NCBI GenBank assembly: GCA_964595865.1
Contig: CAZQRL010000006.1
Location: 71,738-135,737, forward strand
Reading direction: 5' to 3'
Length of the DNA stretch: 64,000 nt
Source of the DNA: an uncultured Chthoniobacteraceae bacterium
GTDB taxonomy: Bacteria; Verrucomicrobiota; Verrucomicrobiia; Chthoniobacterales; DYNR01
In this document: piece after piece, positions 1 to 64,000 of the stretch
Numbering within the stretch: position 1 is the first letter of the stretch
Layout of the letters: every line of letters begins with the position of its first letter
Program-made: the position numbers and the translations under genes
The notes under the pieces: generated by a model
The model's database searches: none
Told to the model about the DNA's origin: nothing
The model's input: the letters and a program-made list of their open reading frames with translations, nothing else

Positions 1-637
1 TTTGGGTCTCTTCCAAATCAATCATATCGTAAAGCGCGTCATAGAGGGGACGCAGATAGGGAAGGATTTTCTCCTGCAAATCGCCGGGGAGGAAACCAAG
101 CGCCTCGCCGGCTTCAACGGCCGGTCGGGTGAGGATGATGCGGCCGACTTTTTCCGACTTGAGAGCGGAAACCGCTAGGGCGACGGCAAGGTAGGTTTTG
201 CCTGTGCCGGCCGGCCCAAGGCCAAAGGTGATGTCGTGATTCCGAATGGCATGAACGTAGGCTTTCTGGCCATCAGTGCGGGGAATCACGGGCGGTTTGT
301 TGCGCGAGCAGGTGATCTTGGTTTCCAGCAAATCCCCCAAACGCACTTCGCGCCCCTCGGTCACGGATTCCAGCGCATAGAGAAACTCGTGTCGTCGGAT
401 GACCACGCCCTTTTGTCGTGCGGCATCCAACTGCGAAAAGACCGCCCGGGCTTTCTCCACGCCGGCCGGATCGCCTTCAATCCGGATCCAAGCATCGCGG
501 GTGGTGATGCGAACCCCAAATCGCCCTTCGACTTCGCGCAGCAGCTTCTCTTCGTTGCCAAACAAGGCATGAATGGCCCGGGCGTTTTCCAGCTCGAGGA
601 TAAAAGACTCGGTAGGCTGGGGCCCGGACGTGGCCAC
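1..637 (-). CDS. phoH: PhoH-family ATPase (3' end truncated by window edge; not in ORF track)
   Basis: Manual translation of the minus strand gives ITFGLGPAGTGKTYLAV...RIILTRPAVEAGEALGFLPGDLQEKILPYLRPLYDAL. GTG start at 637 is inferred. Confidence 0.9.
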   Translation of the reverse strand, partial: MATSGPQPTESFILELENARAIHALFGNEEKLLREVEGRFGVRITTRDAWIRIEGDPAGVEKARAVFSQLDAARQKGVVIRRHEFLYALESVTEGREVRLGDLLETKITCSRNKPPVIPRTDGQKAYVHAIRNHDITFGLGPAGTGKTYLAVALAVSALKSEKVGRIILTRPAVEAGEALGFLPGDLQEKILPYLRPLYDALYDMIDLEETQ

Positions 638-650
638 TGGAGGGGCAGCG

Positions 651-1115
651 TCAGCGGAACCCATAAACCAGAGCCCAAGCGGTGCGTTCGGCGGGCGATT
701 TTTCCACCGTCACAATCGCCCAGTAAGCACCTGTCTGAGCAGGCACGATGCGTGCTCCGGCAAATCGTCCGCGATGCCAAAACTCGGACTCCGCGAGGTT
801 GCCATTGGCATCGTAGAGGTGGACTGTCACCACGGCGTTGCGCACGTCCGTGCCAACAATAAACCAATATTCGTTGCCGCGAAAAAGTTGCGCCCGCACC
901 GCTTTTTGGTCGCCAAGCCCAAGGTCGCCGCCCCAGGCATCTTCCCGGAAGGTGAAGCCTTGTTTAACGTAGGGGGCGGCTCCTTCGTAAGCGAAAGAAA
1001 GCGCATCGTTGACCGTGGCACGCAGAGCGGGGGACGAAACCAGCAGGAGACCCGCCAGCAGGGAGGCGGCGCAGGCCAGGCGCGGAAGTTGGAAAATTGC
1101 GGTCCGGGAGATCAT
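651..1115 (-). CDS. Secreted hypothetical protein (beta-rich)
   Basis: 154-aa ORF with signal peptide (LLAGLLLVSSPALRA). Overlaps the stop of the upstream gene by 4 nt. Confidence 0.7.
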   Translation of the reverse strand: MISRTAIFQLPRLACAASLLAGLLLVSSPALRATVNDALSFAYEGAAPYVKQGFTFREDAWGGDLGLGDQKAVRAQLFRGNEYWFIVGTDVRNAVVTVHLYDANGNLAESEFWHRGRFAGARIVPAQTGAYWAIVTVEKSPAERTAWALVYGFR

Positions 1116-1948
1116 TGTGGGTTAGCGGAGATGGACTGCACGAGCTCGGCGGACATCTGGTTGATTTTTTCCACATCGGCGAGGGAAATTTGGGAACCAT
1201 CGGTCTGCCCGATGAGCGGGCGGATTTGCTCGAGGGTTTTGCGGATGCGAGCCACCAGGGGATTTTTCCGCAGGGAAGGAGGCATGGCATCAATGCGTTT
1301 AATGAAATAGGCGATCAATTCCGGTTGGTGCAGGAGTTCCGCTTTGTCAGGCCGATATTCCTTCCGCACGATCGAGGTCAGGACTTCGGTGCCGCGGATC
1401 CAGCCGCCGAGGCTAACCAACTGAGCCAAGTCGCGGTCGTTGAGTTCTTCCATGGCTCCCCGCACGTCTTGCAGGGCACCATCAAACTCCCGCCGGGCCT
1501 CCAGCCAGCGCTTCTTCTCGGCTTTGTCCACAATGCTTTTGCTGCGGGCAATAACGGCTTCACGCACGTTGATCGCCCCGGCCAGGGTGAGGACATCGCG
1601 CCCGAGGTCTTTGATTTTCTCGGAGTCTTTGGCCTCCACGGCGACGAATCCATCGGCGATCACCGTGCCCAAAAGCAGCGCCACCTGCGCCCGGTCTCCG
1701 GTATTGCGTCCGGGTTTTTCCCGCAACTCGCCGCGCCAATTCGGGGAACCGAGTTTGTCCAGAACGTTGAAAACCTCACTCGGCACTGGCACCACCACAT
1801 CCTCGACCGAAGCGGCGGGGAAGTTGCGCGCCACTGCGCCCGGGGCTTCGGGGGGCGAGTCAGCGAGAGATTGGGCCGGAGCGGAAAGGGTGCATCCGAG
1901 AAAGACAGAACCGACCAGAAGAGGGTGGCCGAGGATATGGAGATTCAT
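1112..1948 (-). CDS. Secreted/periplasmic all-helical hypothetical protein
   Basis: 278-aa ORF with signal peptide and amphipathic helices; first gene of the run toward phoH. Confidence 0.75.
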   Translation of the reverse strand: MNLHILGHPLLVGSVFLGCTLSAPAQSLADSPPEAPGAVARNFPAASVEDVVVPVPSEVFNVLDKLGSPNWRGELREKPGRNTGDRAQVALLLGTVIADGFVAVEAKDSEKIKDLGRDVLTLAGAINVREAVIARSKSIVDKAEKKRWLEARREFDGALQDVRGAMEELNDRDLAQLVSLGGWIRGTEVLTSIVRKEYRPDKAELLHQPELIAYFIKRIDAMPPSLRKNPLVARIRKTLEQIRPLIGQTDGSQISLADVEKINQMSAELVQSISANPQ

Positions 1949-2012
1949 GGGCAGGGTGATTTCCCTTTCGACGCGCAGGATTTTTGCCGTAAGGTCATAG
2001 GCTTATCTTGAA

Positions 2013-3002
2013 ATGAACAAGCACAGATTACAACAAGTTCTTGCAGCTGCAGCGGAACGCTCGGCGGTGGTCCTGGGAGACGTGATGCTGGACCGGTTTA
2101 TCTACGGCAAGGTCTCCCGCATCTCCCCGGAGGCCCCTGTGCCCGTCGTGGAAGTTCATCGAGAGGCTTCTTACCCGGGCGGGGCGGCGAACGTGGCGCG
2201 GAATCTGGCTCCCTTCTGCCGCGAGGTGCATTTGGGCGGCGCGGTCGGGGAGGATGCCGCCGGGCAGGACCTGCGTCGCTTGTTGGAAGCAGAAAACGTC
2301 GCCACTAGCCTGCTGCGGGAGGTTGCCGGACAAACCACCACCGTCAAAACACGCGTGATTGCCCGCCAGCAGCAAGTTGTGAGGGTGGATCGGGAACGTC
2401 CTCGACAACTCGATGCTGCTTCCCGCGATGGCTTCCTGCATCGTCTGGAAGAGACTCTCCCGGCGATTGATGCCTTGGTCTTGGAAGACTACGGGAAAGG
2501 TTTTTTCACCCAGGAGTTGGTGGAAAGCATTGTCCGGTTGGCGCAAGGTAAAGTCGTCACCGTGGATCCGAATCCCCGGAATCCGCTGCGATGGGAAGGC
2601 GTCACGGCGATCAAACCCAATCGCTCGGAGGCCTTTGCCATGGCCGGTCGGCCGGATCCCGGGGCGGAGGAAAATCCTCTTGGTGATGGCCCGCTGCTCG
2701 AAGTGGCCACGATTTTGCTGGAACGCTGGCATCCACAATGCCTGCTCATCACCCTCGGAGAGCACGGCATGCTCCTTTGCGAACGGAATGGCGCACAGCA
2801 TCATTTTCCAAGCCGGGTGCAGGAGGTCTTCGACGTTTCCGGCGCGGGGGATACTGCGGTGGCGGTCTTCACGGCTGCATTAGCGGGGGGCGGCACTCCA
2901 GCCGAGGCTGCGGAGCTCTCAAACCTCGCCAGTGGCATCGTAGTGGGAAAACTCGGCACTGCGACCCTGACCCGCGAGGAACTGCTGGCGCGGCTGCAAT
3001 GA
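2013..3002 (+). CDS. rfaE1: D-glycero-beta-D-manno-heptose-7-phosphate kinase (PfkB family, stand-alone kinase domain)
   Basis: VLGDVMLDRFIYGKVSRISPEAPVPV, GGAANVA, DVSGAGDT motifs. Confidence 0.9.
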   Translation: MNKHRLQQVLAAAAERSAVVLGDVMLDRFIYGKVSRISPEAPVPVVEVHREASYPGGAANVARNLAPFCREVHLGGAVGEDAAGQDLRRLLEAENVATSLLREVAGQTTTVKTRVIARQQQVVRVDRERPRQLDAASRDGFLHRLEETLPAIDALVLEDYGKGFFTQELVESIVRLAQGKVVTVDPNPRNPLRWEGVTAIKPNRSEAFAMAGRPDPGAEENPLGDGPLLEVATILLERWHPQCLLITLGEHGMLLCERNGAQHHFPSRVQEVFDVSGAGDTAVAVFTAALAGGGTPAEAAELSNLASGIVVGKLGTATLTREELLARLQ

Positions 3003-3889
3003 TTTCTCAGCCCTGGTCCGCTCCAGATGGCGCGGAGCTTTCTTATGTAATTTGGCCAGCCGCAGGCCAGGAGCGATTCCGCGTGTTCGTGCTGCACGGC
3101 ATGGGCTCCACCGCCTACGAGTTTGCTGTCTTGGGGGAGTATCTGCAACGGTTTCAGGGCAGTGTTTTGGCCCTAAATCAGCGTGCTAATGGGTTGGATC
3201 CTGATCCCCGCCGAAGGGGGCATGATTTTTGTTGGGAAAAGTCCCGGGAAGATCTGCTGGCCTGGATCTGCGCCGCGCAGATGCCTGCTGCGTCGGAGTC
3301 CCGGCCAGTCCCGTGTTTTCTGCTGGGTGAAAGCCTCGGGGCTCTGCAAGCCGCCCTGCTGGCTTGCGAGAGCTCCCTGCGAAAGAACTTTTCGGGCGTG
3401 ATTTTGCTCAACCCCGTGGTGGATTTGCGGCAGAAGACCTCAGACTGGCTCATTGCCTTACTACGCGGGGTGGCACTTCTCTTTCCGCGATTGGTGCTCT
3501 CGCCATTCTGGTTCGTGCACGGGAAATCCACCCCGTTGGTCTTGACGCGGGATCCGGCCTACCAAGAACACATGCAAACTTCACCGTCTCGCATCCCGGC
3601 CTATACGCTACGGCACACCGTGGAAGTTAGCCGCGTCATGGAGTTGGCCCGGGCTGCGGCCCCAAAAATCCAGCTCCCTCTGCTGCATCTGGTCAGTGGG
3701 CAGGATGCCTTTTTGGATCCCTCCCAAGCCCGGGAGTGGTTCGAGCGGGTCGGCGTGGCGGATAAAAGCCGGGTTGAATTCCCCGAGGCCCATCATATTC
3801 TTCTTCACGACTGGGACGCCGCCGCCGTCTTAGAAACCATTCTCTTCTGGATATCTTCCCACCTTCCCGCTCTCCCTTCCGCGTCGTGA
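2999..3889 (+). CDS. Alpha/beta hydrolase (lysophospholipase-like)
   Basis: LHGMG, GESLG nucleophile elbow, D and HILLH catalytic positions. ATG at 2999 overlaps the rfaE1 stop. Confidence 0.8.
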   Translation: MISQPWSAPDGAELSYVIWPAAGQERFRVFVLHGMGSTAYEFAVLGEYLQRFQGSVLALNQRANGLDPDPRRRGHDFCWEKSREDLLAWICAAQMPAASESRPVPCFLLGESLGALQAALLACESSLRKNFSGVILLNPVVDLRQKTSDWLIALLRGVALLFPRLVLSPFWFVHGKSTPLVLTRDPAYQEHMQTSPSRIPAYTLRHTVEVSRVMELARAAAPKIQLPLLHLVSGQDAFLDPSQAREWFERVGVADKSRVEFPEAHHILLHDWDAAAVLETILFWISSHLPALPSAS

Positions 3890-4482
3890 GGTTTTCCCCG
3901 CTAATTCAACTTTCCCCCGCTTGGCCGCTGGCCTTGATTCTGCTGCTTCTGGGGGGATGTGCCACGCCGCCTCCCAAGGTGGTGGTGCCTCCAGACCAAA
4001 AGCCTGAACCGCTTTATACCGTGGTGTCCACGCAGACTGGAAAGGCCTCTTATTACTACGGACGATGGATTGGCCGGAAAACCGCCAATGGGGAGATCTA
4101 CCGGGCGACGGACGTCACTGCCGCACACAAGACTTTGCCATTCAATACCATGGTGCGAGTGACCAATCTGAACAACGGCAAGCAGGTAATCGTGCGGATC
4201 AACAATCGCGGTCCCTACGTGCGTGGCCGGATTCTCGACCTCAGCTTGGCTGCCGCGCGGCAGATTGACATGACCCAGGCTGGGGTGGTCCCCATTCGGA
4301 TGGAAGTGCTGCGGGCGGTGCCCATCCAAGAAAAACCAAATCTCAAACTTCACCTCCCACCGCCGCAGCCTTCGCCAACCCCCACCGCCACTCCCAAACC
4401 AAACCGGAGCGAACCGACTCCAACACCCTCCGCAACCCCTAAAGCGCGCCCCAATCTCAAACCGCAGCGAGGTTCGCGGTAA
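3886..4482 (+). CDS. rlpA: RlpA-family lipoprotein (DPBB lytic transglycosylase) with Pro/Thr-rich tail
   Basis: Lipobox LLGGC; GKASYY, TANGE, TAAHKTLPF, VRINNRGPY, ILDLS motifs. Confidence 0.9.
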   Translation: MRFSPLIQLSPAWPLALILLLLGGCATPPPKVVVPPDQKPEPLYTVVSTQTGKASYYYGRWIGRKTANGEIYRATDVTAAHKTLPFNTMVRVTNLNNGKQVIVRINNRGPYVRGRILDLSLAAARQIDMTQAGVVPIRMEVLRAVPIQEKPNLKLHLPPPQPSPTPTATPKPNRSEPTPTPSATPKARPNLKPQRGSR

Positions 4483-4564
4483 GGCGTCCTGGATTTATCT
4501 CGGGCAGAACGCAGGAACCTTGCCGCTGAGCAAAGCTGCTGCTAGTAGGAGCTGCCAACGTCTC

Positions 4565-6292
4565 ATGTCGGCTTGCCTTGTCTCTCTGCGCATCAAGAAC
4601 CTCGCCCTCGTCGAGGAGTTGACTTGGCGGCCGGGCCCAGGCTTCAACGCCATTTCGGGGGAGACTGGAGCCGGAAAATCGGTCTTGCTCGGAGCGCTGA
4701 ATTTGCTCCTGGGTGAGCGGGCCGAAAAATCCCTCATCCGCACCGGAGCAGACTCCTGCGCCATCGAAGCCATTTTTGCCACCGACCGCCCGGAGCACTA
4801 TGATCACCTTCTGGCAGAGTCCGGAATCGAGCCCTGCCAGGATGGCCACCTGCTGCTCAAACGCGCCATCACCCCCACCGGGAGCCGACAATTCGTCAAT
4901 GGCTCGCCTTGCACTCTGGCCACTCTCAAGCTGCTTGGGGATTCGCTGGTGGATTTACACGGTCCGCACGAACATCAATCGCTCTTTTCCCGGGAGTTGC
5001 AGACACAAATCCTCGATGATTACAGCGGGTTGCAGGAGACGCGCGCGGCCTACACCCAAGCCCGGCGGAAATTGCTGACTTTGCAAGCCGAGGCGACTGC
5101 GCTGGCTGAAGATGCCGAGTCGGCTTACCGCGAGCTTGAGCTTCTGCGGTATCAGGTGCAGGAAATTGAAGCTGCGGCTTTGCAGGATCCGAACGAAGAG
5201 GAGGAACTCCTGCGTCGGCAAAAAGTCACCGAGAACGCCCGACGGCTTCTGGAACTCGGCGGCGAAGCATTGGCCATGGTGGACGAGGGCGAATTTTCCC
5301 TTTCCTCCCGTGTGGGGGAGCTGGGTCGCCTGCTGCGAGAAATGGCCCGCCTGGATCCCGCCGCCGCTCCCTGGGAAGCCGAACAGCTCGCTATCCATGA
5401 ATCCCTGAGCACCCTTTCGCGCGGTTTGGCCGGATATCTCGTCACCTTGGAGGATGATCCCGAAGAGCGCCGGGCCTTGGCCGAGCGGCTGGATCTCCTA
5501 CAAACGCTGAAACGCAAATACGGGCCAACAATTCCCGCCATACTGGAATTTGCCCGCGAGCGCCAAAAGCGACTTGAAGCATTGGAAAATCGCGCGCAAC
5601 GCGGGGCGCATCTCGAAGGGGAAATTCGTGCTGCCAAGCAGGAAGTGTTGCGTCTGGCAGAGAAGCTGGGAGAGGGGAGGAAACGGGGCTCGGCGGCCCT
5701 AGCGAAGGCAGTCGTTTTGCAGTTGGGCGAACTAGGTTTCCGCCAGGCAGGCTTTCAGATCAGCCTGGAAGGGCTTGGCGAACCCGGACCGCACGGCCAG
5801 GAGTTGGCGGAATTTGTCTTCGCTCCCAATCCCGGCGAGGCGCCGCGGCCTCTGCGCCAGATTGCCTCCAGTGGGGAAATCTCCCGCGTGATGCTGGCCT
5901 TGAAATGCGTCCTGGCCGAACAGGATGAGGTCAGTTTGCTGGTTTTTGATGAGATTGATGCCAATGTGGGCGGTGAGACGGCCACCAAAGTCGGAGAAAA
6001 AATGCGCCAGCTTGGAGCCAAACGACAGGTGCTCTGCATTTCTCACTTGCCTCAGGTTGTGGCAGCTGCAGCCACGCATTTTGTGGTGGAGAAGGAAGTA
6101 GAGCAGGGGCGAACCACCTCGCGCCTTCGTGAGGTGCGGGGAGGGGAGCGGGAAGAAGAGATCGCGCGGATGCTGGGCGGACGCCAGTCCTCGGCCATTG
6201 AGCACGCCCGTCAGCTCCTGACCTCGGCGCAGCAGGCCACGATCTCGGTCCCGCCCGCCAAACCCAAAAAAAACAAAAAGCCTGTCGCATGA
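4565..6292 (+). CDS. recN: DNA repair protein RecN
   Basis: LRIKNLALVEEL, GETGAGKS Walker A, IASSGEISRVMLALK, LVFDEIDANVGG. Confidence 0.95.
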   Translation: MSACLVSLRIKNLALVEELTWRPGPGFNAISGETGAGKSVLLGALNLLLGERAEKSLIRTGADSCAIEAIFATDRPEHYDHLLAESGIEPCQDGHLLLKRAITPTGSRQFVNGSPCTLATLKLLGDSLVDLHGPHEHQSLFSRELQTQILDDYSGLQETRAAYTQARRKLLTLQAEATALAEDAESAYRELELLRYQVQEIEAAALQDPNEEEELLRRQKVTENARRLLELGGEALAMVDEGEFSLSSRVGELGRLLREMARLDPAAAPWEAEQLAIHESLSTLSRGLAGYLVTLEDDPEERRALAERLDLLQTLKRKYGPTIPAILEFARERQKRLEALENRAQRGAHLEGEIRAAKQEVLRLAEKLGEGRKRGSAALAKAVVLQLGELGFRQAGFQISLEGLGEPGPHGQELAEFVFAPNPGEAPRPLRQIASSGEISRVMLALKCVLAEQDEVSLLVFDEIDANVGGETATKVGEKMRQLGAKRQVLCISHLPQVVAAAATHFVVEKEVEQGRTTSRLREVRGGEREEEIARMLGGRQSSAIEHARQLLTSAQQATISVPPAKPKKNKKPVA

Positions 6293-7512
6293 AACGCCCT
6301 CTGCTGCCCGCCGCGATCATTCTCATTCTCTTGGGGCTCATTCTATGGCGGGAATCCCGAGCCGGATTTTTGCGCGATCTGGACCATGCCGTGGCCAAGT
6401 GGAACTATGCGGCTATGGGAGGGGAAACCGTCGTCGCTCCCGCCGTGGTCCTCGTCCTCCAAGGTGGCATCCGCGGTGAGGAACTTTCCACCCTGGATGT
6501 CGGTCTCTTCACCCGTGCGGCGGCAAGATTGGAGGTTGCGGTGGCTGGGGTGGCGGCTTGGGAAATTGCCAGCGCCCAAGTGCGCCTGGTGCCTCCAGCA
6601 AAGCCCGCCAACGCCTCAGAAAATACCGCACCGCACTTCCTCGGCGGAACCCTCCTTTTGCCACAGCCAACAGTTTCCGGCCAGACTTCGGCCAGCCTGA
6701 AATTCGCTTCCTCCCCCCCAGCGGAATGGCAGTTGCCGCGCTTTGCGGGAAGCTATAGCAATTTTCCTGAAGGAGTGGGATGGCAAACGGGTTTTCTCAA
6801 CCTTCCAGACCGGGGGCCAAATTCCGATCCTACGGTCGGGTATTTGCTGTTGGCCGAGTTTTCCGGTCAACCCGTCCCTTCCTTCGCCCTGGCTGCTGCA
6901 CTGGGAAGCTCTCCGGACACCCCGCTGAGAATTTCGGATAGTGGCAGCATGCTTTGGGGAAACTTCCTCGTGCCGCTGCAACCGGGCGGGATTCTCATTC
7001 CCGGAGCCGGTCTCCTGAGAAAATTGCACCGCGTGGATATGGATGATTTATTGCTGGAAGCCGAGCGGCGGGAGAAAAACCTTCCGGGCGACGAGAACCT
7101 GCGGCAGGTCCTGGCGGGATCCGTGGCTATTCTTGGCACGCTGGCCCAAGATGAGGAAATCCTTACCGCACCTGGTTCTGCGCGGCGACTCTCGCTGGTG
7201 GAACTCCAAGGCCTGGCGTTGCAGAGCCTATTTTCAGCTCTCGAACCTCCCTGCGCGCCATGGTGGGTTGGGGGACTCATCCTTCTCTGCCTGCTCCCTT
7301 TGCTGCTGGGTCTCTGGTTCATCCCGCCGGGCACCGCTTCGTTGGTGGCCACGCTGCTCCTTTGTGGCTCGCTCCTGCTCGGTGGGGCCCTCGCCGTGCA
7401 AACGCAGATCCTCTTCCCAGCCATGCTCCCATCGGTGCTCTGGCCGGCGGCGGCTTTGCTGCGCCACGTCCTCCGCCGTCCAAGAATCTCAGCCGCAGCC
7501 CTTGGAAAATAG
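6289..7512 (+). CDS. Membrane protein with CHASE2-like extracytoplasmic domain
   Basis: N-terminal TM, large loop with LAGSVAILG and LSLVELQGLALQSL segments resembling CHASE2 motifs, then about 3 C-terminal TM helices. Confidence 0.5.
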   Translation: MKRPLLPAAIILILLGLILWRESRAGFLRDLDHAVAKWNYAAMGGETVVAPAVVLVLQGGIRGEELSTLDVGLFTRAAARLEVAVAGVAAWEIASAQVRLVPPAKPANASENTAPHFLGGTLLLPQPTVSGQTSASLKFASSPPAEWQLPRFAGSYSNFPEGVGWQTGFLNLPDRGPNSDPTVGYLLLAEFSGQPVPSFALAAALGSSPDTPLRISDSGSMLWGNFLVPLQPGGILIPGAGLLRKLHRVDMDDLLLEAERREKNLPGDENLRQVLAGSVAILGTLAQDEEILTAPGSARRLSLVELQGLALQSLFSALEPPCAPWWVGGLILLCLLPLLLGLWFIPPGTASLVATLLLCGSLLLGGALAVQTQILFPAMLPSVLWPAAALLRHVLRRPRISAAALGK

Positions 7513-7522
7513 CACCCTCACT

Positions 7523-8026
7523 ATGGTCAAAACCCGCATCGCCTCGTTGATCGTCCTCTTGCTGGGGGCATGGGTTTGCATGAGCTGCCAGCCTCGCACG
7601 GTCGAGCCCGTTTCTGCCGCGACCTGGTTTCCCCTGCGCATCGGCTCAGTTTCTCTGCAAGCGCAAATCGCCATCACCCCCGAAGAAATGGCTACTGGCC
7701 TCATGCATCGCGCCAGCCTGGGGGCGGACCAAGGCATGCTTTTCGTCTTTCCCGGGCCCGGTCCGCGCGCGTTCTACATGCTCAATACCATGATTCCGCT
7801 TTCCATCGCTTATATCAGCCCACAAGGGGAAATCCTCGAGATCCACGACATGCAACCGCATGATGTGACTTCCATACGCTCCCACAGTGACCAAGTCCAA
7901 TACGCGCTGGAGATGAATCAGGGATGGTTCCGGGATAAAGAAATTACTCCCGGAGCCCGTCTGGATCTGCAACTCGTTGCGGAGGGAATTCGCCAACGGC
8001 AGCAGGCCTTGGGCGCGGATTTCTAA
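7523..8026 (+). CDS. DUF192-family protein
   Basis: IAITPEEMATGLMHR...GMLFVF...FYMLNTMIPLSIAYI...YALEMNQGWF. Confidence 0.85.
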   Translation: MVKTRIASLIVLLLGAWVCMSCQPRTVEPVSAATWFPLRIGSVSLQAQIAITPEEMATGLMHRASLGADQGMLFVFPGPGPRAFYMLNTMIPLSIAYISPQGEILEIHDMQPHDVTSIRSHSDQVQYALEMNQGWFRDKEITPGARLDLQLVAEGIRQRQQALGADF

Positions 8027-8054
8027 AAACGACGGCCCGCTTTGTCCTGGGCGC

Positions 8055-8139
8055 TACCGGTGGTGGGACTCGAACCCACACGGAACTTTCGTTCCAACGG
8101 ATTTTAAGTCCGTTGCGTCTGCCATTTCGCCACACCGGC
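8055..8139 (-). tRNA. tRNA-Leu(TAA), long variable arm, no encoded CCA
   Basis: GCCGGTGTGGCGAAATGGCAGACGCAACGGACTTAAAATCCG...GGGTTCGAGTCCCACCACCGGTA; anticodon loop CT-TAA-AA. Confidence 0.95.
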
Positions 8140-8213
8140 AAGGCAACAGGGAGCAAAACAAAACCGATGCTCTTTGGCGAAACAAATGCGCTGGAGAAAG
8201 ACAATCCACCCTG

Positions 8214-8241
8214 ATTATATATGACATATATTGTGTTTAGT
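8214..8241 (+). other. dif-like / AT-rich palindromic site
   Basis: ATTATATATGA-CATATA-TTGTGTTTAGT; right arm matches 8/11 to the E. coli XerD arm TTATGTTAAAT; contains the perfect inverted repeat ATATATG-A-CATATAT (8217-8231). Confidence 0.35.
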
Positions 8242-8287
8242 TATTGGATAGCCCCGGAAACGGCCGGTTTGCGGAGGATTGCCCGGC

Positions 8288-9664
8288 TCAGGGCCCCGTT
8301 TTGAACTCGGCCACGATCGCTTGCAGGGTTTGTTTGGCGTCGCCGAAGAGCATTCGGGCATTGGGGGCAACGAAGAGCGGATTATCCACGCCGGCAAACC
8401 CCGCTTTCATCGAGCGCTTCATCACGATGACGGTGCGGGCCTGATCCACATTGATGATAGGCATGCCGTAGAGCGGGCTGTTTTTGTCCTCGCGGGCTGC
8501 GGGATTCACGACATCGTTGGCGCCAATGACCAGCGCGATATCCACCGAGGTCATGAGTGGATTGACGTCATCGGTTTCCGCCAACTGCTCATACGGGACA
8601 TCGGCTTCGGCCAAGAGCACATTCATGTGCCCAGGCATACGGCCGGCCACAGCGTGGATGGCAAATTTGACTTCGGTGCCATTGTTTTCGAGGAGTTCCG
8701 CCAGCTCTTTGACCACGTGCTGAGCTTGGGCTACCGCCATGCCGTATCCTGGGACAATAATGACCGAGCGCGCGGCTTCGAGGAGCAAATAGGTATCGCT
8801 GGCAGAGATGGGCTTGGGTTCCCCCTGCAAGGAATCCCCTACTCCGCCAGTGCCGGCCCCGACTCCGCCAAAGAGCACGTTGGCCAGAGAGCGATTCATG
8901 GCTTTACACATGATTTGCGTGAGGATGATGCCGCTGGCACCGACGAGCGCTCCGGAGACGATGAGCACGGTATTACCAATGACAAAGCCTGCCGCGCAGG
9001 CGGCGATGCCGGAGTAGCTATTCAGGAGGGAGATGACCACTGGCATATCGGCACCACCGATTGGAATCACCAGCAGAATGCCCAAAACCAACCCTAGAAC
9101 CACCACCGCCAAGAGCCAAGGGTAAGCTTGGCTGGGCGCGAGGATAAAAAGCGTCCCCAAGGCTACCGTTCCAAGAAGCACGAGAAGATTTAGCCAAATC
9201 TGCCCGGGAAAAATCACCGGCTTCCCGCTGAGGGTCTCGGAGAGTTTGCCGTAGGCCACCAGACTGCCGCTGAAGGTCACCCCACCGATCAAAATAGCCA
9301 AGATCGCAGGCAACGAAGCGCTCAGAGGCATTTCAGGGCGCAAATCGTATTCCGCCCAGGCTACCGCCAAGCTCGCCAGACCGCCAAAGCCATTGAAGAG
9401 CGCGACCATCTCCGGCATGGCCGTCATTGGCACCCGCAAGGCCAGAATCAGCCCGACGGCAGTTCCCAGAACCAGCCCCAAGGCGATCCAATGATACTGC
9501 AGCCCTTGCGCGGTGAGCGTCAGCACCACCGCCAGGAGCATACCCACAGCGGAAATTGTATTTCCTTGCCGGGCAGTGCTTTGTGAACTAAGAAGCTTCA
9601 ACCCCAGGATGAACAGCACCGAGGCGACGATGTAGCCGAGATTGATCCAATCGAACGCAAGCAT
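8288..9664 (-). CDS. pntB: NAD(P) transhydrogenase beta subunit
   Basis: AMPEMVALFNGFGGLAS, GGADMPVVISLLNSYSG, VPGYGMAVAQAQH, VAGRMPGHMNVLLAEA. Confidence 0.97.
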   Translation of the reverse strand: MLAFDWINLGYIVASVLFILGLKLLSSQSTARQGNTISAVGMLLAVVLTLTAQGLQYHWIALGLVLGTAVGLILALRVPMTAMPEMVALFNGFGGLASLAVAWAEYDLRPEMPLSASLPAILAILIGGVTFSGSLVAYGKLSETLSGKPVIFPGQIWLNLLVLLGTVALGTLFILAPSQAYPWLLAVVVLGLVLGILLVIPIGGADMPVVISLLNSYSGIAACAAGFVIGNTVLIVSGALVGASGIILTQIMCKAMNRSLANVLFGGVGAGTGGVGDSLQGEPKPISASDTYLLLEAARSVIIVPGYGMAVAQAQHVVKELAELLENNGTEVKFAIHAVAGRMPGHMNVLLAEADVPYEQLAETDDVNPLMTSVDIALVIGANDVVNPAAREDKNSPLYGMPIINVDQARTVIVMKRSMKAGFAGVDNPLFVAPNARMLFGDAKQTLQAIVAEFKTGP

Positions 9665-9945
9665 CAGGAGTCCTTCTTTTTGCTTTTGAACATCCGCAGC
9701 ATGCGGTCGGTAACGACATAGCCTCCGACGACGTTCGTCGTTGCCAAAGCCACAGCGAGGATGCCGAGCACAGTCGCCAAGACGCTATTTCCGGCATGCC
9801 CGGCGGCCAGCAGGGCTCCGACGATGGTGATCCCCGAGATGGCATTCGACCCCGACATAAGCGGCGTGTGCAGTTGCGACGGCACCTTGTTGATCAGCTC
9901 GAAGCCGAGGAAAATCGAGAGCACGAAGACAAAGAGCAGGAGCAT
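9664..9945 (-). CDS. pntAB: NAD(P) transhydrogenase alpha subunit part 2
   Basis: KVPSQLHTPLMSGSNAISGI...NVVGGYVVTDRML. Confidence 0.95.
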   Translation of the reverse strand: MLLLFVFVLSIFLGFELINKVPSQLHTPLMSGSNAISGITIVGALLAAGHAGNSVLATVLGILAVALATTNVVGGYVVTDRMLRMFKSKKKDS

Positions 9946-9954
9946 GGCGGGAAA

Positions 9955-11118
9955 TCAGGTTGTGCCAGAAGTGAGCAGTTCTCGCACCCGTGGGGAGACG
10001 ATTTCCCCGCCTCGGGTTACCACGGCGCTGCGGGCGATTTCGTCCTCTGGCGCCAGGGTCAGGCCGGATTCCGCGTGCCAAAAGTGGCTGATGAGATTCG
10101 CGATATTGGCCGAGAGGGCCAAGCTGGCATCGCGGGGATGGTGACAAGGCAGATTGCCTGCTCCGAGAATGCGCACTCCATGACGTATCGTCTCCTGATT
10201 AGGCACACTGCCTTCGACGTTTCCCCCGGTGCCGACAGCGAGATCTAGCACCACACTCCCGGGACGCATTCCGGCAACCATGGAGTCCGTTATTAGGCGG
10301 GGCGCGGGCCGACCGAAGACTTGTGCGGTCGTAATGACGACATCCGATTCGGCGCAGGCTTTGGCCATGCCGACTTGTTGCAGGGATATTTGTTCGGGGG
10401 TGAGCTCTTTGGCGTAGCCCTGCTCGGTTTGCCCGGTTTCCCCAAGCTGGATTTTTAAGAAACGCGCGCCCAAGGACTTGACCTGTTCTTCAACCGTGGG
10501 TCGGGTATCGAAGGCGGTCACGCGTGCCCCGAGGCGCTTGGCGGTGGCAATCGCCTGTAAACCAGCCACCCCCACCCCGATCACCAAAACTTTGGCCGGT
10601 TGCAGAGTGCCAGCCGGGGTCATCATCATGGGAAAGATTTTATCCAGGCGGTTGGCCGCAAGCAGCACGGCCGCGTAACCGGCCAAGCTGGCCTGGGAGC
10701 TGAGGGCATCCATTTTTTGCGCCAGGGTGGTGCGAGGAATCAGCTCCAGGCTCACGCTTTGCAGGCCAGCCTGGCGCAGACCTTCGACTTCCTCAAAGTG
10801 GCTGAATGGGTCCAAAAAGCTGATGGTCGTGGCAGAGGTCTTGAGCCGCGCGAGATCTTCGGCTGGGGGGCAATGGACGGCGATGAGCACATCGGCCACC
10901 CGCAGGCCCTGTTCGCGTGTCGGCACCACCGTGACTCCGGCGGCCGCGTAGTCGGTGTCGGTAAACCCAGCATTCTGTCCGGCCCCGCTTTCCACCCCGA
11001 CCTCCAATCCCAAGGAAATGAGTTTGCGTGCGCTTTCAGGAGTGAGAGCAACCCGTGTCTCCACAGCTCCGGACTCCCTGAGGCAAAAAAGCACCCCTTT
11101 GGCAGACTGCGCGGACAT
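9955..11118 (-). CDS. pntAA: NAD(P) transhydrogenase alpha subunit part 1
   Basis: ETRVALTPE, AQKMDALSSQ, VIGVGVAGLQAIATAKRLGA, VVLDLAVGTGGNVE. Confidence 0.95.
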   Translation of the reverse strand: MSAQSAKGVLFCLRESGAVETRVALTPESARKLISLGLEVGVESGAGQNAGFTDTDYAAAGVTVVPTREQGLRVADVLIAVHCPPAEDLARLKTSATTISFLDPFSHFEEVEGLRQAGLQSVSLELIPRTTLAQKMDALSSQASLAGYAAVLLAANRLDKIFPMMMTPAGTLQPAKVLVIGVGVAGLQAIATAKRLGARVTAFDTRPTVEEQVKSLGARFLKIQLGETGQTEQGYAKELTPEQISLQQVGMAKACAESDVVITTAQVFGRPAPRLITDSMVAGMRPGSVVLDLAVGTGGNVEGSVPNQETIRHGVRILGAGNLPCHHPRDASLALSANIANLISHFWHAESGLTLAPEDEIARSAVVTRGGEIVSPRVRELLTSGTT

Positions 11119-11176
11119 GCAAGTCTCTTTAGATTTCGTGCTTTTTCTGGTCAAGCATGCTTCGCTTCCGCAGCAA

Positions 11177-11217
11177 GAAAAAATTGGGGCACGCCCCTTG
11201 CATCAGGACGTGCCCCA
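11177..11217 (-). terminator. Rho-independent terminator of the Cys-rich peptide gene
   Basis: Minus strand TGGGGCACG...CGTGCCCCA stem followed by ATTTTTT, about 22 nt after the stop at 11239. Confidence 0.7.
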
Positions 11218-11238
11218 GGATTTGGCTTCTGCTAGCGC

Positions 11239-11379
11239 TTATTCGCAGCAGGATTTGCAATCTCCCTTGCAGCACTCTACGCATTTGCCTTTGCAGCATT
11301 CGGCGCAGGGCTTTTTGTTTTCCGCTTGGGCAGAGAAGCTCCACCCGAGGGCTAACAAGGCGATGAGAAGTGATTTCAT
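11239..11379 (-). CDS. 46-aa secreted Cys-rich peptide (metallothionein-like)
   Basis: MKSLLIALLALGWSFSAQA signal, then ENKKPCAECCKGKCVECCKGDCKSCCE (9 Cys, three CxxCC units). Confidence 0.7.
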   Translation of the reverse strand: MKSLLIALLALGWSFSAQAENKKPCAECCKGKCVECCKGDCKSCCE

Positions 11380-11398
11380 GGTCATTCTTTCATTGCTA

Positions 11399-11460
11399 AG
11401 GTTTGACGCGGGTTTCAGAGGAGTCCGGAAAGGACTCCCCCCAACTGCGGAGTCAAACCT
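11399..11460. other. Nested inverted-repeat element (candidate structured leader RNA)
   Basis: Outer AGGTTTGAC/GTCAAACCT (9 bp) encloses inner GGAGTCC-GGAAA-GGACTCC hairpin. Confidence 0.45.
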
Positions 11461-11851
11461 GGCAACGCGGAGGCGGAAACGGAGGAGCTTCCGAACGGCT
11501 GGGGCCACGAAAATTTTCCGAGCCGTAACTCACTCCGTTGAATCCCGGAGTGGGTGTCTTAGGCGAGGTTTGCGCCAAAGTAGCAACCAGGTGCTGGGCC
11601 GGAGCCGCACAAGCGGCCGAAACCGGGCAGCCGCAGGTTATCGGTTGAGTTCCGCTCGAGCCATGGGAAACGGAACACGCCTCCTCACAGCAGCAGTTTG
11701 CAGATGGGGCGGCTGGGGCGGAAATCGGAGAACCGGCAAAAACCATGCTGACGAAGAGCGCGAAAATCCCCGGGCAGGCCAGCCAAGCGGAGCTCTGCCG
11801 TCTTGCGGCTGAGGGGGCATTGCGTGTGGTTCTGAAATCCATCTCCACCAT
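11453..11851 (-). CDS. Small exported Cys-rich hypothetical protein
   Basis: Hydrophobic segment, then CCCEEAC...CGC...C and a Pro-rich APP C-terminus. Start uncertain. Confidence 0.45.
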   Translation of the reverse strand: MVEMDFRTTRNAPSAARRQSSAWLACPGIFALFVSMVFAGSPISAPAAPSANCCCEEACSVSHGSSGTQPITCGCPVSAACAAPAQHLVATLAQTSPKTPTPGFNGVSYGSENFRGPSRSEAPPFPPPRCQV

Positions 11852-11910
11852 GAAATCTACACTCTAAGCCGAAAATTAGCAAATGCCTCGACGCGGAAAT
11901 CTTTTGGGAT

Positions 11911-13116
11911 TTGCATTTCGCGTTTGACCTCCCCCCACGTCGGGCTCAGCTTTCTGCTGTGGAACAGCCTCTGCGAATTTTGGCGGCAGTAACAATCGGG
12001 TGGGTATTCGCCGCCCCTTTCGCCGCTGCGGCAACTTATCCGCAAATCCTCGACCCCAGCCTTCTCAGCCAAGCGCCGTATTCTTCTGCCGGGGTCGTGG
12101 CCACGAACTATGGGGAAGGCAGCGGAGCTGTGGCGCGCGACCCCAAATTAATTTACAGCTGTGCGCATCTTGTCTTCGACCGCGGACGCTGGGCCAGCAG
12201 CTTTCGTTTTGCCCGGGCTTATCATAGCCAGAACCAGCCACGGTCTTCAGCTTATGCCACGGCCCGCGGCTACCGCTATTTCTCCAGCTATGCGGGCACG
12301 GAGCGGAACTCCGATTTTGCCGTGGATTTCATTATCGCCTATGGCAGTGCTTCGACGAATTTCGGTCCGGCGGTTCCCGTATTGGCCCCCGGCGATGCGG
12401 ATCTCATGAGCAGCGCGAGCAAAATGATTTTGGGGTATCCGGGGGAAATTGACCACACCGGAGAAGAAGGCTCGTATCATCAGCGGATTACCGGTCCCTT
12501 CACGCTGCCTTTCACCCGGGTTCTCAAAGCTTTTCTGGAAGTGGTCGATGTATCCACCGGACCTGGAAATAGTGGCGGACCGGTGCTGGTTTGGAAAAAC
12601 GGCAGCTACCATCTTGCCGGGGTGCTGGTTGCCGGCACCTACAATTCCGCCGGGATCTTCGCTCTCAATAGTGCCGCCGAGAGGATGGCTTCCGATGCCC
12701 TCACGGCTTCCAGCGCCGCCTCCCCTACCCCCGACCCAAATAATCCCGCGCGCCAAATCACCGTTACCAACGATCGGGCTACACTGTTGCCCGACGGGCG
12801 TGGTTCCATCCGTCGCAACTTGCCGGTGCGACGTCAGGGAAAAGTAACCACTGCCGTGACCTTGGATTTGCAAGTCGAGGCCGAATACCAAGGCGACTTG
12901 GAAATCTGGTTGCGCAGCCCCCGTGGACGCGTCCATTGGATTACGGAGCCTGCTGAGGATAATGACGACACCGACATCAACCTCACCGGAGAAAATCTCA
13001 CGCCGGTTTTTGATGGCTACAATCCGAATGGCACCTGGGCACTGTTTCTGGCCGATCGCTTTCGCGAGGACCGGGCGCGTTTTGTTCGGGCCAGCCTAAA
13101 CATCGCCTCGCAGTAA
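11911..13116 (+). CDS. Secreted trypsin-like serine protease with C-terminal proprotein-convertase P-domain
   Basis: SCAHL (His), DFAV (Asp), GPGNSGGPV (Ser); C-terminal YQGDLEIWLRSP...NGTWALFLAD. Confidence 0.8.
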   Translation: MHFAFDLPPRRAQLSAVEQPLRILAAVTIGWVFAAPFAAAATYPQILDPSLLSQAPYSSAGVVATNYGEGSGAVARDPKLIYSCAHLVFDRGRWASSFRFARAYHSQNQPRSSAYATARGYRYFSSYAGTERNSDFAVDFIIAYGSASTNFGPAVPVLAPGDADLMSSASKMILGYPGEIDHTGEEGSYHQRITGPFTLPFTRVLKAFLEVVDVSTGPGNSGGPVLVWKNGSYHLAGVLVAGTYNSAGIFALNSAAERMASDALTASSAASPTPDPNNPARQITVTNDRATLLPDGRGSIRRNLPVRRQGKVTTAVTLDLQVEAEYQGDLEIWLRSPRGRVHWITEPAEDNDDTDINLTGENLTPVFDGYNPNGTWALFLADRFREDRARFVRASLNIASQ

Positions 13117-13128
13117 TTCGCCTTTGCG

Positions 13129-14355
13129 ATGGGGCAACCATCCCGGCCGAACTCCGCACGATTGCGCCTGCGCTTCGCGCTGGCCGGATTGGCTTTGGCA
13201 GTTCTTTTGCCTTTTCTTTGGTGGTTTTTTCGCGCCCCGCTCGCGCAGAGTGCTCCGGAGCGCCCCGCAAGCCAGCTTCGCAAATCTACCCAAACACCGG
13301 AGAGTGGACCTCCCGCGACGGACGATTCTGCTGCGAAAAAGCCGAACGCCATCACGCCCTCGGCAGATCTGCAAGAAGTCGCGCGACTGCGCCTGCTCCT
13401 GGCGGACCTAGTCAGTCGCTGGGAATCTTTTCCTGATTCTCCAGCACTGCTTGCGGAGACCGCAGCCCTGCATCAGCAACTGCTGGAAGCAGATCCGGTG
13501 AGTGGAGCAGCGGCGATTATCGCGGAATTGCGTTCCGGTGTGAACCGCGAAACTGGGTTGCCTTTTCTGGTCGGTCCGGAGGGAGTTCTGGATGCCGCTC
13601 CAACATGGAGAACCACCTTGCTGGATTGGCTCGGGCAGATGGATCCGCGCCAAGCGGCGGCCTATAGCCGGGAAATTCTCCAAACCACCAACTCCGCCGA
13701 CGAATATGCTTTGGCTCTGCGGAACTTGGTTTGGGCTATGCCCCCTCCCCTGGCTACGGCGGAGATCGCAGGCTACCTGCAAAACTTGCTGGACCGCTCG
13801 GACTGGCGAGCGAACCCTTCCGCCGGATATCTGGAGGCTTTCGATATTGCCTTGGAGCTGGGGGAAACCGGCTTGCAGCAAATGCTCGGGGCGCTGCGGA
13901 GTGCTGCGCCAGGCGAAAGTGTCGCCGATCGCGCGGTGGAGCACGCAGCCTTCGTGGCTTTGGACCGGCTCCTCCTGCGCGACCCCGCTTTGTTCGTCCG
14001 CACCATGGAAAAATCTCCCGAGCTGCTCCGCGACCTTCCTGATCACCGGGCCTCCTTGTATTCTCGCTTGGATGTGCGGCAGCCTCAGCAAGCCAGGTTT
14101 CTCGAGAGCTACCTCCGCCAAACTCCTCCAGATAGCCCCGAAATGCTCTATTTTTTCAGCATTTTTCCCAATCCCAACCGCTTTGTAAATCATCGCCTGG
14201 TATCCCAATCCAGCGCGGAACGTCCGACGGAGCCGATGGTCGAGGTGGACCGGGCGGTCATCGAACGGGCCAAACAATGGCTCGGCAATCCGGAGTTGGC
14301 TCCCCAACACGAAAATCTGCGTTTTCTCATTCTCCGTCTGCAGGAATTTTTGTAA
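13129..14355 (+). CDS. Membrane-anchored helical (HEAT-like) hypothetical protein
   Basis: N-terminal TM, low-complexity linker, long amphipathic-helix region; 12 nt after the protease gene. Confidence 0.65.
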   Translation: MGQPSRPNSARLRLRFALAGLALAVLLPFLWWFFRAPLAQSAPERPASQLRKSTQTPESGPPATDDSAAKKPNAITPSADLQEVARLRLLLADLVSRWESFPDSPALLAETAALHQQLLEADPVSGAAAIIAELRSGVNRETGLPFLVGPEGVLDAAPTWRTTLLDWLGQMDPRQAAAYSREILQTTNSADEYALALRNLVWAMPPPLATAEIAGYLQNLLDRSDWRANPSAGYLEAFDIALELGETGLQQMLGALRSAAPGESVADRAVEHAAFVALDRLLLRDPALFVRTMEKSPELLRDLPDHRASLYSRLDVRQPQQARFLESYLRQTPPDSPEMLYFFSIFPNPNRFVNHRLVSQSSAERPTEPMVEVDRAVIERAKQWLGNPELAPQHENLRFLILRLQEFL

Positions 14356-14379
14356 AACGATCTGTTCAACAAATCCCGC

Positions 14380-15408
14380 ATGCCTACTCTCTCAGATGTC
14401 GCCCGCGCTGCCGGAGTCTCTGTTGCTACAGCCTCCCTGGCTTTGCGTGGTCGCGGAAGAGTCGGGCAGGAAACGGCCCATCGCATTCGCAAAGTGGCTG
14501 ACGAGCTGGGCTATGTGCCGAACCCCCTGCTGGCCTCCCTGGCCACCCGCAGGTTTCGTTCTCAACAATCCATCGAGGGCACTCCCCTGGCTATTTTGGA
14601 ATTCTCGCAAAATCTCCCCCGTAACTCCGCAGGAGCTCTGAGCCACTACTCGCGGGATATGGAACCCTTTGCACGCCAGCTAGGCTACTCGCCCAGCATC
14701 TATCGCCTGGATAACAACTCCCCGACGGCGCCGCTCTTTCGGGAGCTCTACCATCGCATGGTGCAGGGAGTCGTGGTTGTCGGTAGCATGGATATGGATA
14801 AATTCGGCGCCAGGATGCCGTGGGAGCATTTCCCGGTGGTGGCCTGTGCCCGCTTTGCCCACTCCCTGCCTTTCCACACCGTTCGCCCCAACATCTTCCA
14901 GGGCATCAAAACGGTTTTTGATCAGTTGCGTGCCCGAGGTTACAAGCGGATTGGCTTCGCACTCGGACAACACAGTCCTCCGATCGAAGACGACGAGGCT
15001 CGGCACGGTGCCGCGATTGCATTGGTCAACAATTACCTCGGCAAAGCCGATCGCATCGCCCCGTATTCCGGCTCCATCGAAGATCTGGATGGATTCCTGC
15101 GATGGTGTAAAAAAACTCAGCCCGAGGTTGTCGTGGGCTTCAGCGAAGGAAACTACTGGAAACTACGAGATGCGGGTTTGGCCATTCCCCAGGATATCGG
15201 GTTCGCTTGTTTGCATTTGGACACTCCGGAGGGCAGCAAAGGACTTAGCGGAGTCTATCAAAACCGCCAAGAAATCGCCCGGCAAACCATCTTGCAGCTC
15301 GACCAGCTCATTCGCAATCGCGAGCGTGGTCTGCCGGCCCTCCCCCTGCACATTCTCGTGCCCTCCCAGTGGGTGGAAGGACAAAGTCTCCGCCCCCCGC
15401 CGACGTAG
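14380..15408 (+). CDS. LacI-family transcriptional regulator
   Basis: MPTLSDVARAAGVSVATASLALRG HTH, ELGYVPN, periplasmic-binding-type C-terminus. Confidence 0.9.
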   Translation: MPTLSDVARAAGVSVATASLALRGRGRVGQETAHRIRKVADELGYVPNPLLASLATRRFRSQQSIEGTPLAILEFSQNLPRNSAGALSHYSRDMEPFARQLGYSPSIYRLDNNSPTAPLFRELYHRMVQGVVVVGSMDMDKFGARMPWEHFPVVACARFAHSLPFHTVRPNIFQGIKTVFDQLRARGYKRIGFALGQHSPPIEDDEARHGAAIALVNNYLGKADRIAPYSGSIEDLDGFLRWCKKTQPEVVVGFSEGNYWKLRDAGLAIPQDIGFACLHLDTPEGSKGLSGVYQNRQEIARQTILQLDQLIRNRERGLPALPLHILVPSQWVEGQSLRPPPT

Positions 15409-15434
15409 GTCCATCCCCGGAGTCGCGTTGGCGA

Positions 15435-15980
15435 TCAATTCCACATCGGATTATCCGGAGCAGCGGCGAGCAGGCGAAGGCTGGGATTGATGGAGGACAA
15501 AAGCTCTCTCCAGGTCTCCGGAGTTTGCCGGGCGGAAAAAAAGAAGGGCTGTGGCGGCAAAACGAACCAGGATTTTTCCTGAATTTCCTTCTCTAGCTGC
15601 CCCGGGGACCAACCCGAATGTCCGATGAATAATCGCAGGTCGGACCACCAGGAGTCCGGAACCTCCCGGAATCCCTCCGGAAAGGCCCGCACTTCGGGCC
15701 CACCGACTTCCGGGTTCCACCGCATACCTAGAAGCAATGGCTCCGCAAGGGCTACCGGTCCGCCATAATGCACCTGCAGCTCATTCCAAGGTCCTGACCC
15801 AACAAGTTCACCGACCGTAGTGCCGATTGGCCGATTCAAAACCAACCCCATGGCCCCCTCCGTCGGCGAGTGTTGCCGCAGCCAGAGGATGGTGCGCCGA
15901 AAGTGCGGGTCCAGGAGCCCCGGGGTGGCGACTAGCATCCATCCGGTAAGATTTTGGGGAGGAGTAGGAGCTTCTGCCAT
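15435..15980 (-). CDS. YqgE/AlgH-family protein
   Basis: LVATPGLLDPHFRRT, GAMGLVLNRP, YGGPV, FIGHSGWSPGQLEKEI, APDNPMWN. Confidence 0.9.
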   Translation of the reverse strand: MAEAPTPPQNLTGWMLVATPGLLDPHFRRTILWLRQHSPTEGAMGLVLNRPIGTTVGELVGSGPWNELQVHYGGPVALAEPLLLGMRWNPEVGGPEVRAFPEGFREVPDSWWSDLRLFIGHSGWSPGQLEKEIQEKSWFVLPPQPFFFSARQTPETWRELLSSINPSLRLLAAAPDNPMWN

Positions 15981-16042
15981 GGGTTGAAGATTTCCCAGAG
16001 TCCCTGCCTTGTCAATCGGCCGCCGAAGGCGAACTGAGCTTC

Positions 16043-17113
16043 TCAGAGCCAGCGCTTGCGGCGGAAGAATATGAACATCGCCGTCGTGATCGTCAGAGAG
16101 ACACCCCAGAAAAAGAGGTAGCCATAGGGCCAGCGCAGCTCGGGCATGTTCAGCGGGCTGTCGGTGTCAAAATTCATTCCATAGACCCCGGCCAAAAAAG
16201 TCAGGGGGATGAAAAAAGTGCTCACCAAGGTGAGGATGCGCATGATTTCGTTCGTCCGGATGCCCACGCTGGAAATGTAGACATCCATCAGCCCGGCGCA
16301 GAGGTCCCGGTAATTCTCCACCATATCAATCAACTGCGTGGTGTGGTCGTAACAATCCCGCAGGAAAATGTGCGTCGAGGGTTGGATGAGTCCGCTTTCA
16401 TCCCGCAGCATGGAACTGAAGACTTCTCGGTGAGGCCAGATCACCCGCCGAACTTGCAGCAGCAGGCGTTTGATTTCATAAAGTTTGCGCAAGGTTTCTC
16501 GTGTCGGTTTGGCGAGCAGGAGTTCTTCGATCTCCGCCAAAGCATCGCCCAAGACCTCCAGAACCGGGTAGTTATTATCCACAAGCGCATCGAGTATCGC
16601 GTAGGCCAGATAATCACTCTTTTGCAAACGGATTTGCCCGTGGCCGGAACGAATTCGCTCCCGGATGCGTTCAAACAAGTCCTCGCCCCCTTCCTCCTGC
16701 AGCGAGATGACAAAATGCTCACCAACGAAAAGGCTCAGCTGCTCGGTATCCAGCTCTTGGTTATTTTCGAAGTAAATCATCGCGCTGATGATGAAGAGAT
16801 GGTGTCCGTGGTGCTCCATCTTGGGCCGGTGGGCGGTATTGAGCACATCCTCCAAAGTCAGCGGGTGCAGGCGAAACTTCCGCCCCAAAGCCTCCAACAG
16901 TTCGAGATCGCCCAAGCCTTGAACATCAATCCAGTTGATCCGTTGCGGGCAGTAGGCCTCCTCCAAAGCAGCAAAATCGGCCACTGTGACCTCGCTAAAG
17001 CCGTTCTCATCGTAGCTTATGAGCCGAATCCGCGGAGGGGCTGCGGCCACGGGGTTGCGGTTGAGCAGCGTGGCGGGAGGAGTTCCGGGCAGATGATAGG
17101 AAAAGCGGAACAT
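16043..17113 (-). CDS. corA: Magnesium/cobalt transporter CorA
   Basis: LHPLTLEDV, RTNEIMRILT, FIPLTFLAGVYGMNF, MPELRWPYGY. Confidence 0.95.
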   Translation of the reverse strand: MFRFSYHLPGTPPATLLNRNPVAAAPPRIRLISYDENGFSEVTVADFAALEEAYCPQRINWIDVQGLGDLELLEALGRKFRLHPLTLEDVLNTAHRPKMEHHGHHLFIISAMIYFENNQELDTEQLSLFVGEHFVISLQEEGGEDLFERIRERIRSGHGQIRLQKSDYLAYAILDALVDNNYPVLEVLGDALAEIEELLLAKPTRETLRKLYEIKRLLLQVRRVIWPHREVFSSMLRDESGLIQPSTHIFLRDCYDHTTQLIDMVENYRDLCAGLMDVYISSVGIRTNEIMRILTLVSTFFIPLTFLAGVYGMNFDTDSPLNMPELRWPYGYLFFWGVSLTITTAMFIFFRRKRWL

Positions 17114-17296
17114 AGTTCGGAGCCTGCCAAATCCCCGCCTGCGCTCAAGCTGGAAAAACCAACCACGGAATTTTCTGCGGCTGAACTTTTGGCCTGGGGA
17201 GTGCCCCCCTCAATTGCGCCAACCCAGAAAAACTCCCTTACGGCCCTGGACGGTTTCGCAGGCCGAAAGTTAAGAAATTCCGCACTTTGGGCCGCT

Positions 17297-17743
17297 CTAG
17301 CGCTCGGGTAAGCTCAGTCCCTCAAGGCGGGCTAGCACTCGTTGATCGCTGTCGAAGGTCAAAATCCCCTCGCAGCCAAGTTGCAGGGCCGTTGCCACAT
17401 GCAGGATATCGGCCAAGCGGAAGCCTCCGTTTTCGGTATGTTTCGCGCTGAGAATTTCTGCCGTGGTGTGCACTTCTGGCCAGTTGGGCATGAGAAACCG
17501 AAAAAGCCCGGTTTGGGTGTCGCGCTGGAATAGACTCAGCACCCGGGTGCCCTCCTCTTTGGAAATCCCGAGGCTTCGATCTGCCACGTTTTGGCGAACC
17601 TGCAAACGAATCGCTTGACGGAATTCAAACCCGACCAATGAGGAAAGCACGATCCTGCCATGATTTAATTCAGAGAAAAAAATCGCTTGTTCGGTCCAGA
17701 TTTCTTTTCGGTAAAGGACGCAAAAAAAACGAAGTGTCAGCAA
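17297..17743 (-). CDS. PIN-domain (VapC-like) toxin
   Basis: FEFRQAIRL...RLADILHVATALQLGCEGILTFDSDQRVLA. True start uncertain. Confidence 0.75.
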   Translation of the reverse strand: MLTLRFFCVLYRKEIWTEQAIFFSELNHGRIVLSSLVGFEFRQAIRLQVRQNVADRSLGISKEEGTRVLSLFQRDTQTGLFRFLMPNWPEVHTTAEILSAKHTENGGFRLADILHVATALQLGCEGILTFDSDQRVLARLEGLSLPER

Positions 17744-17749
17744 ACCAGT

Positions 17750-18010
17750 TCATCCCTGCTGACTTTCCAGCTCATAGGCTTTCATGCGCGCGACCTCTTC
17801 CTCGGAGAAAAAACGCTCGCCCCAGATCTCCTGCAATCGAGCCCTGAAATCCGGCAAAGGAGGCAGAGTTCTCGACAGCGGCGCCGACGGCACCGTTAAC
17901 AAAGCCACCGGCTTGCCTCTGCGGCGGATCTCCACCGTTTCTCCCTCAGCCAGCCAAGCCTCCAGTTTCGGGAAATTGTTTCGTAAGCCTCGCAGCGTCG
18001 CTGTTCTCAT
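17750..18010 (-). CDS. Phd/YefM-family antitoxin
   Basis: MRTATLRGLRNNFPKLEAWLAEGETVEIRRRGKPVALL directly upstream of the PIN gene. Confidence 0.85.
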   Translation of the reverse strand: MRTATLRGLRNNFPKLEAWLAEGETVEIRRRGKPVALLTVPSAPLSRTLPPLPDFRARLQEIWGERFFSEEEVARMKAYELESQQG

Positions 18011-18070
18011 AGGGGACAAACCATGTCCACATTTTCCGGCTGTCAAACTCGCGGCCGGTTGGCGCAAATT

Positions 18071-18520
18071 TCAGCGATGGCTTTGCCTCGGGTTATCCAC
18101 CAAAAAATCCAGGGTGCAAGCGTCTTGGATGCCGTGGAAAAACGCCTCGAGAACTTCATGAAAGACCGATTCCGATGAAGAAAGGGCGGCAAATAAGGTC
18201 ATCGAGGAGCAAAGTTTCCGGTCATCGGGGTAACCGAAAATCTCCACAGCCGATCGGCTCCTCTGGGCAAGCACCAGCTCGGCACATTGCCGCAAGCGTG
18301 CCCCCAGCACCGCATGCGCAAGATAAGCCTCCGCCTCGGCCCGGGAGCCAATCGCAAAAAAGCGTGCCTTGGCACTAAATCCCAGCCCAGCCACTTGTGG
18401 GAAAACAAACCACATCCAATGCGTCTCCTTGCGCCCTCGCCGGAGCTCTTCCAGCACGCTCTCGATTACGGGCCGCTGTGCTTCCTCAAAGCGTGACAGA
18501 TTGTAGGGATCCTCAATCAT
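18071..18520 (-). CDS. DUF1810-family protein
   Basis: DPYNLSRFEEAQ, GRKETHWMWFVFPQVAGLG, HAVLGARLRQC, IFGYPDDRKLCSSMTLF. Confidence 0.9.
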   Translation of the reverse strand: MIEDPYNLSRFEEAQRPVIESVLEELRRGRKETHWMWFVFPQVAGLGFSAKARFFAIGSRAEAEAYLAHAVLGARLRQCAELVLAQRSRSAVEIFGYPDDRKLCSSMTLFAALSSSESVFHEVLEAFFHGIQDACTLDFLVDNPRQSHR

Positions 18521-18565
18521 TTCAGCACACCACGCACTCGAAGTGGATACGCTTTTCCCTGCCGC

Positions 18566-18924
18566 ACCCAATCCGCCGCAGACCGTAGCGCTCAAAGACT
18601 GGATCGCTGCCGCTCACCCGCAAAATCTGCCGCCAAGCCTGCGCCGTCATCGGGCGGTCAAAAGGGTCGCCATAGTGGTGCAGCAGATCACAGGTAGTCC
18701 TTGAAGCACTCAAGAGGTTCATCGAAGTCCGCTGCCACGTAAAAGCCCGGCTCCTTGCCGCACTCGCGCCGGGCTTTTTTTCTTCGGCCAACTCGGAACC
18801 AACTCTGCCACCGGCTTTCCGCGCCGTTGAATAATCATTTTCTCCCGGTCTCCACCGCGTCCAGCAGCTTCGACAAGTTTGTCTTTGCCGCAAAAGCATC
18901 GTCGGTATTCGCTGAAACGGTCAC
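18566..18924 (-). pseudogene. Decayed Phd/YefM antitoxin plus PIN toxin pair
   Basis: AFAAKTNLSKLLDAVETG continues as EKMIIQRRGKPVAELVP only after a 1-nt frameshift; downstream only the PIN C-terminal remnant HHYGDPFDRPMTAQA...SDPVFERYGLRRI remains (about 18566-18686). Confidence 0.75.
18741..18780. terminator. Bidirectional terminator-like hairpin
   Basis: AAAAGCCCGGC...GCCGGGCTTTT (11-bp arms), T-tract on + strand and T4 on - strand. Confidence 0.55.
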
Positions 18925-18953
18925 TCACTAGTTCAACCAGTTTGATTGGTCAA
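18925..18953 (-). promoter_or_regulatory. Sigma70-like promoter/operator of the decayed TA pair
   Basis: TTGACC-17 nt-TAGTGA overlapping the short palindromes AACTGGTT (imperfect) and ACTAGT. Confidence 0.45.
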
Positions 18954-19031
18954 GAGCAGCCCTGCGGGGTTCGGGCGGGTGGAACGTCTCGCGGCTTGTT
19001 TCTCGTGCTGGGCTCTGGCATAAGGGGCGCA

Positions 19032-19973
19032 ATGAGCGTGCAAAAACTGCGGGTAGGCGTAGCGGGGGTGGGACACATCGGGATCAACCATGCGCGGATT
19101 TACAGCGAGCTGCCGGAGTGTGAGTTGACGGCGATTTTTGATGCCAATGCCAAGAACGCTGCGGCGGCGGCGAAAAAATATCGTGCTCCGGTGGCGGAGA
19201 CGTTGGAGGAGTTTGCCTCGCTGGTGGATGCCGCTTCCGTCGCCACTCCCACGGTGACCCACCACCAAATCGGCAGCTTTCTCATGCGGCAGGGCAAGCA
19301 CCTGCTCATTGAAAAGCCCATTGCCGATAGTGCTGATCACGCCCGAGAGTTGGCGGCCTTGGCGGAGGCGCATGGTTGTGTGCTCCAGGTGGGACACGTG
19401 GAGCGCTTCAATCCAGCATTGCATGCTTTGGAGGCGAAGTTGAAAAATCCGCGCTTTTTGGAAGTGACGCGACTCTCCCCCTATCCCGAACGCAGCACCG
19501 ATATCGGAGTGGTGCTCGATCTGATGATTCACGACCTGGAGATAATCCTGCATTTGGTGCGTTCGCCCATCGAGCGCGTGGACCCGGTGGGCATCGCGGT
19601 GCTGAGTAAAGGGGAAGACATCGCCAACGTGCGCCTGAAATTCGCCAATGGCTGTGTGGCCAATGTCACCGCCAGTCGCATCAGTTCGGAGCGCGTGCGG
19701 AAAATTCGTGTCTTTCAGGAAGACGCCTATCTGTCGCTGGACTACCAGAACCAGGAAGGGAAAATGTATCGGTTGGTGGAAGGAAAGATTGTGCGCGAGA
19801 AAGTGGAGATCATTCGTGGCGAGCCTTTGAAAAACGAGTTGGCGGCCTTCGTGCAGTGTGCCAGGGAGGGCTTGCAACCAAAGGTCTCGGGGCATGAGGC
19901 TGCCGCAGCTCTGGATTTGGCTCTCCAGATCACGCGGCAGATCGAAGAGGAAGATCCTCGACGACCGCGATGA
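19032..19973 (+). CDS. Gfo/Idh/MocA oxidoreductase, GnnA-like UDP-GlcNAc 3-dehydrogenase
   Basis: VAGVGHIG, LIEKPI, QVGHVERFNPA, VVLDLMIHDL; overlaps lpxB start by 4 nt. Confidence 0.75.
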   Translation: MSVQKLRVGVAGVGHIGINHARIYSELPECELTAIFDANAKNAAAAAKKYRAPVAETLEEFASLVDAASVATPTVTHHQIGSFLMRQGKHLLIEKPIADSADHARELAALAEAHGCVLQVGHVERFNPALHALEAKLKNPRFLEVTRLSPYPERSTDIGVVLDLMIHDLEIILHLVRSPIERVDPVGIAVLSKGEDIANVRLKFANGCVANVTASRISSERVRKIRVFQEDAYLSLDYQNQEGKMYRLVEGKIVREKVEIIRGEPLKNELAAFVQCAREGLQPKVSGHEAAAALDLALQITRQIEEEDPRRPR

Positions 19974-21133
19974 GCACTGGGCGTCGGGTGGCGCTGGTGG
20001 TTGGGGAAGAGAGCGGAGACGCCCGGGCGGCTTCGGTGGTGCGGGCTTTGCAGGAGTTGGCTCCGGATCTGACCTTCTTTGGCCTGGGAGGACCACGTTT
20101 GCAACGGCTTTGCCAACCGCCTTTTGCCAACTGGATCGCAGAGGCCGGCGTGGTGGGACTTTGGGATGTTCTGAAAAAATACACGTGGTTCCGCGCCCGC
20201 TTTGCGGAAATCCGCACTTGGCTTTTGCAGACCAAGCCGACGGCGATTGTTTTCGTGGATTACCCCGGCTTCAACCTGCGCTTGGCCAAAGCCCTCCGTC
20301 CACTGCTGCCCCACACCCGTTTCATTTACTACATTAGCCCGCAAGTTTGGGCTTGGAACCGCGGGCGGATTCCGCGCATGGCCCGCTTCCTGGACGCCAT
20401 GCTTTGCCTTTTTCCCTTTGAGGTGCCGCTCTACGAGGCTTCGGGGTTGCCGGCTCTTTGCGTGGGGCATCCTTTGGCAGAGGAAATTCGCCATCCCAAC
20501 CCGGCTTTGCCCAGGCAGGAGGACTTGCTGGGTTTGTTTCCAGGCAGTCGGGTGCGCGAGGTGCACAAGTTGTTTCCCGTGATGTTGGAGGCTTGCCAGA
20601 GAATGTTACCTTCGCATCCGGAGCTGCGCTTTGTCGCGGCGGCGGCCAGGCCATCTTTGCGCGACTGGATGGAGGCTGAGGTGCGCCGCACTCGGTTGCC
20701 TGTGCAAATTCTTACCGGGGAAGCCCGGGCGATCATGCAGCAAGCGGCTTTTGCCTGGGTGTGTTCGGGCACTGCGACCCTGGAAGCGGCCCTGCTCGGG
20801 CTGCCGCATGCCATCGTGTATAAGACCTCTTGGCTGACTTACGAAGTCGGTCGGCGAGTCATTCGGGTGCCGCATTTGGGCATGGTGAATATCCTCGCTG
20901 GGCGAGAGGTGGCGCCAGAGTTTATCCAGAATCAATGCCAAGCCTTTCAACTGGCAGATTGTGCCCTGCGTTATCTGAATGACCCCGCAGGACGGGCGGA
21001 ACTCGCCGAGGCTCTGCGCTCGGCCAGTGAATCCATCGGCCAAAGCGCTCAGAGCGAAGCGCCCTCGGTGCAGGCGGCACGGGCGATCTTGCGGGTGCTT
21101 GACGGGCAAGCCCTGCTAACTCCAGCGGGATGA
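19970..21133 (+). CDS. lpxB: Lipid-A-disaccharide synthase
   Basis: VVGEESGD, VDYPGFNLRLA, YISPQVWAWNRGR, LFPGSRVREV, SGTATLEAAL. Confidence 0.95.
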   Translation: MSTGRRVALVVGEESGDARAASVVRALQELAPDLTFFGLGGPRLQRLCQPPFANWIAEAGVVGLWDVLKKYTWFRARFAEIRTWLLQTKPTAIVFVDYPGFNLRLAKALRPLLPHTRFIYYISPQVWAWNRGRIPRMARFLDAMLCLFPFEVPLYEASGLPALCVGHPLAEEIRHPNPALPRQEDLLGLFPGSRVREVHKLFPVMLEACQRMLPSHPELRFVAAAARPSLRDWMEAEVRRTRLPVQILTGEARAIMQQAAFAWVCSGTATLEAALLGLPHAIVYKTSWLTYEVGRRVIRVPHLGMVNILAGREVAPEFIQNQCQAFQLADCALRYLNDPAGRAELAEALRSASESIGQSAQSEAPSVQAARAILRVLDGQALLTPAG

Positions 21134-22023
21134 CCGCTCACTCCCAATGCCCCTTGCCTCGCTGGAGGCGCATTCTCCTCGAGACCTTCAATCTCATGGG
21201 GCGTTCGGGCATCAGCCAAAACTCTGCGGCCTTTGCCTACTACGCCCTCTTTGCGATCTTCCCCTTCTTGGCCTTGATTGTGTCAGTGGGCTCCTGGTTC
21301 TTTGCACCGCAGCAGGTGCAGGAAACTTTGCGGGATTTTCTTCCTGCCGGAGCGGGTGAACAGCAGCTGATTGCCGAAGGAGTGCGGGCCTTGCAAAGCG
21401 CCCATAGCGGGGTCAATGCCGCTTTTTTGCTCGTCTTCCTTTGGGCGGGGGCACGATTTTTTCAGGCGTTGGTCCACGGGGTCAATCTGGCTTGGCATAC
21501 CGAACCTCTGCCGTGGTGGCAGCTGCCGTTGAAAAATCTGGCCATGGTGCTGGCGGTATTGGTGGGGGCCATGTTTGGCGTGCTGGTCCCGATCATCATG
21601 CAGGTCTTACAAGCCGGTTTGTTGTTTTTTGAGGAGGAGGTGCAGCGTTACTTTCCGGAGCTGCATTTCGCCTCCTACTTCCAATGGATCAGCCTCTTTC
21701 GCTTTCTGCTCGGCTTCCTTTTTATTTTTTACGCCATTTCCGTGCTTTACCTGCTGGCTCCGCGCCGCCGCATTACCTTTCGGCAAATTTGGTTCGCCGC
21801 CTTTTTGGTGACCTTGCTCTTGCAAGTCGGGCAGAATGTTTTTGTCACTTTGGTGCCACGCTTCATTCACTACAACGCGATTTATGGCACGGTCGGAAGT
21901 TTGATGTTTTTGCTGATGTGGATTTACATTTCCGGCATGCTGATACTCTTTGGGGCCTGTCTGGCGGCAGCCTGGGACCAGGTGAATGCAGAGGATCGGC
22001 TTGGGGAGGGTGAATTAGTCTGA
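21130..22023 (+). CDS. YihY/BrkB (virulence factor) family membrane protein
   Basis: SAAFAYYALFAIFP, YNAIYGTVGSLMFLLMWIY. Confidence 0.9.
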   Translation: MTAHSQCPLPRWRRILLETFNLMGRSGISQNSAAFAYYALFAIFPFLALIVSVGSWFFAPQQVQETLRDFLPAGAGEQQLIAEGVRALQSAHSGVNAAFLLVFLWAGARFFQALVHGVNLAWHTEPLPWWQLPLKNLAMVLAVLVGAMFGVLVPIIMQVLQAGLLFFEEEVQRYFPELHFASYFQWISLFRFLLGFLFIFYAISVLYLLAPRRRITFRQIWFAAFLVTLLLQVGQNVFVTLVPRFIHYNAIYGTVGSLMFLLMWIYISGMLILFGACLAAAWDQVNAEDRLGEGELV

Positions 22024-22971
22024 GACTGGTGGGGCCTTCAGGGGCGGCTTGAGGCGGGAGCGGGGGTGAAACTCGGCATGGACGCGGCGCAGACGGGCGG
22101 ATTCCACGTGGGTGTAAATCTGCGTGGTAGCCAGATCGGCGTGACCGAGAAGCTCCTGAATGACCCGCAAGTCCGCGCCATTGGCTAGGAGATGCGTGGC
22201 GAAGGAATGACGAAAGAGATGCGGATAGACATTCTCTGACAAGCCCACCATGGCAGCGTAGTGCTTGGCCAGTTGCCAAATACGCTGGGGAGTGAGGGCT
22301 CGTCCGCGCAGACTCAGAAAAACTTGCGCGCCCGTCTTGGGACGCACCCAGTTCGGACGCACCGTCTGGAGGTAATGCTGGAGCGCCTCGACGGCTCTGG
22401 TGCCAATCGGAACCAAACGGGTCTTATCACCTTTGCCAGTGACCCGCAAGGTGCGTTCTTCCAGGCTGATTTCCTCCAAACGGAGTCGGCAGATTTCCGC
22501 AACGCGTAGCCCGCACGCATAGAGCACTTCAAAAATCGCCCGATCCCGCACTCCTTGGGGCGTGGAGGTGGGAATCATTTCCAGCAATTTCGCCACTTGC
22601 TCCGGATGCAAGGTCTCCGGAAGGGCGCGCCCAATTTTCGGCGTCGGAAGGTGCCGGGCGGGGTCCGCCGAAAGGACCCGACGAGCGGCGAGGAAGCGAA
22701 AAAAAATGCGCAGAGCAACGGCTTCGAGTTTGATGGAGGCTGGAGCCAGCCCGAGTTGCTTGCGCTGGGCCAGGTAGCGGCTGAGATCGGCGGGTTCGAT
22801 GTGGGCCCAATCGGCTTTGCATGCCTGGCCCGCCCAGCGCGCGAAGGTTTCCAAGGAATGACGGGTAGAGAGCTGATAGGCGGTGGAGAGACCTTTTTCG
22901 GCGTCGAGGTAAGCGATGAACTCATCCACCGCCTCGAGGAATGCCGGGGGAATTTCGGCGGCAGCGGCCAC
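22015..22971 (-). CDS. xerD: Site-specific tyrosine recombinase XerD/XerC
   Basis: LYACGLRVAE, TGKGDKTRLVP, HLFRHSFATHLLANGADLRVIQELLGHADLATTQIYTHV. XerD versus XerC not resolvable by eye. Confidence 0.8.
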   Translation of the reverse strand: MAAAAEIPPAFLEAVDEFIAYLDAEKGLSTAYQLSTRHSLETFARWAGQACKADWAHIEPADLSRYLAQRKQLGLAPASIKLEAVALRIFFRFLAARRVLSADPARHLPTPKIGRALPETLHPEQVAKLLEMIPTSTPQGVRDRAIFEVLYACGLRVAEICRLRLEEISLEERTLRVTGKGDKTRLVPIGTRAVEALQHYLQTVRPNWVRPKTGAQVFLSLRGRALTPQRIWQLAKHYAAMVGLSENVYPHLFRHSFATHLLANGADLRVIQELLGHADLATTQIYTHVESARLRRVHAEFHPRSRLKPPLKAPPVSD

Positions 22972-22991
22972 AGGAGACGCGCTTGGCGTGG

Positions 22992-23456
22992 TTAGTTCCC
23001 GGTGGCCTCCAAGCCGGCTACCTTTTGCAAGCGCCGCAGGTGGCGAGGTGCGTGGCTGTATTGAGCCTCGAGAAAAGTGCCCACCAGGTCCCAGGCAAGT
23101 TCGCTGCCCTCGGTTCGACCACCGAGGCAGAGGATATTCAGGTGGTCATCTTCGACACCTTGGCGGGCGGAGAAGTGATCATGAATCAGCGCCGCCCGGG
23201 CTCCCCGGACTTTATTGGCACAAACGCAGGCTCCGACTCCGCTGCCGCAGAGAGCCACCCCGCGTTCGACTTCTCCTCCAGCCACGGCGCGGGCCAACGG
23301 CACCACGTAGTCAGGGTAGTCATCGCCTTCGACCAATTCGTGTGCCCCGAAATCCCGCACTGCAAAACCCGCCGCCAAAAGGCGCATCCGCAGAGCTTCT
23401 TTGAGCTCGAAGCCCCCGTGATCTGCCGCGAGCCCGATGATACGCGAGCTGCTCAT
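22992..23456 (-). CDS. rpiB: Ribose-5-phosphate isomerase B
   Basis: [35 protein letters not shown]. Confidence 0.93.
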
Positions 23457-25096
23457 GTGAAGGGCTGGCCTGACTTCATGGCCCGGTAACGCCGGATGAG
23501 GGCATTTGTCGAGCTGTCGTGTTGCAAGGTCGGCTCGGAGTCTGCTTCCAATTCCGGAACGATTTTTTGCGCCAAGACCTTGCCCAATTCCACCCCCCAT
23601 TGGTCGAAAGAATTGATCCCCCAAATGACCCCTTGCACGAAGACACTGTGCTCGTAGAGGGCAACCAGTCGGCCCAAAGTGGCCGGATCGAGACGCTCAG
23701 CCAGGAGGACATTGGAGGGCCGATTCCCCGGAAAAACCCGGTGGGGCACCAACCATTCTGGAGTGCCTTCGGCGCGCACCTGCTCGGCGGTTTTGCCAAA
23801 AGCCAGGGCCTCAGATTGCGCGAAGACATTGCTTATAAGCAAATCGTGGTGCCGACCCAAGGGATTCGCGGTGTGAGCAAACGCAATGAAATCACACGGA
23901 ATCAAGCGCGTGCCCTGGTGGATGAGTTGGTAGAAAGAATGTTGTCCGTTGGTGCCGGGCTCGCCCCAGTAAATCGCCCCAGTGGGGGTATCCACGGGTT
24001 GTCCGGCCAAGGTCACAGATTTCCCATTGCTCTCCATGGTCAGCTGTTGCAGGTAAGCCGGGAAGCGCTTCAGATACTGCTCGTAAGGCAGCACCGCCTG
24101 CGTTTGCGCATCGAAGAAGTCATTATACCAGACCGAGAGCAGCCCCAGAATGGCGGGCAGATTGCGCTCCAGTGGGGCGTTGCGAAAATGTTCATCCATC
24201 TCGTGGAAGCCTGCCAGCATTTCCGCGAAGGCTTCTGGTCCGATCGCCAACATGGTTGACAGCCCGATGGCTGAATCCATCGAATAGCGCCCCCCAACCC
24301 AGTCCCAGAAACCGAACATATTGGCCGGATCAATGCCAAACTCCCGCACCTTGGCCTCACTCGTGGAAACGGCGACAAAATGCCGCGCCACCGCCGCCTC
24401 ATCGCCGCCTAGCCCTGCCAGTGCCCAAGCCCGCGCACTGTGTGCGTTGGTCATGGTTTCAAGGGTGGTGAAGGTTTTGGAAGAGATAATGAAAAGCGTT
24501 TCTGCCGGATCGAGGTCGTGGGTGGCTTCGACAAAGTCGGTGCTGTCCACGTTTGAAACAAAGCGGAAGGTGCGGCGGCGGTCGGAGTAAGCCCGCAGGG
24601 CTTCATAAGCCATCACGGGGCCTAAATCGGAGCCGCCGATGCCGATATTCACGATGTTGCGAATGGGCTTGCCGGTATGTCCTTTCCAATCTCCGGAGCG
24701 CACCTGCCGGGCAAACTCAGCCATCTTATCTAGGACCGCATGCACCGCCGGAACCACGTTCTCGCCTTCCACTTCAATCACCGCATCTCGCGGAGCCCGC
24801 AGAGCCACGTGTAAAACCGCGCGATTCTCGGTGATGTTGATTTTTTCCCCGCGAAACATCGCTTCCCGATGCTCCGGCAACCCACACTCCTCGGCCAATG
24901 CCACCAGCAGGCGCATCGTCTCTTCGGTGATGCGATTCTTGGAGTAATCCAAGAACAACCCCGCGGCGGAGAGGCTGAGAACGTCGGCGCGGAGCGGGTC
25001 CTCGGCGAAAAGTTCCCGCAGGTGGCGCGGGGCGATGGATTGATGATGGGCGACTAGGGCTTGCCAGGAGGGTTTTGCGGTGAGAGCAGAGTTCAT
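23453..25096 (-). CDS. pgi: Glucose-6-phosphate isomerase
   Basis: [56 protein letters not shown]. Confidence 0.97.
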
Positions 25097-25258
25097 CTTG
25101 GAGTGGGATTGAAGAGCATTAGCGCCGACAGAGGCAGCTCGGCGACGGCGGTAGTGTTACAGATTGGGCCCCGGAGGAACCAAGTCCAAAGTTCAGCATC
25201 CGCGGGAATCAGGCAGGCTCCGCAAAGGATTTGACCAAGCCCCCACCGTGGTCGCAGG

Positions 25259-27910
25259 ATGCCGCCCCTTGCCCAAACTATGAGTTCACTCACCACCGCC
25301 AAGTTGGCCAAAGCCTACGAGCCCTCGCTGGTCGAAGAGAAATGGTATTCGCACTGGCTGGAGAGGAAGCACTTTACCGCCGATCCCAGCAGCCCCAAAC
25401 CGGCCTTTTCCATCGTGATTCCCCCACCCAACGTTACCGGCGTGCTCACGTTGGGTCATGTGCTGAATAACACCCTTCAAGATATCCTTGCCCGGCGAGC
25501 CCGCTTGCAGGGTTACGAGGTGCTCTGGCTGCCAGGCACCGACCATGCCGGCATCGCCACGCAAACCGTGGTCGAACGCCGTTTGCGCAAGGAAGAAAAA
25601 AAATCGCGGCACGATCTGGGACGGGAAGCCTTCCTGGAAAAAGTCTGGGAGTGGAAAGCCCACCACGGAGGAATCATCATCCAACAGCTCAAAAAACTCG
25701 GTTGCTCCTGCGATTGGAGCCGGGAGCGCTTCACGATGGATGAGGCCTACGCCCGGAAAGTGCAGGAAGTTTTCGTGGACCTCTACCACAAGGGGCTGAT
25801 CTATCGCGGCCAACGCATGGTGAATTGGTGTCCGGTCTCTCTGACCGCCCTCAGCGATGAGGAGGTCATCCCGAAGAAGCAAAAAAGCTATCTCTACTAC
25901 TTCAAAGTCGAAGTGGTGGAGGCCCCGGGCACCTTCTTGGAAATCGCCACCACCCGCCCGGAAACCATCATGGGTGATACGGCCGTCGCAGTGAATCCCC
26001 GGGATCCCCGCTACGCTCCCTTCATCGGCAAACACATCCGCCGCCCCCTCCCCCTGGACCAGCCGGCCCTTTTGCCCATCATCGGAGATGAAGCCGTGGA
26101 TTTTGCCTTCGGCACAGGGGTGCTTAAAGTAACCCCGGCCCACGACAAGGCCGACTACGAAATCGGCTTGCGGCATCAGCTTCCCGTCCTCGAGATCATG
26201 AACCCCGATGGCACCCTCAATGAAATGGCCGGAGAGGAGTTTGCCGGGCTGGATCGCTTCGAGGCTCGGACGCGCGCCGTGGAACGGCTGCGCGAGCTGG
26301 GGGTGCTGGTGAAGGAGGAGCCTTACGAAAATAACGTCGGCTTCAGCGAGCGGGCCGATGTGCCCATCGAGCCCCGCCTGAGCGAACAGTGGTTTTTACG
26401 GTATCCCAAAACAAAAGAAGCATTAAATGCTGTAAAAGAAAGGGTTATTCGATTTTTTCCGAATAGATGGGAAAAAGTCTTCGAGCACTGGATGGAGAAT
26501 TTGCAGGACTGGTGCATCTCGCGACAGCTCTGGTGGGGGCATCGTATTCCGGTGTGGTATCGCACCGATGGGCCATCGGAAACCCGTTGCCAGATTGAAT
26601 CTCCCGGCGAGGGCTGGGAGCAAGACCCGGACGTCCTGGACACCTGGTTTTCCTCGTGGCTCTGGGCACATGAGACCATGGACGAGGCCACCCGGGCCAA
26701 GTTTTATCCGACTAACGTCCTCGTGACGGGCCCGGACATTATCTTTTTCTGGGTGGCCCGGATGATTATGGCAGGGCTGGAATTCACTGGTGAGGTGCCC
26801 TTCCGGGAAGTGGTCTTCACGGGGATTATCCGCGACCGACAAGGGCGAAAAATGGCCAAGAGCCTGGGAAATTCGCCCAATCCTTTGGATTTGATTGCCA
26901 AGCTCGGGGCGGATGGCCTGCGATTTGGCCTGCTGCGCATCGCTCCGCAGGGACAGGACATTCGATTTGACGAGAACCAGGTCGCCGAGGGGCGGAACTT
27001 CTGCAACAAGCTCTGGAATGCCTGCCGGTTCCGCGAGATGCACGGACCCGTAGAGGCCAAAGCCGATCCGCGGAAGACTGAACTCTCGCCATTTGCCAGA
27101 GCGTTGTTGGATCGTCTGGACGCCACCATGGCAAACATTGATGCCGCCTACGCCGAGCATCGCTTTAGCGAAATCGCCCAAACGCTTTATGATTTTGTGT
27201 GGGGAGATTTTTGCGACCGCTTCATCGAAGTCGCCAAGGCGGACCTCTTCGGGGATGACAGCCCGCGCCGCCGTGGCACTTTGGCAACGATAGACTACGT
27301 TCTGCACCGGATTTTGCGGCTTTTGCATCCCTTTGCGCCCTTCGTCACCGAGGAGCTTTGGCACGGTCTGGGTTTCGCAGAGGCGGAGGATTCGATTCAA
27401 TTTGCTGGATGGCCTGTTCCGGGTGGGTGGCGTGATGAGAAGGCGCGGCAATTTAGTGAGGATTTTCACCAAGCTGCCTCCCAGGCTCGCAATTTGCGCG
27501 CGACCTACAACTTGCCATCCAACAAAAAGTTGCCTTGGCTGATAGATCCGGCTTCTGCCAGCGTTGCGGATGAGCTCCCCGTGCTGGCTGCGCTCCTGCA
27601 TGCGGAATCCCTCCAGATACATCGCGAGGCCACTCCACCATCCGGATGCGCCACCACCATCACCCCAGTGGGACGGATTTACCTGCCCTTGGCCGGCCTG
27701 CTGGATCCAGCGGAGGAAAGCAAACGACTGGAGGGCGAACTGCGCAAAGTCGAAAGCGAACTGGCCAAAGTGGCGCAAAAGCTCGCCTCGGAGAATTTCA
27801 TCCGCAATGCTCCCGGGGAGGTGGTGCGAGAACACCGCGAGCGCCAAAGCAAGTGGCAGGAAAAACTCCGCGATCTCCTCCAAGCCCTCGAAGCGTTGCA
27901 GGACTCATAA
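25259..27910 (+). CDS. valS: Valine--tRNA ligase
   Basis: PPPNVTGVLTLGH (HIGH-like), DWCISRQLWWGHRIP, KMAKS (KMSKS-like), C-terminal coiled-coil. Confidence 0.97.
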   Translation: MPPLAQTMSSLTTAKLAKAYEPSLVEEKWYSHWLERKHFTADPSSPKPAFSIVIPPPNVTGVLTLGHVLNNTLQDILARRARLQGYEVLWLPGTDHAGIATQTVVERRLRKEEKKSRHDLGREAFLEKVWEWKAHHGGIIIQQLKKLGCSCDWSRERFTMDEAYARKVQEVFVDLYHKGLIYRGQRMVNWCPVSLTALSDEEVIPKKQKSYLYYFKVEVVEAPGTFLEIATTRPETIMGDTAVAVNPRDPRYAPFIGKHIRRPLPLDQPALLPIIGDEAVDFAFGTGVLKVTPAHDKADYEIGLRHQLPVLEIMNPDGTLNEMAGEEFAGLDRFEARTRAVERLRELGVLVKEEPYENNVGFSERADVPIEPRLSEQWFLRYPKTKEALNAVKERVIRFFPNRWEKVFEHWMENLQDWCISRQLWWGHRIPVWYRTDGPSETRCQIESPGEGWEQDPDVLDTWFSSWLWAHETMDEATRAKFYPTNVLVTGPDIIFFWVARMIMAGLEFTGEVPFREVVFTGIIRDRQGRKMAKSLGNSPNPLDLIAKLGADGLRFGLLRIAPQGQDIRFDENQVAEGRNFCNKLWNACRFREMHGPVEAKADPRKTELSPFARALLDRLDATMANIDAAYAEHRFSEIAQTLYDFVWGDFCDRFIEVAKADLFGDDSPRRRGTLATIDYVLHRILRLLHPFAPFVTEELWHGLGFAEAEDSIQFAGWPVPGGWRDEKARQFSEDFHQAASQARNLRATYNLPSNKKLPWLIDPASASVADELPVLAALLHAESLQIHREATPPSGCATTITPVGRIYLPLAGLLDPAEESKRLEGELRKVESELAKVAQKLASENFIRNAPGEVVREHRERQSKWQEKLRDLLQALEALQDS

Positions 27911-27985
27911 ATTGACGCTGCCGCTCTCTGGGTTGGAGTTTTCCAGTTGAAAGGCCCGTTGGGCTGATTATTGTCCGCTCCCGAA

Positions 27986-28546
27986 ATGACCGCCGCCTCA
28001 CTGACCCCAAGCCTGACCATGGAGGAATTGCTCCTTCGCTTGCCTGGGGCCCGCCGGGCTCTTTTTCGGCTCTACCACATTGGGGGCTGCCAGAGCTGTG
28101 CCTTCCGACCCGACGAAACTTTGGCGGAAGTTTGTCAGCGCAATGGTGGCCTCGATCCTAATAAAGTCTTGGGGCGCATTACCGCGGAGGCCGAACGGGA
28201 AGCCGCGCAGTTGATCGAGCCTAAGGCCCTACAAGCGGCTCTGCAATCCCCCACCCCGCCGCGCTTGGTGGACCTGCGCAGTGAGGAAGAGTTTCAAGTG
28301 GTGCATCTTCCCGGCAGTCAGCGGCTCACCCAGCCTTTGTTGCAGGAAATTCTCCAATCCTGGCCCCGGGGTGGGCACATTGTTCTGCTGGACCACCGCG
28401 GGGAGCGAGGACTCGATGGCGCGGCCTACCTGGCTGGACACGGAATGACCAACGTCCAAGCTCTGCGAGGCGGAATTGACGCTTGGGCTTTGGAAGTCGC
28501 CCCGGAGTTGCCGCGCTACGAAGTGGAGGCGGCCAGCGCTCGCTAA
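27986..28546 (+). CDS. CxxC (DUF1858-like) domain fused to rhodanese-like domain
   Basis: HIGGCQSCAFRPDETLAEVC; LVDLRSEEEF; active-site loop LLDHRGERG; LRGGIDAW. Confidence 0.75.
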   Translation: MTAASLTPSLTMEELLLRLPGARRALFRLYHIGGCQSCAFRPDETLAEVCQRNGGLDPNKVLGRITAEAEREAAQLIEPKALQAALQSPTPPRLVDLRSEEEFQVVHLPGSQRLTQPLLQEILQSWPRGGHIVLLDHRGERGLDGAAYLAGHGMTNVQALRGGIDAWALEVAPELPRYEVEAASAR

Positions 28547-28551
28547 TCCCC

Positions 28552-29043
28552 ATGGATCCCCTCGCCCAACGAATCGAATCGGCCATTGCAGACGCCTCGG
28601 CCATGGGAGAGCTCCCGGATGCGGACCGGGTGGGCACTGCGGGCAGCGAGGCCTGCGGGGATTTGCTGAAAATTTGGCTGAAATTCCGCGAGGAAAAAGG
28701 GCGTCGGGTCATTGACCAAGCGACTTACCAAACCTTTGGCTGTCAAACCGCTTTGGCCGTCGCCAGTGTCGCGGCAAAATTGATTCAAGGCCGCACTGCG
28801 GAAGAAGCTTTGGCCTTGAGTGGTGAAGATCTTGCCGCTCCCTTGGGTGAACTCCCGCCCATGAAAATTCACTGCGCCCAGCTTGTGGAATCGGCTCTGA
28901 AAGATGCTCTCGCCGCCACGAGCAGCCCGGTGCCCCCAGAGCCGTCCCGCTCCGGCGCGCCCGCCGCTACCGGACTTTTTGAAGACTTGGCCTCGCCCAC
29001 CCCCCGCCAAATCAAGATGCTACCCAAGACTGACCACCCATGA
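28552..29043 (+). CDS. IscU/NifU-N/SufU-like Fe-S scaffold protein
   Basis: EACGD, TFGCQTA, KIHCA: three conserved Cys. Confidence 0.85.
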   Translation: MDPLAQRIESAIADASAMGELPDADRVGTAGSEACGDLLKIWLKFREEKGRRVIDQATYQTFGCQTALAVASVAAKLIQGRTAEEALALSGEDLAAPLGELPPMKIHCAQLVESALKDALAATSSPVPPEPSRSGAPAATGLFEDLASPTPRQIKMLPKTDHP

Positions 29044-29585
29044 ATGAGACCCGTGAAATTGAATTGATCCGCGATTGCGATGCCGTGCAGATCCCCAGCG
29101 GCCACCCCATCGTCCTGCCCAAAGGCACCAAAGTAATGATCACCCAACGCCTGGGGGGCAGCTTCACCGTAGCCACCCAAGCGGGCTTGGCTCGCATCGA
29201 AGCCAAAGATGCCGAGGCGTTGGGACTCGATGGAGACGCGGCTTCGTTGGCGCCGAAACTCCCAGTGGAAGGAACTCTCGAAGAAACCGTTTGGAAGCAG
29301 CTGCGGACGGTTTTCGACCCGGAAATTCCCGTCAATGTGGTGGATCTGGGGCTGATTTATGACTGCGTGGTGGAAAAAACCGCCGAGGGGCAAACCCAGG
29401 TGGCTGTGAAAATGACCCTCACCGCGCCGGGGTGTGGCATGGGACCGACTATTGCCGCCGATGCGCGGGCGAAAATCCTCGCCATTGATGGGATTGATGA
29501 AGCCACCGTGGACCTCGTCTGGGACCCGCCATGGAATCAATCCATGATCAGTGAAGCAGGCCGGATGAAACTCGGCCTGGTCTGA
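29040..29585 (+). CDS. sufT: Putative Fe-S cluster assembly protein SufT
   Basis: RDCDAVQIPSG, TQRLGGSFT, VFDPEIPVNVVDLGLIY, MTLTAPGCGMG, WDPPWNQSM. Confidence 0.9.
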   Translation: MNETREIELIRDCDAVQIPSGHPIVLPKGTKVMITQRLGGSFTVATQAGLARIEAKDAEALGLDGDAASLAPKLPVEGTLEETVWKQLRTVFDPEIPVNVVDLGLIYDCVVEKTAEGQTQVAVKMTLTAPGCGMGPTIAADARAKILAIDGIDEATVDLVWDPPWNQSMISEAGRMKLGLV

Positions 29586-29611
29586 GCGGATCCTCGCCTC
29601 AAAGACCTCGG

Positions 29612-30475
29612 TTGTTGGCCACCTCACCCTCCAGTCCTAAGCCGGAGAGCCTTTTCCTCATCGCTGGCAGCGGGGCATATCCCGACTTGGTGATGCGCGA
29701 AGCTCGCCGTGCCGGTGTGCCAGCGATTCACTTGGCGGCTTTCACGGGCGAGACCGCCCCAGCCTTGGCAGAGCGGGCGGATTCTTGCGTCTGGTTGCGG
29801 GTGGGGCAGCTGGCAGGACTTTTGCAGGCGGCCCGTGCTTCCGGGGCCAAGCAGGCTTTGATGGCGGGGCAGCTGGCACCGAAGAATCTCTTTGATTTGC
29901 GACCGGACTGGAAGGCCCTCCTCATCTTGGCCAAATTGCCGCAGCGCAACGCGGAGTCCCTCTTCGGTGCTGTGGCCCGGGAAATCGAGGCTGCCGGCTT
30001 GGTCTTGCTTCCGGCTACCACTTTCCTCGAAGATCATTTGGCAGCCGCCGGGCACCTTGCTGGCCCCCGTCTGAAGCCCCGGCAACTTTGCGATCTCGAA
30101 TACGGACTCTCCATCGCCAAAGAAATCAGTCGCTTGGACATCGGACAAACAGTGGTGGTGAAAAACGGCACCGTCCTGGCCGTTGAGGCGTTTGAGGGCA
30201 CCAACGAATGTCTCCGCCGCGGAGGGCAACTCGGGCGCGGCGAAGCCACGATGGTCAAAGTCTCCAAGCCCAATCAGGATATGCGGTTTGACGTTCCGGT
30301 GGTTGGTTCTCTCACCTTGGAAACAGCCGCAGCCGCCGGCATTCGCCGGATCGGGGTTGAGGCCGGGCGCACCCTGCTGCTCGACCGGCCGGAAGTTTTG
30401 CAAAAAGCCGAGGCCCTCAAGATCACGCTCTACGGGCTCGCGACTTCCAGCACAGCGGCCGAGACTTGTCCCTGA
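29612..30475 (+). CDS. lpxI: UDP-2,3-diacylglucosamine diphosphatase LpxI
   Basis: IAGSGAYP, LDIGQTVVV, AVEAFEGTNECL, KVSKPNQDMRFDVP. Confidence 0.9.
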   Translation: MLATSPSSPKPESLFLIAGSGAYPDLVMREARRAGVPAIHLAAFTGETAPALAERADSCVWLRVGQLAGLLQAARASGAKQALMAGQLAPKNLFDLRPDWKALLILAKLPQRNAESLFGAVAREIEAAGLVLLPATTFLEDHLAAAGHLAGPRLKPRQLCDLEYGLSIAKEISRLDIGQTVVVKNGTVLAVEAFEGTNECLRRGGQLGRGEATMVKVSKPNQDMRFDVPVVGSLTLETAAAAGIRRIGVEAGRTLLLDRPEVLQKAEALKITLYGLATSSTAAETCP

Positions 30476-31476
30476 TAGCCCACCACCGGCACAAAGGCGC
30501 GGCGGAAGCCCTTGGTCCGGCTTTGCAGGATTTCGGCAGCAAGAATCACCTGCCAGAGGGTGCTGGCGCAGAGGGCCTCGCCCAAAGAGCGCCGGGGTTG
30601 TAGCAGACGGGTTTGCGGGAAAAGTTTCTCCGCCGCGCGAAACTCCGGTGCTGCGGCACTGGTTCCACTTAGCACCCCAACGGCCTCGGAACCGTCCTCG
30701 AATTGCAAGTCCTGCGCCAATCTCCGCAGTAAAGCGGCAATAGAATCCCCTCTTTGGCGCAACAAACCTGGATGCACCCGCAGTCGCACTCCGCCTGAAG
30801 TCAATTCCTCCCGGGCCAAAACCAAGGCCCCAGCGCCCTCGGAAAACAGGGTCTTTGGTGGCCGGATGCCCCACGCACCGTAGGCGGCGATTGAAATCGG
30901 ATCGGCCTCCTGGGCCGCAACGAGAAGGCAAAGATCCACTCGGTCCGTGTGCAAGAGATTGGCCGCTAGGGCAGCCGCCTGCAGACTGGAGCAGCCATCA
31001 CCCACAAGACTCAGGGCCTCGCCGGTCCATCCCAAAGTAGCGCACAAGTGACTGGCTGGAGCATTAAAAACTGTTTCCGGAAAAAGCAGCGGGCTGCCCG
31101 CTGCCGGACCACTCTCCGCCACTCCGGCAAAGAAGCGCCGGGTGAAATGCACGCTTCCATCGGAGGCCGCAAAAAGCACCGTTCGCCGATCTGCTGGAGG
31201 CATGGGCTGCGCGGTTCGTTCCAGGCACTGCTGCGCCGCCGCAACAGCCGCGAAAGAAATCCCGCTGGCGCGGCGCAGACGCGGCAGTCTTCCCAGCTCC
31301 GCTGACGATTCCGCTGGCAAAGCATAGTAAGGCAACTTTTCCTGATTCCAAGGAGCGGAGAAATCGCTGGGGGCGGGGCGGGCGTCTCGCAGGATAGCCT
31401 CACGAACCCTCTCCAGCTGATTCCCCAGCGGGGTCACCCAGGCGCGGCTGAGGATACGTAAAGTGGGGAGGTTCAT
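30430..31476 (-). CDS. Non-catalytic ketosynthase-like protein (chain-length-factor-like)
   Basis: SPLLFPETVFNAPASHL and FSEGAGALVL KS-fold motifs; catalytic ACAS position reads DGCS and the His-His motifs are absent. Confidence 0.75.
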   Translation of the reverse strand: MNLPTLRILSRAWVTPLGNQLERVREAILRDARPAPSDFSAPWNQEKLPYYALPAESSAELGRLPRLRRASGISFAAVAAAQQCLERTAQPMPPADRRTVLFAASDGSVHFTRRFFAGVAESGPAAGSPLLFPETVFNAPASHLCATLGWTGEALSLVGDGCSSLQAAALAANLLHTDRVDLCLLVAAQEADPISIAAYGAWGIRPPKTLFSEGAGALVLAREELTSGGVRLRVHPGLLRQRGDSIAALLRRLAQDLQFEDGSEAVGVLSGTSAAAPEFRAAEKLFPQTRLLQPRRSLGEALCASTLWQVILAAEILQSRTKGFRRAFVPVVGYQGQVSAAVLEVASP

Positions 31477-32696
31477 ACTACCTGTTGGAAAATGAGGGAG
31501 GCATTAGCGCCTCCGAAGCCGAAGGAGTTGGAAAGGGCCGTGCGTGGGCCTCGAATGTCTGCGGGCAGCCCACTTTCTGGCACCAAGCGCAGCGCCCACT
31601 CTGGGTCCGCTTCCCGCAGGTTCACGTTGCGAGGAAAAAAACCTTCCCGCAAAGCCAACAGGCAAAAAACCGCCTCCAACGCCCCAGCGGCGCCGAGGGT
31701 GTGACCGCTCAGGCCCTTTGTGCTCGAGACCCAGGCCTCGGGGAGCACCTCCGCAATGGCCCTCCCCTCGCTGGCATCATTCAGAGGCGTGGCGGTGCCG
31801 TGGGCATTGACGTAATCAACTGCCTCCGCCGGAAACCCTGCTGCCCGCAAGGCAGCCAGCATGGCTTCGCGGGGACCGCTACCGGAGGGTTCGGGTTGCG
31901 TGAGGTGGTGATTATCGGTGTAGGAGCCATACCCACAAATCTCCCCCAAAGGCCGCGCCCCTGAAGCCTCCAACGCGGTGTCATTTTCCAAAAGCAACAC
32001 CGCCGCCCCCTCCCCAAGGATCAGCCCGGAGCGCTCGCGATCGAATGGCCGACAACGATCAGGACTGATCGCTTTGAGGGCATCAAAGCCGCAAAAGACC
32101 AGTTGCGAAAGCGCATCGTAGCCCCCGCAGATGGCGCGGTTCTGTCTTCCGCTCGCCAAGAGCTCCCATGCCAACCCGATGGCATTCGATCCGGAAGCGC
32201 AGGCATTGGAAATAATCTGCGCCGGGATCGGCCAGCCCCGATCCAGCAACACCTGGTGCGCCGCTTGTTGCGGCGGGTATTCGCGCACCGCGCGGCGACC
32301 CTGGCGCGCATTTTCCCCGGCCATCAGCAGACGATAGAAAGCCTCGCCGTAGCTCATGCCGCCGCTGGTGGTGCCGAAAATTGCCACCTCGGGTTGAAAT
32401 TCCGGGTTTTCGCCTAGTGCTTCTTCCACAGCCGCCCAAAGCATCCGGGTGACCCGATGCCAGCGGGCGGATTCGGGCTTGGCTTGAAGCACAGCCGAAA
32501 CTTCGACATCTGCCAGCTCCGCCACCCGCCGTCCCTGACAACCCTCGATGGAAAACAAGCTGGGTGACTTCGCTGGGTCCGCGCCGTGCCGCAAACTGGC
32601 GGAAGTCTCGACCAGGCCTTTCCCCAGAGCACTGATGCAGCCCATGCTGGTCACCCAAACGCGTTGCCTGGCTCTGCGGGCTGAGGAAGCAAGCAT
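31473..32696 (-). CDS. Beta-ketoacyl-ACP synthase (FabF-like KS)
   Basis: ISNACASG (Cys), VNAHGTAT (His), KGLSGHTLG (His), SNSFGFGG. Confidence 0.9.
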   Translation of the reverse strand: MLASSARRARQRVWVTSMGCISALGKGLVETSASLRHGADPAKSPSLFSIEGCQGRRVAELADVEVSAVLQAKPESARWHRVTRMLWAAVEEALGENPEFQPEVAIFGTTSGGMSYGEAFYRLLMAGENARQGRRAVREYPPQQAAHQVLLDRGWPIPAQIISNACASGSNAIGLAWELLASGRQNRAICGGYDALSQLVFCGFDALKAISPDRCRPFDRERSGLILGEGAAVLLLENDTALEASGARPLGEICGYGSYTDNHHLTQPEPSGSGPREAMLAALRAAGFPAEAVDYVNAHGTATPLNDASEGRAIAEVLPEAWVSSTKGLSGHTLGAAGALEAVFCLLALREGFFPRNVNLREADPEWALRLVPESGLPADIRGPRTALSNSFGFGGANASLIFQQVV

Positions 32697-32698
32697 AG

Positions 32699-33706
32699 TC
32701 AACTGCGTTTGCCGGTTTGCAATAGATGCCGCAGATCCTTCGGAGTGCCGCGCACAGCAGCCAGGACACAAATCCGTCCACGCTGGGCGATGGCCCCGGC
32801 GTTTTGTCCTTGCGGAAAAAGCCGCCAATTTCCCGGAGGCCGCACCTCAATCCCGAGCGGCACACCGTCAAAAATATAGACCAACATTTGCTTCTCCGGC
32901 AGTGCCACGGCGGCGACCCGCACATTTTGATGCGTGAAAACCCGTGCGGCCACAGTTTGCTGAGTGGCCAACTCGGGCGGCACCCAGAAACCCTCCACCC
33001 CTTTGAGAGCCAACCAGTCTCCAAGGGCTCCAAGGGGCAAATCCACCGGCTCGTAATCCTCCGCTCCGGCGGCGCTGCCCAGCTCCAGAAGTTTCCGGGC
33101 TTCATCTTCACCCGGGAAGCTACCCGCACGAGCCAAAAGTCCCCAAATCCCCCAGCCAAGCAACAGGAGAAAAGCAAAGCCGAGGGCGAGCGCCATCGGG
33201 TCCAACCATCCTCTGCGCTCGCTGCGAAGTAGGCGCTGCGGGTTTTCCCATGCGGCCAAATGACGTTGGGCAACTTCGCCGGGCTGTAACTCCTCCCGCA
33301 AGGCCTCCCGCTCGATTTCGGGGAGAGACGCGCAGACTTTGCGCCACTCGGCGGGTTTGCAGCCTGCCACTCGAGCCGCTTCTTCTTCCCCGAGGGGTGA
33401 GCACAGTTTGAGGGCTATGGCCAATCGAGCGCAGCTTGGAAGCAAACGCAGAGCTTCCAAAGCCGCCGAACCCGTCGGAATCTCCGCAGTCGGAGATGCA
33501 ATGCGGGATGGCGCCAAGCGAGCAATCCGCGCAAAGAGGGATAAAACCGCCCGCCGCTCTTCGCGGGCCTCGGGTTTGCCTTGCAGCGAGCGCAGCGCCT
33601 TCTCCACCACCTCTTGGCTGCGGCGATCCTCACGAAAGAAGAATTTCGCGAAGCGAAACAGATCCGCCAGGAGTTCTGGATCGTGCGGTGCGGGATCTCT
33701 TTCCAT
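32699..33706 (-). CDS. Putative ECF-sigma-like / TM / anti-sigma-like fusion protein
   Basis: Sigma region 2-like LFRFAKFFFREDRRSQEVVEKAL; region 4-like LRLLPSCARLAIALKLCSPLGEEEAARVAGC; one TM; about 150-aa outer domain. Confidence 0.55.
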   Translation of the reverse strand: MERDPAPHDPELLADLFRFAKFFFREDRRSQEVVEKALRSLQGKPEAREERRAVLSLFARIARLAPSRIASPTAEIPTGSAALEALRLLPSCARLAIALKLCSPLGEEEAARVAGCKPAEWRKVCASLPEIEREALREELQPGEVAQRHLAAWENPQRLLRSERRGWLDPMALALGFAFLLLLGWGIWGLLARAGSFPGEDEARKLLELGSAAGAEDYEPVDLPLGALGDWLALKGVEGFWVPPELATQQTVAARVFTHQNVRVAAVALPEKQMLVYIFDGVPLGIEVRPPGNWRLFPQGQNAGAIAQRGRICVLAAVRGTPKDLRHLLQTGKRS

Positions 33707-33723
33707 AGGGTCGAAAGGGAAAG

Positions 33724-35058
33724 TCAATTTGCTGGTGGGAGAAGCGAGTCGTCGCAGGCGACTGCGGCGATGAGAGCTTCGATCATGCGGGTGATTTGCT
33801 CCGGGGTGGTGCAATACGGGGGCATTAGGACTACCGTATCGCCAATGTTGCGCGTCAGCAAACCAAACTCCCGTGCCCGATGGCAGGTCCAGAAGCCAGT
33901 GCGGCGCTCACTGGGCCACGGGGTGCCATCCGGCTGCACCAAGTCCACCCCAGCGATAAGCCCGATTTGGCGGATGTCGCCGAAGCCGGATCTGCCCTTG
34001 ATTAATCGCGCCAACTCGTGGCGAAGGTGCGCACTCAGCTCAGCAATGCGCTCCAGAGTTTTTTCTTCGGCAAAAATCTCCAGATTGGCCAGGGCGGCGG
34101 CGCAACCGAGGGGATTGGCCGTGAAGCTGTGACCGTAAAATAGAGTTCGGTTGGCTTCGGGGGGACCGAGAAAAGCTTCGAAGATTCTGCGGGTGGTCAG
34201 GGTTGCCGCGAGCGGGAGGTAACCTCCGGTGATGCCTTTGGCGAGACAGAGGAAGTCTGGCATCACATCCTCTTGTTGGCAGGCAAAGAGCGTTCCGGTG
34301 CGCCCGAAACCGGTCATCACTTCATCCAAAATCAAACAAACCTCCCGCTCATCGCAGAGCTGTCGCAACTTCGCCAACATACCCCGAGGCCAGAGGTGGA
34401 TGCGATTGACCCCCTGCACCAGCGGCTCGATGAACACCCCCGCCACCTCCCCAGCTTGCCACTCCCGCAGCGTGGGAATTTGCTCGACTGATTGCACCCG
34501 CAGGATCGGAAAGTGCCAGGCAGCGAAGCGATCGTGAAAAAGCGGCACACCGCCGAGGCTTGAGGCCCCTGTGGTATCGCCGTGGTAAGCCCGATCAAAC
34601 GCGAGAAACCACTTCCGCTGCGGTTGCCCCACCATCTGCCAGTATTGGGCACACATCTTCAAAGCGACCTCCACCGCCGTTGAGCCATCATCGGAAAAAA
34701 AGACCCGTTCCAAAGTGCCGGGAGGGAAAAGCTGCACCAGCCGATAGGCTAATTCCGCAGCTGGCGGATGAGTGGTGCCAAGAAAAGAGAGGTGCGCCAC
34801 CTTCTCCAATTGCGCGGCGATCGCCGCATTGATTTTCGGGTGTGCATGCCCATGCAAATTCGTCCAGATCGAGCTATTCCCGTCCAAATATTCCCGACCA
34901 TCCTCACCGATGAGGATCGCTCCTTTCCCCTCCACAATCACCAGCGGTGGGCGCTCTGGATCGCACCATTCCTGCATCGGGGTGAAAGGATGCCAACTGT
35001 AAGTCTGGTCCCATTCTGCCGCCAGACTGCGCACGGGCCTTTGGCTCGAATCTTGCAT
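33724..35058 (-). CDS. bioA: Adenosylmethionine-8-amino-7-oxononanoate transaminase
   Basis: WHPFTPM, YLDGNSSIWTNLHGH, GSTAVEVALKM, YHGDT, DEVMTGFGRTG, LAKGITGGYLPL. Confidence 0.92.
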   Translation of the reverse strand: MQDSSQRPVRSLAAEWDQTYSWHPFTPMQEWCDPERPPLVIVEGKGAILIGEDGREYLDGNSSIWTNLHGHAHPKINAAIAAQLEKVAHLSFLGTTHPPAAELAYRLVQLFPPGTLERVFFSDDGSTAVEVALKMCAQYWQMVGQPQRKWFLAFDRAYHGDTTGASSLGGVPLFHDRFAAWHFPILRVQSVEQIPTLREWQAGEVAGVFIEPLVQGVNRIHLWPRGMLAKLRQLCDEREVCLILDEVMTGFGRTGTLFACQQEDVMPDFLCLAKGITGGYLPLAATLTTRRIFEAFLGPPEANRTLFYGHSFTANPLGCAAALANLEIFAEEKTLERIAELSAHLRHELARLIKGRSGFGDIRQIGLIAGVDLVQPDGTPWPSERRTGFWTCHRAREFGLLTRNIGDTVVLMPPYCTTPEQITRMIEALIAAVACDDSLLPPAN

Positions 35059-35062
35059 CTTC

Positions 35063-36091
35063 TCAGGGCAGCTTGTTCTCGATTTCCTCTTCGAGCAACT
35101 CCATCTCTCTCTCCATACCTGCCACCGCTTTCGGGGATCCCTGGCTTGAACGGTAGAAAACGTAAATCAGCCCGCCCAGGATGCCCCAAAGAACCAGCAG
35201 CAGAAATCCGGAAAAACCAATCAGCACCGCGACTCCACCCGGCACACCATAAAGCACCCCCAGACACACCCGGAAAAGCTGTTCCCGCACGCCCAGTCCG
35301 GCCACACTGATCGGCAGCGCGGCAATGGTCAACACCACTGGCAGCACCGTGAAAAGCTGGCCTAGCCCGATCTCTGCTCCGAGCGCACGGCTGGCGCAGT
35401 AAAATGAAAAGAAAAAGAGCAACTGCGTCGGCAGGCTGATGCCGAACGTGGCCAGCAAGGCCGAAGGCCGCCGGGTGTAAGTGGAAAAGGCGGCCGCCAC
35501 TTCCAAGAGCGCATGCCGTAGAGGCAGCCAACGTGGGAGCTTTCCGGCCAGTTGGAAGTGCTCCACGATAAACCCACCGCAAACCACTCCCGCCGCGCCG
35601 AGAACCACCAAGAGCAGTGTCCACAACAAGGGATGCAATTCTTGCGCAGCCCAGAGGACAGAAAACGAAAGTGCTGAGATCACCGCCGCGAGAAAAATCA
35701 GGGCGAACAACCCCACCACCCGGTCCATGATCACGCTTAGGACGACCGCGGCTTTTTGCTGCGGGGCCTCCCGGCTAGCGTAATACATCTTGATGAGATC
35801 TCCCCCCGTGCCACCCGGCAGAAAGAGATTAAAGAACATCCCGATAAGATTCATCGCATAGGTTCTGGCAAAGCCCGGATCAATCCCCTGCACCTGCATC
35901 AGCCATTGCCAGCGCCAAGTTTGCAGCACCGTGGTGACCCCCACCGCCCCCAATCCCGGAAGAAACCACCACCAGTTCGCCGTCTGCAAGGTTTCCCACA
36001 TCAAGGCCCGCTTCTCGGCATCGCGGAAAATCCACCAGAGCAAGGCCAGGGTAATGGCTGCCTGCAGCAAAGTTAGAACCGTTTTTTTCAT
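35063..36091 (-). CDS. Lysylphosphatidylglycerol-synthase TM (UPF0104) flippase-like protein
   Basis: RWQWLM, FFNLFLPGGTGGD.IK.Y, DRVVG, LPISVAGLGVRE. Confidence 0.85.
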   Translation of the reverse strand: MKKTVLTLLQAAITLALLWWIFRDAEKRALMWETLQTANWWWFLPGLGAVGVTTVLQTWRWQWLMQVQGIDPGFARTYAMNLIGMFFNLFLPGGTGGDLIKMYYASREAPQQKAAVVLSVIMDRVVGLFALIFLAAVISALSFSVLWAAQELHPLLWTLLLVVLGAAGVVCGGFIVEHFQLAGKLPRWLPLRHALLEVAAAFSTYTRRPSALLATFGISLPTQLLFFFSFYCASRALGAEIGLGQLFTVLPVVLTIAALPISVAGLGVREQLFRVCLGVLYGVPGGVAVLIGFSGFLLLVLWGILGGLIYVFYRSSQGSPKAVAGMEREMELLEEEIENKLP

Positions 36092-36098
36092 GAAAAAT

Positions 36099-37016
36099 TC
36101 AGAGGGTTTCCGGGTAGCGTCCACGCCAATGATGCCAAGCTTGGCGCACCGCGTCTTCGGGGCAGTGCGGACTCAATTCGAAGACAAAGAGCGTGTCTTT
36201 TGGCAGAAGTGGCAGAAGGCTGTCGAAATCAATTTCGCCTCCGCCGGGCGGCTGATGATCGTCGTTCACCCAATGCACATCATGCACATGGCAGCCGATC
36301 AGATGCGGGGCGGCTTTTTCCAGCCAGCGATGATGGTCGAGAAAGCCCAAGTTTTCTTTGATGTGGGCATGCCCGAAATCATGCCAATAACCCACCGATG
36401 GAGAGTCCAGCTTTTGCAAAAATGGCAACATCTCCCGCTCTGAAGGCACGTCTTCGTAGCGCTCACGGTTCTCCAGCCCCAGCGTGATTCCCGCAGCCTC
36501 GGCGATAGGCAACACGGCACGCAGGGCCGTCTCCAGCCGCTCTAGGCAGTAAGATCCTGCCGCTTCCCGCTCCCGTGTCGCCCGGACTTTGAAATTCGCC
36601 CACTCCCCGCCCAAGTATTTCCCCTCCTCGATCAGGCTCAGTGCTTCACGGTAAGGCTTTTGGGTGCGCACTCGTCCCCCATGCACCACCACGCGTTTGG
36701 CCCCCACGCGGCCGGCGGTCTCCAGCGTGGCCCGCGTGAGGCGTATCGCTCTTTGCCGGTCACGTTCCCGATGGGAGGTGAATTCAAAACAATCCGGCGA
36801 GTCTCCCCCGACATCAATTGGATGCGGGCAGAAATTATGCACGCTGGATACTCGCACGTCGCCACGCTCTACCACCCGCAAGATCCCTTCCAGTTGGGTC
36901 ACCGAAAGCCCATGCCCCAACTCGATCCATTGCACCCCCCACCGCAGCAGCTCTTCCACCAGTGCCTCCCCACTTTTGTGGCGGGCGCGATTCCATGAGG
37001 TCGAAAAGGAGAGCAT
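36099..37016 (-). CDS. Sugar phosphate isomerase/epimerase (xylose-isomerase-like TIM barrel)
   Basis: IELGH, SVHN, LGLENR, YWHDFGH, HVHD, FELSP metal-ligand pattern. Confidence 0.85.
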   Translation of the reverse strand: MLSFSTSWNRARHKSGEALVEELLRWGVQWIELGHGLSVTQLEGILRVVERGDVRVSSVHNFCPHPIDVGGDSPDCFEFTSHRERDRQRAIRLTRATLETAGRVGAKRVVVHGGRVRTQKPYREALSLIEEGKYLGGEWANFKVRATREREAAGSYCLERLETALRAVLPIAEAAGITLGLENRERYEDVPSEREMLPFLQKLDSPSVGYWHDFGHAHIKENLGFLDHHRWLEKAAPHLIGCHVHDVHWVNDDHQPPGGGEIDFDSLLPLLPKDTLFVFELSPHCPEDAVRQAWHHWRGRYPETL

Positions 37017-37084
37017 CGGCGGGTAGTTAGCAGGCCGAGCCGGACAGGGCAAGCATCGCCCCCGATGGCCTCAGGCGCGACCTT

Positions 37085-38221
37085 TCATTTTCTGCGGGAG
37101 GTGCTTTGGCGCTTGGCTGCTTTGGCAGGAGCCGCAGATGCCGGCCGGGCGGCACTGGCGCGTCTTCGGGTAGCTCCCATCTCTGGCTTCGGAGTCACCT
37201 TCCGCAGCGTCCGCCCTGGAACCCAGATGCTCTCGGTCATCATACACTTCGGCCGCTGCGGAATGCCCGATTCGTTGCGGTGTAGCTGGCCAATCACCAA
37301 ATCAATGGCAAATGCTCCCACCGTGGCATTGTTTTGGTCCATCCCACTCCAGCCTTCTAACTCCGGCGTCACATCCAGATGTAACAAGCCAATATCCTCC
37401 GGGCAGCGCAGCCCAGCTCGGCCAATCCATTCCCGGACTTCCGGATGCGTGCAAACCAACGCATCCGGTTGATAAGTCTTCAACCAACTCTGGAAATCGG
37501 CCTCTCTGTCCGCCGAGAAATCCCACGGAGGAACCCTCGCCGCCAATTCTTCCGGACGCAGCCCAGCAAAGAAACCGGCGCTGAAGCGATGGTCAATATT
37601 GGAGTCAATCGCCGGATCAATCACCAACCCAGGCCGACGATAACCCAGTTGCTGTAGCTCCCAAGCCGCGTGCATGGCGGTAGAATATTGATCGTTGCAG
37701 GCAAAGTGCAGCGTGGGGCGTTCCGGTCGCACTCCCACGACCACTGTGGCCAAATCGGACCACACAGAATCATATTTTTCAGGAATTTCCCGATGGCTGA
37801 GCACCCCGGCAATCACTCCACCACGAATACTGCGGGCGCGCAAAATCTGCCGCAGTCGACCCGGTTCTATCCCCGGCTCCTCGAGCCAGAAATCATCCAA
37901 CGCATACCCTAGCTCCTCCGCCCGCTGCCGCAAACCCTCTAGCCACCCGCGAAAAGTGGGGTTGCTTTGCAGACCGTCCCGCTCCGGCGAGGCATTGAAA
38001 ACTGCCAACGTGGCCTGAAACTTGGCGTTCTTACTGGCCCGCAGCTGCGCCATCAGATTGGACACAATCGCGTTCGCCCGATAGCCCATCTCCGCGGCAA
38101 TCCTCTGAATCCGTTCCCGGGTTTCTACCCGCAAACGCGGATCATTCCGCAAAGCCAGCGAGACCGTGGCTTTGCCCACGCCTGCCGCACGGGCAATGGC
38201 CGACATATTAGGAGAGGTCAT
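37085..38221 (-). CDS. LacI-family transcriptional regulator (divergent from glycoside hydrolase genes)
   Basis: PNMSAIARAAGVGKATVSLALRN HTH, EMGYRAN. Confidence 0.9.
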   Translation of the reverse strand: MTSPNMSAIARAAGVGKATVSLALRNDPRLRVETRERIQRIAAEMGYRANAIVSNLMAQLRASKNAKFQATLAVFNASPERDGLQSNPTFRGWLEGLRQRAEELGYALDDFWLEEPGIEPGRLRQILRARSIRGGVIAGVLSHREIPEKYDSVWSDLATVVVGVRPERPTLHFACNDQYSTAMHAAWELQQLGYRRPGLVIDPAIDSNIDHRFSAGFFAGLRPEELAARVPPWDFSADREADFQSWLKTYQPDALVCTHPEVREWIGRAGLRCPEDIGLLHLDVTPELEGWSGMDQNNATVGAFAIDLVIGQLHRNESGIPQRPKCMMTESIWVPGRTLRKVTPKPEMGATRRRASAARPASAAPAKAAKRQSTSRRK

Positions 38222-38271
38222 GAGGGGAAAAAACCTGCCGGGAGCGGGGGAAAACAGCAGGAATTAGTTGA

Positions 38272-38322
38272 ACTGTATAACGAGTTATCCTTTGTGCAAC
38301 CAATAACTATAGCTAACGTTAT
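38272..38322. promoter_or_regulatory. Divergent promoter region with candidate LacI operators
   Basis: Palindromes ATAAC-GA-GTTAT (38277-38288) and TAACGTTA (38314-38321); minus-strand TTGCAC-16-TACAGT. Confidence 0.45.
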
Positions 38323-38434
38323 GTCAGTTGCTCCTGTCTGAACAGGCACACCCCTAGTTCTTCTAAGAAAAACTCCCCTCGGCCACGTGTGGAACCCCAC
38401 TGCGTTTGCGGGAGTCCCCCAAGACTGATTTAGC

Positions 38435-41400
38435 ATGACCTCCCCTCACCCAACGAAAACAATTCCGCGCAGCAGGATGTGGCTCTGGCCCATTCTGGTG
38501 TTGCTTTTGGCTGGGGCGGAACGGCTTTCGGCAGAGGCGATGCTGCAACTTTTCAATGTCAGTTGGTCGGAAGTGGCGCAGAAAATGCCCGAGTTAGCGG
38601 AGGCCGGATACTCTTCGCTCTGGTTGCCTCCGCCCACCAAAGGCAGTGGAGGACTCTCTGTGGGCTACGATTTGTGGGATCCCTTCGATCTCGGGAGCAT
38701 TGATCAGCGCAATACCGTTCGTACCCGTTACGGCACGGAAGCCGAGCTTTTGCACATGGTCGAAGTGGCGCACCGCTTCGGAATTCGCGTCTATTTTGAT
38801 AACATCATGAACCACCGGGCCTTCGATGTCCCGGGCTACAACGAAAACACGCCCATTGATATCTACCCCGGCATGGTGCCGGAGGATTTCCATCTTCGCA
38901 AAACTGAGGATGGCTTTTACCGCAAGTGGGACAATACCCGGGATTGGAACTCCACTTGGCAGGTGCAAAACTTAGGCCTTGCGGACCTTATTGACATCGC
39001 CCACGAGACCCCCAATGCCAACTTCGGTCCCACGGAGGGCTCGACGCACCCGAAAATCTCCTTCGTTCGCCAACCGAATAATCCGGAATATTACGACCGG
39101 CTACCCGATGGCACGTATGTCGGCTTCGGCCCGAACAATGGCATCACTCCCGCGATTATTGCCGCCAACCCCCAATTCTACACCGAGGACGTGAATGCCT
39201 ATCTCATTCGCGCCGCCCGTTGGTTGATGGACCGCACCAAGGCCGATGGCTTGCGTTTGGATGCGGTGAAGCACGTCCCGGATTACTTCTTCGGCCAACA
39301 AACCGGCAGCAACCGCAATAGCTCCAATGCCGGATACCTCGGCGGTGTCCAATGGCAATTTAACATGACCCGCGGCTTCTCCGATTGGGACAACCACCGC
39401 GATTCGGTCTTCGAAGACAAGGTTCCGCGGGATGACGCCCTGGTCTTCGGAGAGCACCTGGGCACCCCGCCCGGCTACTCTGGCTACTGGGATGCTGGAA
39501 TGCGGCTGGTGGATAATGACCTCCGCTCCAAGCTGAACGGCGTCCTCGGCAATCCGTGGGCTGGCCTGCAGGGACTCGATGCCCCCGGAGCAGGTGGCTT
39601 TCCCGCCGCCCTCGGTGTCACCCACGCCAATAGCCACGACAGTGACTACTCGGCGATGCGCCACCTGCAACATGCCATGTACTACACTCGCGAGGGGATC
39701 GGGCTGGTTTACAGCGATGGCTACTACAAAGCGGAGACCCTGGGCGAATCAGGTGGGGCCTTCCCGCGCCACGCCAATACCGCTTTCCTGGGCCAATTCG
39801 GCGATCCCCGCATCCCAAATCTTCTGCAAATTCATGAAAACTTTGCCCGCGGTCTGCAGCAGGGACTGTGGGCGGATAACGATTACCTGGCCTACGAGCG
39901 CCGGGATAATCGGCGCCCGGATGGCTCGGTGCGCTTCGGTACTGCTGCCGAAGACGTCACCATGGTTTTCATGATGAATGACAACTCGGCCTCCGGACAG
40001 GCGCGACCAATTGCCCACAGCTTCCCTGCGGGCGCTTATCTCTATCAATACGCTACCGGCCCCAATGGCTCGAACCAAGTCGGTTTCTATAAGTGGGGCA
40101 ACGAACTTGGTTCCACCGTCGTTCCGCCGGGCGGCTATTTTATCTTTGGCTATCGCACTCCCGAGCTTTCCACCCTGTGGCCCCAAGGAGCCATCACCCT
40201 TTACCAAAATGGTGTCGAGGTGAATCGTATCCGCGTCACACGCAAAGATGGTCCGGATGGCGATGCGGCTTTCAACCCTTATGGCTTGCCCAACCGCGGC
40301 TACCCATCGGGCCAGACTCCAGCTCCTTTTACCTACCAAACCACCATCCCAGTTGTAAAAGGAGGCGCCCCTCTGACCATTCTTGCTCGGGCGGATGGTT
40401 CTGCGGAAAACATCCTGCTCAAGCTGGACGGTGGGATTGATCTCAACGGCACTGTGCCCAGCGGCATTACCGATCCGGCCAAACGCGACAACCCACCCGC
40501 TCTGCGCACGGATACCTGGTTGGGCTACGAACAACCGACCTTCGTGGACCGGCAACATCCGGAAAAATTTGCCGCAGTGGATACTACGCGCTGCCAAATC
40601 GGGTCCCCAGGCGCCGAGACTTACACCAAGACCATTGGGGGAGGCTTCAGCATCAATCACGGCCCTACTGGTGCCAACAGCAGCTACGCTACCCATGGCG
40701 GGAATGTGCCATCTTGGGTTTTCCACGACCCCACTGGAGCTGTTGGGGGGCCCGAGGGGACAGCCGGAGTGGGAAGCCCCCAATTCACCGAAAACGCCAC
40801 CACCCTGCGCATTTGGGCAAAAAGTAACTCCGTCGGCGCCGGATTCAAAATGTTCGTTTACTACACGACGGATGGCTCCTTCCCCGAAGGAGCTGGCGGC
40901 ATCGGGCGTGGCACCACCCGGGTCGCCGAGATGAATTTCCAGCACAATCAGACGCCCGATGATTGGTGGGCCTCCGCAGCCATCGCCAAGCCCCCTGGCG
41001 GCACCACCTTCCGTTACAAAATCGGCCAATACAAAAACGGCCCCACGATCCAAAACTCTTGGTGGCCTGCCGATCCGGGCTCCGTCGCCTACAAAAAGAT
41101 GATGCTCACCACTTTCCGGGTGGCAGACTTCAACCCCGCCAACGTGCAGTATCACCTGCACAACGATTACAACTCTCTCACCACTGGGCTGCGGGAAGGC
41201 TTCCATGTTTTGCGCGCTAAAGCCCTCCTCAACCGCAACCCCAGCACCCAAGCCGCGCTCTACAACACCTTTACGCAGGTATTTTACTACGATGCCCAGA
41301 CCCCGCAGGGGCAAATCGCCTTCCCCGCTAACAACGGCGATACCCTTGGTGGTTCCAGCTATGAGATGGTCCTGCGCACCGACCATACGGTGCAGGAAGT

Positions 41401-44400
41401 CTGGTATCACATTGCCGACAGCGACTCTGGGAACAACGACAGCGTCACCGGCCAACCCAACGGCAACGGCGATGGGCCGGAGCCGTTCACCGATAGCAAC
41501 CGCAACGGCGTCCGCGATAGCAACGAACCGTATGTGGATTTGAACGCCAACGGTGTCTTCGATGCCTCCATGCCGCAAACTTGGGCCCGCGCCACCGAAG
41601 TCACTCCCAATCCCTCCGTGGTCAGCAGCCAGCCCCGCGAATGGCGCGTTCGCTACACCAACATCCCGCCAACCGGCAACGCCACAATCACCTTCCGCTT
41701 GCTCGAAGCCTCCTCCTCCCGCAATTTCACCCTCTCTCCCTCGGCTGGTCACTTCACCGAACTCACCCGCACCGTGCAAACCGCCGGCCCGCTGGAACGC
41801 ATCAACATCGCCTGGCCCCAGAACGATGGCGACCGCGTGGACGATAATTACGTTCTCAAGCTCTACTTCTCCAAAGCCCTGGCGGCCGGCACCTCCACAC
41901 CCGAGCTCCTACAACTTTTCACGCTTTTTGCTAATGGCCTCCCGCTCGCCCGCGATGGCTTCTCGATCAACTACGGCGATTTCGGCCCCGGCGGAAACTA
42001 CCACGAGCTCAGCATCCCCCTGCCCAACCTTTACAACGACGTGGCTGAGTTCCTACACGAGCTCAAAGTTGAATATCGCTTCCCCGCACCCGACAACCGC
42101 ATCCTACAGGCCTTCCGCCTCGTCCGGTTCAATCCTAGCACCAAGCCCTTTGTCCTCATCACCCAACCCGTCGAGCTCGGCTCCGATGGACGCCCGGTTG
42201 AAATTGTCCTTCCCGACGGCCCTGGGCCCGACGAGCTAATCTACACCATCCGTGTCAACTCCAGTGCCACCGTCGCCGCCGTCAATCTCTCGGGCTCGCC
42301 GACCTTGGACTTGCTCAACGAACCCTTCACCGACGCCAATGCCAACAGCGCCTACGATCCGGGTGAGTCCTTCACCGATACCAACGGAAATGGCGCTTGG
42401 GATGGCCCCACCGTAACGCTGTCAGGAAATAGCAAAATCTGGGACTTCCCCTGGCGTATCACCTCCCCGGGCAGCTACCTCCTCACGGCCTCGACACCCG
42501 GACCAGATCCCGTCATCACCACTCGCTCCGCCCGGGTGATCCAACGCCAGATCGTTGCCACGGATGCAAATGAATTCAACGACGATGATCATGACGGCCT
42601 GCTGGATTTCGATGAATCCACACCGAAACCCTTGCCGACCACCAACGCGGAAACTTGGACCAATGGCGATGTGCATGTGCACTTTGCCTACGGGCGCACC
42701 CAGCCCAACACGCCGGATACCGATGGCGATGGCCTTCCCGATGCTTTGGAAGTCGGCTGGCGCACTGCCGGCAACGCCACCAACACCTCGGTGGATACCA
42801 ACGGAGACGGTTTCCCGAATTTCCTCGGCGACCTCGACCCGCCTTTCTACGCCGTTCTGGAAAATCATGGGTTCGTCCCCGGCGTTGGGAGTGCCAGCCA
42901 AGGAGATAATCGCACCCGCCAAGCGGCAGGCTCCGTCACTGACCCGACCAATCCAGACACCGACGGGGATGGCATTCCCGATGGGGTTGAAGATGCCAAC
43001 CGCAACGGCTGGGTGGATGGGGACGGTCTGCCCATGCCCCGCACAGCCACCCGCTCCCAATACGCCACCCACCGGCCAAACGTGGGCGACTGGCCCAACA
43101 ACGTGCGCGATTCTTGGGAAACCTGGCAGGAAACCAGCCCGACCAAAGCAGACTCCGATGAGGATGGTCTCCTCGATGGCTTCGGCGAGGATAAAAACTT
43201 CAACGGACGGATTGATGGCGACACCAACAACAACCGCATTTACGATGCCGGTGAAGCCTGGACCGAGACCGATCCCCTCAAGGCGGATACCGATGGCGAT
43301 GGCCTGCCTGATGGTTGGGAAGTTTCCCACGGGCTCGACCCGCTCGACAATGGCACCGACAATCTGCGCACTGCCGCCGCCAATGACGGCAATCCCAGCC
43401 AAGGAGCCAACGGCGATCCCGACGGCGATGGTTTTACCAACGCGCAAGAACTGGCCGCCGGCACGCACCCCACGCAGACCAATGTCATTGGCGGCGGCGG
43501 CGGTGAGGGCACAGTCAATATCGGCACCTTCACCGATTGGACCCACCAAGACCTTCTGGCTCTGGATGAATACAACGAAGGCGGCAGCCAAGGAGCCGAC
43601 GTCTTCCGGACGAATAACTTTGATTCCAGCCGTGACATCGTCGCGTTTTCCTTCCGTGATGGCGGTGCGGTGGCCGACCAAGGGGACGGTCAGCTATACT
43701 TCCGGGTGGATTTCCACGATTTGGCCGTTCTTGCCGAACAAGGTGAGGTAGATGTTTACATCGTCATTGATACTGGCAATCCGGCTGTTGGGGAACGGGC
43801 GTTGCCGGATAATTTGGACATCGCCACCGACATGCGCTGGGAAGTGGTGGTCGGAGCCTACTCGACAAATAGCGGCAGCGTCTCGGTGGATTTGAATCGC
43901 AGCCTCAATTCCACCTCTTTCACCAACAATCCTTACAGCTTCGGAGTCGAACGCCGCGGGATCGCTGCGAACGGCCTCACGGCGATTGCCTGGTCGAATG
44001 TTTACGACGCGGTGGAAATCGCCGTCAGTCGCCAAGCCCTATTGGATGCCGGTTGGCTCGGGGACCCCAATACCCTGAACTTCCAGGTCTTTACCACCCG
44101 CGATGGCACCCAGTCCGGCGGTCCCGGCGATCTCCCGGGCCGCAATGACATCCGCGACACCATCGGCGATGATTGGTTGGCTTCGGACTACTGGAAAGAT
44201 CAGGATAATATCCGGCTCAATGGGAAGTTGACCCAATTCTTTGGACGTTCCTCCTCGAATGACCGCGGAAAATCTGCCAAAGTCATGCTTCTGGCTCATG
44301 GTAACCAAGCCATCCAGCCTGGCAGCGTCACCCAGAGCCTCATTTCCAATAATGGGACCGGTTACCTCCGCCTTCTTCAGACCCATGAGGCTTATCACGC

Positions 44401-46705
44401 TCCCCTCACCCTGCACCTGACAGCCACAACAGCCTCTGCCCTGCAGTGGGCGAAAAATCCGACCCCCGGTGCCAGCAACGATGGTCCTTCTTTCAATACC
44501 CGGTTGGCATACCTCCTGGGTAATGGGCGCGCCTCGCTGCTCGGCTCTACCTTCTCCGATCATGTGCCCAAATACTTCCCGCTAGCCTACAACGCGGCAA
44601 ATGTGGCCTTAGCCAATCAATTCCTCGACACCATCTACGGCAACGGCGCCAGCACCGCTTCCCGCAAAGCTTTCTGGGCTCCGGAACGGGTCCTGGATTC
44701 TACTTCCTTGGCGCAAATTGCCGCCCTTGGCTACACCCATACCTTTGCGGATCAAACTCGGCATTTTGTGAAGTGGTTCGGTCGCACCTCGGCCCTGGGC
44801 ACCGATGGCTTCCGGATCAACCAGGTCAATGGGGTGAAAATCTTCCCGATCCATGATTTCACTTCCGAATACCTCGACCAGGTCCGCGACGGCGGCTCCG
44901 CCCTGCCAGTGCGCGAACTCCTCTCCCGTCGGGCCCGCAGCCACATCCAAGACCAGTTGGTCGTTCTCTGGCGCGACCTTGGTGATTTCGCCAGTGCCTC
45001 TCGCGCCAATTCTTACGAGGCCAACGTGCGCTGGCTTTCCAGCCGCCCCTGGATTCGTGTGGTGACGGCCGATGACATCATTGAGCAACGGGTGGCCTAC
45101 CGCGGGCAGGACGGAAACACCTACACCAATTGGGGCACCGTGCAACGGGGCAACGGGCTCTCCTTGGTGCAAACCGCCAAGGACTGGATAGACCACGCCA
45201 CCCAAGAAAACTACGACAATTGGTATTTCGGCTCAGCTTTCGAAGAAGGTTTGGCTCCGCGCACCTTTGGCGCTTTACAGCCTTTCGGCCAAGTCGGCGT
45301 CTCCGGTCATAGCCATGCGACTTGGCAGAACCTAACGAATGTCGGTCTCTACCCCGGCCTGGCCCCGCTGGCAGGTAGCGCTTTCCACGCCGCTATGTTC
45401 CAGACTGCCTTCCACAACACCACGAATAACAACCTCAGCAAATTCAGCACAGGCGCCTACATCTTCCCAGATACCGATGCCGGGCAGACCCTCGCCGGGT
45501 TCGCCCGACAGGCCCAGTCCCAGGCGCGCTTTGCCAATGTTTTTGCGCGAGTGCAACAATGGGCTGCAAATGCCACCTCGTCCACCCTCGGCACCGAAGC
45601 GGTGGATGTGGACCTCGACGGCCAGCCCGAATATCTCCTCTATAACAGCCGTATCTTCGCTCTCTTTAAGGCCAAAGGCGGACGCATGACGGCTGCCTGG
45701 ATGCGGAATCCCTCCAACGGCAAAATCTGGCAGGTGGCGGGCAATTTTGCCTCCGCCAGCGGCAGCGATACCGATGACGAGGGAGCGTCGTCGGTTATCG
45801 GCAGCGGCCCGGCTGTGAACGCCCACCGCACTAGCGGCTTCAAGGACTGGTGGGTGGTAAACACCTCCAATGCTGGCAGCAATGCCCAGGTGAACGCCAA
45901 TTACACGGTGCAATCGGCTCCCGGCGCCACAGGCTGGACCTTCAGCCATGGCGGTGTCAGCAAGACCATACGGTTGCCCCATGCCGCCTCAGAGCGCCTC
46001 GAGGCCACCTACCAGCTCAGCGGGCTTTCCCGAGCTTATGTGCGCTTTGGGCTCTCTCCCAACCTCCTCGACCTGCTCCTCCGCGGGCAAACCGGCCTCT
46101 CCGAATCCTTCCCCTCCTCCACTCGCGTCAATGTGACCAACGTTGGTCCCCTGGATACCGTCCGCGCCTGGGTAGAGGGGCCGAGCATCAATTCCAGCGC
46201 GAGCGATTCCGCCCCTGCCATCTTCACCACCGTCGCCCGCCGGAACCAAGCTCAAACCAACCAGGTGGAAGTCGAACTGGTCGGGCCCGGACCGCATGTC
46301 ATCACCCTTGGCTTCGATCAGGGCAGCGATTTGGTCCACACCGATACCGATGGCAACGGCCTCGGCGATAGTTGGGAAATGGCGCATTTCGGTAGCTTGG
46401 GAAATTCCGCCACGGGCGATCCGGATGGTGATGGCCTCACCAACCTCCAAGAATATCTCTTCAACTCCAATCCCCACTCCGCCGCCAGTGGTCGGCCGAC
46501 TACGACCCTCAGCCAATCGGAAGCCGGCTTCTTCTTTACCTTCCCCACTCATACAGGACGCCTCTACCAACCTCAGTCCTCAGATAATCTCAGCACTTGG
46601 ACCGATCTGGGCCCGCGCCTCCCGGGCACCGGAAACGAGCAGACAGTCCTCGATCCCAGCCCGGGCCAACGCCGCTTCTACCGCGTGCTCATTTCGACTC
46701 CGTAA
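38435..46705 (+). CDS. Giant secreted multimodular alpha-glucan-active enzyme (GH13 + GH57 + DUF1926-like + Ca-binding repeats)
   Basis: Signal peptide; GH13 regions DNIMNH, GLRLDAVKH, FGEH, HANSHD; GH57-like HGNQ, FWAPER, WRDLGDF; DVDLDGQPEYLLYN beta-sandwich; many DxDGDG repeats. Confidence 0.85.
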   Translation: MTSPHPTKTIPRSRMWLWPILVLLLAGAERLSAEAMLQLFNVSWSEVAQKMPELAEAGYSSLWLPPPTKGSGGLSVGYDLWDPFDLGSIDQRNTVRTRYGTEAELLHMVEVAHRFGIRVYFDNIMNHRAFDVPGYNENTPIDIYPGMVPEDFHLRKTEDGFYRKWDNTRDWNSTWQVQNLGLADLIDIAHETPNANFGPTEGSTHPKISFVRQPNNPEYYDRLPDGTYVGFGPNNGITPAIIAANPQFYTEDVNAYLIRAARWLMDRTKADGLRLDAVKHVPDYFFGQQTGSNRNSSNAGYLGGVQWQFNMTRGFSDWDNHRDSVFEDKVPRDDALVFGEHLGTPPGYSGYWDAGMRLVDNDLRSKLNGVLGNPWAGLQGLDAPGAGGFPAALGVTHANSHDSDYSAMRHLQHAMYYTREGIGLVYSDGYYKAETLGESGGAFPRHANTAFLGQFGDPRIPNLLQIHENFARGLQQGLWADNDYLAYERRDNRRPDGSVRFGTAAEDVTMVFMMNDNSASGQARPIAHSFPAGAYLYQYATGPNGSNQVGFYKWGNELGSTVVPPGGYFIFGYRTPELSTLWPQGAITLYQNGVEVNRIRVTRKDGPDGDAAFNPYGLPNRGYPSGQTPAPFTYQTTIPVVKGGAPLTILARADGSAENILLKLDGGIDLNGTVPSGITDPAKRDNPPALRTDTWLGYEQPTFVDRQHPEKFAAVDTTRCQIGSPGAETYTKTIGGGFSINHGPTGANSSYATHGGNVPSWVFHDPTGAVGGPEGTAGVGSPQFTENATTLRIWAKSNSVGAGFKMFVYYTTDGSFPEGAGGIGRGTTRVAEMNFQHNQTPDDWWASAAIAKPPGGTTFRYKIGQYKNGPTIQNSWWPADPGSVAYKKMMLTTFRVADFNPANVQYHLHNDYNSLTTGLREGFHVLRAKALLNRNPSTQAALYNTFTQVFYYDAQTPQGQIAFPANNGDTLGGSSYEMVLRTDHTVQEVWYHIADSDSGNNDSVTGQPNGNGDGPEPFTDSNRNGVRDSNEPYVDLNANGVFDASMPQTWARATEVTPNPSVVSSQPREWRVRYTNIPPTGNATITFRLLEASSSRNFTLSPSAGHFTELTRTVQTAGPLERINIAWPQNDGDRVDDNYVLKLYFSKALAAGTSTPELLQLFTLFANGLPLARDGFSINYGDFGPGGNYHELSIPLPNLYNDVAEFLHELKVEYRFPAPDNRILQAFRLVRFNPSTKPFVLITQPVELGSDGRPVEIVLPDGPGPDELIYTIRVNSSATVAAVNLSGSPTLDLLNEPFTDANANSAYDPGESFTDTNGNGAWDGPTVTLSGNSKIWDFPWRITSPGSYLLTASTPGPDPVITTRSARVIQRQIVATDANEFNDDDHDGLLDFDESTPKPLPTTNAETWTNGDVHVHFAYGRTQPNTPDTDGDGLPDALEVGWRTAGNATNTSVDTNGDGFPNFLGDLDPPFYAVLENHGFVPGVGSASQGDNRTRQAAGSVTDPTNPDTDGDGIPDGVEDANRNGWVDGDGLPMPRTATRSQYATHRPNVGDWPNNVRDSWETWQETSPTKADSDEDGLLDGFGEDKNFNGRIDGDTNNNRIYDAGEAWTETDPLKADTDGDGLPDGWEVSHGLDPLDNGTDNLRTAAANDGNPSQGANGDPDGDGFTNAQELAAGTHPTQTNVIGGGGGEGTVNIGTFTDWTHQDLLALDEYNEGGSQGADVFRTNNFDSSRDIVAFSFRDGGAVADQGDGQLYFRVDFHDLAVLAEQGEVDVYIVIDTGNPAVGERALPDNLDIATDMRWEVVVGAYSTNSGSVSVDLNRSLNSTSFTNNPYSFGVERRGIAANGLTAIAWSNVYDAVEIAVSRQALLDAGWLGDPNTLNFQVFTTRDGTQSGGPGDLPGRNDIRDTIGDDWLASDYWKDQDNIRLNGKLTQFFGRSSSNDRGKSAKVMLLAHGNQAIQPGSVTQSLISNNGTGYLRLLQTHEAYHAPLTLHLTATTASALQWAKNPTPGASNDGPSFNTRLAYLLGNGRASLLGSTFSDHVPKYFPLAYNAANVALANQFLDTIYGNGASTASRKAFWAPERVLDSTSLAQIAALGYTHTFADQTRHFVKWFGRTSALGTDGFRINQVNGVKIFPIHDFTSEYLDQVRDGGSALPVRELLSRRARSHIQDQLVVLWRDLGDFASASRANSYEANVRWLSSRPWIRVVTADDIIEQRVAYRGQDGNTYTNWGTVQRGNGLSLVQTAKDWIDHATQENYDNWYFGSAFEEGLAPRTFGALQPFGQVGVSGHSHATWQNLTNVGLYPGLAPLAGSAFHAAMFQTAFHNTTNNNLSKFSTGAYIFPDTDAGQTLAGFARQAQSQARFANVFARVQQWAANATSSTLGTEAVDVDLDGQPEYLLYNSRIFALFKAKGGRMTAAWMRNPSNGKIWQVAGNFASASGSDTDDEGASSVIGSGPAVNAHRTSGFKDWWVVNTSNAGSNAQVNANYTVQSAPGATGWTFSHGGVSKTIRLPHAASERLEATYQLSGLSRAYVRFGLSPNLLDLLLRGQTGLSESFPSSTRVNVTNVGPLDTVRAWVEGPSINSSASDSAPAIFTTVARRNQAQTNQVEVELVGPGPHVITLGFDQGSDLVHTDTDGNGLGDSWEMAHFGSLGNSATGDPDGDGLTNLQEYLFNSNPHSAASGRPTTTLSQSEAGFFFTFPTHTGRLYQPQSSDNLSTWTDLGPRLPGTGNEQTVLDPSPGQRRFYRVLISTP
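41470..43470 (+). repeat. Asp-rich calcium-binding (thrombospondin type-3-like) peptide repeats within the giant enzyme
   Basis: EPFTDSNRNG, EPFTDANANSAYDPGESFTDTNGNG, DTDGDGLPD (x2), DTDGDGIPD, DSDEDGLLD, DPDGDGFTN; further copies at about 46340-46450. Bounds approximate. Confidence 0.75.
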
Positions 46706-46720
46706 CTTTTCTGCAAGACC

Positions 46721-49700
46721 ATGCGAAACCATCCCTCTCTCCCTCTACGACTCCCATCCCTGGGCTTTTTGAGTCTTTTGGTGTTTTGCCTCTTGGCCCT
46801 GCCCCTGCAGGCCCAGCTCGCCAATGTCTGGCACCTCCCGGCGAATACCCAAAATGGCATTCCCGCCACCATGCGCGACCCAGTCAATCCCACGCCCAAT
46901 TCCAACACCACTTTCTACCAAGGCGTCTGGAAAGGTGAGGGTGCCAACCAAACCGGTGGTTGGCTCATTTATCGCATCAACGGGGGATCCTGGCAGTCAC
47001 AGACCCTCAGCTTTCACTCCAATGTCAATGAGAACACCCAGAATCACAATCAATTCTGGAAGGCCTCCTTTGTGGTTCCCGCTACCGCCGGAGCGCAGGT
47101 AGAGTATTATTTCAAAACTACTTTCAGCAACCGCTCCGATACCTACCTCTACGGCAACAATCAGGCCACAGGGACGGAATCGGTAGCTCAAGCCTCTCCG
47201 ACCAGCTTCACCGTTGCCTATCCACCCCCCTCTCTCACCGTCAACGGCATCAACGCCAACTACTCCAAGAGCAATTTCTACATTGATGAAATCCGCGACA
47301 GCGTTTTCCCGCAGCTGAATATCGTTTTTCAACCCAACATGGGCAATCTCACGGCGGTGGAGGTTTTCACCAACCTTAACAACCGTGAGCGCGCCAATCA
47401 GGACTACAACAACGACGGACGCGAGGACGGCATTATCCCGCCCGATGGAAACTTAATCACCACCGCGGATACCGGAGCTTATTTCCGTGCCTACGCCATG
47501 CAGAATCAGGGCAATGGCACCTTTACTCTCACGCTGCCAGTGCAAAAAACCGGCGCCTACCGGCTCACCGCGCGTTTCAAAGTGAGTGGAAATCCGAATT
47601 GGATTTGGGTTGGCAGCAGTGGGTTCAGAGACCACGCCATTGTCGTAGCACCGAAAATTGCCCGCGACATGCGCATGTATGAATTGCATGTCACTAATGC
47701 CAACGCCTCCGGCCCAACGTTTGCGCAGCGCGGAACGTTTGAAGATTTGCACGATCCCACCAAGCGCGTGAACTTACAATGGCTCACTAACCTCGGAATC
47801 AACTGGATTTGGTTCCAGCCTTTCCACCCCCAAGGGCTCGAGGGGCGTCAGACCGATCCAGCGACCAGCCAACCCTACGATCCAGGCAGCCCTTATTCGA
47901 TTCGCAATTTCTGGGAAATCAACCCCCTCTACACCCGCAACTACAATGGTTCCCTGCCCAATCCGGTGTCAAACCCGACAAACTACGCCGCGGCCATGAC
48001 CGCGTTTGCGAACTTTGCCGCCGCTTCCGATCAGGCTGGAGTGCAGCTCATGCTCGACTTCCCCTTCAACCATACCGCTCCCGATGTTGTCTTGGGACAG
48101 AAGGGGGTGGAGATTTTTGCTGCTCCAGGTAACCCGGGCAATTGGCAGCCTGGCGACCTCATTCGCAATCGCGTGCCACAATTTTTCTCCACGGACGGCG
48201 GGGAAGGCCCCGCGGCTTACAGTGCTCCAGCCAATAGTGCCAATCGCATTGCCGTGGCTCCGGATCGAGATGACTTCGGCAAATGGGATGATGTCCGGGA
48301 TGTGTTCTTCGGCCGTTATGCCACCTTAGTCACGGGCTATCCCGGGCCAGAAATCAGCCGCGCCACAGTGCGCAACGAAGGCGACTGGATAGACTACAGC
48401 AGCCTGGGCAACGCCACCATTGGGGTCTGGCGTTACTTCGGTGAGGTTCTTCCCTACTGGCTGCAGCAGTCTGGACACCGTGGGTTCAACTCTACACCAG
48501 CGGATGGAAATGCTGCAGTGCGGGAGGCGCTCGATCTGGCTGGGATTGATGGATTGCGTAAGGACTTCGGCCAGGGACTTCCGCCGCAGTGCATGGAATA
48601 CATCATCAACCGCACTCACAGCGTGAAGTGGAACTTCGTTTTCATGACCGAAAGCCTTGACGGTGGCGAAGTCACCTACCGCTCCAGCAGGCACTTTGCC
48701 GTGCTTAATGAAAACATCGTTTTTCCTCTCCAAGCCGCCACGACGACTTCGGGTTATCGGAGCGTCTTTCAAGACCGCACCACGGCTTACGGTGACAGCC
48801 TTGTCCTCCTCAATAACACCTCACACGATGAGACTCCCTACAGTGACTCTTGGCAGGCTTTGATCCGTTACGCCACGGTCAGCACAAACGCTGGCTCGCC
48901 GATGATTATGTATGGCCAGGAAATTGGTGCCGGGACAAAGTTCCAAAACTCTTTGCCCCAGGGTGCTTTCGATTGGTATGAGCAGAACTTCGGCAAAGAT
49001 ATTCCACATTTCAAAAAGTGGAACTCCCTACAGCCGCAGTGGAATGCCTGGGATAACAATGCGTTCGGAGTGCAATTTCTCTACCCGGTTTATTCCGGGA
49101 TCGGCATGGCCCGGGCCTTCAGCCCCGCTTTGCGTTCCTCGCATCGGTGGTTCCTCAACCGTCAATCCGATAACCAGCCGAATCAGCAAATTTTCTCTGT
49201 GGCCAAATACAGCCAGCCCAACGCTCCGCTGCCGCAGCAAGATGTGGTTCTGGCCTTCACCAATCTCAACCGCAATGCAACTAGCGCAGATACCTTCCGA
49301 ATCCCCCAAGCCCTAGCAGATCTCATGGGGCTGAGAAATTCGGCCAATCGTACCTACAACGTGAAAAATATTGCCGCCTATCTTGGGCGAAATAATGAGC
49401 ATCCCGGTCGGCGCAGCCAATGGCTCTGGGGTAGCGGCCGCACCGGTTCCGATATTGTCAGCAACGGGGTATATGTCTCTTTGAACCCTGTTCCGACAAC
49501 GGATGGTGCCTGGGCCACTCACCCCTACGAAGCGCAGTTCCTCAAAGTTTATGATGTCACTCCGCTGCCCGCACCGAGTGCGCCGCCGCAGGTCGAAGCC
49601 TATGCCTTGGATGGGAATGTGACCTTCTCTTGGAGCCCGGTCACCGATCCCGAAGGCCTGCAACCCCTCTACAAACTCACCCTCACTCGCAGTGATAACG

Positions 49701-50149
49701 TCGTGCAGCACTTTGAAACCTCTGCCACTTCTTTCCAAGTCAGCGGGTTGCCTCCCGGCGTCACAGCCACGGCCACCATCACAACTTTGAATCCCAACAA
49801 AAACGATGTCGCCTCGTCGCCGACGAGCACCAGCTCCCCGACTCGTTCCCTGACTTCCGATGGAGATGAGGACGGCGACGGGGTGAAAAATGCCGCTGAA
49901 GTTACCGCCGGGACCGATCCTCTCAGTGCCGCCTCCCGGTTTCAAATCAATCAAGTGACTTCGGAAAACGGAGGCGGCTTCACCTTGCAGTGGCAGGCGT
50001 TCCCGGGGCGCACCTACGCAGTGGAGCGCTCTACCTCTCTCACCGAAGGTAGTTGGACGACTTTGGCTAGCGGACTCACCGCTGGCTCCTTCACAGACTC
50101 CAACCCTCCTAGCGAGAGGGCGTTCTACCGCATCCGTGCCAGCCGCTAG
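46721..50149 (+). CDS. Secreted GH13 alpha-amylase-family protein with N-terminal CBM-like and C-terminal FN3-like/sorting domains
   Basis: Signal peptide; MLDFPFNH, DGLRKDFGQG, FMTESL, NNTSHDE; DEDGDG repeat; C-terminal ...AFYRI. Confidence 0.85.
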   Translation: MRNHPSLPLRLPSLGFLSLLVFCLLALPLQAQLANVWHLPANTQNGIPATMRDPVNPTPNSNTTFYQGVWKGEGANQTGGWLIYRINGGSWQSQTLSFHSNVNENTQNHNQFWKASFVVPATAGAQVEYYFKTTFSNRSDTYLYGNNQATGTESVAQASPTSFTVAYPPPSLTVNGINANYSKSNFYIDEIRDSVFPQLNIVFQPNMGNLTAVEVFTNLNNRERANQDYNNDGREDGIIPPDGNLITTADTGAYFRAYAMQNQGNGTFTLTLPVQKTGAYRLTARFKVSGNPNWIWVGSSGFRDHAIVVAPKIARDMRMYELHVTNANASGPTFAQRGTFEDLHDPTKRVNLQWLTNLGINWIWFQPFHPQGLEGRQTDPATSQPYDPGSPYSIRNFWEINPLYTRNYNGSLPNPVSNPTNYAAAMTAFANFAAASDQAGVQLMLDFPFNHTAPDVVLGQKGVEIFAAPGNPGNWQPGDLIRNRVPQFFSTDGGEGPAAYSAPANSANRIAVAPDRDDFGKWDDVRDVFFGRYATLVTGYPGPEISRATVRNEGDWIDYSSLGNATIGVWRYFGEVLPYWLQQSGHRGFNSTPADGNAAVREALDLAGIDGLRKDFGQGLPPQCMEYIINRTHSVKWNFVFMTESLDGGEVTYRSSRHFAVLNENIVFPLQAATTTSGYRSVFQDRTTAYGDSLVLLNNTSHDETPYSDSWQALIRYATVSTNAGSPMIMYGQEIGAGTKFQNSLPQGAFDWYEQNFGKDIPHFKKWNSLQPQWNAWDNNAFGVQFLYPVYSGIGMARAFSPALRSSHRWFLNRQSDNQPNQQIFSVAKYSQPNAPLPQQDVVLAFTNLNRNATSADTFRIPQALADLMGLRNSANRTYNVKNIAAYLGRNNEHPGRRSQWLWGSGRTGSDIVSNGVYVSLNPVPTTDGAWATHPYEAQFLKVYDVTPLPAPSAPPQVEAYALDGNVTFSWSPVTDPEGLQPLYKLTLTRSDNVVQHFETSATSFQVSGLPPGVTATATITTLNPNKNDVASSPTSTSSPTRSLTSDGDEDGDGVKNAAEVTAGTDPLSAASRFQINQVTSENGGGFTLQWQAFPGRTYAVERSTSLTEGSWTTLASGLTAGSFTDSNPPSERAFYRIRASR

Positions 50150-50288
50150 CGGGGACCGAGGAGATCCCGAGGTTATTTGCCGCGACGGTTCCCCGCGTCG
50201 CCTCGAAGGAGTTGGTCTTCCCAGCCCTTTCTCTTCCTCCCGCTTTGGGACCCTACCCCGGCAAAATTTGCCGCCGCGGTTTTTCCAT

Positions 50289-50317
50289 TTGCCGCCGTTG
50301 TTCTGCGGGCGTAGTCT
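50289..50317 (+). promoter_or_regulatory. Sigma70-like promoter of tpiA
   Basis: TTGCCG-17 nt-TAGTCT ending 12 nt before the ATG at 50330. Confidence 0.45.
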
Positions 50318-50329
50318 GCGTGCTCCTTT

Positions 50330-51097
<768 letters not shown>

Positions 51098-51211
51098 CCC
51101 TCGCAGAGCCCTCCGCGAAGCAGAAAATTCCCCATCGCCCGGCCGAGCGCCGCTGCTTTCCATTTGCGCTTTGCCGGATTCTGAGGAATCTTTCGCCCAC
51201 ACTGCATCCGA

Positions 51212-53269
51212 ATGGCCTCATCAAACCCCACTCCACCTGAACCGGGGAAACCCAACCGCAACAAAAACCAACCTCCCGAGAACTCGCTGAACTGGCGGGG
51301 ATTGGTGCTCTTTGCCATCGCCTTCTTCCTCATCGGCGGGGCTTTTCTTTTTCAGGGCTCCCCATCTGGCGCTCGGGATGAACTGACCTATCAACAGTTC
51401 CTCAAACTTCTGGAGAAAGATAAAATCGTCTCCACCGAGGAACACCCCCTGCGGATTGTCGTCGAACAAGGCCAGCCCACCGAGTTCCTCAGCGGTTACT
51501 ACAAAAAACCGCACCCCACCACGGGCGAGGAAACGCTGGCCTCTTTCCGCACTCCGGTCCTACTCTCCTTCAATGGTGCGGAACTGGAAAAGGCCCTCGC
51601 CGCCAAAGGCATCATCCCGACGATCAAACCCGAGTCGAACCTCTTGGCTTCAACGTTGCTTGGCTTTCTGCCGATCCTGTTGTTCTTGGTGATTCTCTAT
51701 TTCTTTTTCCGCTCGCAGATCAAAATGGCCGGAAAGGGAGCTCTCAACTTCGGCAAAAGCAAGGCCCGGATGCTCTCCCAAGAAAAAAATCGTATTACTT
51801 TCAAAAACGTCGCTGGGGTCGAGGAGGCCAAGGAGGAAGTCCAGGAGTTGGTCGAATTCCTCAAGGATCCGAAGAAGTTTCAAAAACTTGGTGGCCGCAT
51901 TCCCAAAGGCGTTCTCATGGTCGGTCCTCCCGGAACCGGGAAAACCCTCATCGCTCGCGCGATCGCCGGTGAGGCCGATGTTCCATTCTTCTCTATCAGC
52001 GGCTCGGACTTCGTGGAAATGTTCGTCGGGGTCGGTGCCTCTCGCGTGCGCGACATGTTCGAACAAGGTCGCAAAAATGCCCCGTGCCTGATTTTCATTG
52101 ACGAAATTGATGCTGTCGGTCGGCATCGCGGGCATGGTCTCGGCGGTGGGCATGACGAGCGGGAGCAAACCCTCAACCAGCTCCTCGTAGAAATGGACGG
52201 CTTTGATACCCAAGATGGTGTCATCATCATCGCAGCCACGAACCGCCCCGACGTTCTTGACCCGGCGCTCCTGCGCCCCGGACGCTTCGACCGCCAAGTC
52301 ACCGTTACCCTGCCTGATGTCAAAGGCCGTGAAGCGATTCTCAAGGTCCACGCCAAGAAGGTCAAATTGGCCGAAGACGTGGATTTGGCGAAGATTGCCC
52401 GGGGAACCCCTGGTTACTCCGGCGCAGAGCTGGCCAATGTGCTCAACGAAGCCGCCCTCCTCGCGGCTCGCAAAGGACTCAAGGCCATCACCCACCGCGA
52501 ACTGGAAGAAGCCCGCGATAAAGTTCGCTGGGGTAAGGAGCGTCGCACCCTCGCGATGAGTGATCGCGAGAAAACCTCCACCGCTTGGCATGAAGCCGGT
52601 CACGCTCTCCTCAACGTCCTCCTCGAGCACACCCACCCCCTGCACAAAGTGACCATCATTCCCCGCGGACCTTACTTGGGGGCGACGATGTATCTCCCCG
52701 AAGGCGATAAATATTCAACCCAACAAAAAGAGGCGCTCGACTCTCTCGTGGTCATCATGGGCGGTCGTATTGCCGAGGAGATGTTCACGGACGATATTTC
52801 CAACGGTGCTGCCGGAGACATCAAACAAGCCACCGCTCTCGCTCGGCGCATGGTTTGCGAATGGGGCATGAGCCGCCTGGGGATGGTCAGCTTCCACGAG
52901 GGGAACGACCACATCTTCCTCGGACGGGATCTTGGTCGCCCCCGCGAATACAGCGAGGAAACCGCGCGGCAGATTGATAGCGAAGTCAAACGCCTTATTG
53001 ACGAAGCCTTCCAGCGCGCCAAAGATCTCCTGGAAAAAAATCGCGACAAGGTGCGCCTGATCGCCGAGGCCCTTCTCGAATACGAAACGCTAGATGCCTC
53101 GCACATCGAAGAGATCGTGAAATATGGGGAAATCAAAAACCCGCCGATCAACGAATCCAAGCCCCCACCGCTGCCCCCTGAGCCAGCTGCGGAAACCGGT
53201 TCCGAAGAATTGCCCCGCCCCGAACGTGAACTCCCAGGAGGCGGACTCGCGGCTCCGGCTCCCGCTTGA
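51212..53269 (+). CDS. ftsH: ATP-dependent zinc metalloprotease FtsH
   Basis: Two TMs, [41 protein letters not shown]. Confidence 0.97.
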
Positions 53270-53841
53270 TCGCGATTGACTCATCCTGCCCGTCCCTTGC
53301 TTTGAGCTTTCCCAAGACCGAAATCGAAGCGCTCTGGAGTCCCTGGAGGGTCGAGTATTATCAAGCGGAGCACCGGGACCAGCCGGACTTCCTCCTAGCG
53401 GCAGCCAATGCGGCTCCCGAGGAGGATAAAACCCACCTAGTCGTGGCCCGCACGCAGGATTGTTTTCTCATCTTAAACAAATATCCCTACGCCTGCGGAC
53501 ACCTGATGGCTTGCCCCAACCGCAAAGTCTCCACTTTGGAAGAACTCGCTCCTGCAGAGGTGCTGCAACTTTGGTGGCTCGCACTGCTCGCGCAGGCGTT
53601 GCTGCGGGCCGTGGTCAAGGCTCAAGGGTTCAATCTCGGGGTCAATATCGGTGCCGTAGCCGGTGCGGGAATCGCCCACCATCTCCACCTTCATATCGTT
53701 CCCCGCTGGTCCGGGGACAGCAATTTCATGCCCGTCATCGCCCACACCCGCATCCTTCCACAGGCCCTCTCTCCTCTATATGATCGGCTGCGCGAGGCCT
53801 TGCCAGAGGCGGAAAAATCGCTTCCACCCTTGGCGCCATGA
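53266..53841 (+). CDS. HIT-family hydrolase
   Basis: [34 protein letters not shown]. Confidence 0.9.
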
Positions 53842-54278
53842 GAGGCTTTTTACTGCGGTGGTTTGTCACCACCATCGCCTTCGTTGCGGCCACCATTCTT
53901 CCCGGGATTTCCTACGATTCCACGCTCGCTCTCCTCGGGGCCTCGCTCCTCCTCGGGATCCTCAATGCCGCCGTGCGTCCCGTGCTCCTGATCCTCAGCA
54001 TCCCCTTCATCGTGGTCACCATGGGTGTTTTCATTCTCATCCTGAATGGACTTTTGCTCTGGTTCGTCTCGGCCTTGATCCCATCTTTCCATGTAGCCGG
54101 TTTTTGGAGCGCATTCTTTGGGGCAATTATCATCAGCATAGTAAGCTGGGTGCTGAATTCCTTTTTGCGCAATTCCGAAGGCCGCATCGTCTATGTGCAG
54201 TCGGTCTCGCACGGCCCGTCCTCCCCCCCTTCCATGAAGCCAGCCAACGCTCGGGTCATTGAACCCGGCCAGCGCTGA
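53838..54278 (+). CDS. YvlD / 4-TMS holin-like family membrane protein
   Basis: LGILNAAVRPVL, IPFIVVTMGVF, FWSAFFGAIIIS. Confidence 0.85.
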   Translation: MRGFLLRWFVTTIAFVAATILPGISYDSTLALLGASLLLGILNAAVRPVLLILSIPFIVVTMGVFILILNGLLLWFVSALIPSFHVAGFWSAFFGAIIISIVSWVLNSFLRNSEGRIVYVQSVSHGPSSPPSMKPANARVIEPGQR

Positions 54279-54928
54279 TGCCTGCCCCGCGTTTGAAAAT
54301 CTGTGGGCTCACGCAGCGGGCTGATGCGGAACTCGTCCTCCGGAGCGGCGTCGAATATCTAGGATTCAACTTTTTTTCCGGTTCCAAACGGGCTCTGACT
54401 TTGGACGATCTGGACTGGATCGCCAAACTTCCCCGGGCCAGTTTTTCCGAGGCATCTTTCGTGGCCGTGGTAGTTAACCCCGCTCCGCCTTTGTTGGCGG
54501 CTCTGGAGGAATCGGCGCTCTTCTCTTTCATCCAATTTCACGGCGATGAGCTGCCGGAGGACTGTGCTCGCTGCCGCCTGCCTTGGATCAAAGCCGCTCC
54601 CGTGCTTTCCCAGGCCCAACTCGAAAGTCTGCTGCATTATCCAACGGATCATCTCCTACTTGATGCCCCGGCGGCCCCTGGGCAATACGGAGGCACGGGC
54701 AACCAGGCAAACTGGTCTTTGGCAGCGGAGTTCATTGTAGCGCACCCGGAGAAGCAGGTCTTTTTGGCTGGCGGGATCACCCCGGAAAATGCCGCTCGCG
54801 CCGCCGCTGCGGTCCGGCCTTTTGCCCTGGATTTGGCCAGCGGAGTGGAGATCCATCCCCGGCAGAAAGATCCGCAAAAGCTCGCCGCCTTGCTCTCCTC
54901 GCTCGGTCGCCTTGCTTCCCCGTTCTAA
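54278..54928 (+). CDS. trpF: Phosphoribosylanthranilate isomerase
   Basis: KICGLT, IQFHGDE, LLDA...GGTG, LAGGITPEN, LDLASGVE. Confidence 0.93.
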   Translation: MPAPRLKICGLTQRADAELVLRSGVEYLGFNFFSGSKRALTLDDLDWIAKLPRASFSEASFVAVVVNPAPPLLAALEESALFSFIQFHGDELPEDCARCRLPWIKAAPVLSQAQLESLLHYPTDHLLLDAPAAPGQYGGTGNQANWSLAAEFIVAHPEKQVFLAGGITPENAARAAAAVRPFALDLASGVEIHPRQKDPQKLAALLSSLGRLASPF

Positions 54929-54954
54929 CCCTGCCATAGTCTCCCGGCACTGCC

Positions 54955-55845
54955 ATGGACCTCGACGGACTCACCAAGCGACTCCTGACTTCCTATGAGA
55001 CCCTCGGAGGGCTCAACCATCGGGAAGTTGGCAATATGCCTTCCAAACAAGCGGTGGCCGAGATTTGCGAACTCCTGCTACGTCTTTTTTTTCCCGGATT
55101 TCACGACGAAAAGGCGCTGGAAGAGCGTCAACTCCTGGAGCTCACCCGGCTGCGCCTGCGCTCTTTGGAAGAAAAGCTCGGTGAGGAAATTTGCAAAAGT
55201 CTGCGATCCACGGAGCGGGATTGTCCTCGAGCCAAAGCCACGGCCCTCGCAGCGGAATTCTTGGAGGGCTTGCCTTCTCTGCGTGAGCTACTCGCTACCG
55301 ATATCACCGCAGCGTATGAAGGCGACCCAGCCGCCACCGGCCTGGAAGAAATCATTCTCGCCTACCCTTCGATCGAAACAGTGGCCATCCAACGTGCGGC
55401 CCATCGCCTCTATCGCGCCGGAGTGCCCCTCCTGCCCCGCGTAATGACCGAGTGGGCCCATGCCCGCACCGGCATTGATATCCATCCCGGTGCCAGTCTC
55501 GGAACCCACTTCTTCATAGACCACGGCACCGGGGTCGTAGTCGGCGAAACCTGCCGGATTGGAAATCGGGTTAAACTTTACCACGGAGTCACTCTGGGAG
55601 CCCGCAGCTTCCAGCGCGATGATGCTGGGAAGATTGTCAAAGGCGGTAAAAGGCATCCCGATGTGGGGGATGGGGTGACGATTTATCCGAACTCCACGAT
55701 TCTGGGTGGCGAAACCACCATTGGCGAAGGCACCACCATCGGCGCCAACGTTTTCCTCATGCAAAGCGTGCCGCCGAAATCCTTGGTCTTCCTCGAAGAG
55801 AGGCAAGTGCAGATCATTCCCAAAAAGGAACGTTCCCTGGCATGA
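54955..55845 (+). CDS. cysE: Serine O-acetyltransferase
   Basis: AYEGDPAA, HARTGIDIHPGA, FIDHGTGVVVGET, KRHPDV hexapeptide region. Confidence 0.9.
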   Translation: MDLDGLTKRLLTSYETLGGLNHREVGNMPSKQAVAEICELLLRLFFPGFHDEKALEERQLLELTRLRLRSLEEKLGEEICKSLRSTERDCPRAKATALAAEFLEGLPSLRELLATDITAAYEGDPAATGLEEIILAYPSIETVAIQRAAHRLYRAGVPLLPRVMTEWAHARTGIDIHPGASLGTHFFIDHGTGVVVGETCRIGNRVKLYHGVTLGARSFQRDDAGKIVKGGKRHPDVGDGVTIYPNSTILGGETTIGEGTTIGANVFLMQSVPPKSLVFLEERQVQIIPKKERSLA

Positions 55846-56408
55846 GTTCGGTATTTTCTTCCGCCCTTCCTCCTCCCCCCAGCAAATCTCGTTCTGGTCA
55901 ACGCCGCGACCCAATGTTGGAGCTCCTTGTGGACGCCCTGCTGCAGCAGGTCCACTGTCCAGAACTCCTCGGACGGGTTTCCGTTTGGTGGTCCACCCGT
56001 TTGCGTTCCACCGCCGGTCTCGCTTCCCATGCGGAACGACGCATCATTCTCAACGCCGCCCTCCCGCTGATTAGCGAGGCCGAAGTGGACCGGACGCTGC
56101 GTCACGAGTTGGCCCATCTCGTCGCCCAATCCCGCTCCCGCCGCCGCATCGCACCCCATGGCCCGGAATGGAAACAAGTCTGCGCCGAGCTCGGGCTGCC
56201 CGGTGAAGCGCGCTGTCACCAACTGCCCCTGCGCCGCCGTTTCCTCCCTCGCCGTTTGCTCTACGTGTGCCCTTCCTGTGGAGCGGAAGTGCGCCGAGTG
56301 CGCCCGCTGCGTCGCCAGGAGGCTTGCCTGGCCTGCTGCCGCAAGAAAAACGGTGGCCGCTACCATCCTGCCTTTCGCTTGCAACTCCGTTCCCAGCCGG
56401 AGGCATAA
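55842..56408 (+). CDS. SprT-like zinc metalloprotein
   Basis: RLRSTAG, TLRHELAHL, HGPEWK, CxxC...CxxC zinc ribbon. Confidence 0.85.
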   Translation: MSSVFSSALPPPPSKSRSGQRRDPMLELLVDALLQQVHCPELLGRVSVWWSTRLRSTAGLASHAERRIILNAALPLISEAEVDRTLRHELAHLVAQSRSRRRIAPHGPEWKQVCAELGLPGEARCHQLPLRRRFLPRRLLYVCPSCGAEVRRVRPLRRQEACLACCRKKNGGRYHPAFRLQLRSQPEA

Positions 56409-56418
56409 ACTCCTCCTC

Positions 56419-58218
56419 ATGCCGCGATACTCCGAGGAAAGCATCCGTCGGGTTGCCGAAGCTAACGACATTGTCGAGGTCATCGCCACCTACCTGCCCC
56501 TCAAACGCGCGGGCAGTGCGTTTAAGGGCCTTTGCCCCTTTCACAAAGAGAAGACCCCATCTTTTACGGTGAATCCTGCCCGGCAGAGCTATCACTGTTT
56601 TGGCTGCCAAGCTGGTGGGGGGGTGATTCGCTTTGTCATGGATTACGAGCGCATCTCTTTCACCGATGCTTTGGTGAAACTGGCCGATCGCGCCGGGATT
56701 CGCCTTATTGAGGAAACGGGCGGAGGAAATACCAACCGCGAGGAGCGCCCTCGCCTCCTCGAGCTCCACCGCTTGGCCACCAGCTTTTTCCAGAAGCAGC
56801 TCTTCAAATCTCCTGCCGCCGCAGCCGCACGATCCTATCTCAAGAGTCGCGGGTTTGATGAGAAAGTCGCGGAAAGTTGGAGCCTGGGCTACGCACCAGC
56901 CGCTCCGGATGCCTTTGCCCAACACGCCACCAAAGCTGGCTTTCACCCAGCGGAATTGGTCAAAGCCGGACTTTGCTTCGAGAACGAACGCGGCCGCGGC
57001 CTTACGGATCGCTTTCGCGATCGCGTCATGATTCCCATTTGCAACGATTATGGCGACGTCGTCGCCTTCAGCGGGCGGGTTCTCGATCCCGGGGCCTCTC
57101 CGGCTAAATACATCAACTCCCCCGAAACTCCTCTATTCTCCAAAGGCCGCCTCCTCTTTGGGCTGCACAAAACCAAGCGCGCCCTCATGCAGGCCGGAGA
57201 GGCCATTATCTGCGAAGGGCAATTTGATCTCATCTCCCTTTATGAGGCCGGCATCCAAAATGTCCTCGCCCCGCAAGGCACTGCCTTCACCCCCCATCAG
57301 GCCACCTTGCTCAAACGATTCGTGCCGCGCGTGGTGCTTTGCTTTGATAGTGATTCCGCAGGGCAAAAAGCCGCCGACCGCTCCTTGCCAGCCCTTCTGG
57401 CGCGGGAAATTTCCGTCCGCATCCTCTTGTTGCCGACGGGTGAGGATCCCGATTCCCTGGTCCGGCGCGAGGGCGGGGAGGCGTTCCGGTTGCGTGTGGA
57501 GCAAGCCGCCGATGTTTTTACTCATAAAATTACCCAGGCCCGCAGCTCCGGAGCCCTGGCCACCCCAGTCGGCCTGGCCGCGCTCACGAAAGAACTGGCT
57601 GGGCTGCTGCGTCTGCTGCCGGATCCCATTTTGCAAGACGCGCTGCGAAACCAAATTGCGGCCGCTCTGCAGGTGGACCCGGGGCATGTCTTGTCTCTGA
57701 TGCGACAAAGCAAGCCCGCCATCGTCGAGGCGGAAGAAGCCCCAGAACCTACTGCCGCAGAGGATGCTGCACCCCTCGAACTCCCCGAAGGCTGCCTCTT
57801 TCTTTGCAAAGCCGCGCTCTGCTCGGCAGAAGTCTGCCAGTGGCTGGCCGTGCAGCAGAGTCCGAGCATCCGGGATCTCGGGCCGGATTTTTCCCTCTTG
57901 CAAAAAATCGTGCAATTTGGCTGTTCCGCCGATCCGGCCTCCCCAGCACTCCTGGCCCTTTGCTCCCCGGCAGAGCAGTCCACCCTCGCGCTGCTCAATA
58001 CCCGCCAACCCCCGCGCGATCTGCTCCCGGCCACCACTTCCACCTGGAATGGCCTCGTCGCCCACCACCTGCGCCACCTCATCCAAAAAACCAAAAATCA
58101 GCTTCTTGACCGGTCTCTAACCCCGCAGAAAATCGTGGAAATTCAGAAAGAATTACTTGACCTACATCGGCGCCTGCAGAATTTTGCAGGGCTTCCCTTG
58201 GCAGACCCCACAGAGTAA
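56419..58218 (+). CDS. dnaG: DNA primase
   Basis: [11 protein letters not shown]...CFGC zinc finger, [30 protein letters not shown]. Confidence 0.97.
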
Positions 58219-58255
58219 CTTCTGCACCAACCCCGGCTCTCTTCGGCTTCCTACT

Positions 58256-60181
58256 TTGAAAACCACCAAGAAACCCGCTCCGTCGCCTAAACCCTCCTCC
58301 ACCCAACCGTCGAAATCCCCGGCGAAAACCACCCCGAAAAAATTGGCTGCCGCCAAGGCTCCAAAGCCCGCCAGCAAAGCCGCGGCTCCAGAGCCGAACA
58401 AAGCTCCCGCCCAGAAAGCTGCGAAATCCCCCGAGGGCTCAAGCAACAAATCCTCGACCAAGGCCGCTTCCAGCAAATCCCCGGAGAGGAAAAAAGCCAC
58501 CGCTCCCTCGGCCGAAAACAACCTCACTCTGGAAACCCCGGAGAAATTCGACCTGCAAAAATTCGTGCAGGAAAAAGTGCGTGAGCTGATCAAGCTCGCC
58601 AAAGAACAAGGCTACGTCACCTTCGATGATCTCCAAGAGGTCCTCCCGCCAGATATCACCGATCCAGAGGCCATTGACGCCATTGTTTCCCAGCTGCGCA
58701 GCGTCGAGATCGAGCTCATTGATTCCTCGGATGTGGATCATGGTCCAAAACCCAAGAAGGAAGAGGAACGCGACGAAAAGGCCGACAGCAAACTCGACAT
58801 CCTGGACGACCCGGTGCGCATGTATCTCAAGCAAATGGGGCAAGTCCCACTGCTGACCCGGGAGCAGGAAGTCGAAATCAGCAAGCGCATCGAGGACGCC
58901 GAGACCCAAGTGCAAAATATCCTCACCCGATTTGGCTTCATCGCGGAGGCCCATCTCGACCTGGCCCACAAGCTCATGGACATGCGCGAACGCTTCGACC
59001 GCGTGATCATGGACAAAAAAATCGAAAGCCGGGAGCGCTACATGAAGTTTCTCCCGAAGCTCTGTCAGGCTCTCGAACGCGAATCACAACGAGCCACCGA
59101 AGCCTTCGGGCGCTATTTCGCCCACCGTCACTCCAAAGCCGCTGAGCCCGACCTCAAGGAGTTCCAAGCCGCTCTATCCTCCCTGCAAAAGCTCTACCCG
59201 AAGTTTTTCTTCAAGCAGAAGGTCATTGAGGATTTCGTGATTCTCGCCGACGAAAAAGCCCGCACCCTGCGCAATCTCCACGCCGAGCATCAGCGGCACG
59301 CAAAATCGGATCATCCCGATGCCGCGAAAATCAAACGCAACCTCGCCCACCAGCTGCGCGACTTGGAAAAACGCGTCTGGTCCGCCACCGAAGACTTCCT
59401 CGAAACCCACCGCGAGCTGAAAGAGTGGCATCGTAAGGCCCTCCGGGCGAAAACCGAGATGGTAGAAGCCAACCTGCGCCTGGTCATTTCTATCGCCAAA
59501 AAATACACCAACCGCGGCTTGTCCTTCTTGGACCTCATTCAGGAGGGCAATATGGGCCTGATGAAGGCCGTGGAGAAATTCGAATATCGCCGTGGCTACA
59601 AATTTTCCACCTATGCGACTTGGTGGATTCGGCAGGCCATTACCCGGTCCATTGCGGACCAGGCCCGCACCATTCGCATCCCGGTGCACATGATTGAGAC
59701 CATCAACAAACTCATCCGGGTGCAAAAGCAGCTGGTGCAAGAATACGGCCGCGAACCCACCCCGGAGGAAATCTCCGAGGAAATCCAGCTGCCCGTCGAG
59801 CGCGTGCGCGCCGTGCTGAAAATGGCGCAACAACCCATTTCCCTGCAAGCCCCCGTGGGCGATAGCGAAGATACCAGCTTCGGGGACTTTATCGAAGATA
59901 AGTCTGCCGAAAACCCTGCTGACCAAGCGGCAATCGTGCTGCTCAAGGACAAAATCAAAGACGTCTTGGACACCCTCACCGATCGCGAGCGCGCGGTCCT
60001 CGAGCAGCGCTTCGGCCTCGTAGATGGCTACAGCCGCACCCTAGAAGAAGTCGGCCGACAATTCAAAGTCACCCGCGAACGCATCCGCCAGATTGAAGCC
60101 AAAGCCCTGCGGAAGATGCGCCACCCCACCCGCATCCGCCAGCTGGAAGGCTTCCTCGAACCTCAGGATATCATCGCCTGA
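58256..60181 (+). CDS. rpoD: RNA polymerase primary sigma factor with Lys/Ala/Pro-rich N-terminal extension
   Basis: [55 protein letters not shown] start at 58256 is inferred. Confidence 0.95.
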
Positions 60182-60240
60182 TTGCTGCAGGCTCGACTTT
60201 TTCTCTTTTCCCGACGATTCCCTGAGCCGCCAATCCACTT

Positions 60241-60576
60241 ATGAACTCACCCACCGCACCCAATCCCGCGACCGAGCAACCCATCGAGCTTGCCGGGGCG
60301 GAGGCGATTTACTCCAACATGTGCCGCGGGGTGATGACCTCAGAGGAAGTTATTTTAGATTTTGCCTTGAACCCGAATATCAACGGCCGGGTGCTCGATG
60401 AGCCAATCCAGGTCAAGAGCCGCGTGGTCATGAGCTTTTCCTCAGCCAAGCGCCTTCTCCACCTCTTGCACGCCATGGTCAGCAAACATGAGCAGACTTT
60501 CGGCGAGATCATTCTCGATCTTAACCAGCGGGTAAAAAAAGCATCAGACTCCTCTTCGGCAGCCCCTATCGCGTAA
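60241..60576 (+). CDS. DUF3467-family protein
   Basis: YSNMCRGVMTSEEVILDF...RVVMSFSSAKRLLHLL...HEQTFG. Confidence 0.8.
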   Translation: MNSPTAPNPATEQPIELAGAEAIYSNMCRGVMTSEEVILDFALNPNINGRVLDEPIQVKSRVVMSFSSAKRLLHLLHAMVSKHEQTFGEIILDLNQRVKKASDSSSAAPIA

Positions 60577-60627
60577 CGCTCCCCTCCGACATCTTCCTCT
60601 GCCTGACCTGCCAACCCTCCCTGCCGC

Positions 60628-62607
60628 ATGACCGCCCAAGAGCAGCAAATCCTCTTTGAGCGGACCAAAGCACGCATCGAGGGAGCCGTGCGAGTCTTTA
60701 GCGAGCTCGCTCGCACCTGCCTGGACCCGGCGGTTTTCTTCCCGCGCTTTGTTGAAACGGTCGTGGAGTGTCTCTCCGCCCAGGGAGGTGCCCTCTGGTT
60801 GGAACGCCCAGGCCACCACCTGGAAAAAGTAGCGGCGCAAAACTTCGAGTCTTTGCTTTACTCGGATAACGATCGTCAGCGAAATTCCGTAGATGCGGTC
60901 TTGCGGCAGACCGTGCAGCACAAAAAATCTTGCATTGTTGCGGCAGGCGAACCCAGAGCGCCTTACCCGGCTCCGACCGAAGGCGAAGTCGTCAACCTGA
61001 CTCCCTCTCCCATCTTCTATGTGCCGGTTTTCACCGGCGACCGCGTAGCAGCAGTCCTGCAAGTCTGGCTGCGAGAAGCCGGAGATCCCAAAACCTACAG
61101 CGACATCTTGGCATTCATCGCCAATCTCTGCGGCCAAGCGGGGCAGTTTTTCCAAAACTACACCAAAGCCCTGCAAAGTCGGCAGAATGAGGAGTTGCAT
61201 CAGCTTTTGCGCATGCAGAGCTCGCTGCTTGGGCAACTCGATCCCAAGGAGGTGGCCCTGATTCTGGCGAACTACTCCAGCGACCTGCTGCCCGCGGACT
61301 TGGCCTGTGTCTTCCGTCGCCAAGGCCGGAAATACAAAATCTTCACCGCCTCCAACCAGGAAGTCGTGGATCTGCGCAGCCAGCAGGTCTTGGCCCTCAC
61401 CGCGTTGGTCAATTCTTTGCCTCCTTTCCCGCAAGACCAGGTGTTGCTCCTCTCGGCGGATGCTTCCGCTCCGGGTGCTGAGTCAAATCTTTCCCCGCTC
61501 TTTGGCACCGCCGGGGTAAAGCACTTGGTCGCCCGCCCGATCTTTCCCACCGCTCCTGGAAGCTCCCCTTCGCCACACCGGGACTTCCTCTTAGTCGCTT
61601 TCCGCAACGACGATCCACCCTTCGCTCCCACTGCCAAAGCCTCCATTACCCGCCTCACGGATGCCGCCGGCCGCAGCCTGGACGCGGCACACCACCATCA
61701 CCTTCTCCCGGCTCGGCCAGTCCTTTCCGCCCTCAGCCGGGCGCGCCAAGCGGTTCTTGCCGGGCGCGGACGCCCTCTTTTCCTCTGGATGAGCCTGGTT
61801 ATCATCCTCCTGCTGGCGGCCTTCCTTGCCCCTTATCCGCTGCGAATCACCGCCGAGTGCGAAGTGCGGCCTGCTTTGCTCACGCAGGCAGTGGCTCAGG
61901 CCCAGGGAAAAATCCTGGAGGTCCGGGCACGGGAAGGCGAATTCGTTGAAGCTGGGCAGGTGCTGGCGCGCTTAGACGATACGGATTACCGAACTCAGCT
62001 GGCCATTCTCGCCCAACAACAACAACGCTGGCAAATCGAAGCCGCTCGCGCCCAAACCATTGGCAACGAAGCGGAGCGCAAACTGGCCCAAATCAATGCC
62101 CAGCGCGAAGCCGAAGCCTACCGTCGGGTCGAGTATCTGCGTCAACGCACCCTCATCCGCGCCCCTAAGCCGGGCATCATCACCTCGAAAAACCTCGCCA
62201 ACCGTGAAGGACAGTTCATCGAAGTTGGTCAGCCTTTCGCCGAAATTGCCGACCGCGATCAATTCGAAGTCGTGTTGCGCATCAAGCAGGCCGACATTGG
62301 ACAGCTCCTGCGCGCCCTGCAAGACCAAGGCGAACTTCCCGTGCGCTTTGTGCTCCACTCTCACGCCACCCAAAGCGTGCGCACCACTCTGCACAACTCC
62401 GTGGAGATTAGCCAACTCCCACAAATCTACCACGGCCAAAGCTACTATCTTGCAGTCCTCACCTTTCCATCCGACAGCCCGTTGCACGAACTCCTCAAGC
62501 CCGGCTACACCGGCAAAGCCAAAATCCGCCTCGGCACCGCGAATTTCGCCTACGCGCTCACTCGGCCGTTTATCAACTTTCTACGGGTCGAATTTCAATG
62601 GTTCTAA
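60628..62607 (+). CDS. GAF-like domains fused to HlyD-type membrane fusion protein
   Basis: N-terminal GAF-like segments, TM near residue 390, QGKILEVRAREGEFVEAGQVLARLDD and IRAPKPGII lipoyl half-motifs. Confidence 0.8.
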   Translation: MTAQEQQILFERTKARIEGAVRVFSELARTCLDPAVFFPRFVETVVECLSAQGGALWLERPGHHLEKVAAQNFESLLYSDNDRQRNSVDAVLRQTVQHKKSCIVAAGEPRAPYPAPTEGEVVNLTPSPIFYVPVFTGDRVAAVLQVWLREAGDPKTYSDILAFIANLCGQAGQFFQNYTKALQSRQNEELHQLLRMQSSLLGQLDPKEVALILANYSSDLLPADLACVFRRQGRKYKIFTASNQEVVDLRSQQVLALTALVNSLPPFPQDQVLLLSADASAPGAESNLSPLFGTAGVKHLVARPIFPTAPGSSPSPHRDFLLVAFRNDDPPFAPTAKASITRLTDAAGRSLDAAHHHHLLPARPVLSALSRARQAVLAGRGRPLFLWMSLVIILLLAAFLAPYPLRITAECEVRPALLTQAVAQAQGKILEVRAREGEFVEAGQVLARLDDTDYRTQLAILAQQQQRWQIEAARAQTIGNEAERKLAQINAQREAEAYRRVEYLRQRTLIRAPKPGIITSKNLANREGQFIEVGQPFAEIADRDQFEVVLRIKQADIGQLLRALQDQGELPVRFVLHSHATQSVRTTLHNSVEISQLPQIYHGQSYYLAVLTFPSDSPLHELLKPGYTGKAKIRLGTANFAYALTRPFINFLRVEFQWF

Positions 62608-63380
62608 TCCGCCTGCTCCTCCTCACCGCGATCCTCGCACCCTCCGCTTTCAGCCAAACTGAGGGGACGGATTCAGCCTCCCCACCTCCCAGCAAAATTG
62701 AGGGGCTCCTCAAACCCTACCGGGAAGTCCGGCTTGCCAGTCGAGCCCAAGGAGTCATTGCCGCAGTGGTCGAAGAGGGCACCGAACTCAAAGAAGGCGA
62801 AGTCGCGCTGCGCCTCGAAGACACCATGGAACGCCTGCAGCTGGCTCAGCAAACCAAGGTGGTCGAAATGCGGGAATTCGAAAACGAAGCCAGCGCCGCT
62901 CTCGGCAAATCCGCCGCCATCTCCCGCATCGAGGCCATGGAAAAGACCATCAACCTCGAAGTCGCCAAAATCCTCCAAGGCCAAGCCCAGGAACTCCTCG
63001 ACCGACGCACGGTTCGCGCTCCCTTCGCGGGCGTGGTCACGGAACGCCTCCGCTCGGTCGGAGAAGCTGTGGACGAGTTCGTTCCAGTTCTCTCCTTGGT
63101 GCAGATTGATCAACTGGCTTTTGAAGCCTTTTTGCCGGCTGAATTTATTACACAAATCCATCCTGGAGATAAGATTGTGCTATATTTTCCGATTTTTTCT
63201 GGTAAATCCTTTGACGCCACCGTAGAGCGCGTATCTCCGGTCGTTAACCCGGCCAGTGCGGAATTCAAGGTGCGCCTAGTCATTCCGAACCCGGAGCGGC
63301 AGCTGCGCGCAGGACTCTCCGGCTATTTCTTTCTCAAGGCCCCCACCACCGCGACCGCAGGCTTACCCACCGCGCCATAG
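62598..63380 (+). CDS. Periplasmic adaptor (MFP) subunit
   Basis: Signal peptide; LASRAQGVI, VRAPFAGVV, VSPVVNPASAEFKVR, LRAGLSG. Confidence 0.85.
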   Translation: MVLIRLLLLTAILAPSAFSQTEGTDSASPPPSKIEGLLKPYREVRLASRAQGVIAAVVEEGTELKEGEVALRLEDTMERLQLAQQTKVVEMREFENEASAALGKSAAISRIEAMEKTINLEVAKILQGQAQELLDRRTVRAPFAGVVTERLRSVGEAVDEFVPVLSLVQIDQLAFEAFLPAEFITQIHPGDKIVLYFPIFSGKSFDATVERVSPVVNPASAEFKVRLVIPNPERQLRAGLSGYFFLKAPTTATAGLPTAP

Positions 63381-63411
63381 GGCCAATTCCGCCCGCACGA
63401 ATCCCTGCGCA

Positions 63412-64000
63412 ATGTCCGACGCAGCCTCCAGCTCCCCCCGCCCTTCCTCCCCTGCGGAGGATCCGGCCCGCCATGTCTTCCCTCCTCTCCGCAAGGATTT
63501 GGTCGAGGTCCGGCAAAAATACCTTGGTCGCACCTATGTTGTCCTGAAAAATCCGATTAGCTTGGCCTACTTTCGCCTCCAGGAGGCCCATTACGAGGCG
63601 GCTCAGCTATTCGATGGGCAAACATCCTCCCAAAAGTTGCTCGAGCGGCTTGCCCAGACTTCGCGTTATTGGCGAGCCCTAGCCCGGGAGCAGGCGCTGC
63701 AAGAGCTCACCGCTCTGGGGCGGCAACTCTCGATGGGGGGGCTTCTGCAAATCCGAGGCGGTTCCGCAGTCGCCCGGAGTGAGCATCTCAAAAAGCTCAA
63801 AAAATCCCGTTGGTTAGAGCTCGGCATCGGACAGGTGCTTTATTTCCGCAAGTCCTTGGTGGATCCGGACAAATTCCTCACCCGCATCACCCCTTTTTTC
63901 CGCCCCCTGTTCACCCGCACCTTCATCCTTCTCACAGGAGTGCTATTCGCGGCCACTCTTGTGGCCGTGCTCCGCCAAGGGGATCAGTTGGCGCACCAAG
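63412..64000 (+). CDS. N-terminus of an M50-peptidase-like / PqqD-like membrane protein (truncated by window edge; not in ORF track)
   Basis: Manual translation: PPLRKDLVEVRQKYLGRTYVVLKNPISLAYFRL...FDG...VLYFRKSLVDPDKFL...TM; no stop before the window end. Confidence 0.65.
   Translation, partial: MSDAASSSPRPSSPAEDPARHVFPPLRKDLVEVRQKYLGRTYVVLKNPISLAYFRLQEAHYEAAQLFDGQTSSQKLLERLAQTSRYWRALAREQALQELTALGRQLSMGGLLQIRGGSAVARSEHLKKLKKSRWLELGIGQVLYFRKSLVDPDKFLTRITPFFRPLFTRTFILLTGVLFAATLVAVLRQGDQLAHQ

Follow-up and report, generated by a model that had tools for sequence, protein, structure and literature searches.

The 46-codon gene lying on the (-) strand of the DNA analysed here, a stretch of 64,000 nucleotides from an uncultured Chthoniobacteraceae bacterium (hereafter the window), is real, conserved and under selection. 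Its predicted product is a small exported peptide rich in Cys, and the gene is the second member of a two-gene unit whose first member codes for a protein that, as far as its sequence goes, has the architecture of the nascent-chain copper sensor CutF. It is probable that the pair constitutes a sense-and-sequester unit, the output of which would be a thiolate peptide that stays unmodified and takes up Cu(I) or other soft metals in the periplasm. That the peptide binds metal, that the metal is copper, and in which direction and by what means its gene is regulated are what we infer from the features of the two genes. CutF-like leaders are already known and widespread; the combination of a nascent-chain metal-sensor cassette with a predicted periplasmic copper-buffering peptide appears to be new.

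The Cys-rich peptide and its relatives

The peptide gene occupies positions 11239..11379 on the (-) strand and consists of 46 codons followed by a TAA stop. Its full translation, MKSLLIALLALGWSFSAQAENKKPCAECCKGKCVECCKGDCKSCCE, splits into a signal peptide formed by residues 1-19 (MKSLLIALLALGWSFSAQA; 11323-11379, (-) strand), with the n/h/c layout typical of Sec substrates and the cleavage site A-Q-A at its end, and a mature part of 27 residues (11242-11322, (-) strand), the reduced form of which is ENKKPCAECCKGKCVECCKGDCKSCCE. The mature part starts with ENKKP, continues with the three CxxCC units CAECC, CVECC and CKSCC, spaced by KGK and KGD, and terminates in a single E. It contains 9 Cys in 27 residues (33%), lacks Phe, Tyr, Trp and His, and places Lys, Gly and Asp between the CxxCC units. 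The preliminary description of this DNA, made from the letters alone, had given a 19-residue signal ending in AQA and a 27-residue mature part with 9 Cys and no aromatics, and this was confirmed by translation. The repetition of the unit at the DNA level, noted there as well, is present in a partial and modest form: the codons for CAECCKGK and CVECCKGD (units 1 and 2) are identical at 17/24 nt, and the gene contains an 11-nt direct repeat, TGCTGCAAGGG and TGCTGCAAAGG, with the copies 24 nt apart. When the 2.77-Mb genome was scanned for ORFs that span 40 codons or more and encode three CxxCC units, the peptide gene was unique, with the exception of one low-complexity off-frame run.

Searches of Pfam and NCBIfam with the peptide gave no significant match, only noise being obtained (ExtS, E = 0.076; FeoB_associated, E = 10), and metallothionein families were not among the matches even at E ≤ 10. 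The mature peptide did not match any PDB sequence at E ≤ 10 either, and hence no sequence relationship with the known metallothioneins was found in Pfam or in the PDB. A scan of positions 10900-12100 for sigma-70 promoters detected none. The AlphaFold2 model of the peptide has a mean pLDDT of 65, which rises to 71-85 in the mature part, and forms a short helix or turn at each CxxCC; short helical turns such as these would be in keeping with a peptide that needs metal in order to fold.

A word-indexed search returned five close homologues of 46-47 residues, 54-65% identical and with all the Cys kept, and a scan of genomes added 10 further loci, nine of them in MAGs labelled Chthoniobacterales, Verrucomicrobiales, Verrucomicrobiaceae, Prosthecobacter or Verrucomicrobia and the tenth labelled Blastochloridaceae. 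A profile search of all 1.84 billion cluster representatives gave 46 matches, of which about 45 are true and have, without exception, a signal peptide, three CxxCC units and a Lys-rich end. The search for small-ORF homologues that had been suggested at the outset was thus fruitful, with about 45 clusters among 1.84 billion proteins, and the relatives have the conserved Cys spacing that was looked for in them, all Cys positions being invariant across the 15 relatives aligned. Variants with 6 and 11 thiols occur in the family, the count of nine being conserved otherwise. The true members are mostly 46-61 aa as called, the longer ones having additional residues ahead of the conserved MK start or beyond the C-terminus; every named member is a 'hypothetical protein' and the others are unnamed. 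The peptide of the window itself is missing from a collection of 15 billion proteins, and the family illustrates how small genes escape annotation.

Comparison of six orthologues of 46 residues gave dN/dS values of 0.07-0.34 for the mature part, as corresponds to purifying selection, in pairs whose synonymous sites are near saturation (pS 0.3-0.86); in the same six, the signal peptide is under weaker constraint than the mature part. In the aligned members L018-L020 and in the representative P0034 the AxA site is replaced by a lipobox, L-S-[SA]-C, so that in these members the product would stay in the envelope. Carriers of the family are sparse in the phylum, with about seven convincing cases among 401 genomes (G000, G240, G369, G351, G297, G237 and G174); other weak matches in the genomes were partial or doubtful.

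The upstream leader gene

A small gene is located on the same strand directly upstream of the peptide gene in 20 of 20 independent loci, and it codes in each case for a protein with a hydrophobic N-terminus and Cys motifs. The peptide gene, initially taken as a stand-alone gene, therefore belongs to a two-gene cassette of about 670 bp. In the window the partner, assigned as a CutF-like leader or sensor gene from its ORF, from alignment and from the rule set for CutF-like proteins, extends over positions 11453..11851 on the (-) strand, codes for 132 aa and ends 73 nt ahead of the peptide ATG; across the relatives the spacer between leader and peptide gene measures 34-83 nt. Beyond the pair the genes vary by lineage, and include pntAB (in the window), an M48 peptidase, a DUF255 thioredoxin protein, FeoAB, a GGDEF protein and SCO1. 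Because the pairing is constant and the outer genes vary, the conserved unit is the bicistronic cassette made of leader, spacer, peptide gene and terminator.

The leader begins with a putative export signal, which is followed by a Cys motif, then by a spacer of variable sequence, and lastly by a C-terminus of arrest type that is rich in Pro. By inspection, its N-terminus comprises a basic n-region, RNAPSAARRQ, and a hydrophobic stretch of 19 residues, AWLACPGIFALFVSMVFAG, at residues ~22-40. The same basic and hydrophobic N-terminus, either a cleaved signal or a signal-anchor, was recognised by inspection in all the leader relatives, whose lengths are ~95-125 aa when counted from likely starts. 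The alignment places next the motif C53-C54-C55-E-E-A-C59 (11675..11695, (-) strand), which has a CxxxC inside, and the motif C73-G-C75-P76 (11624..11635, (-) strand), 53 residues before PPP. The C-terminal sequence, EAPPFPPPRCQV, contains the putative ribosome-arrest motif P123-P-F-P-P-P-R129 (11465..11485, (-) strand), followed by C-Q-V and the stop.

Upstream proteins of this PPxPPPR type are encoded in 12 distinct loci (the window, L004, L007, L011, L012, L013, L017, L021/22, L028, L048, L051 and L053). They carry CCC(xx)C, then CxC(P), which L028 lacks, and a C-terminal PPxPPP[RK], and in the 12 loci 1-6 residues separate PPP[RK] from the stop. A Verrucomicrobiaceae type, with the pattern LPxC[WC]C...CPxC...CPC and the end RHxALLx, is found in seven loci, and the upstream protein of L045 represents a third type; both of them are devoid of the Pro motif, and hhalign found no link between the PPxPPPR type and the Verrucomicrobiaceae type. 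In the alignment of seven group-A leaders, where the mean column identity is 37%, invariance is limited to CCC, one further Cys (C75 of the window leader), the tail and a few Pro; CCC is present in 13/13 loci measured. The distance from CxC to PPP is 48-53 residues in 9/10 loci measured, the remaining one being L028 without its CxC, and that from CCC to PPP is 61-76 residues in the ten loci. Since the sequence in between is unconserved, the arrangement fits a nascent-chain ruler better than a folded domain. Profiles of the leader were of little use for searching: that of the alignment was swamped by poly-Pro words in a set of 5.8 billion proteins, where it returned one known member, and in 400 genomes, with the best 12 candidates per genome scored, known carriers were missed, which makes the result unusable for prevalence.

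[quoted passage not shown] 2023, PMC9973294). The window leader shows the length (132 aa), the Cys motif, the C-terminal Pro motif and the same-strand gene after a 73-nt spacer. CutF of Rhodobacter capsulatus, encoded in the cutFOG operon, has the tail P109-EPEGPPPRL-118, and control by copper cannot do without its PPP (bioRxiv 10.1101/2025.02.05.636593). It shares with the window leader a size under 150 aa, a hydrophobic N-terminus (in the window leader a putative Sec-type signal), a CxxxC-containing motif and a PPPR near the stop, and in both cases a same-strand gene comes next, the spacer being shorter than 100 nt and containing a hairpin. In CutF 45 residues separate the Cu motif from the arrest motif, and the former has been suggested to lie at the periplasmic mouth of SecY with the tail in the ribosome tunnel (PMC9973294). 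The window-type leaders have ~50 residues (48-53) at the equivalent place, and a ruler of this length kept across otherwise unconserved sequence fits that placement. When supplied in trans, cutF cannot restore function (PMC9973294); CruR of Bordetella pertussis (PMC9426467) and CopL are further related sensors. At the level of sequence, however, no homology between CutF and the window leader was detectable. The latter did not match DUF2946 (Pfam PF11162) at E ≤ 1, six PPxPPPR-type relatives did not match it at E ≤ 1 to 5, and L015, of the Verrucomicrobiaceae type, was the only relative with a weak match (E = 0.024), below the cut-off.

Terminator and spacer hairpin

An intrinsic terminator is located after the peptide gene at positions 11185..11217 on the (-) strand, and consists of a 13-bp stem with 9 GC pairs, a 7-nt loop and a U-run tail, ATTTTTTCTT. 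The terminator scan places its start 21 nt after the TAA, in accordance with the strong terminator reported before at about 22 nt past the stop. It was the sole terminator-like site found on the (-) strand, and it parts the two-gene unit from the next gene, pntA (9955-11154). An Rfam search of positions 10500-12500 gave sub-threshold chance matches only, located on the terminator. Strong GC-rich hairpins, most of them with a U-run, follow the peptide gene in nearly all the related loci, including the lineage (L007-L010) in which SCO1/SenC adjoins the pair; given the terminator between them, co-transcription of the cassette with SCO1 is unlikely in that lineage. The possibility that the window gene is a Cys-rich attenuation leader for pntAB was rejected, because the signal peptide and the conserved mature sequence are kept beside unrelated downstream genes, and the terminator found after the peptide gene in nearly all loci counters it too. 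Besides SCO1/SenC, a second hint of copper among the neighbours is a P-type ATPase of HMBD type, located 2.4 kb upstream of the pair in a lineage other than L007-L010. Such copper-related neighbours are limited to 2 of ~14 distinct contexts, and a terminator stands between them and the cassette.

The spacer contains a stem-loop (11399..11460, (-) strand) with an outer stem of 9 bp, AGGUUUGAC/GUCAAACCU, and an inner stem of 10 bp, whose stability of -33.5 kcal/mol (z = -3.1) was equalled by 0 of 200 shuffled sequences. The UGA stop of the leader (11453-11455) is contained in its 5' arm, and hence the hairpin would need to be unfolded by any ribosome that pauses at PPP-R-C-Q-V-stop. A GC-rich hairpin occupies the same position in 11/12 spacers of the PPxPPPR type, with z values from -3.5 to +0.8; one spacer, of 34 nt, is devoid of it. 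In R. capsulatus the stem-loop of the spacer shields the Shine-Dalgarno sequence of the downstream gene until it is opened by the stalled ribosome (PMC9973294). The hairpin of the window, in contrast, does not mask the ribosome-binding site: the binding region (GAAAGAA in the window, GAAAGGA or AAGGAG in the relatives) lies outside it, and partition-function modelling with and without the footprint of a stalled ribosome changed the accessibility of the site little in 13 loci, so that the masking step described for CutF does not operate here as far as the model goes. A variant in which the ribosome-binding site is covered by the hairpin or by the CCUCC of the Pro codons, and is freed by the stalled ribosome, gave no consistent effect and was discarded. 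Regulation, if any, may proceed through access to a standby site, through Rho, as for CruR and TnaC, or through mRNA stability.

The lack of the Shine-Dalgarno-masking stem-loop that defines CutF would suit a different relationship, in which the two products are partners: a membrane-anchored Cys-rich receptor or chaperone, and a small soluble ligand or metal shuttle, with the Pro tail as a binding motif. This would also account for the partners of the Verrucomicrobiaceae type and of L045, which have no Pro motif and yet are still paired with the peptide. The pattern of conservation in the PPxPPPR type makes it very unlikely, however, since conservation is confined to the Cys motifs, to the PPP[RK] tail and to how far apart the two lie, the ~50 residues in between being free to vary, and since the tail matches a CutF arrest motif that has been validated experimentally (bioRxiv 10.1101/2025.02.05.636593).

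Proposed periplasmic metal buffering

If the leader is a nascent-chain sensor, it would be inserted co-translationally via SecYEG, and its CCCxxxC/CxC would reach the periplasmic side while PPFPPPR is still in the ribosome, the fixed ruler of ~50 residues linking both. Once the nascent leader has bound a thiophilic metal, Cu(I) or a different one, the pause at PPP would be prolonged, and the longer pause would raise the expression of the peptide gene. The 46-aa pre-peptide would then be exported by Sec and cut by signal peptidase after AQA, and the Lys-rich product of 27 residues, with its nine free thiols, could form a thiolate cluster for soft metal ions in the periplasm. The host genome (2.77 Mb, 100% complete by estimate) encodes one SCO1 and, as P1B ATPases, one with a CPC motif and one with an SPC motif; neither multicopper oxidase (PF07732) nor HMA (PF00403) was found in it, the latter being present in 13/14 control genomes. 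In the absence of a multicopper oxidase, Cu(I) pumped to the periplasm would be left without its usual oxidase sink, and the peptide might act as an unmodified exported metallothionein-like buffer for the Cu(I) that the CPC-type ATPase pumps out.

The most fitting role for the peptide is that of a thiolate buffer which would be inducible and would act on Cu(I) or other soft metals in the periplasm, because it is the sole product behind a leader of copper-sensor type and because of its predicted export or lipid anchoring, its metallothionein-like composition and its conserved number of nine thiols. The exported metallothionein-like peptide of the preliminary description would thus gain in substance from the CutF-like leader context of the related loci and from the lipoprotein signals of some members, whereas the disulfide-rich effector or RiPP-like peptide offered beside it is disfavoured, as no maturase, transporter or immunity gene recurs across the 20 loci and no MNIO was found. 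A more ambitious joint statement can be made tentatively, with somewhat less than even confidence: that a nascent-chain sensor controls, without Shine-Dalgarno masking, an unmodified Sec-exported metallothionein, which would be the first periplasmic class in bacteria and the main copper defence of Verrucomicrobiota that lack multicopper oxidase and HMA chaperone.

Mammalian, fungal and bacterial metallothioneins offer the closest comparison in composition. The mature peptide is very short, Lys-rich and about 33% Cys, with a mix of CxxC and CC and neither aromatics nor His, and is in this respect similar to the bacterial SmtA/BmtA/PmtA and MymT, to the fungal Cu-metallothioneins and to the beta-domain of the mammalian ones, which has 9 Cys and a capacity of three divalent ions or of about six Cu(I). 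To our knowledge, the regular repeat of three CxxCC units is not a metallothionein signature, and the known bacterial metallothioneins are rare, without signal peptide and cytoplasmic. Csp1 of methanotrophs is exported and keeps a store of Cu(I) outside the cytoplasm, bound to its many Cys thiolates; it is, however, a Tat-exported four-helix bundle of ~120 residues that forms a tetramer, whereas the peptide would be exported by Sec and has 27 residues and no bundle. The periplasmic copper buffers that we know of are either folded proteins, such as CusF, CopC, Csp1 and the multicopper oxidases, or peptides that enzymes have modified, such as the bufferins. As regards the location of bacterial metallothioneins, PmtA has been reported at the cell surface (PMC11237414).

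Instead of copper, the same cassette might serve a different thiophilic metal, for instance Hg(II), Cd(II), Zn(II) or Ag(I), or soft metals in general. In one locus, genes for chromate transporters and for a heavy-metal ATPase are situated upstream. The number of nine Cys agrees with the M(II)3-Cys9 cluster that the beta-domain of mammalian metallothionein forms, and in MerT, MerC and MerA Hg(II) is typically ligated by vicinal Cys pairs; that such pairs also suit Hg(II) and Cd(II) speaks against specificity for copper. CutF-like proteins, moreover, are not all Cu-specific, although those with Cys only mostly precede copper genes (Ozturk et al., PMC9973294). Considering this last point, the SCO1 neighbour in one lineage and the fact that none of the 20 loci is adjoined by mer, czc or ars genes, a metal other than copper appears rather unlikely.

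The nine thiols could also have a function unrelated to metal, the peptide being a disulfide-rich product that acts as an envelope thiol or redox buffer, as a sacrificial reductant, or in a structural or antimicrobial role, with the upstream protein sensing thiol-oxidative stress. Export by Sec leads to an oxidising compartment that favours disulfides, and the possibility that the nine thiols form them in the periplasm tells against the reading as a metal buffer. The redox state is part of CutF-type switches, it having been proposed that the choice between disulfide and Cu binding in nascent CutF decides stalling (bioRxiv 10.1101/2025.02.05.636593). A gene for a DUF255 thioredoxin-domain protein is found downstream in one locus, and the short helices at each CxxCC, modelled with moderate confidence, can be accommodated as well. 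A disulfide-based role is nevertheless unlikely, given that the Cys count is odd (9) and conserved, and that spacers of Lys, Gly and Asp, without any hydrophobic core residue or aromatics, are typical of metallothioneins and unlike those of knotted peptides. Against a secreted toxin argue the lipoprotein variants and the lack of recurring immunity or export genes near the loci.

A modified peptide was the other option to consider for copper. Bufferins (Buf1/DUF2282, Buf2) and oxazolins are MNIO-modified, Sec-exported and copper-chelating RiPPs that protect against excess copper by sequestration; bufferins bind copper via Cys-derived thiooxazoles, and their genes follow the order bufABC, i.e. 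precursor, MNIO enzyme and DUF2063 partner (PMC12452194). The peptide is like them small and Cys-bearing, with a Sec signal and sometimes, in both families, a lipoprotein signal, and stand-alone bufferin precursor genes exist, although very few in genomes without the MNIO enzyme (PMC12452194). It might hence be a RiPP precursor, either bufferin-like through an MNIO or converted to thioethers by a radical-SAM enzyme, with the enzyme encoded elsewhere. This is highly improbable. The complete host genome does not contain PF05114, which was detected in the Caulobacter control, and since the MNIO enzyme is lacking a bufferin-type modification is excluded; in addition, DUF2282 was not matched, the bufABC order with MNIO and DUF2063 partner after the precursor was found neither at the window locus nor at the related loci, and the partner gene is instead the CutF-like leader. 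No maturase-type gene recurs near the 20 loci and no radical-SAM gene was called next to any related locus. In respect of the SCIFF/ranthipeptide type, the peptide has neither an NCBIfam precursor match nor an adjacent radical-SAM/SPASM maturase, the ExtS and FeoB_associated listings being far below the cut-off and neither of them a RiPP-precursor family.

As an unmodified exported peptide, the product would be new among the genes placed behind CutF-like leaders. The targets surveyed so far are oxidases, efflux-pump components, TonB-dependent receptors, PCuAC, CusF and HupE/UreJ, a tiny exported metallothionein-like peptide being absent from these published classes (PMC9973294), whereas the gene that would be regulated here has 46 codons and codes for a Cys-rich peptide. 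The literature searched yielded no description of an exported metallothionein-like peptide with CxxCC units, nor of one linked to CutF, in Verrucomicrobia. If the proposal is correct, a Sec-exported thiolate peptide of 27 residues, ribosomally made and unmodified, would be the simplest periplasmic metal sponge known, and CutF-type nascent-chain sensors would acquire a new class of target and a range extended to Verrucomicrobiota, a phylum counted among the minor 'other' phyla in the survey of CutF-like proteins (PMC9973294). The peptide is short enough to be synthesised and the cassette small enough for both halves to be directly testable in E. coli. A second CutF-like ORF is present in the same genome, where it precedes a Met-rich PEP-CTERM protein.

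The cassette in its genomic setting

The exact sequence of the peptide encoded at window 11239-11379 was not found in a collection of 15 billion proteins, and the peptide gene was therefore probably left uncalled in the source annotation. An alternative in-frame GTG start would give a product of 89 amino acids (11239-11508), the extension overlapping the stop of the CutF-like leader gene. The transhydrogenase operon, located on the minus strand (window 8288-11154) and composed of pntAA (9955-11154), pntAB (9664-9945) and pntB (8288-9664), begins 30 nt past the cassette terminator; its adjacency to the cassette is not kept in relatives. Divergently from the leader gene, the plus strand (window 11911-13116) encodes a secreted protein of 401 amino acids, with a trypsin-like middle containing GPGNSGGP and a proprotein-convertase P-domain at the C-terminus (PF01483, E = 3.6e-9). 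Since the starts of this gene and of the leader gene are only about 60 nt apart, both may be served by a common promoter region.

Possible copper-related genes of the source genome

Outside the window, the source genome carries a second CutF-like ORF of 132 amino acids (contig C12, 100921-101319, plus strand; positions 222-620 of locus L054), with a hydrophobic N-terminus, the motif C-A-L-C and the C-terminal end PLEPPPPRGA directly before the stop. The next gene, after a gap of ~170 nt, occupies about 101493-102287 of C12 (794-1588 of L054) and encodes a secreted PEP-CTERM protein of 264 amino acids, whose Met-rich stretches, GGMIMPMV and MFMSMGTMMMAH, recall Cu(I)-binding Met motifs. No Pfam family was assigned to either protein, except for a borderline PEP-CTERM match.

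The copper toolkit of this genome is unusually reduced. Neither a multicopper oxidase (PF07732) nor an HMA domain (PF00403) was found in a six-frame search of the whole genome, and two P1B-type ATPases are encoded, one with a CPC motif (contig C10) and the other with an SPC motif (contig C3).

Related loci in other genomes

The Verrucomicrobiaceae-type loci (L014, L015, L016, L018, L019, L020 and L023), where spacers measure 163-234 nt, have another kind of upstream partner, roughly 130 amino acids long and with the pattern LPxC[WC]C...CPxC...CPC, one representative of which matched DUF2946 weakly (E = 0.024). In place of a Pro run this protein carries a conserved C-terminal R-H-x-A-L-L-x, which may constitute a distinct arrest or C-terminal motif. 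In one lineage (L007-L010) a SCO1/SenC gene (PF02630, E = 3.4e-24) lies 3' of the peptide gene, with a strong terminator between them; its called start is probably too far upstream. Locus L017 (CAYTLD010000006.1) holds a typical cassette in a MAG labelled Blastochloridaceae (Alphaproteobacteria), reflecting either mis-binning or transfer out of Verrucomicrobiota.

What the first reader, a model, noticed from the sequence alone, without database searches (positions are those of the whole stretch)
38435..46705. 2756-aa secreted protein joining two unrelated alpha-glucanase folds (GH13 + GH57)
Seen: one ORF has a signal peptide and an N-terminal GH13 domain with all four conserved regions and the D/E/D triad. 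About 1500 residues later there is a GH57-like domain: HGNQ, FWAPER (candidate nucleophile Glu, about 44680), WRDLGDF (candidate acid/base Asp, about 44975). Then comes DVDLDGQPEYLLYNSRIF, resembling the C-terminal beta-sandwich of GH57 4-alpha-glucanotransferases. Between them lie Ig/CBM-like modules, a DOMON-like segment and many Ca-binding repeats. Known: GH13 is a (beta/alpha)8 barrel, GH57 is (beta/alpha)7, and GH57 enzymes are usually cytoplasmic or archaeal extracellular. Inference: a single-chain, cellulosome-like alpha-glucan machine combining hydrolysis with debranching or transglycosylation. I do not know of a characterised enzyme with this architecture.
Basis: partly seen in the sequence, partly recalled or inferred. 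Interest (0 to 1): 0.82.

Follow-up and report, generated by a model that had tools for sequence, protein, structure and literature searches.

The report
Giant secreted GH13 plus GH57-like amylase
This is a real, conserved 2756-residue secreted protein of a Verrucomicrobiota bacterium that joins an intact alpha-amylase (GH13) head, through a long stalk, to a very divergent second starch-enzyme module of the GH57 type; nobody has characterised this protein, but it combines two known enzyme kinds rather than being a new kind of system.

Summary
ORF 38435-46705 (+) encodes 2756 aa with a signal-peptide-like N-terminus and a GH13 alpha-amylase domain with its full catalytic triad (D276/E340/D401).

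- **Stalk:** a chain of Ig-like beta-sandwiches is followed by a block of TSP3 calcium-binding repeats.
- **C-terminal unit (about 940 aa):** AlphaFold2 models it confidently (pLDDT 88). Its best structural and profile match is the Thermococcus litoralis GH57 4-alpha-glucanotransferase.
- **Candidate catalytic residues:** They are invariant in the query's clade (37 genome loci). More distant clades often lack the Asp.
- **Not a chimera:** more than 600 homologues and 65 genome loci are collinear, including two isolates and a closed chromosome.
- **Edge of GH57:** the module scores below Pfam's cut-off here, and the signature residues of conserved regions 2, 4 (the second acidic residue) and 5 are replaced.
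- **Unsupported claims:** "cellulosome-like" and "DOMON-like".

Whether the second head is catalytically active is inferred, at about 55%. I rate this a new variant of a known kind, of moderate interest.

The parts
37085..38221 (-). Divergently transcribed LacI-family regulator (378 aa), a candidate sugar-responsive regulator of the two-gene cassette
   Evidence: Pfam LacI scores 1.1e-12 and Peripla_BP_3 scores 5.4e-9. A homologue sits in the same upstream position in the closest relatives L001, L003, L004, L006, L029 and L040.
38435..38533 (+). Signal-peptide-like N-terminus (aa 1-33); an alternative start is M15 at 38477
   Evidence: It has a basic n-region, a hydrophobic core at aa 15-27 and an LSA/EA motif, and it is the only hydrophobic stretch in the protein. 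The public gene call for the identical protein, P0003, is 2742 aa, which corresponds to a start at M15.
38540..40204 (+). GH13 alpha-amylase head (aa ~36-590) with catalytic D276 (39260-39262), E340 (39452-39454) and D401 (39635-39637)
   Evidence: Searches identify it. It is the most conserved part across orthologues: 79-84% identity in near relatives and 55-66% in distant ones. The GLRLDAVKH, FGEHLG and SHD motifs are nearly invariant in 30 giant homologues.
40202..42574 (+). Stalk of Ig/cadherin-like beta-sandwich domains (aa ~590-1380)
   Evidence: The AF2 model mbbfc0f2ce79e has pLDDT 84 and is all-beta. Its top Foldseek hits are PrgB Ig-like domains, cadherin ectodomains, an RTX adhesin and S-layer proteins.
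42572..43489 (+). Block of bacterial thrombospondin type-3 (TSP3) calcium-binding repeats (aa ~1380-1685)
   Evidence: PF18884 scores 33.9 bits against a cut-off of 25. The NCBIfam CglD model aligns to aa 1382-1604. The DxDxDG motifs are listed.
43508..44254 (+). Family-specific beta-sandwich (aa 1692-1940) that always precedes the GH57-like barrel; a candidate binding module of unknown function
   Evidence: It is present in the consensus of standalone and fused family members. It is beta-rich in AF2 model residues 1-250. It has no Pfam family; one relative gives a sub-threshold Glucodextran_C hit.
44267..45574 (+). GH57-like (beta/alpha)7 barrel plus helical region (aa ~1945-2380), with candidate nucleophile E2084 (44684-44686) and candidate proton donor D2181 (44975-44977)
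   Evidence: The family profile hits 1K1W at E = 5e-6 and aligns PERV with WLTERV. Foldseek ranks 1k1x first at E = 5.8e-20. The model has seven barrel strands, with E2084 just after strand 4 and D2181 as the last residue of strand 7.
45587..46324 (+). C-terminal beta-sandwich (aa ~2385-2630), equivalent to domain II of the T. litoralis 4-alpha-glucanotransferase; it begins with the invariant loop DVDLDGxxE
   Evidence: HMMER aligns it to 1K1W residues 387-418. AF2 shows strands at model positions 696-940. One family member hits PF09095 AmyA-gluTrfs_C. D2391, D2395 and E2399 are 100% conserved.
46337..46705 (+). Two TSP3 repeats plus a ~70-aa terminal beta domain ending ...RFYRV...P; a candidate surface-retention or sorting tag
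   Evidence: It is shared with the next gene's product (35% identity over 97 aa). It lies at the extreme C-terminus of 8 large proteins in this 2.77-Mb genome.
46721..50149 (+). Downstream partner gene (1142 aa) starting 15 nt after the stop: a divergent GH13-like protein with fn3, TSP3 and the same C-terminal tag
   Evidence: describe it. A homologue lies immediately downstream in most related loci.

Best explanation
The gene encodes a secreted, probably cell-surface-retained, two-headed alpha-glucan enzyme.

**Shown**
- An intact GH13 alpha-amylase head of the liquefying-amylase type is present.
- About 800 residues of Ig-like beta-sandwiches and about 300 residues of calcium-binding TSP3 repeats form a stalk.
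- A ~940-residue tail unit follows. It consists of a family-specific beta-sandwich, a (beta/alpha)7 barrel with a helical region, and a C-terminal beta-sandwich.
- This tail unit is a deep, uncharacterised branch of the GH57 fold. It is closest to 4-alpha-glucanotransferases of the Thermococcus litoralis type.

**Inferred**
- The GH13 head cuts extracellular starch or glycogen endo-wise.
- In this clade the tail is a working retaining enzyme, with E2084 as nucleophile and D2181 as acid/base. It most likely acts on alpha-1,4-glucan chains by disproportionation (transglycosylation) or a second hydrolytic specificity, on the substrate held by the same molecule.
- The terminal TSP3 + beta-domain tag keeps the protein at the cell surface.
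- The LacI-type regulator upstream and the divergent GH13-like gene 15 nt downstream form one starch-utilisation cassette with it.
For: **Real and conserved**
- 632 homologues of ~2750-2900 aa carry PF00128 + PF03065 + TSP3.
- In 65 genome loci all modules are collinear wherever the contig reaches. These include Cerasicoccus arenae KCTC 12870, Brevifollis gellanilyticus NBRC 108608 and the closed chromosome OZ239145.1.

**GH13 head:**

**GH57 relationship**
- The family profile hits only 1K1W among solved structures (E = 5e-6). It aligns FWxPERV with WLTERV (E123) and DVDLDGxxE with residues 387-418.
- The AF2 model has pLDDT 88 and pTM 0.87.
- Foldseek ranks 1k1x first (5.8e-20), then GH38 enzymes and other GH57 enzymes.
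- 10 of 27 family members pass or approach PF03065, with a best E of 3.5e-14.
- hhalign to this genome's own canonical GH57 aligns CSR-1 to CSR-3.
- CSR-3 FWAPERV equals the W[VI]PERV signature of bacterial 4-alpha-glucanotransferases. The proton donor is the third residue of CSR-4 (GDDGEKFG), which corresponds to D2181 in WRDLGDF.

**Active-site conservation**
- In 127 GH13-fused homologues: E2084 is kept in 126, D2181 in 114, H1955, N1957 and H1994 in 126 each, D2106 in 127, H2110 in 126 and D2152 in 125.
- LWRDxxDF is invariant in all 37 genome loci at 58% identity or more.
- Conserved polar residues sit at or just after the C-terminal ends of barrel strands 1, 2, 4, 5, 6 and 7.

**Alpha-glucan context**
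- Relatives of the tail unit occur in other secreted proteins beside CBM53, CBM25 and canonical GH57 domains.
- Some occur beside the Ig-like N-terminal domain of alpha-glucan water dikinase.
- A GH13-like gene is conserved downstream.
Against: - No activity of any family member is known. All named homologues are called 'hypothetical' or 'alpha-amylase family'.
- In this protein PF03065 is below its cut-off (13.9-18.8 against 21.2 bits).
- The family HMM does not detect the three canonical GH57 proteins of the same genome.
- The CSR-2 Glu is Ser (S2034). The CSR-4 Glu two residues after the donor is Gly (G2183). The T. litoralis D354 equivalent is Gln (Q2323).
- More distant GH13-fused clades (43-49% identity) have N, S, W, P, Q or G at the proton-donor position. 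A few have also eroded CSR-1 and CSR-3. The module can therefore persist without the canonical dyad.
- The tail evolves faster than the GH13 head.
- The equivalence D2181 = D214 rests on motif and strand position.
Confidence: 0.55

Rival explanations
1. Only the GH13 head is an enzyme. The GH57-derived tail is a non-catalytic alpha-glucan-binding or scaffolding module, a 'GH57-like' protein in the sense of the incomplete-machinery groups described for GH57. It holds the polymer or organises the protein at the cell surface.
For: - Sister clades of the same giant family keep the module while replacing the proton-donor Asp, and in a few MAGs CSR-1 and CSR-3 as well.
- The signature residues of CSR-2, CSR-4 (second acid) and CSR-5 are replaced in the query.
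- Its Pfam score is below the cut-off.
- The tail is less conserved than the GH13 head.
- Groups of GH57 homologues lacking catalytic residues are documented (PMC6037648).
Against: - In the query's own clade E2084 and D2181 are invariant over 37 genomes down to 58% identity.
- A set of polar residues at the barrel's strand ends is also invariant: H1955, N1957, H1994, R2085, D2106, H2110 and D2152. This is hard to explain for a pure binding module.
- Bacterial 4-alpha-glucanotransferases also lack the Asp at the CSR-5 position (GQCNCPYWH), so Q2323 does not disqualify the module.
Confidence: 0.3
2. The tail is catalytic but not on alpha-1,4-glucan. It could have another retaining specificity found in the GH57/GH38 fold (alpha-galactosidase-like or alpha-mannosidase-like), or an unusual chemistry with a different acid (D2184).
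For: - CSR-1 HGNQA resembles the HGNLQ of GH57 alpha-galactosidases more than the HNHQP of glucanotransferases.
- GH38 mannosidases are strong fold matches (8e-13).
- An acidic residue at position 2184 is more widely conserved among the giants (124 of 127) than D2181.
Against: - The best profile and fold match is the 4-alpha-glucanotransferase, and CSR-3 is its signature.
- Relatives co-occur with the starch-binding modules CBM53 and CBM25 and with amylase domains.
- The cassette is otherwise all GH13.
Confidence: 0.12
3. The ORF is an assembly chimera, or a read-through of two genes joined by a sequencing error.
For: None was found.
Against: - The same head-stalk-tail order, at the same length, appears in 632 proteins and 65 independent genomes.
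- These include two cultured isolates and one closed chromosome.
- There is no stop or frame break.
Confidence: 0.01

Closest known systems
GH57 4-alpha-glucanotransferase of Thermococcus litoralis (PDB 1K1W/1K1X/1K1Y) and bacterial GH57 4-alpha-glucanotransferases
   Same: - It has a (beta/alpha)7 barrel, a helical region and a C-terminal beta-sandwich.
- The CSR-3 signature W-x-P-E-R-V carries the nucleophile Glu.
- An Asp sits at the third position of CSR-4, at the end of strand 7.
- A DVDxDGxxE loop opens the C-domain.
- It is the best Foldseek and HMMER match.
   Different: - Sequence identity is about 12%.
- CSR-1 reads HGNQA rather than HNHQP.
- CSR-2 lacks Glu.
- CSR-4 reads WRDLGDF rather than xDDGEKFG.
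- CSR-5 is unrecognisable apart from the His.
- An extra N-terminal beta-sandwich is present.
- The module is secreted and embedded in a 2756-aa protein, whereas the known enzymes are ~650-730-aa stand-alone proteins.
'4-alpha-glucanotransferase-like' and other GH57 'like' groups with incomplete catalytic machinery (Martinovicova & Janecek 2018, PMC6037648)
   Same: They are bacterial GH57 relatives with divergent conserved regions. Sister clades of the giant family lack the proton donor in the same way.
   Different: - Those proteins average 623 aa and stand alone.
- The Verrucomicrobiota entries found by term search in that paper's table (Akkermansia, Opitutaceae TAV5) are 395-479-aa stand-alone proteins. 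None is a giant.
- The query itself retains both catalytic residues.
Liquefying-type GH13 alpha-amylases (Halothermothrix orenii AmyB 3BC9, Pyrococcus woesei 1MWO, Bacillus licheniformis 1BLI/1VJS)
   Same: The head shares all four conserved regions and the Asp/Glu/Asp triad. E-values to these structures range from 6e-28 to 1e-19.
   Different: It falls below the NCBIfam equivalog cut-offs (137.7 against 516 bits). It has long insertions between region I and region II. It is attached to 2200 further residues.
Multi-catalytic secreted amylolytic enzymes, such as two-domain GH13 amylase-pullulanases (named from general knowledge, not tested here)
   Same: One secreted polypeptide carries two alpha-glucan-active catalytic modules separated by non-catalytic domains and is retained at the cell surface.
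   Different: Those enzymes combine two modules of the same clan (GH13 + GH13). Here two unrelated folds are joined: a (beta/alpha)8 GH13 and a (beta/alpha)7 GH57-like module. I found no described example of this.

Membership tests
GH13 (alpha-amylase family) | Conserved regions I-IV with the catalytic Asp (nucleophile), Glu (acid/base) and Asp (transition-state stabiliser) | tested here: met
   The regions read FDNIMNH, GLRLD276AVKH, FGE340HLG and NSHD401 directly in the sequence. They are nearly invariant in 30 homologues.
GH13 (alpha-amylase family) | Significant match to the curated family model and to solved (beta/alpha)8 GH13 structures | tested here: met
   PF00128 scores 41 bits against a cut-off of 22. 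The match to 3bc9 is 5.7e-28 with the single sequence and 7.8e-35 with a profile. The barrel itself was not modelled here.
GH57 | Catalytic (beta/alpha)7 'incomplete TIM' barrel followed by a helical bundle | tested here: met
   The AF2 model (pLDDT 88) has seven barrel strands followed by helices at model positions 493-690. The top Foldseek hits are GH57 1k1x, 1ufa, 3p0b, 7e1y and 5wu7.
GH57 | Catalytic nucleophile Glu in CSR-3 at strand beta4 | tested here: met
   E2084 in FWAPERV aligns with E123 of 1K1W. It lies just after strand 4 in the model. It is conserved in 126 of 127 fused homologues and in all full-length standalone ones.
GH57 | Proton-donor Asp as the third residue of CSR-4 at strand beta7 | tested here: met
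   D2181 is the third residue of WRDLGDF and the last residue of strand 7. It is invariant in the query's clade. No 3D superposition was possible. The Asp is absent in many giants at 43-49% identity.
GH57 | All five conserved sequence regions recognisable | tested here: not met
   CSR-3 is typical and CSR-1 (HGNQA) is partly so. CSR-2 has Ser in place of Glu. CSR-4 lacks the DGEKFG part. CSR-5 retains only the His.
GH57 | Score above the curated Pfam gathering threshold (PF03065, 21.2 bits) | tested here: not met
   The score is 13.9 bits for the whole protein, 16 bits for the cut-out unit and 18.8 bits in the genome search. Ten of 27 family members match at E ≤ 0.01, the best at 3.5e-14.
GH57 4-alpha-glucanotransferase type | C-terminal beta-sandwich domain (Pfam AmyA-gluTrfs_C) | tested here: inconclusive
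   A beta-sandwich is modelled at model positions 696-940. HMMER aligns the DVDLDG..E loop to 1K1W residues 387-418, but only weakly. PF09095 is hit by just one family member, at E = 0.0033.
GH119 (the GH57-related alpha-amylase family) | Sequence similarity to Bacillus circulans IgtZ | not testable with these tools
   No GH119 sequence or model was available in the libraries. The defining paper is not in the searchable library.
Cellulosome-type assembly | Dockerin and cohesin modules | tested here: not met
   No dockerin or cohesin family appears at E ≤ 0.1 in Pfam. The acidic repeats match TSP3_bac instead.
DOMON / CBM9-like superfamily (claimed for aa 1692-1940) | Match to a family model of the superfamily | tested here: inconclusive
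   The query segment has no such hit at E ≤ 10. One distant homologue hits Glucodextran_C at E = 0.038, below the cut-off. The domain could not be fold-searched on its own.
Bacterial TSP3 repeat (PF18884) | Score above the gathering threshold | tested here: met
   The score is 33.9 bits against a cut-off of 25, over 3 stretches. The motifs are listed.

The most novel reading that the evidence does not exclude
The ~940-aa tail unit (beta-sandwich + barrel + C-domain) would be an active member of an undescribed glycoside hydrolase or transglycosylase lineage at the edge of GH57, either a new subfamily or a sister family.
- Only about 335 cluster representatives exist among 1.8 billion proteins.
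- The lineage is spread over Verrucomicrobiota, Planctomycetota, Sumerlaeia and T9SS-bearing bacteria.
- It would serve as an interchangeable 'second head' beside GH13 or canonical GH57 heads and starch-binding modules.
- In this clade it would work in cis with the amylase, remodelling extracellular alpha-glucan (for example by disproportionating or cyclising the amylase's products) before uptake.
Probability: 0.3. Interest if true: 0.7.

Novelty: new variant of a known kind. Interest (0 to 1): 0.48.

Why it matters
If both heads work, this would be the first enzyme known to join the two unrelated alpha-amylase folds (GH13 and GH57) in one chain. It would define a new GH57-related subfamily that is widespread in freshwater and soil Verrucomicrobiota, which are major degraders of algal and cyanobacterial storage glucans.

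The family also offers a natural experiment. Clades that keep the canonical proton donor and clades that have lost it can be compared directly, to ask whether the GH57 fold can work with a relocated acid or has become a binding module.

In practical terms, current annotation names these proteins only 'alpha-amylase family' or 'hypothetical' and misses the second module.

Tried and rejected
- **Single-sequence searches:** the tail alone found nothing in the PDB. Pfam gave only a sub-threshold hit. A family profile was needed.
- **The search for related loci:** I used the single protein instead.
- **Read-level chimera test:** Comparative collinearity was used in its place.
- **Own-genome GH57 check:** the family HMM against this genome's three canonical GH57 proteins gave no hit. 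hhalign reached only CSR-1 to CSR-3, at 45% probability. CSR-4 equivalence therefore rests on motif and strand position.
- **aa 1692-1940:** the Pfam scan at E ≤ 10 gave nothing usable.
- **CBM search:** a whole-protein profile search of the PDB returned only GH13 entries. A Foldseek search of the stalk model returned only generic Ig/cadherin-like folds.
- **Operator search:** a LacI-type operator was looked for in the intergenic region. TAAC..GTTA palindromes occur at 38278-38321 but are not conserved in ten related loci, so this was dropped.
- **A recollection corrected:** I first recalled that GH57 'amylopullulanase-cyclomaltodextrinases' were GH13 fusions. The paper shows they are ~529-aa single-domain GH57 proteins, so they are not a precedent.
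- **GH119:** membership could not be tested.
Full report
**1. The observation**

The ORF listing and translate give one uninterrupted frame, 38435..46705 (+), of 2756 aa.
- HGNQ at aa 1955.
- FWAPER at aa 2080, so E2084 is encoded at nt 44684-44686.
- WRDLGDF at aa 2179, so D2181 is encoded at nt 44975-44977.
- DVDLDGQPEY at aa 2391.

The N-terminus looks like a Sec signal. It has K8, R12 and R14, then a hydrophobic core at aa 15-27, then LSA/EA. No other hydrophobic stretch exists in the protein. SignalP was not available, so this rests on the sequence alone. The public gene call for the identical protein, P0003, is 2742 aa, which corresponds to a start at M15.

**2. The GH13 head**

- The four conserved regions and the triad read directly: FDNIMNH, GLRLD276AVKH, FGE340HLG and NSHD401.
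- Pfam PF00128 is above its cut-off (41 against 22 bits).
- NCBIfam alpha-amylase models of the PRK09441 group match at 4e-40 but stay below their equivalog cut-offs.
- The nearest solved structures are Halothermothrix orenii AmyB, the Pyrococcus woesei amylase and the Bacillus liquefying amylases.
- This head is the best-conserved part of the protein across orthologues.

**3. The stalk**

An AlphaFold2 model of aa 590-1390 (30-sequence alignment, pLDDT 84) is a chain of beta-sandwiches. Their Foldseek neighbours are PrgB Ig-like domains, cadherins, an RTX adhesin and S-layer proteins. These are Ig-like spacer domains. No recognised starch-binding module was found in this protein.

aa ~1380-1685 are bacterial TSP3 calcium-binding repeats, with PF18884 above its cut-off. 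There are nine full DxDxDGxxDxxE-type motifs. No dockerin or cohesin matched, so 'cellulosome-like' is not supported.

**4. The tail is a GH57-fold unit**

- Alone, the sequence gives nothing in the PDB. PF03065 scores only 13.9 bits against a cut-off of 21.2.
- An exhaustive phmmer search of 1.84 billion cluster representatives found only 335 relatives. The module is therefore not an ordinary GH57.
- A 27-sequence family profile (A1) hits one solved protein with a credible score, the T. litoralis GH57 4-alpha-glucanotransferase 1K1W (E = 5e-6). The two other listed matches (E = 0.22 and 0.59) are unrelated proteins. The profile aligns FWxPERV with WLTERV (nucleophile E123) and DVDLDGxxE with residues 387-418 of its C-domain.
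- AlphaFold2 on aa 1690-2630 gave pLDDT 88 and pTM 0.87. The model shows an N-terminal beta-sandwich, seven barrel strands, a helical region and a C-terminal beta-sandwich.
- Foldseek against the PDB ranks 1k1x first (5.8e-20). GH38 mannosidases follow, then GH57 branching enzymes and amylopullulanases.
- Ten of 27 family members match PF03065 (best 3.5e-14), and one matches AmyA-gluTrfs_C.
That test is therefore not met.

**5. Catalytic residues**

In GH57 the nucleophile Glu lies in CSR-3 at strand beta4. The proton donor is the third residue of CSR-4 at strand beta7 (PMC6037648). The paper's table gives W[VI]PERV and GDDGEKFG for bacterial 4-alpha-glucanotransferases.

In the model, E2084 follows strand 4 and D2181 is the last residue of strand 7. 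Standalone relatives read FDDWEAYAG at this place, which is clearly GH57-like. The query reads WRDLGDF, so D2181 occupies the donor position.

Conservation among 127 GH13-fused homologues:

| Residue | Conserved in |
|---|---|
| E2084 | 126 |
| D2181 | 114 |
| H1955, N1957, H1994 | 126 each |
| D2106 | 127 |
| H2110 | 126 |
| D2152 | 125 |

That sample is weighted towards close relatives, so I split 65 genome loci by identity:
- All 37 loci at 58% identity or more keep AH[GA]NQ, [FY]WxxER[VI] and L-x-[RK]-D-x-x-DF (LWRDxxDF in 30 of them).
- The clades at 43-49% identity show N, S, W, P, Q or G at the donor position in many cases. They usually keep an acid two or three residues later (…WEEF, …WEDF).
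- Four MAGs have also eroded CSR-1 and CSR-3.

The query's clade therefore has the complete canonical dyad. The family as a whole shows that the module can be kept without it.

Other GH57 signature residues are replaced in the query:
- The CSR-2 Glu is S2034.
- The Glu two residues after the donor is G2183, with D2184 next to it.
- The T. litoralis D354 equivalent is Q2323.

Bacterial 4-alpha-glucanotransferases also lack that last Asp, so Q2323 is not disqualifying. I could not superpose coordinates, so the geometry of the dyad is untested.

**6. Not a chimera, and an old fusion**

- The search for homologous proteins returned 632 proteins. Those listed are mostly 2750-2900 aa and carry PF00128 + PF03065 + TSP3. 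They come from Terrimicrobiaceae, Chthoniobacterales, Opitutaceae, 'Luteolibacter' and Methylacidiphilales MAGs.
- In 65 genome loci all five blocks (head, stalk, TSP3, beta-sandwich, GH57-like) are collinear wherever the contig reaches.
- These loci include Cerasicoccus arenae KCTC 12870, Brevifollis gellanilyticus NBRC 108608 and the closed chromosome OZ239145.1.

**7. Context**

- A LacI-family regulator is transcribed divergently upstream. It is conserved there in the closest relatives.
- Fifteen nucleotides after the stop begins a 1142-aa divergent GH13-like protein with fn3, TSP3 and the same C-terminal ~95 aa. A homologue follows the giant gene in most genomes.
- The genes further downstream are housekeeping (tpiA, ftsH).
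- The C-terminal tag ends eight large proteins of this 2.77-Mb genome. One is a secreted 1106-aa canonical GH57. Secreted GH57 enzymes are therefore normal in this organism.
- Elsewhere the tail unit is found in other secreted multi-domain proteins. One carries a canonical GH57 domain, two CBM53 and a CBM25. Another carries a canonical GH57 domain and a type IX secretion signal. Two members carry the Ig-like N-terminal domain of alpha-glucan water dikinase. This association supports an alpha-glucan substrate.

**8. Mechanism**

Shown: the architecture, the folds and the conserved residues.

Inferred:
- The GH13 head is an endo-amylase on extracellular starch or glycogen.
- The Ig/TSP3 stalk spaces the two heads.
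- The tail, in this clade, is a retaining enzyme (E2084/D2181) acting on alpha-1,4 chains, most likely as a transglycosylase or second hydrolase.
- The C-terminal tag retains the protein at the surface.

I put about 55% on an active second head, 30% on a non-catalytic binding or scaffold role and about 12% on a different substrate or chemistry.

**9. Comparison with what is known, and novelty**

- The closest known proteins are the T. litoralis-type GH57 4-alpha-glucanotransferases for the tail and the liquefying GH13 amylases for the head.
- The tail meets the fold and dyad criteria of GH57. It fails the 'five conserved regions' criterion and the Pfam threshold. I therefore file it as GH57-related, at the edge of the family, and not as a plain member.
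- GH119 could not be tested.
- Full-text searches found no description of a GH13 + GH57 polypeptide.
- The 2018 census of 1602 GH57 sequences contains no such giant among the Verrucomicrobiota entries I could find.
- Earlier reports of this scan describe the same family in other genomes, mostly with the proton donor missing. Here it is present, and my clade split reconciles the two results.
- Verdict: a real, uncharacterised fusion of two known enzyme kinds with a divergent second head. It is a new variant of a known kind, of moderate interest.

Noticed in passing
window 46337-46705 and 49850-50149; genome contigs C1, C4, C5, C8, C9, C11: A TSP3 pair plus a ~70-aa terminal beta domain ending ...RFYR(V/I)...P closes eight large proteins (835-2967 aa) of this 2.77-Mb genome. 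It looks like a lineage-specific sorting or surface-retention tag.
   Followed up: partly
G000:C1, minus strand, about 86.4-89.7 kb (locus L070): A 1106-aa secreted canonical GH57 reads HNHQP, FFPTEMAF and STDGDNAW. It also carries fn3 and the same C-terminal tag. Two cytoplasmic-looking GH57 proteins of 530 and 545 aa lie on C3 and C8. The genome therefore holds four GH57-type genes.
   Followed up: partly
window 46721-50149: The downstream 1142-aa protein has only weak GH13 similarity (PF00128 E = 0.016; 4gkl at 6e-5) and unusual conserved regions. It is nevertheless conserved next to the giant gene in most genomes.
   Followed up: partly
L051, L054, L059, L061 (Verrucomicrobiaceae and Prosthecobacter MAGs): In these orthologues the GH57-like unit has eroded CSR-1 (IQENRP), CSR-3 (PPPESV, PAPELS, APPEQA) and CSR-4 (GSGWTDF), while the GH13 head stays intact. 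The tail is probably catalytically dead there.
   Followed up: partly
P0194 (2400 aa) and P0188 (3459 aa), metagenomic proteins: The same GH57-like tail unit is combined with a canonical N-terminal GH57 domain, CBM53 x2 and CBM25 in P0194. In P0188 it is combined with a canonical GH57 domain, fn3/Big_7 domains and a type IX secretion CHU_C signal. The unit therefore behaves as a movable 'second head'.
   Followed up: partly
window 38278-38321: Three TAAC..GTTA palindromes lie in the LacI/giant-gene intergenic region: TAACGAGTTA, TAACTATAGCTAACGTTA and TAACGTTA. They are candidate operators but are not conserved in ten related loci.
   Followed up: yes
P0013 and L058 (public records): Homologues labelled 'Gloeobacteraceae cyanobacterium' (P0013) and 'Blastochloridaceae' (L058) sit among Verrucomicrobiota sequences at 73% (P0013) and 46% (L058) identity. 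They are probably mis-binned contigs rather than transfers.
   Followed up: no
window 45605-45631 (aa 2391-2399): The loop DVDLDGxxE is invariant across the whole family and is shared with T. litoralis (DVDFDGRAE). It has the form of a calcium-binding DxDxDG site at the start of the C-terminal beta-sandwich.
   Followed up: no

What the first reader, a model, noticed from the sequence alone, without database searches (positions are those of the whole stretch)
60241..64000. DUF3467 - GAF/MFP - MFP - M50/PqqD-like cluster: atypical secretion system start
Seen: four tightly spaced co-oriented genes. They encode a small DUF3467 protein, an MFP with a long cytoplasmic GAF-like N-terminus, a second signal-peptide MFP, and a membrane protein starting with a PqqD/RRE-like segment. 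No ABC ATPase, RND pump or TolC is visible before the window ends. From recollection, not verified here, such multi-MFP plus M50-like cassettes often sit near giant repetitive proteins. Inference: a type-I-like exporter in which an M50-fold membrane protein replaces the ABC transporter, GAF domains sense a ligand, and DUF3467 acts as chaperone or adaptor.
Basis: partly seen in the sequence, partly recalled or inferred. Interest (0 to 1): 0.65.

Follow-up and report, generated by a model that had tools for sequence, protein, structure and literature searches.

The report
Pump-less adaptor-protease export module
These four genes are a real, conserved operon for the membrane core of a secretion-like machine that was noticed in genome comparisons in 2015 but never tested; it probably reads, trims and exports large proteins carrying an N-terminal "LE-x-LE-x-RIAPA" tag, and this copy has no dedicated motor protein.

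Summary
After a terminator-like hairpin behind rpoD lie four tightly spaced genes. They encode DUF3467, a GAF-TM-HlyD adaptor, a signal-peptide HlyD adaptor, and a 732-aa protein that runs past the window end.

That fourth protein is a three-way fusion: a PqqD/RRE-like cytoplasmic domain, an intact HExxH/NPxxxxDG M50-type intramembrane protease, and a third HlyD adaptor. No ABC, RND or TolC gene follows within 16 kb.

The adaptor triad is conserved in most of 80 Verrucomicrobiota and Planctomycetota loci. It matches the "T1SS-related / secondary SecA_DEAD" module of Kamneva et al. 2015 (PMC4452313). This genome has only the housekeeping SecA, so it is a variant without the second SecA.

- DUF3467 co-occurs with the protease fusion in the order: 38 genomes have both, against about 8 expected.
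- In several lineages, large proteins with an N-terminal LE.LE.RIAPA or LE.R.LLA motif and no obvious hydrophobic signal sequence lie next to the module.
- This genome has three such ORFs elsewhere, one of 3906 aa.

Best reading: a leader-guided processing and export machine for these proteins. No function has been tested. It is a member of a described but uncharacterised kind.

The parts
60176..60192 (+). Terminator-like hairpin (GCCTGATTGCTGCAGGC followed by a T-run) overlapping the rpoD stop codon. It suggests that g1-g4 form their own transcription unit.
   Evidence: L002 414-430. This is a consensus match only.
60241..60576 (+). g1: a 111-aa cytoplasmic DUF3467 protein. The N- and C-terminal tails are disordered. 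The core is three beta-strands followed by a long helix. It is the only DUF3467 gene in the genome.
   Evidence: Pfam PF11950, 61.8 bits. Single copy. AF2 pLDDT 78. No significant PDB fold match. No hydrophobic segment.
60628..62607 (+). g2: a 659-aa adaptor. It has a cytoplasmic N-terminal region of about 370 aa with a GAF domain (33-174) and an unassigned second part, one TM helix (about 380-409), and a periplasmic HlyD-type membrane-fusion domain.
   Evidence: Full-length homologues lie upstream of g4 in about 50 loci.
62598..63380 (+). g3: a 260-aa periplasmic HlyD/RND-type adaptor with a Sec-type signal peptide that is not a lipoprotein signal. Its start overlaps the end of g2 by 10 nt.
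   Evidence: TIGR01730, 114.5 bits against a cut-off of 94.9. Hydrophobic segment at 1-20. Conserved position between g2 and g4.
63412..64000 (+). g4 (first 196 of 732 aa; the gene would end at window-equivalent 65610, which is G000:C6:135149-137347). Domain order:
- PqqD/RRE-like cytoplasmic head, about 20-115.
- Polytopic M50-type metalloprotease, with HEFGH at 220-224 and NPLLKFDG at 315-322.
- TM helix, about 441-463.
- HlyD adaptor with an alpha-hairpin, helices 510-534 and 545-567.

Best explanation
**What it is.** The four genes encode the inner-membrane and periplasmic core of the conserved module first described from genomes by Kamneva, Poudel and Ward (2015): a GAF-HlyD protein, an M50-HlyD protein and a third HlyD protein.

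**Proposed mechanism (inferred).**
1. Large proteins made without an obvious Sec-type signal carry a short N-terminal leader ending in (L/I)E-x-L-E-x-R-I-A-P-A.
2. The cytoplasmic RRE/PqqD-like head of g4 binds that leader.
3. The fused M50 intramembrane zinc protease clips it.
4. The three different adaptors (g2, g3 and the C-terminal part of g4) build a periplasm-spanning tube that docks on a TolC-type channel encoded elsewhere. The best candidate is the orphan 786-aa OEP on contig C4.
5. The small cytoplasmic DUF3467 protein acts as a cargo-holding or targeting partner.
6. The GAF region of g2 gates or regulates the machine.

**Energy source.** Relatives carry a truncated SecA in the operon as the presumed motor. 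This genome has none, so energy would have to come from the housekeeping SecA, from the proton-motive force, or from an unknown partner.

**Shown here.**
- The domain architecture and the intact catalytic motifs.
- Conservation of the adaptor triad.
- DUF3467 linkage.
- Adjacency of motif proteins, TolC and truncated SecA in relatives.
- Three motif ORFs and a single SecA in this genome.

**Inferred, not shown.** Binding, cleavage, transport, stoichiometry and energy source.
For: **Architecture.**. The catalytic residues H220, E221, H224 and N315-P316...D321-G322 are invariant in 40 homologues that fall to 26% identity.

**RRE head.** PqqD and TfuB1 are the top PDB hits for a profile of the domain. 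10 of 19 homologous heads match Pfam PqqD.

**Conservation.** The triad is conserved in most of 80 loci of Verrucomicrobiota and Planctomycetota.

**Published description.** The paper describes the same protein set and proposes the M50 protein as the membrane component.

**Partners in relatives.**
- A TolC-like gene lies directly upstream of g4 in L041, L051, L061 and L072.
- A truncated SecA lies next to g4 in L012 and L045.

**Motif proteins next to the module.** Proteins of 400-1900 aa carry the motif 8-44 residues from a candidate start Met and have no obvious hydrophobic signal sequence. They lie directly beside the module in:
- L005 (two), L006, L007 (two) and L010 (two).
- L051, L061, L067 and L072 (two).
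- Seven Isosphaeraceae loci, where DUF3467 is the gene immediately upstream of, and co-oriented with, the motif protein.

**Co-occurrence in the window's order (301 genomes).**
- The strict motif occurs in 19 genomes, and 17 of them have a g4 homologue. The base rate is 49 of 301. Fisher p = 3.7e-13. The reversed-pattern control gave 0 hits.
- DUF3467 and g4 co-occur in 38 genomes against about 8 expected (p = 8e-28). They lie within 6 kb on the same contig in at least 20 genomes, next to g4 homologues of very different identity, from about 50% down to about 30%.

**This genome.** A motif HMM built only from other genomes ranks exactly three ORFs on top:
- C8:136116-147905(-), 3906 aa.
- C9:59229-61388(+).
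- C9:77911-78474(+).
Against: - No experiment exists for any member of the module.
- This genome has no truncated SecA and no ATPase in the operon, so a transport mechanism lacks a visible energy source.
- The candidate cargo genes and all four OEP genes are unlinked to the operon.
- 32 of 49 g4-positive genomes in the order lack the strict motif. Variant motifs are presumed but were not tested.
- The NCBIfam LEPR-XLL model does not reach its cut-off on these N-termini (11.1 bits against 17).
- The window's own g4 head is not recognised as PqqD by Pfam.
- The co-occurrence statistics ignore phylogenetic relatedness.
- DUF3467 also occurs in Thermus, Bacteroides and Methanosarcina (control), so it is not confined to this module.
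Confidence: 0.55

Rival explanations
1. Regulated intramembrane proteolysis rather than transport. g4 would be a site-2-type protease that cleaves a membrane or cytoplasmic regulator. The GAF domain and the adaptor domains would serve as sensors or scaffolds, and nothing would be exported.
For: - The M50 core has intact motifs.
- A GAF domain is present.
- No motor is encoded.
- The operon follows rpoD.
Against: - The rpoD neighbourhood is not conserved.
- No sigma or anti-sigma partner recurs among the neighbour clusters.
- Three TolC-docking-type adaptors are conserved, and TolC genes are fused into the operon in some relatives.
- The genome has a separate canonical RseP with PDZ domains.
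Confidence: 0.13
2. A RiPP-type small-peptide maturation and export system, like the daptide or YydH/LiaK HExxH proteases. The RRE would bind a short precursor peptide, M50 would remove its leader, and the adaptors would pass the peptide out.
For: - The best NCBIfam matches of the protease part are daptide_HExxH (174 bits) and RiPP_HExxH_LiaK (55 bits).
- The head is RRE-like.
Against: - Both NCBIfam matches lie far below their cut-offs of 300 and 225 bits.
- No modifying enzyme or conserved short-precursor gene appears among the conserved neighbours in 80 loci.
- The recurring neighbours are large motif-bearing proteins.
Confidence: 0.08
3. Spare periplasmic adaptors that serve a conventional ABC, RND or MFS pump encoded elsewhere. 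The protease domain would be an unrelated add-on.
For: - All three periplasmic parts resemble MacA, AcrA and EmrA.
- Other pumps and four OEP genes exist in the genome.
Against: - The triad stays together without a pump in about 80 loci of two phyla.
- The RRE-M50-adaptor fusion is invariant.
- Where a nucleotide-hydrolysing partner is linked, it is a truncated SecA rather than an ABC protein (PMC4452313).
Confidence: 0.05

Closest known systems
Conserved 'type-I-secretion-related / secondary SecA_DEAD' genomic module (Kamneva, Poudel and Ward 2015, PLoS One, PMC4452313), for example M. extorquens AM1 META1p2399-2402
   Same: The protein set is the same: a GAF-HlyD protein, a Peptidase_M50-HlyD protein and a third HlyD/biotin-lipoyl protein. 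The phyla are the same (Verrucomicrobia, Planctomycetes). The OEP gene is optional and often encoded elsewhere.
   Different: - There is no secondary SecA_DEAD gene in the locus or anywhere in this genome.
- The module here carries DUF3467, which the paper never mentions (0 occurrences).
- The paper does not describe the RRE-like head or the link to N-terminal-motif proteins.
Classical type I secretion systems (HlyB-HlyD-TolC; LapBCE for giant adhesins)
   Same: It has HlyD-family adaptors with an alpha-hairpin, probably uses a TolC-type channel, and its candidate cargo is large, repetitive and Gly-rich.
   Different: - It has no ABC transporter and uses three different adaptors instead of one.
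- An intramembrane metalloprotease with a leader-binding head sits where the ABC/C39 component would be.
- The candidate signal is N-terminal, not C-terminal.
- No RTX repeats were detected in the cargo by Pfam.
RiPP leader-recognition plus HExxH intramembrane proteases (daptide protease NF041824; YydH/LiaK NF058609) and RRE proteins PqqD and TfuB1
   Same: It has an RRE-type head and an HExxH membrane protease of the same broad family.
   Different: - Its scores are below the family cut-offs.
- It is fused to a periplasmic adaptor.
- No RiPP tailoring genes are present.
- The likely substrates are proteins of hundreds to thousands of residues.
LEPR-XLL domain proteins (NCBIfam NF012209)
   Same: The candidate cargo has a short N-terminal LE-x-R motif on very large, otherwise unannotated proteins.
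   Different: The local variant LE.LE.RIAPA scores 11.1 bits against a cut-off of 17 on one N-terminus and nothing on the others. No function for the motif is recorded in the literature searched.

Membership tests
Kamneva-2015 T1SS-related / secondary SecA_DEAD module | GAF-domain protein with HlyD/biotin-lipoyl domains | tested here: met
   g2: GAF_2 at 31.1 bits (cut-off 28.6), plus HlyD_3 and HlyD_D23.
Kamneva-2015 T1SS-related / secondary SecA_DEAD module | Peptidase_M50-like membrane protein carrying a HlyD domain | tested here: met
   g4: HEFGH and NPLLKFDG motifs, a weak Pfam M50 match (18.5 bits) and HlyD_D23 at 58.7 bits.
Kamneva-2015 T1SS-related / secondary SecA_DEAD module | Third HlyD-domain protein in the same locus | tested here: met
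   g3: RND_mfp at 114.5 bits.
Kamneva-2015 T1SS-related / secondary SecA_DEAD module | Secondary (truncated) SecA_DEAD protein in the neighbourhood | tested here: not met
   The genome, estimated 100% complete, has one SecA_DEAD match, in a 1014-aa frame that gives a 994-aa canonical SecA. Truncated SecA queries from L012 and L045 hit only that gene. This copy is therefore filed as a variant without the second SecA.
Classical type I secretion system | ABC transporter with a nucleotide-binding domain adjacent to the adaptor | tested here: not met
   There is none within 4 kb upstream or 16 kb downstream, and none is conserved in 80 related loci.
Classical type I secretion system | TolC-family outer-membrane factor available | tested here: met
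   The genome has four OEP genes elsewhere. An OEP gene lies directly upstream of g4 in four related loci. No physical partnership was tested.
Site-2 protease / peptidase M50 | HExxH in one TM helix and NxxPxxxxDG in another, within a polytopic core | tested here: met
   Both motifs are invariant. The AF2 model shows a helical membrane core. The Pfam score is below the gathering threshold (18.5 against 27.2), so this is a distant member.
RiPP recognition element (PqqD-like) | Three-stranded sheet plus helical winged-helix fold, homologous to PqqD | tested here: inconclusive
   - The domain profile hits PqqD 3g2b (E 0.008) and TfuB1 (E 0.018).
- 10 of 19 homologous heads match Pfam PqqD.
- The model shows three strands (31-37, 40-46, 53-57) followed by four helices.
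- The window's own sequence gives no Pfam match.
- The fold search of the full-length model returned only adaptors.
RiPP recognition element (PqqD-like) | Binds a leader peptide | not testable with these tools
   This needs a binding assay or a complex prediction.
Daptide / YydH-LiaK RiPP HExxH proteases | Score above the NCBIfam cut-off, in a RiPP gene cluster | tested here: not met
   Scores are 174 against 300 bits and 55 against 225 bits. No RiPP genes are nearby.
DUF3467 (PF11950) | Pfam gathering score | tested here: met
   61.8 bits against a cut-off of 25.
LEPR-XLL domain (NF012209) for the candidate cargo | NCBIfam cut-off of 17 bits | tested here: not met
   The best score is 11.1 bits, on one of three N-termini. 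The genome-wide search found none. The resemblance is at motif level only.

The most novel reading that the evidence does not exclude
The RRE-M50-adaptor core, together with DUF3467, would be a self-sufficient and still unnamed protein secretion pathway for proteins with an N-terminal LE.R leader. The variant seen here, in a complete genome with only the housekeeping SecA, would show one of two things: either the dedicated truncated SecA is dispensable, or the housekeeping SecA is recruited, possibly through DUF3467. In this reading, an element known only from RiPP biosynthesis serves as the signal receptor of a secretion system, and a site-2-type protease serves as its signal peptidase.
Probability: 0.3. 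Interest if true: 0.85.

Novelty: new member of a known kind. Interest (0 to 1): 0.55.

Why it matters
If the reading is right, many Verrucomicrobiota and Planctomycetota (over 580 loci among GTDB species genomes), and by the 2015 paper also some Proteobacteria, have a protein-export route that is missing from the standard catalogue of secretion systems. That route would use an N-terminal leader, an RRE-type receptor and an intramembrane protease.

It would also assign a first role to DUF3467 and to the orphan LE.R / LEPR-type N-terminal motif found on very large unannotated proteins.

This instance matters mainly because it has no second SecA. It asks directly where the energy comes from.

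As a discovery it is not new. The module was described in 2015, and earlier notes of this scan report it in about 40 other genomes.

Tried and rejected
**Searches that gave nothing usable**
- The Foldseek search of the full-length g4 model against the PDB returned only membrane-fusion proteins in the top 50. It could not test the RRE or M50 parts.
- The Foldseek search of the DUF3467 model gave no match below E 0.65. A SecB-like or other known chaperone fold is therefore not supported. The PDB sequence search was also empty.
- Pfam on the window's own g4 head gave no PqqD match. This was resolved only through homologues and a profile.
- A profile of g2 against the PDB found only adaptors and no GAF structures. 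The second half of the g2 cytoplasmic region, about 185-370, stays unassigned.
- Pfam and NCBIfam on the three candidate cargo proteins and four cargo proteins from relatives gave essentially nothing. The LEPR-8K model did not ring in the genome search, whose control was also silent.
- Literature searches for DUF3467, LEPR-XLL and M50/HlyD/RiPP found no functional work.

**Ideas considered and rejected**
- DUF4126 (g5) as part of the system. It is not a conserved neighbour.
- rpoD/dnaG linkage. It is not conserved.
- The 2756-aa amylase in the window as cargo. It has a signal-peptide-like N-terminus and no motif.


Full report
**1. What is there**

Downstream of dnaG (56158-58218) and rpoD (about 58157-60181), a terminator-like hairpin overlaps the rpoD stop (window 60176-60192). 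Four co-oriented ORFs follow, with gaps of 51, -10 and 31 nt.

- **g1** (60241-60576, 111 aa) matches Pfam DUF3467 at 61.8 bits.
- **g2** (60628-62607, 659 aa) has a GAF_2 match at 33-174, above the gathering score. It has one hydrophobic helix at 380-409 and a HlyD-type adaptor after it.
- **g3** (62598-63380, 260 aa) has an N-terminal signal-like segment and passes the RND_mfp cut-off.
- **g4** starts at 63412 and leaves the window.

The window is G000:C6:71738-135737. I fetched the continuation as L002.

**2. The fourth gene and what follows it**

g4 is 732 aa. Its parts, in order:

- Residues about 20-115 form a cytoplasmic head.
- Residues about 150-430 form a polytopic core, with HEFGH at 220-224 and NPLLKFDG at 315-322. 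Both motifs are invariant in 40 homologues that fall to 26% identity.
- A further TM helix follows.
- Residues 475-644 form a third HlyD adaptor.

NCBIfam's nearest models are the daptide and YydH/LiaK RiPP HExxH proteases, both far below their cut-offs. The AF2 model has pLDDT 87. Its periplasmic part superposes on MacA, AcrA, MexA and EmrA.

The head shows three strands (31-37, 40-46, 53-57) followed by four helices. Evidence on whether it is PqqD-like:

- Pfam does not call PqqD on the window's own sequence.
- A profile of 19 homologous heads has PqqD (3g2b, E 0.008) and the lasso-peptide RRE TfuB1 (6jx3_B, E 0.018, nearly full length) as its best PDB sequences.
- 10 of the 19 heads match Pfam PqqD individually, best E 3.1e-7.

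Downstream of g4 come a DUF4126 membrane protein and then, convergently, a GPH-family symporter, a CBS-DHH pyrophosphatase and leuA. Further on are an amine oxidase and carB. There is no ABC, RND, MFS-pump or OEP gene.

**3. Conservation**

g4 has more than 1800 relatives in the protein collection. The nearest are labelled Chthoniobacterales or Terrimicrobiaceae, and several carry the JGI name "putative peptide zinc metalloprotease".

Two complete-genome contexts at 49% identity show the same four genes (DUF3467, a 650-aa adaptor, a 280-aa adaptor and the M50 fusion) between unrelated flanks.

A scan of GTDB species genomes found at least 583 loci. The 80 kept span two phyla:

- Verrucomicrobiota: Chthoniobacterales, Prosthecobacter and Opitutales.
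- Planctomycetota: Isosphaeraceae, Gemmataceae, Singulisphaera, Paludisphaera, Schlesneria, a Kuenenia-labelled MAG, Phycisphaerae and Sedimentisphaerales.

An iterated HMM search of the ORFs in these loci gave the following:

- A full-length g2 homologue, including the cytoplasmic region, lies next to g4 in about 50 loci.
- A second adaptor lies there too. It is short as here, or about 700 aa in Gemmataceae.
- Where neither is seen, the contig usually lacks the flank.

DUF4126 and the rpoD/dnaG neighbourhood are not conserved.

**4. It is a described module**

The literature search led to Kamneva, Poudel and Ward 2015 (PMC4452313). They found that "secondary SecA_DEAD" genes in Planctomycetes, Verrucomicrobia and some Proteobacteria sit in a conserved locus. 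The locus also holds a GAF-HlyD protein, a Peptidase_M50-HlyD protein and a further HlyD protein, sometimes with an OEP gene.

They proposed that the truncated SecA supplies ATP hydrolysis and the M50 protein supplies the membrane component in place of an ABC transporter.

Earlier AI notes of this scan report the same module in about 40 genomes and propose giant "LEPR-XLL" proteins as its cargo. I treated these notes as leads and tested them here.

**5. Tests made here**

*(a) Motor.*
- The genome is estimated 100% complete, in 20 contigs. It has one SecA_DEAD gene, the 994-aa canonical SecA.
- Truncated SecA genes do lie next to g4 in L012 and L045. They match SecA residues 24-258 and 421-745, so the preprotein-binding insert and the C-terminus are missing.
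- Used as queries, these truncated genes hit only the canonical gene in this genome.
- Across 301 genomes of the order, those with the roughly 50%-identical cassette almost all have a single SecA_DEAD match. One family whose genomes carry two or three g4 paralogues has up to five matches.
- This is therefore a real variant without the second SecA.

*(b) Channel.*
- Four OEP genes lie elsewhere in the genome.
- In L041, L051, L061 and L072 an OEP gene abuts the start of g4.
- The best match to those genes in this genome is an orphan 786-aa OEP on C4. It sits beside a canonical PDZ-bearing RseP, with lutBC on its other side and no pump nearby.

*(c) DUF3467.*
- The genome has one copy.
- In the order, 49 genomes have g4 homologues, 50 have DUF3467 and 38 have both. 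About 8 would be expected by chance. Fisher p = 8e-28, not corrected for phylogeny.
- The two genes lie within 6 kb on the same contig in at least 20 genomes, next to g4 homologues of very different identity, from about 50% down to about 30%.
- In Gemmataceae locus L045, DUF3467 directly follows g4.
- In Isosphaeraceae it lies 5-8 kb away.
- Its model is three strands and a long helix (pLDDT 78) with no PDB relative.

*(e) Cargo: motif proteins beside the module.*
- Scanning the loci for N-terminal LE.R motifs found proteins of 400-1900 aa directly beside the module. They occur in L005 (two), L006, L007 (two), L010 (two), L051, L061, L067 and L072 (two), and in seven Isosphaeraceae loci.
- The motif reads (L/I)E-x-L-E-x-R-I-A-P-A or LE-x-R-x-L-L-A-(P/A/S). 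It lies 8-44 residues from a candidate start Met, and no obvious hydrophobic signal sequence precedes it.
- In the seven Isosphaeraceae loci, DUF3467 is the gene immediately upstream of, and co-oriented with, the motif protein.

*(f) Cargo: motif across the order.*
- The strict motif, searched as a degenerate DNA pattern, occurs in 19 of 301 genomes of the order.
- 17 of these 19 are g4-positive (p = 3.7e-13).
- The reversed-pattern control found nothing.

*(g) Cargo: candidates in this genome.*
- A motif HMM built only from other genomes ranks exactly three ORFs on top.
- The first is a 3906-aa protein with 27% Gly and no Pfam domain, at C8:136116-147905(-).
- The second is a beta-helix-like protein of about 650 aa, at C9:59229-61388(+).
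- The third is an apparently frameshifted fragment, at C9:77911-78474(+).
- None is near the operon.
- NCBIfam's LEPR-XLL model does not reach its cut-off on them.

**6. Reading**

The best-supported explanation is a leader-guided processing and export machine, working as follows:

1. The RRE head of g4 binds the LE.R leader.
2. The fused M50 protease removes it.
3. Three adaptors bridge to a TolC-type channel.
4. DUF3467 assists on the cytoplasmic side.
5. The GAF region regulates.

Only the anatomy, the conservation and the genomic associations are shown. Every mechanistic step is inferred. I put 0.55 on this reading. I put about 0.95 on membership in the Kamneva-type module as a variant without the second SecA.

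The rival explanations are signalling by regulated proteolysis (0.13), small-peptide RiPP-like export (0.08) and spare adaptors for a conventional pump (0.05).

The main weaknesses are:
- There is no visible energy source in this genome.
- The cargo and channel genes are unlinked to the operon.
- 32 g4-positive genomes in the order lack the strict motif.
- The statistics are not corrected for phylogeny.

**7. Verdict**

The interpretation repeats an existing, untested hypothesis.

This instance is a member of a described but uncharacterised kind. Its notable features are a whole genome without a second SecA, a conserved DUF3467 partner, and three unlinked motif-bearing candidate substrates.

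Noticed in passing
G000:C8:136116-147905 (-), outside the window (L095 3114-14834): A 3906-aa ORF with 27% Gly plus abundant Ala and Ser. It has no Pfam or NCBIfam match and carries an N-terminal LEALEPRIAPA motif about 44 residues from the first Met. A tail-specific protease gene (S41, PDZ) lies directly upstream on the same strand.
   Followed up: partly
G000:C9:77911-78474 (+), outside the window (L096 19230-19778): A 182-aa ORF that starts like the other motif proteins (MAKQFTAELLTTAILEALEPRIAPA..., followed by a 'LKLREA' segment). After about 110 residues it degenerates. An overlapping frame (from C9:78108) continues with beta-helix-like repeats. This is probably a frameshifted gene or an assembly error.
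   Followed up: partly
G000:C4:138161-140518 (-), outside the window (L097 7161-9518): An orphan TolC-family gene whose 786-aa product has a roughly 300-aa N-terminal extension before the OEP repeats. It is flanked by lutBC on one side and, on the other, by a YfiH-like laccase-domain gene, a canonical RseP (M50 with PDZ) and ispG, with no pump or adaptor nearby. It is the closest relative in this genome of the OEP genes that abut g4 in Opitutales loci.
   Followed up: partly
L019, L021, L030, L035-L038, L049, L073 (Isosphaeraceae), about 18-22 kb in each locus: The same gene order recurs on one strand: a SecA gene (matching canonical SecA through its C-terminus and cut by the locus end), a Kdo-transferase-like gene, DUF3467, then a 1300-1700-aa subtilisin-like protein with an N-terminal LE.R.LLAP motif. 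This unit is convergent with the adaptor/M50 operon. The proximity of DUF3467 to what looks like the housekeeping SecA may be meaningful or may be mere synteny.
   Followed up: no
L064, L065, L071, L074, L079, L080, L084 (Gemmataceae and relatives), directly upstream of the g2 homologue: A different small helical protein of about 117-186 aa (for example MAPKPLLHPILVNEALTRGLADPEARLLVEWLVDQ...) occupies the position that DUF3467 has here. It shows no similarity to DUF3467 and was not annotated.
   Followed up: no
window-equivalent 65676-66770 (L002 5914-7008): A DUF4126 membrane protein (148 bits) with a roughly 190-aa C-terminal extension that has no Pfam match follows g4 after 65 nt. It is not a conserved neighbour of the module.
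   Followed up: partly
window 58157-58600: The rpoD reading frame has an N-terminal stretch of about 120 aa rich in Lys, Ala, Pro and Ser before the sigma-70 regions. The listed TTG start overlaps the end of dnaG by about 60 nt, so the true start is uncertain.
   Followed up: no
window 55842-56408 (+): A 188-aa ORF with an HELAH motif and a CxxC...CxxC zinc-ribbon-like tail, which looks SprT-like, lies just upstream of dnaG.
   Followed up: no
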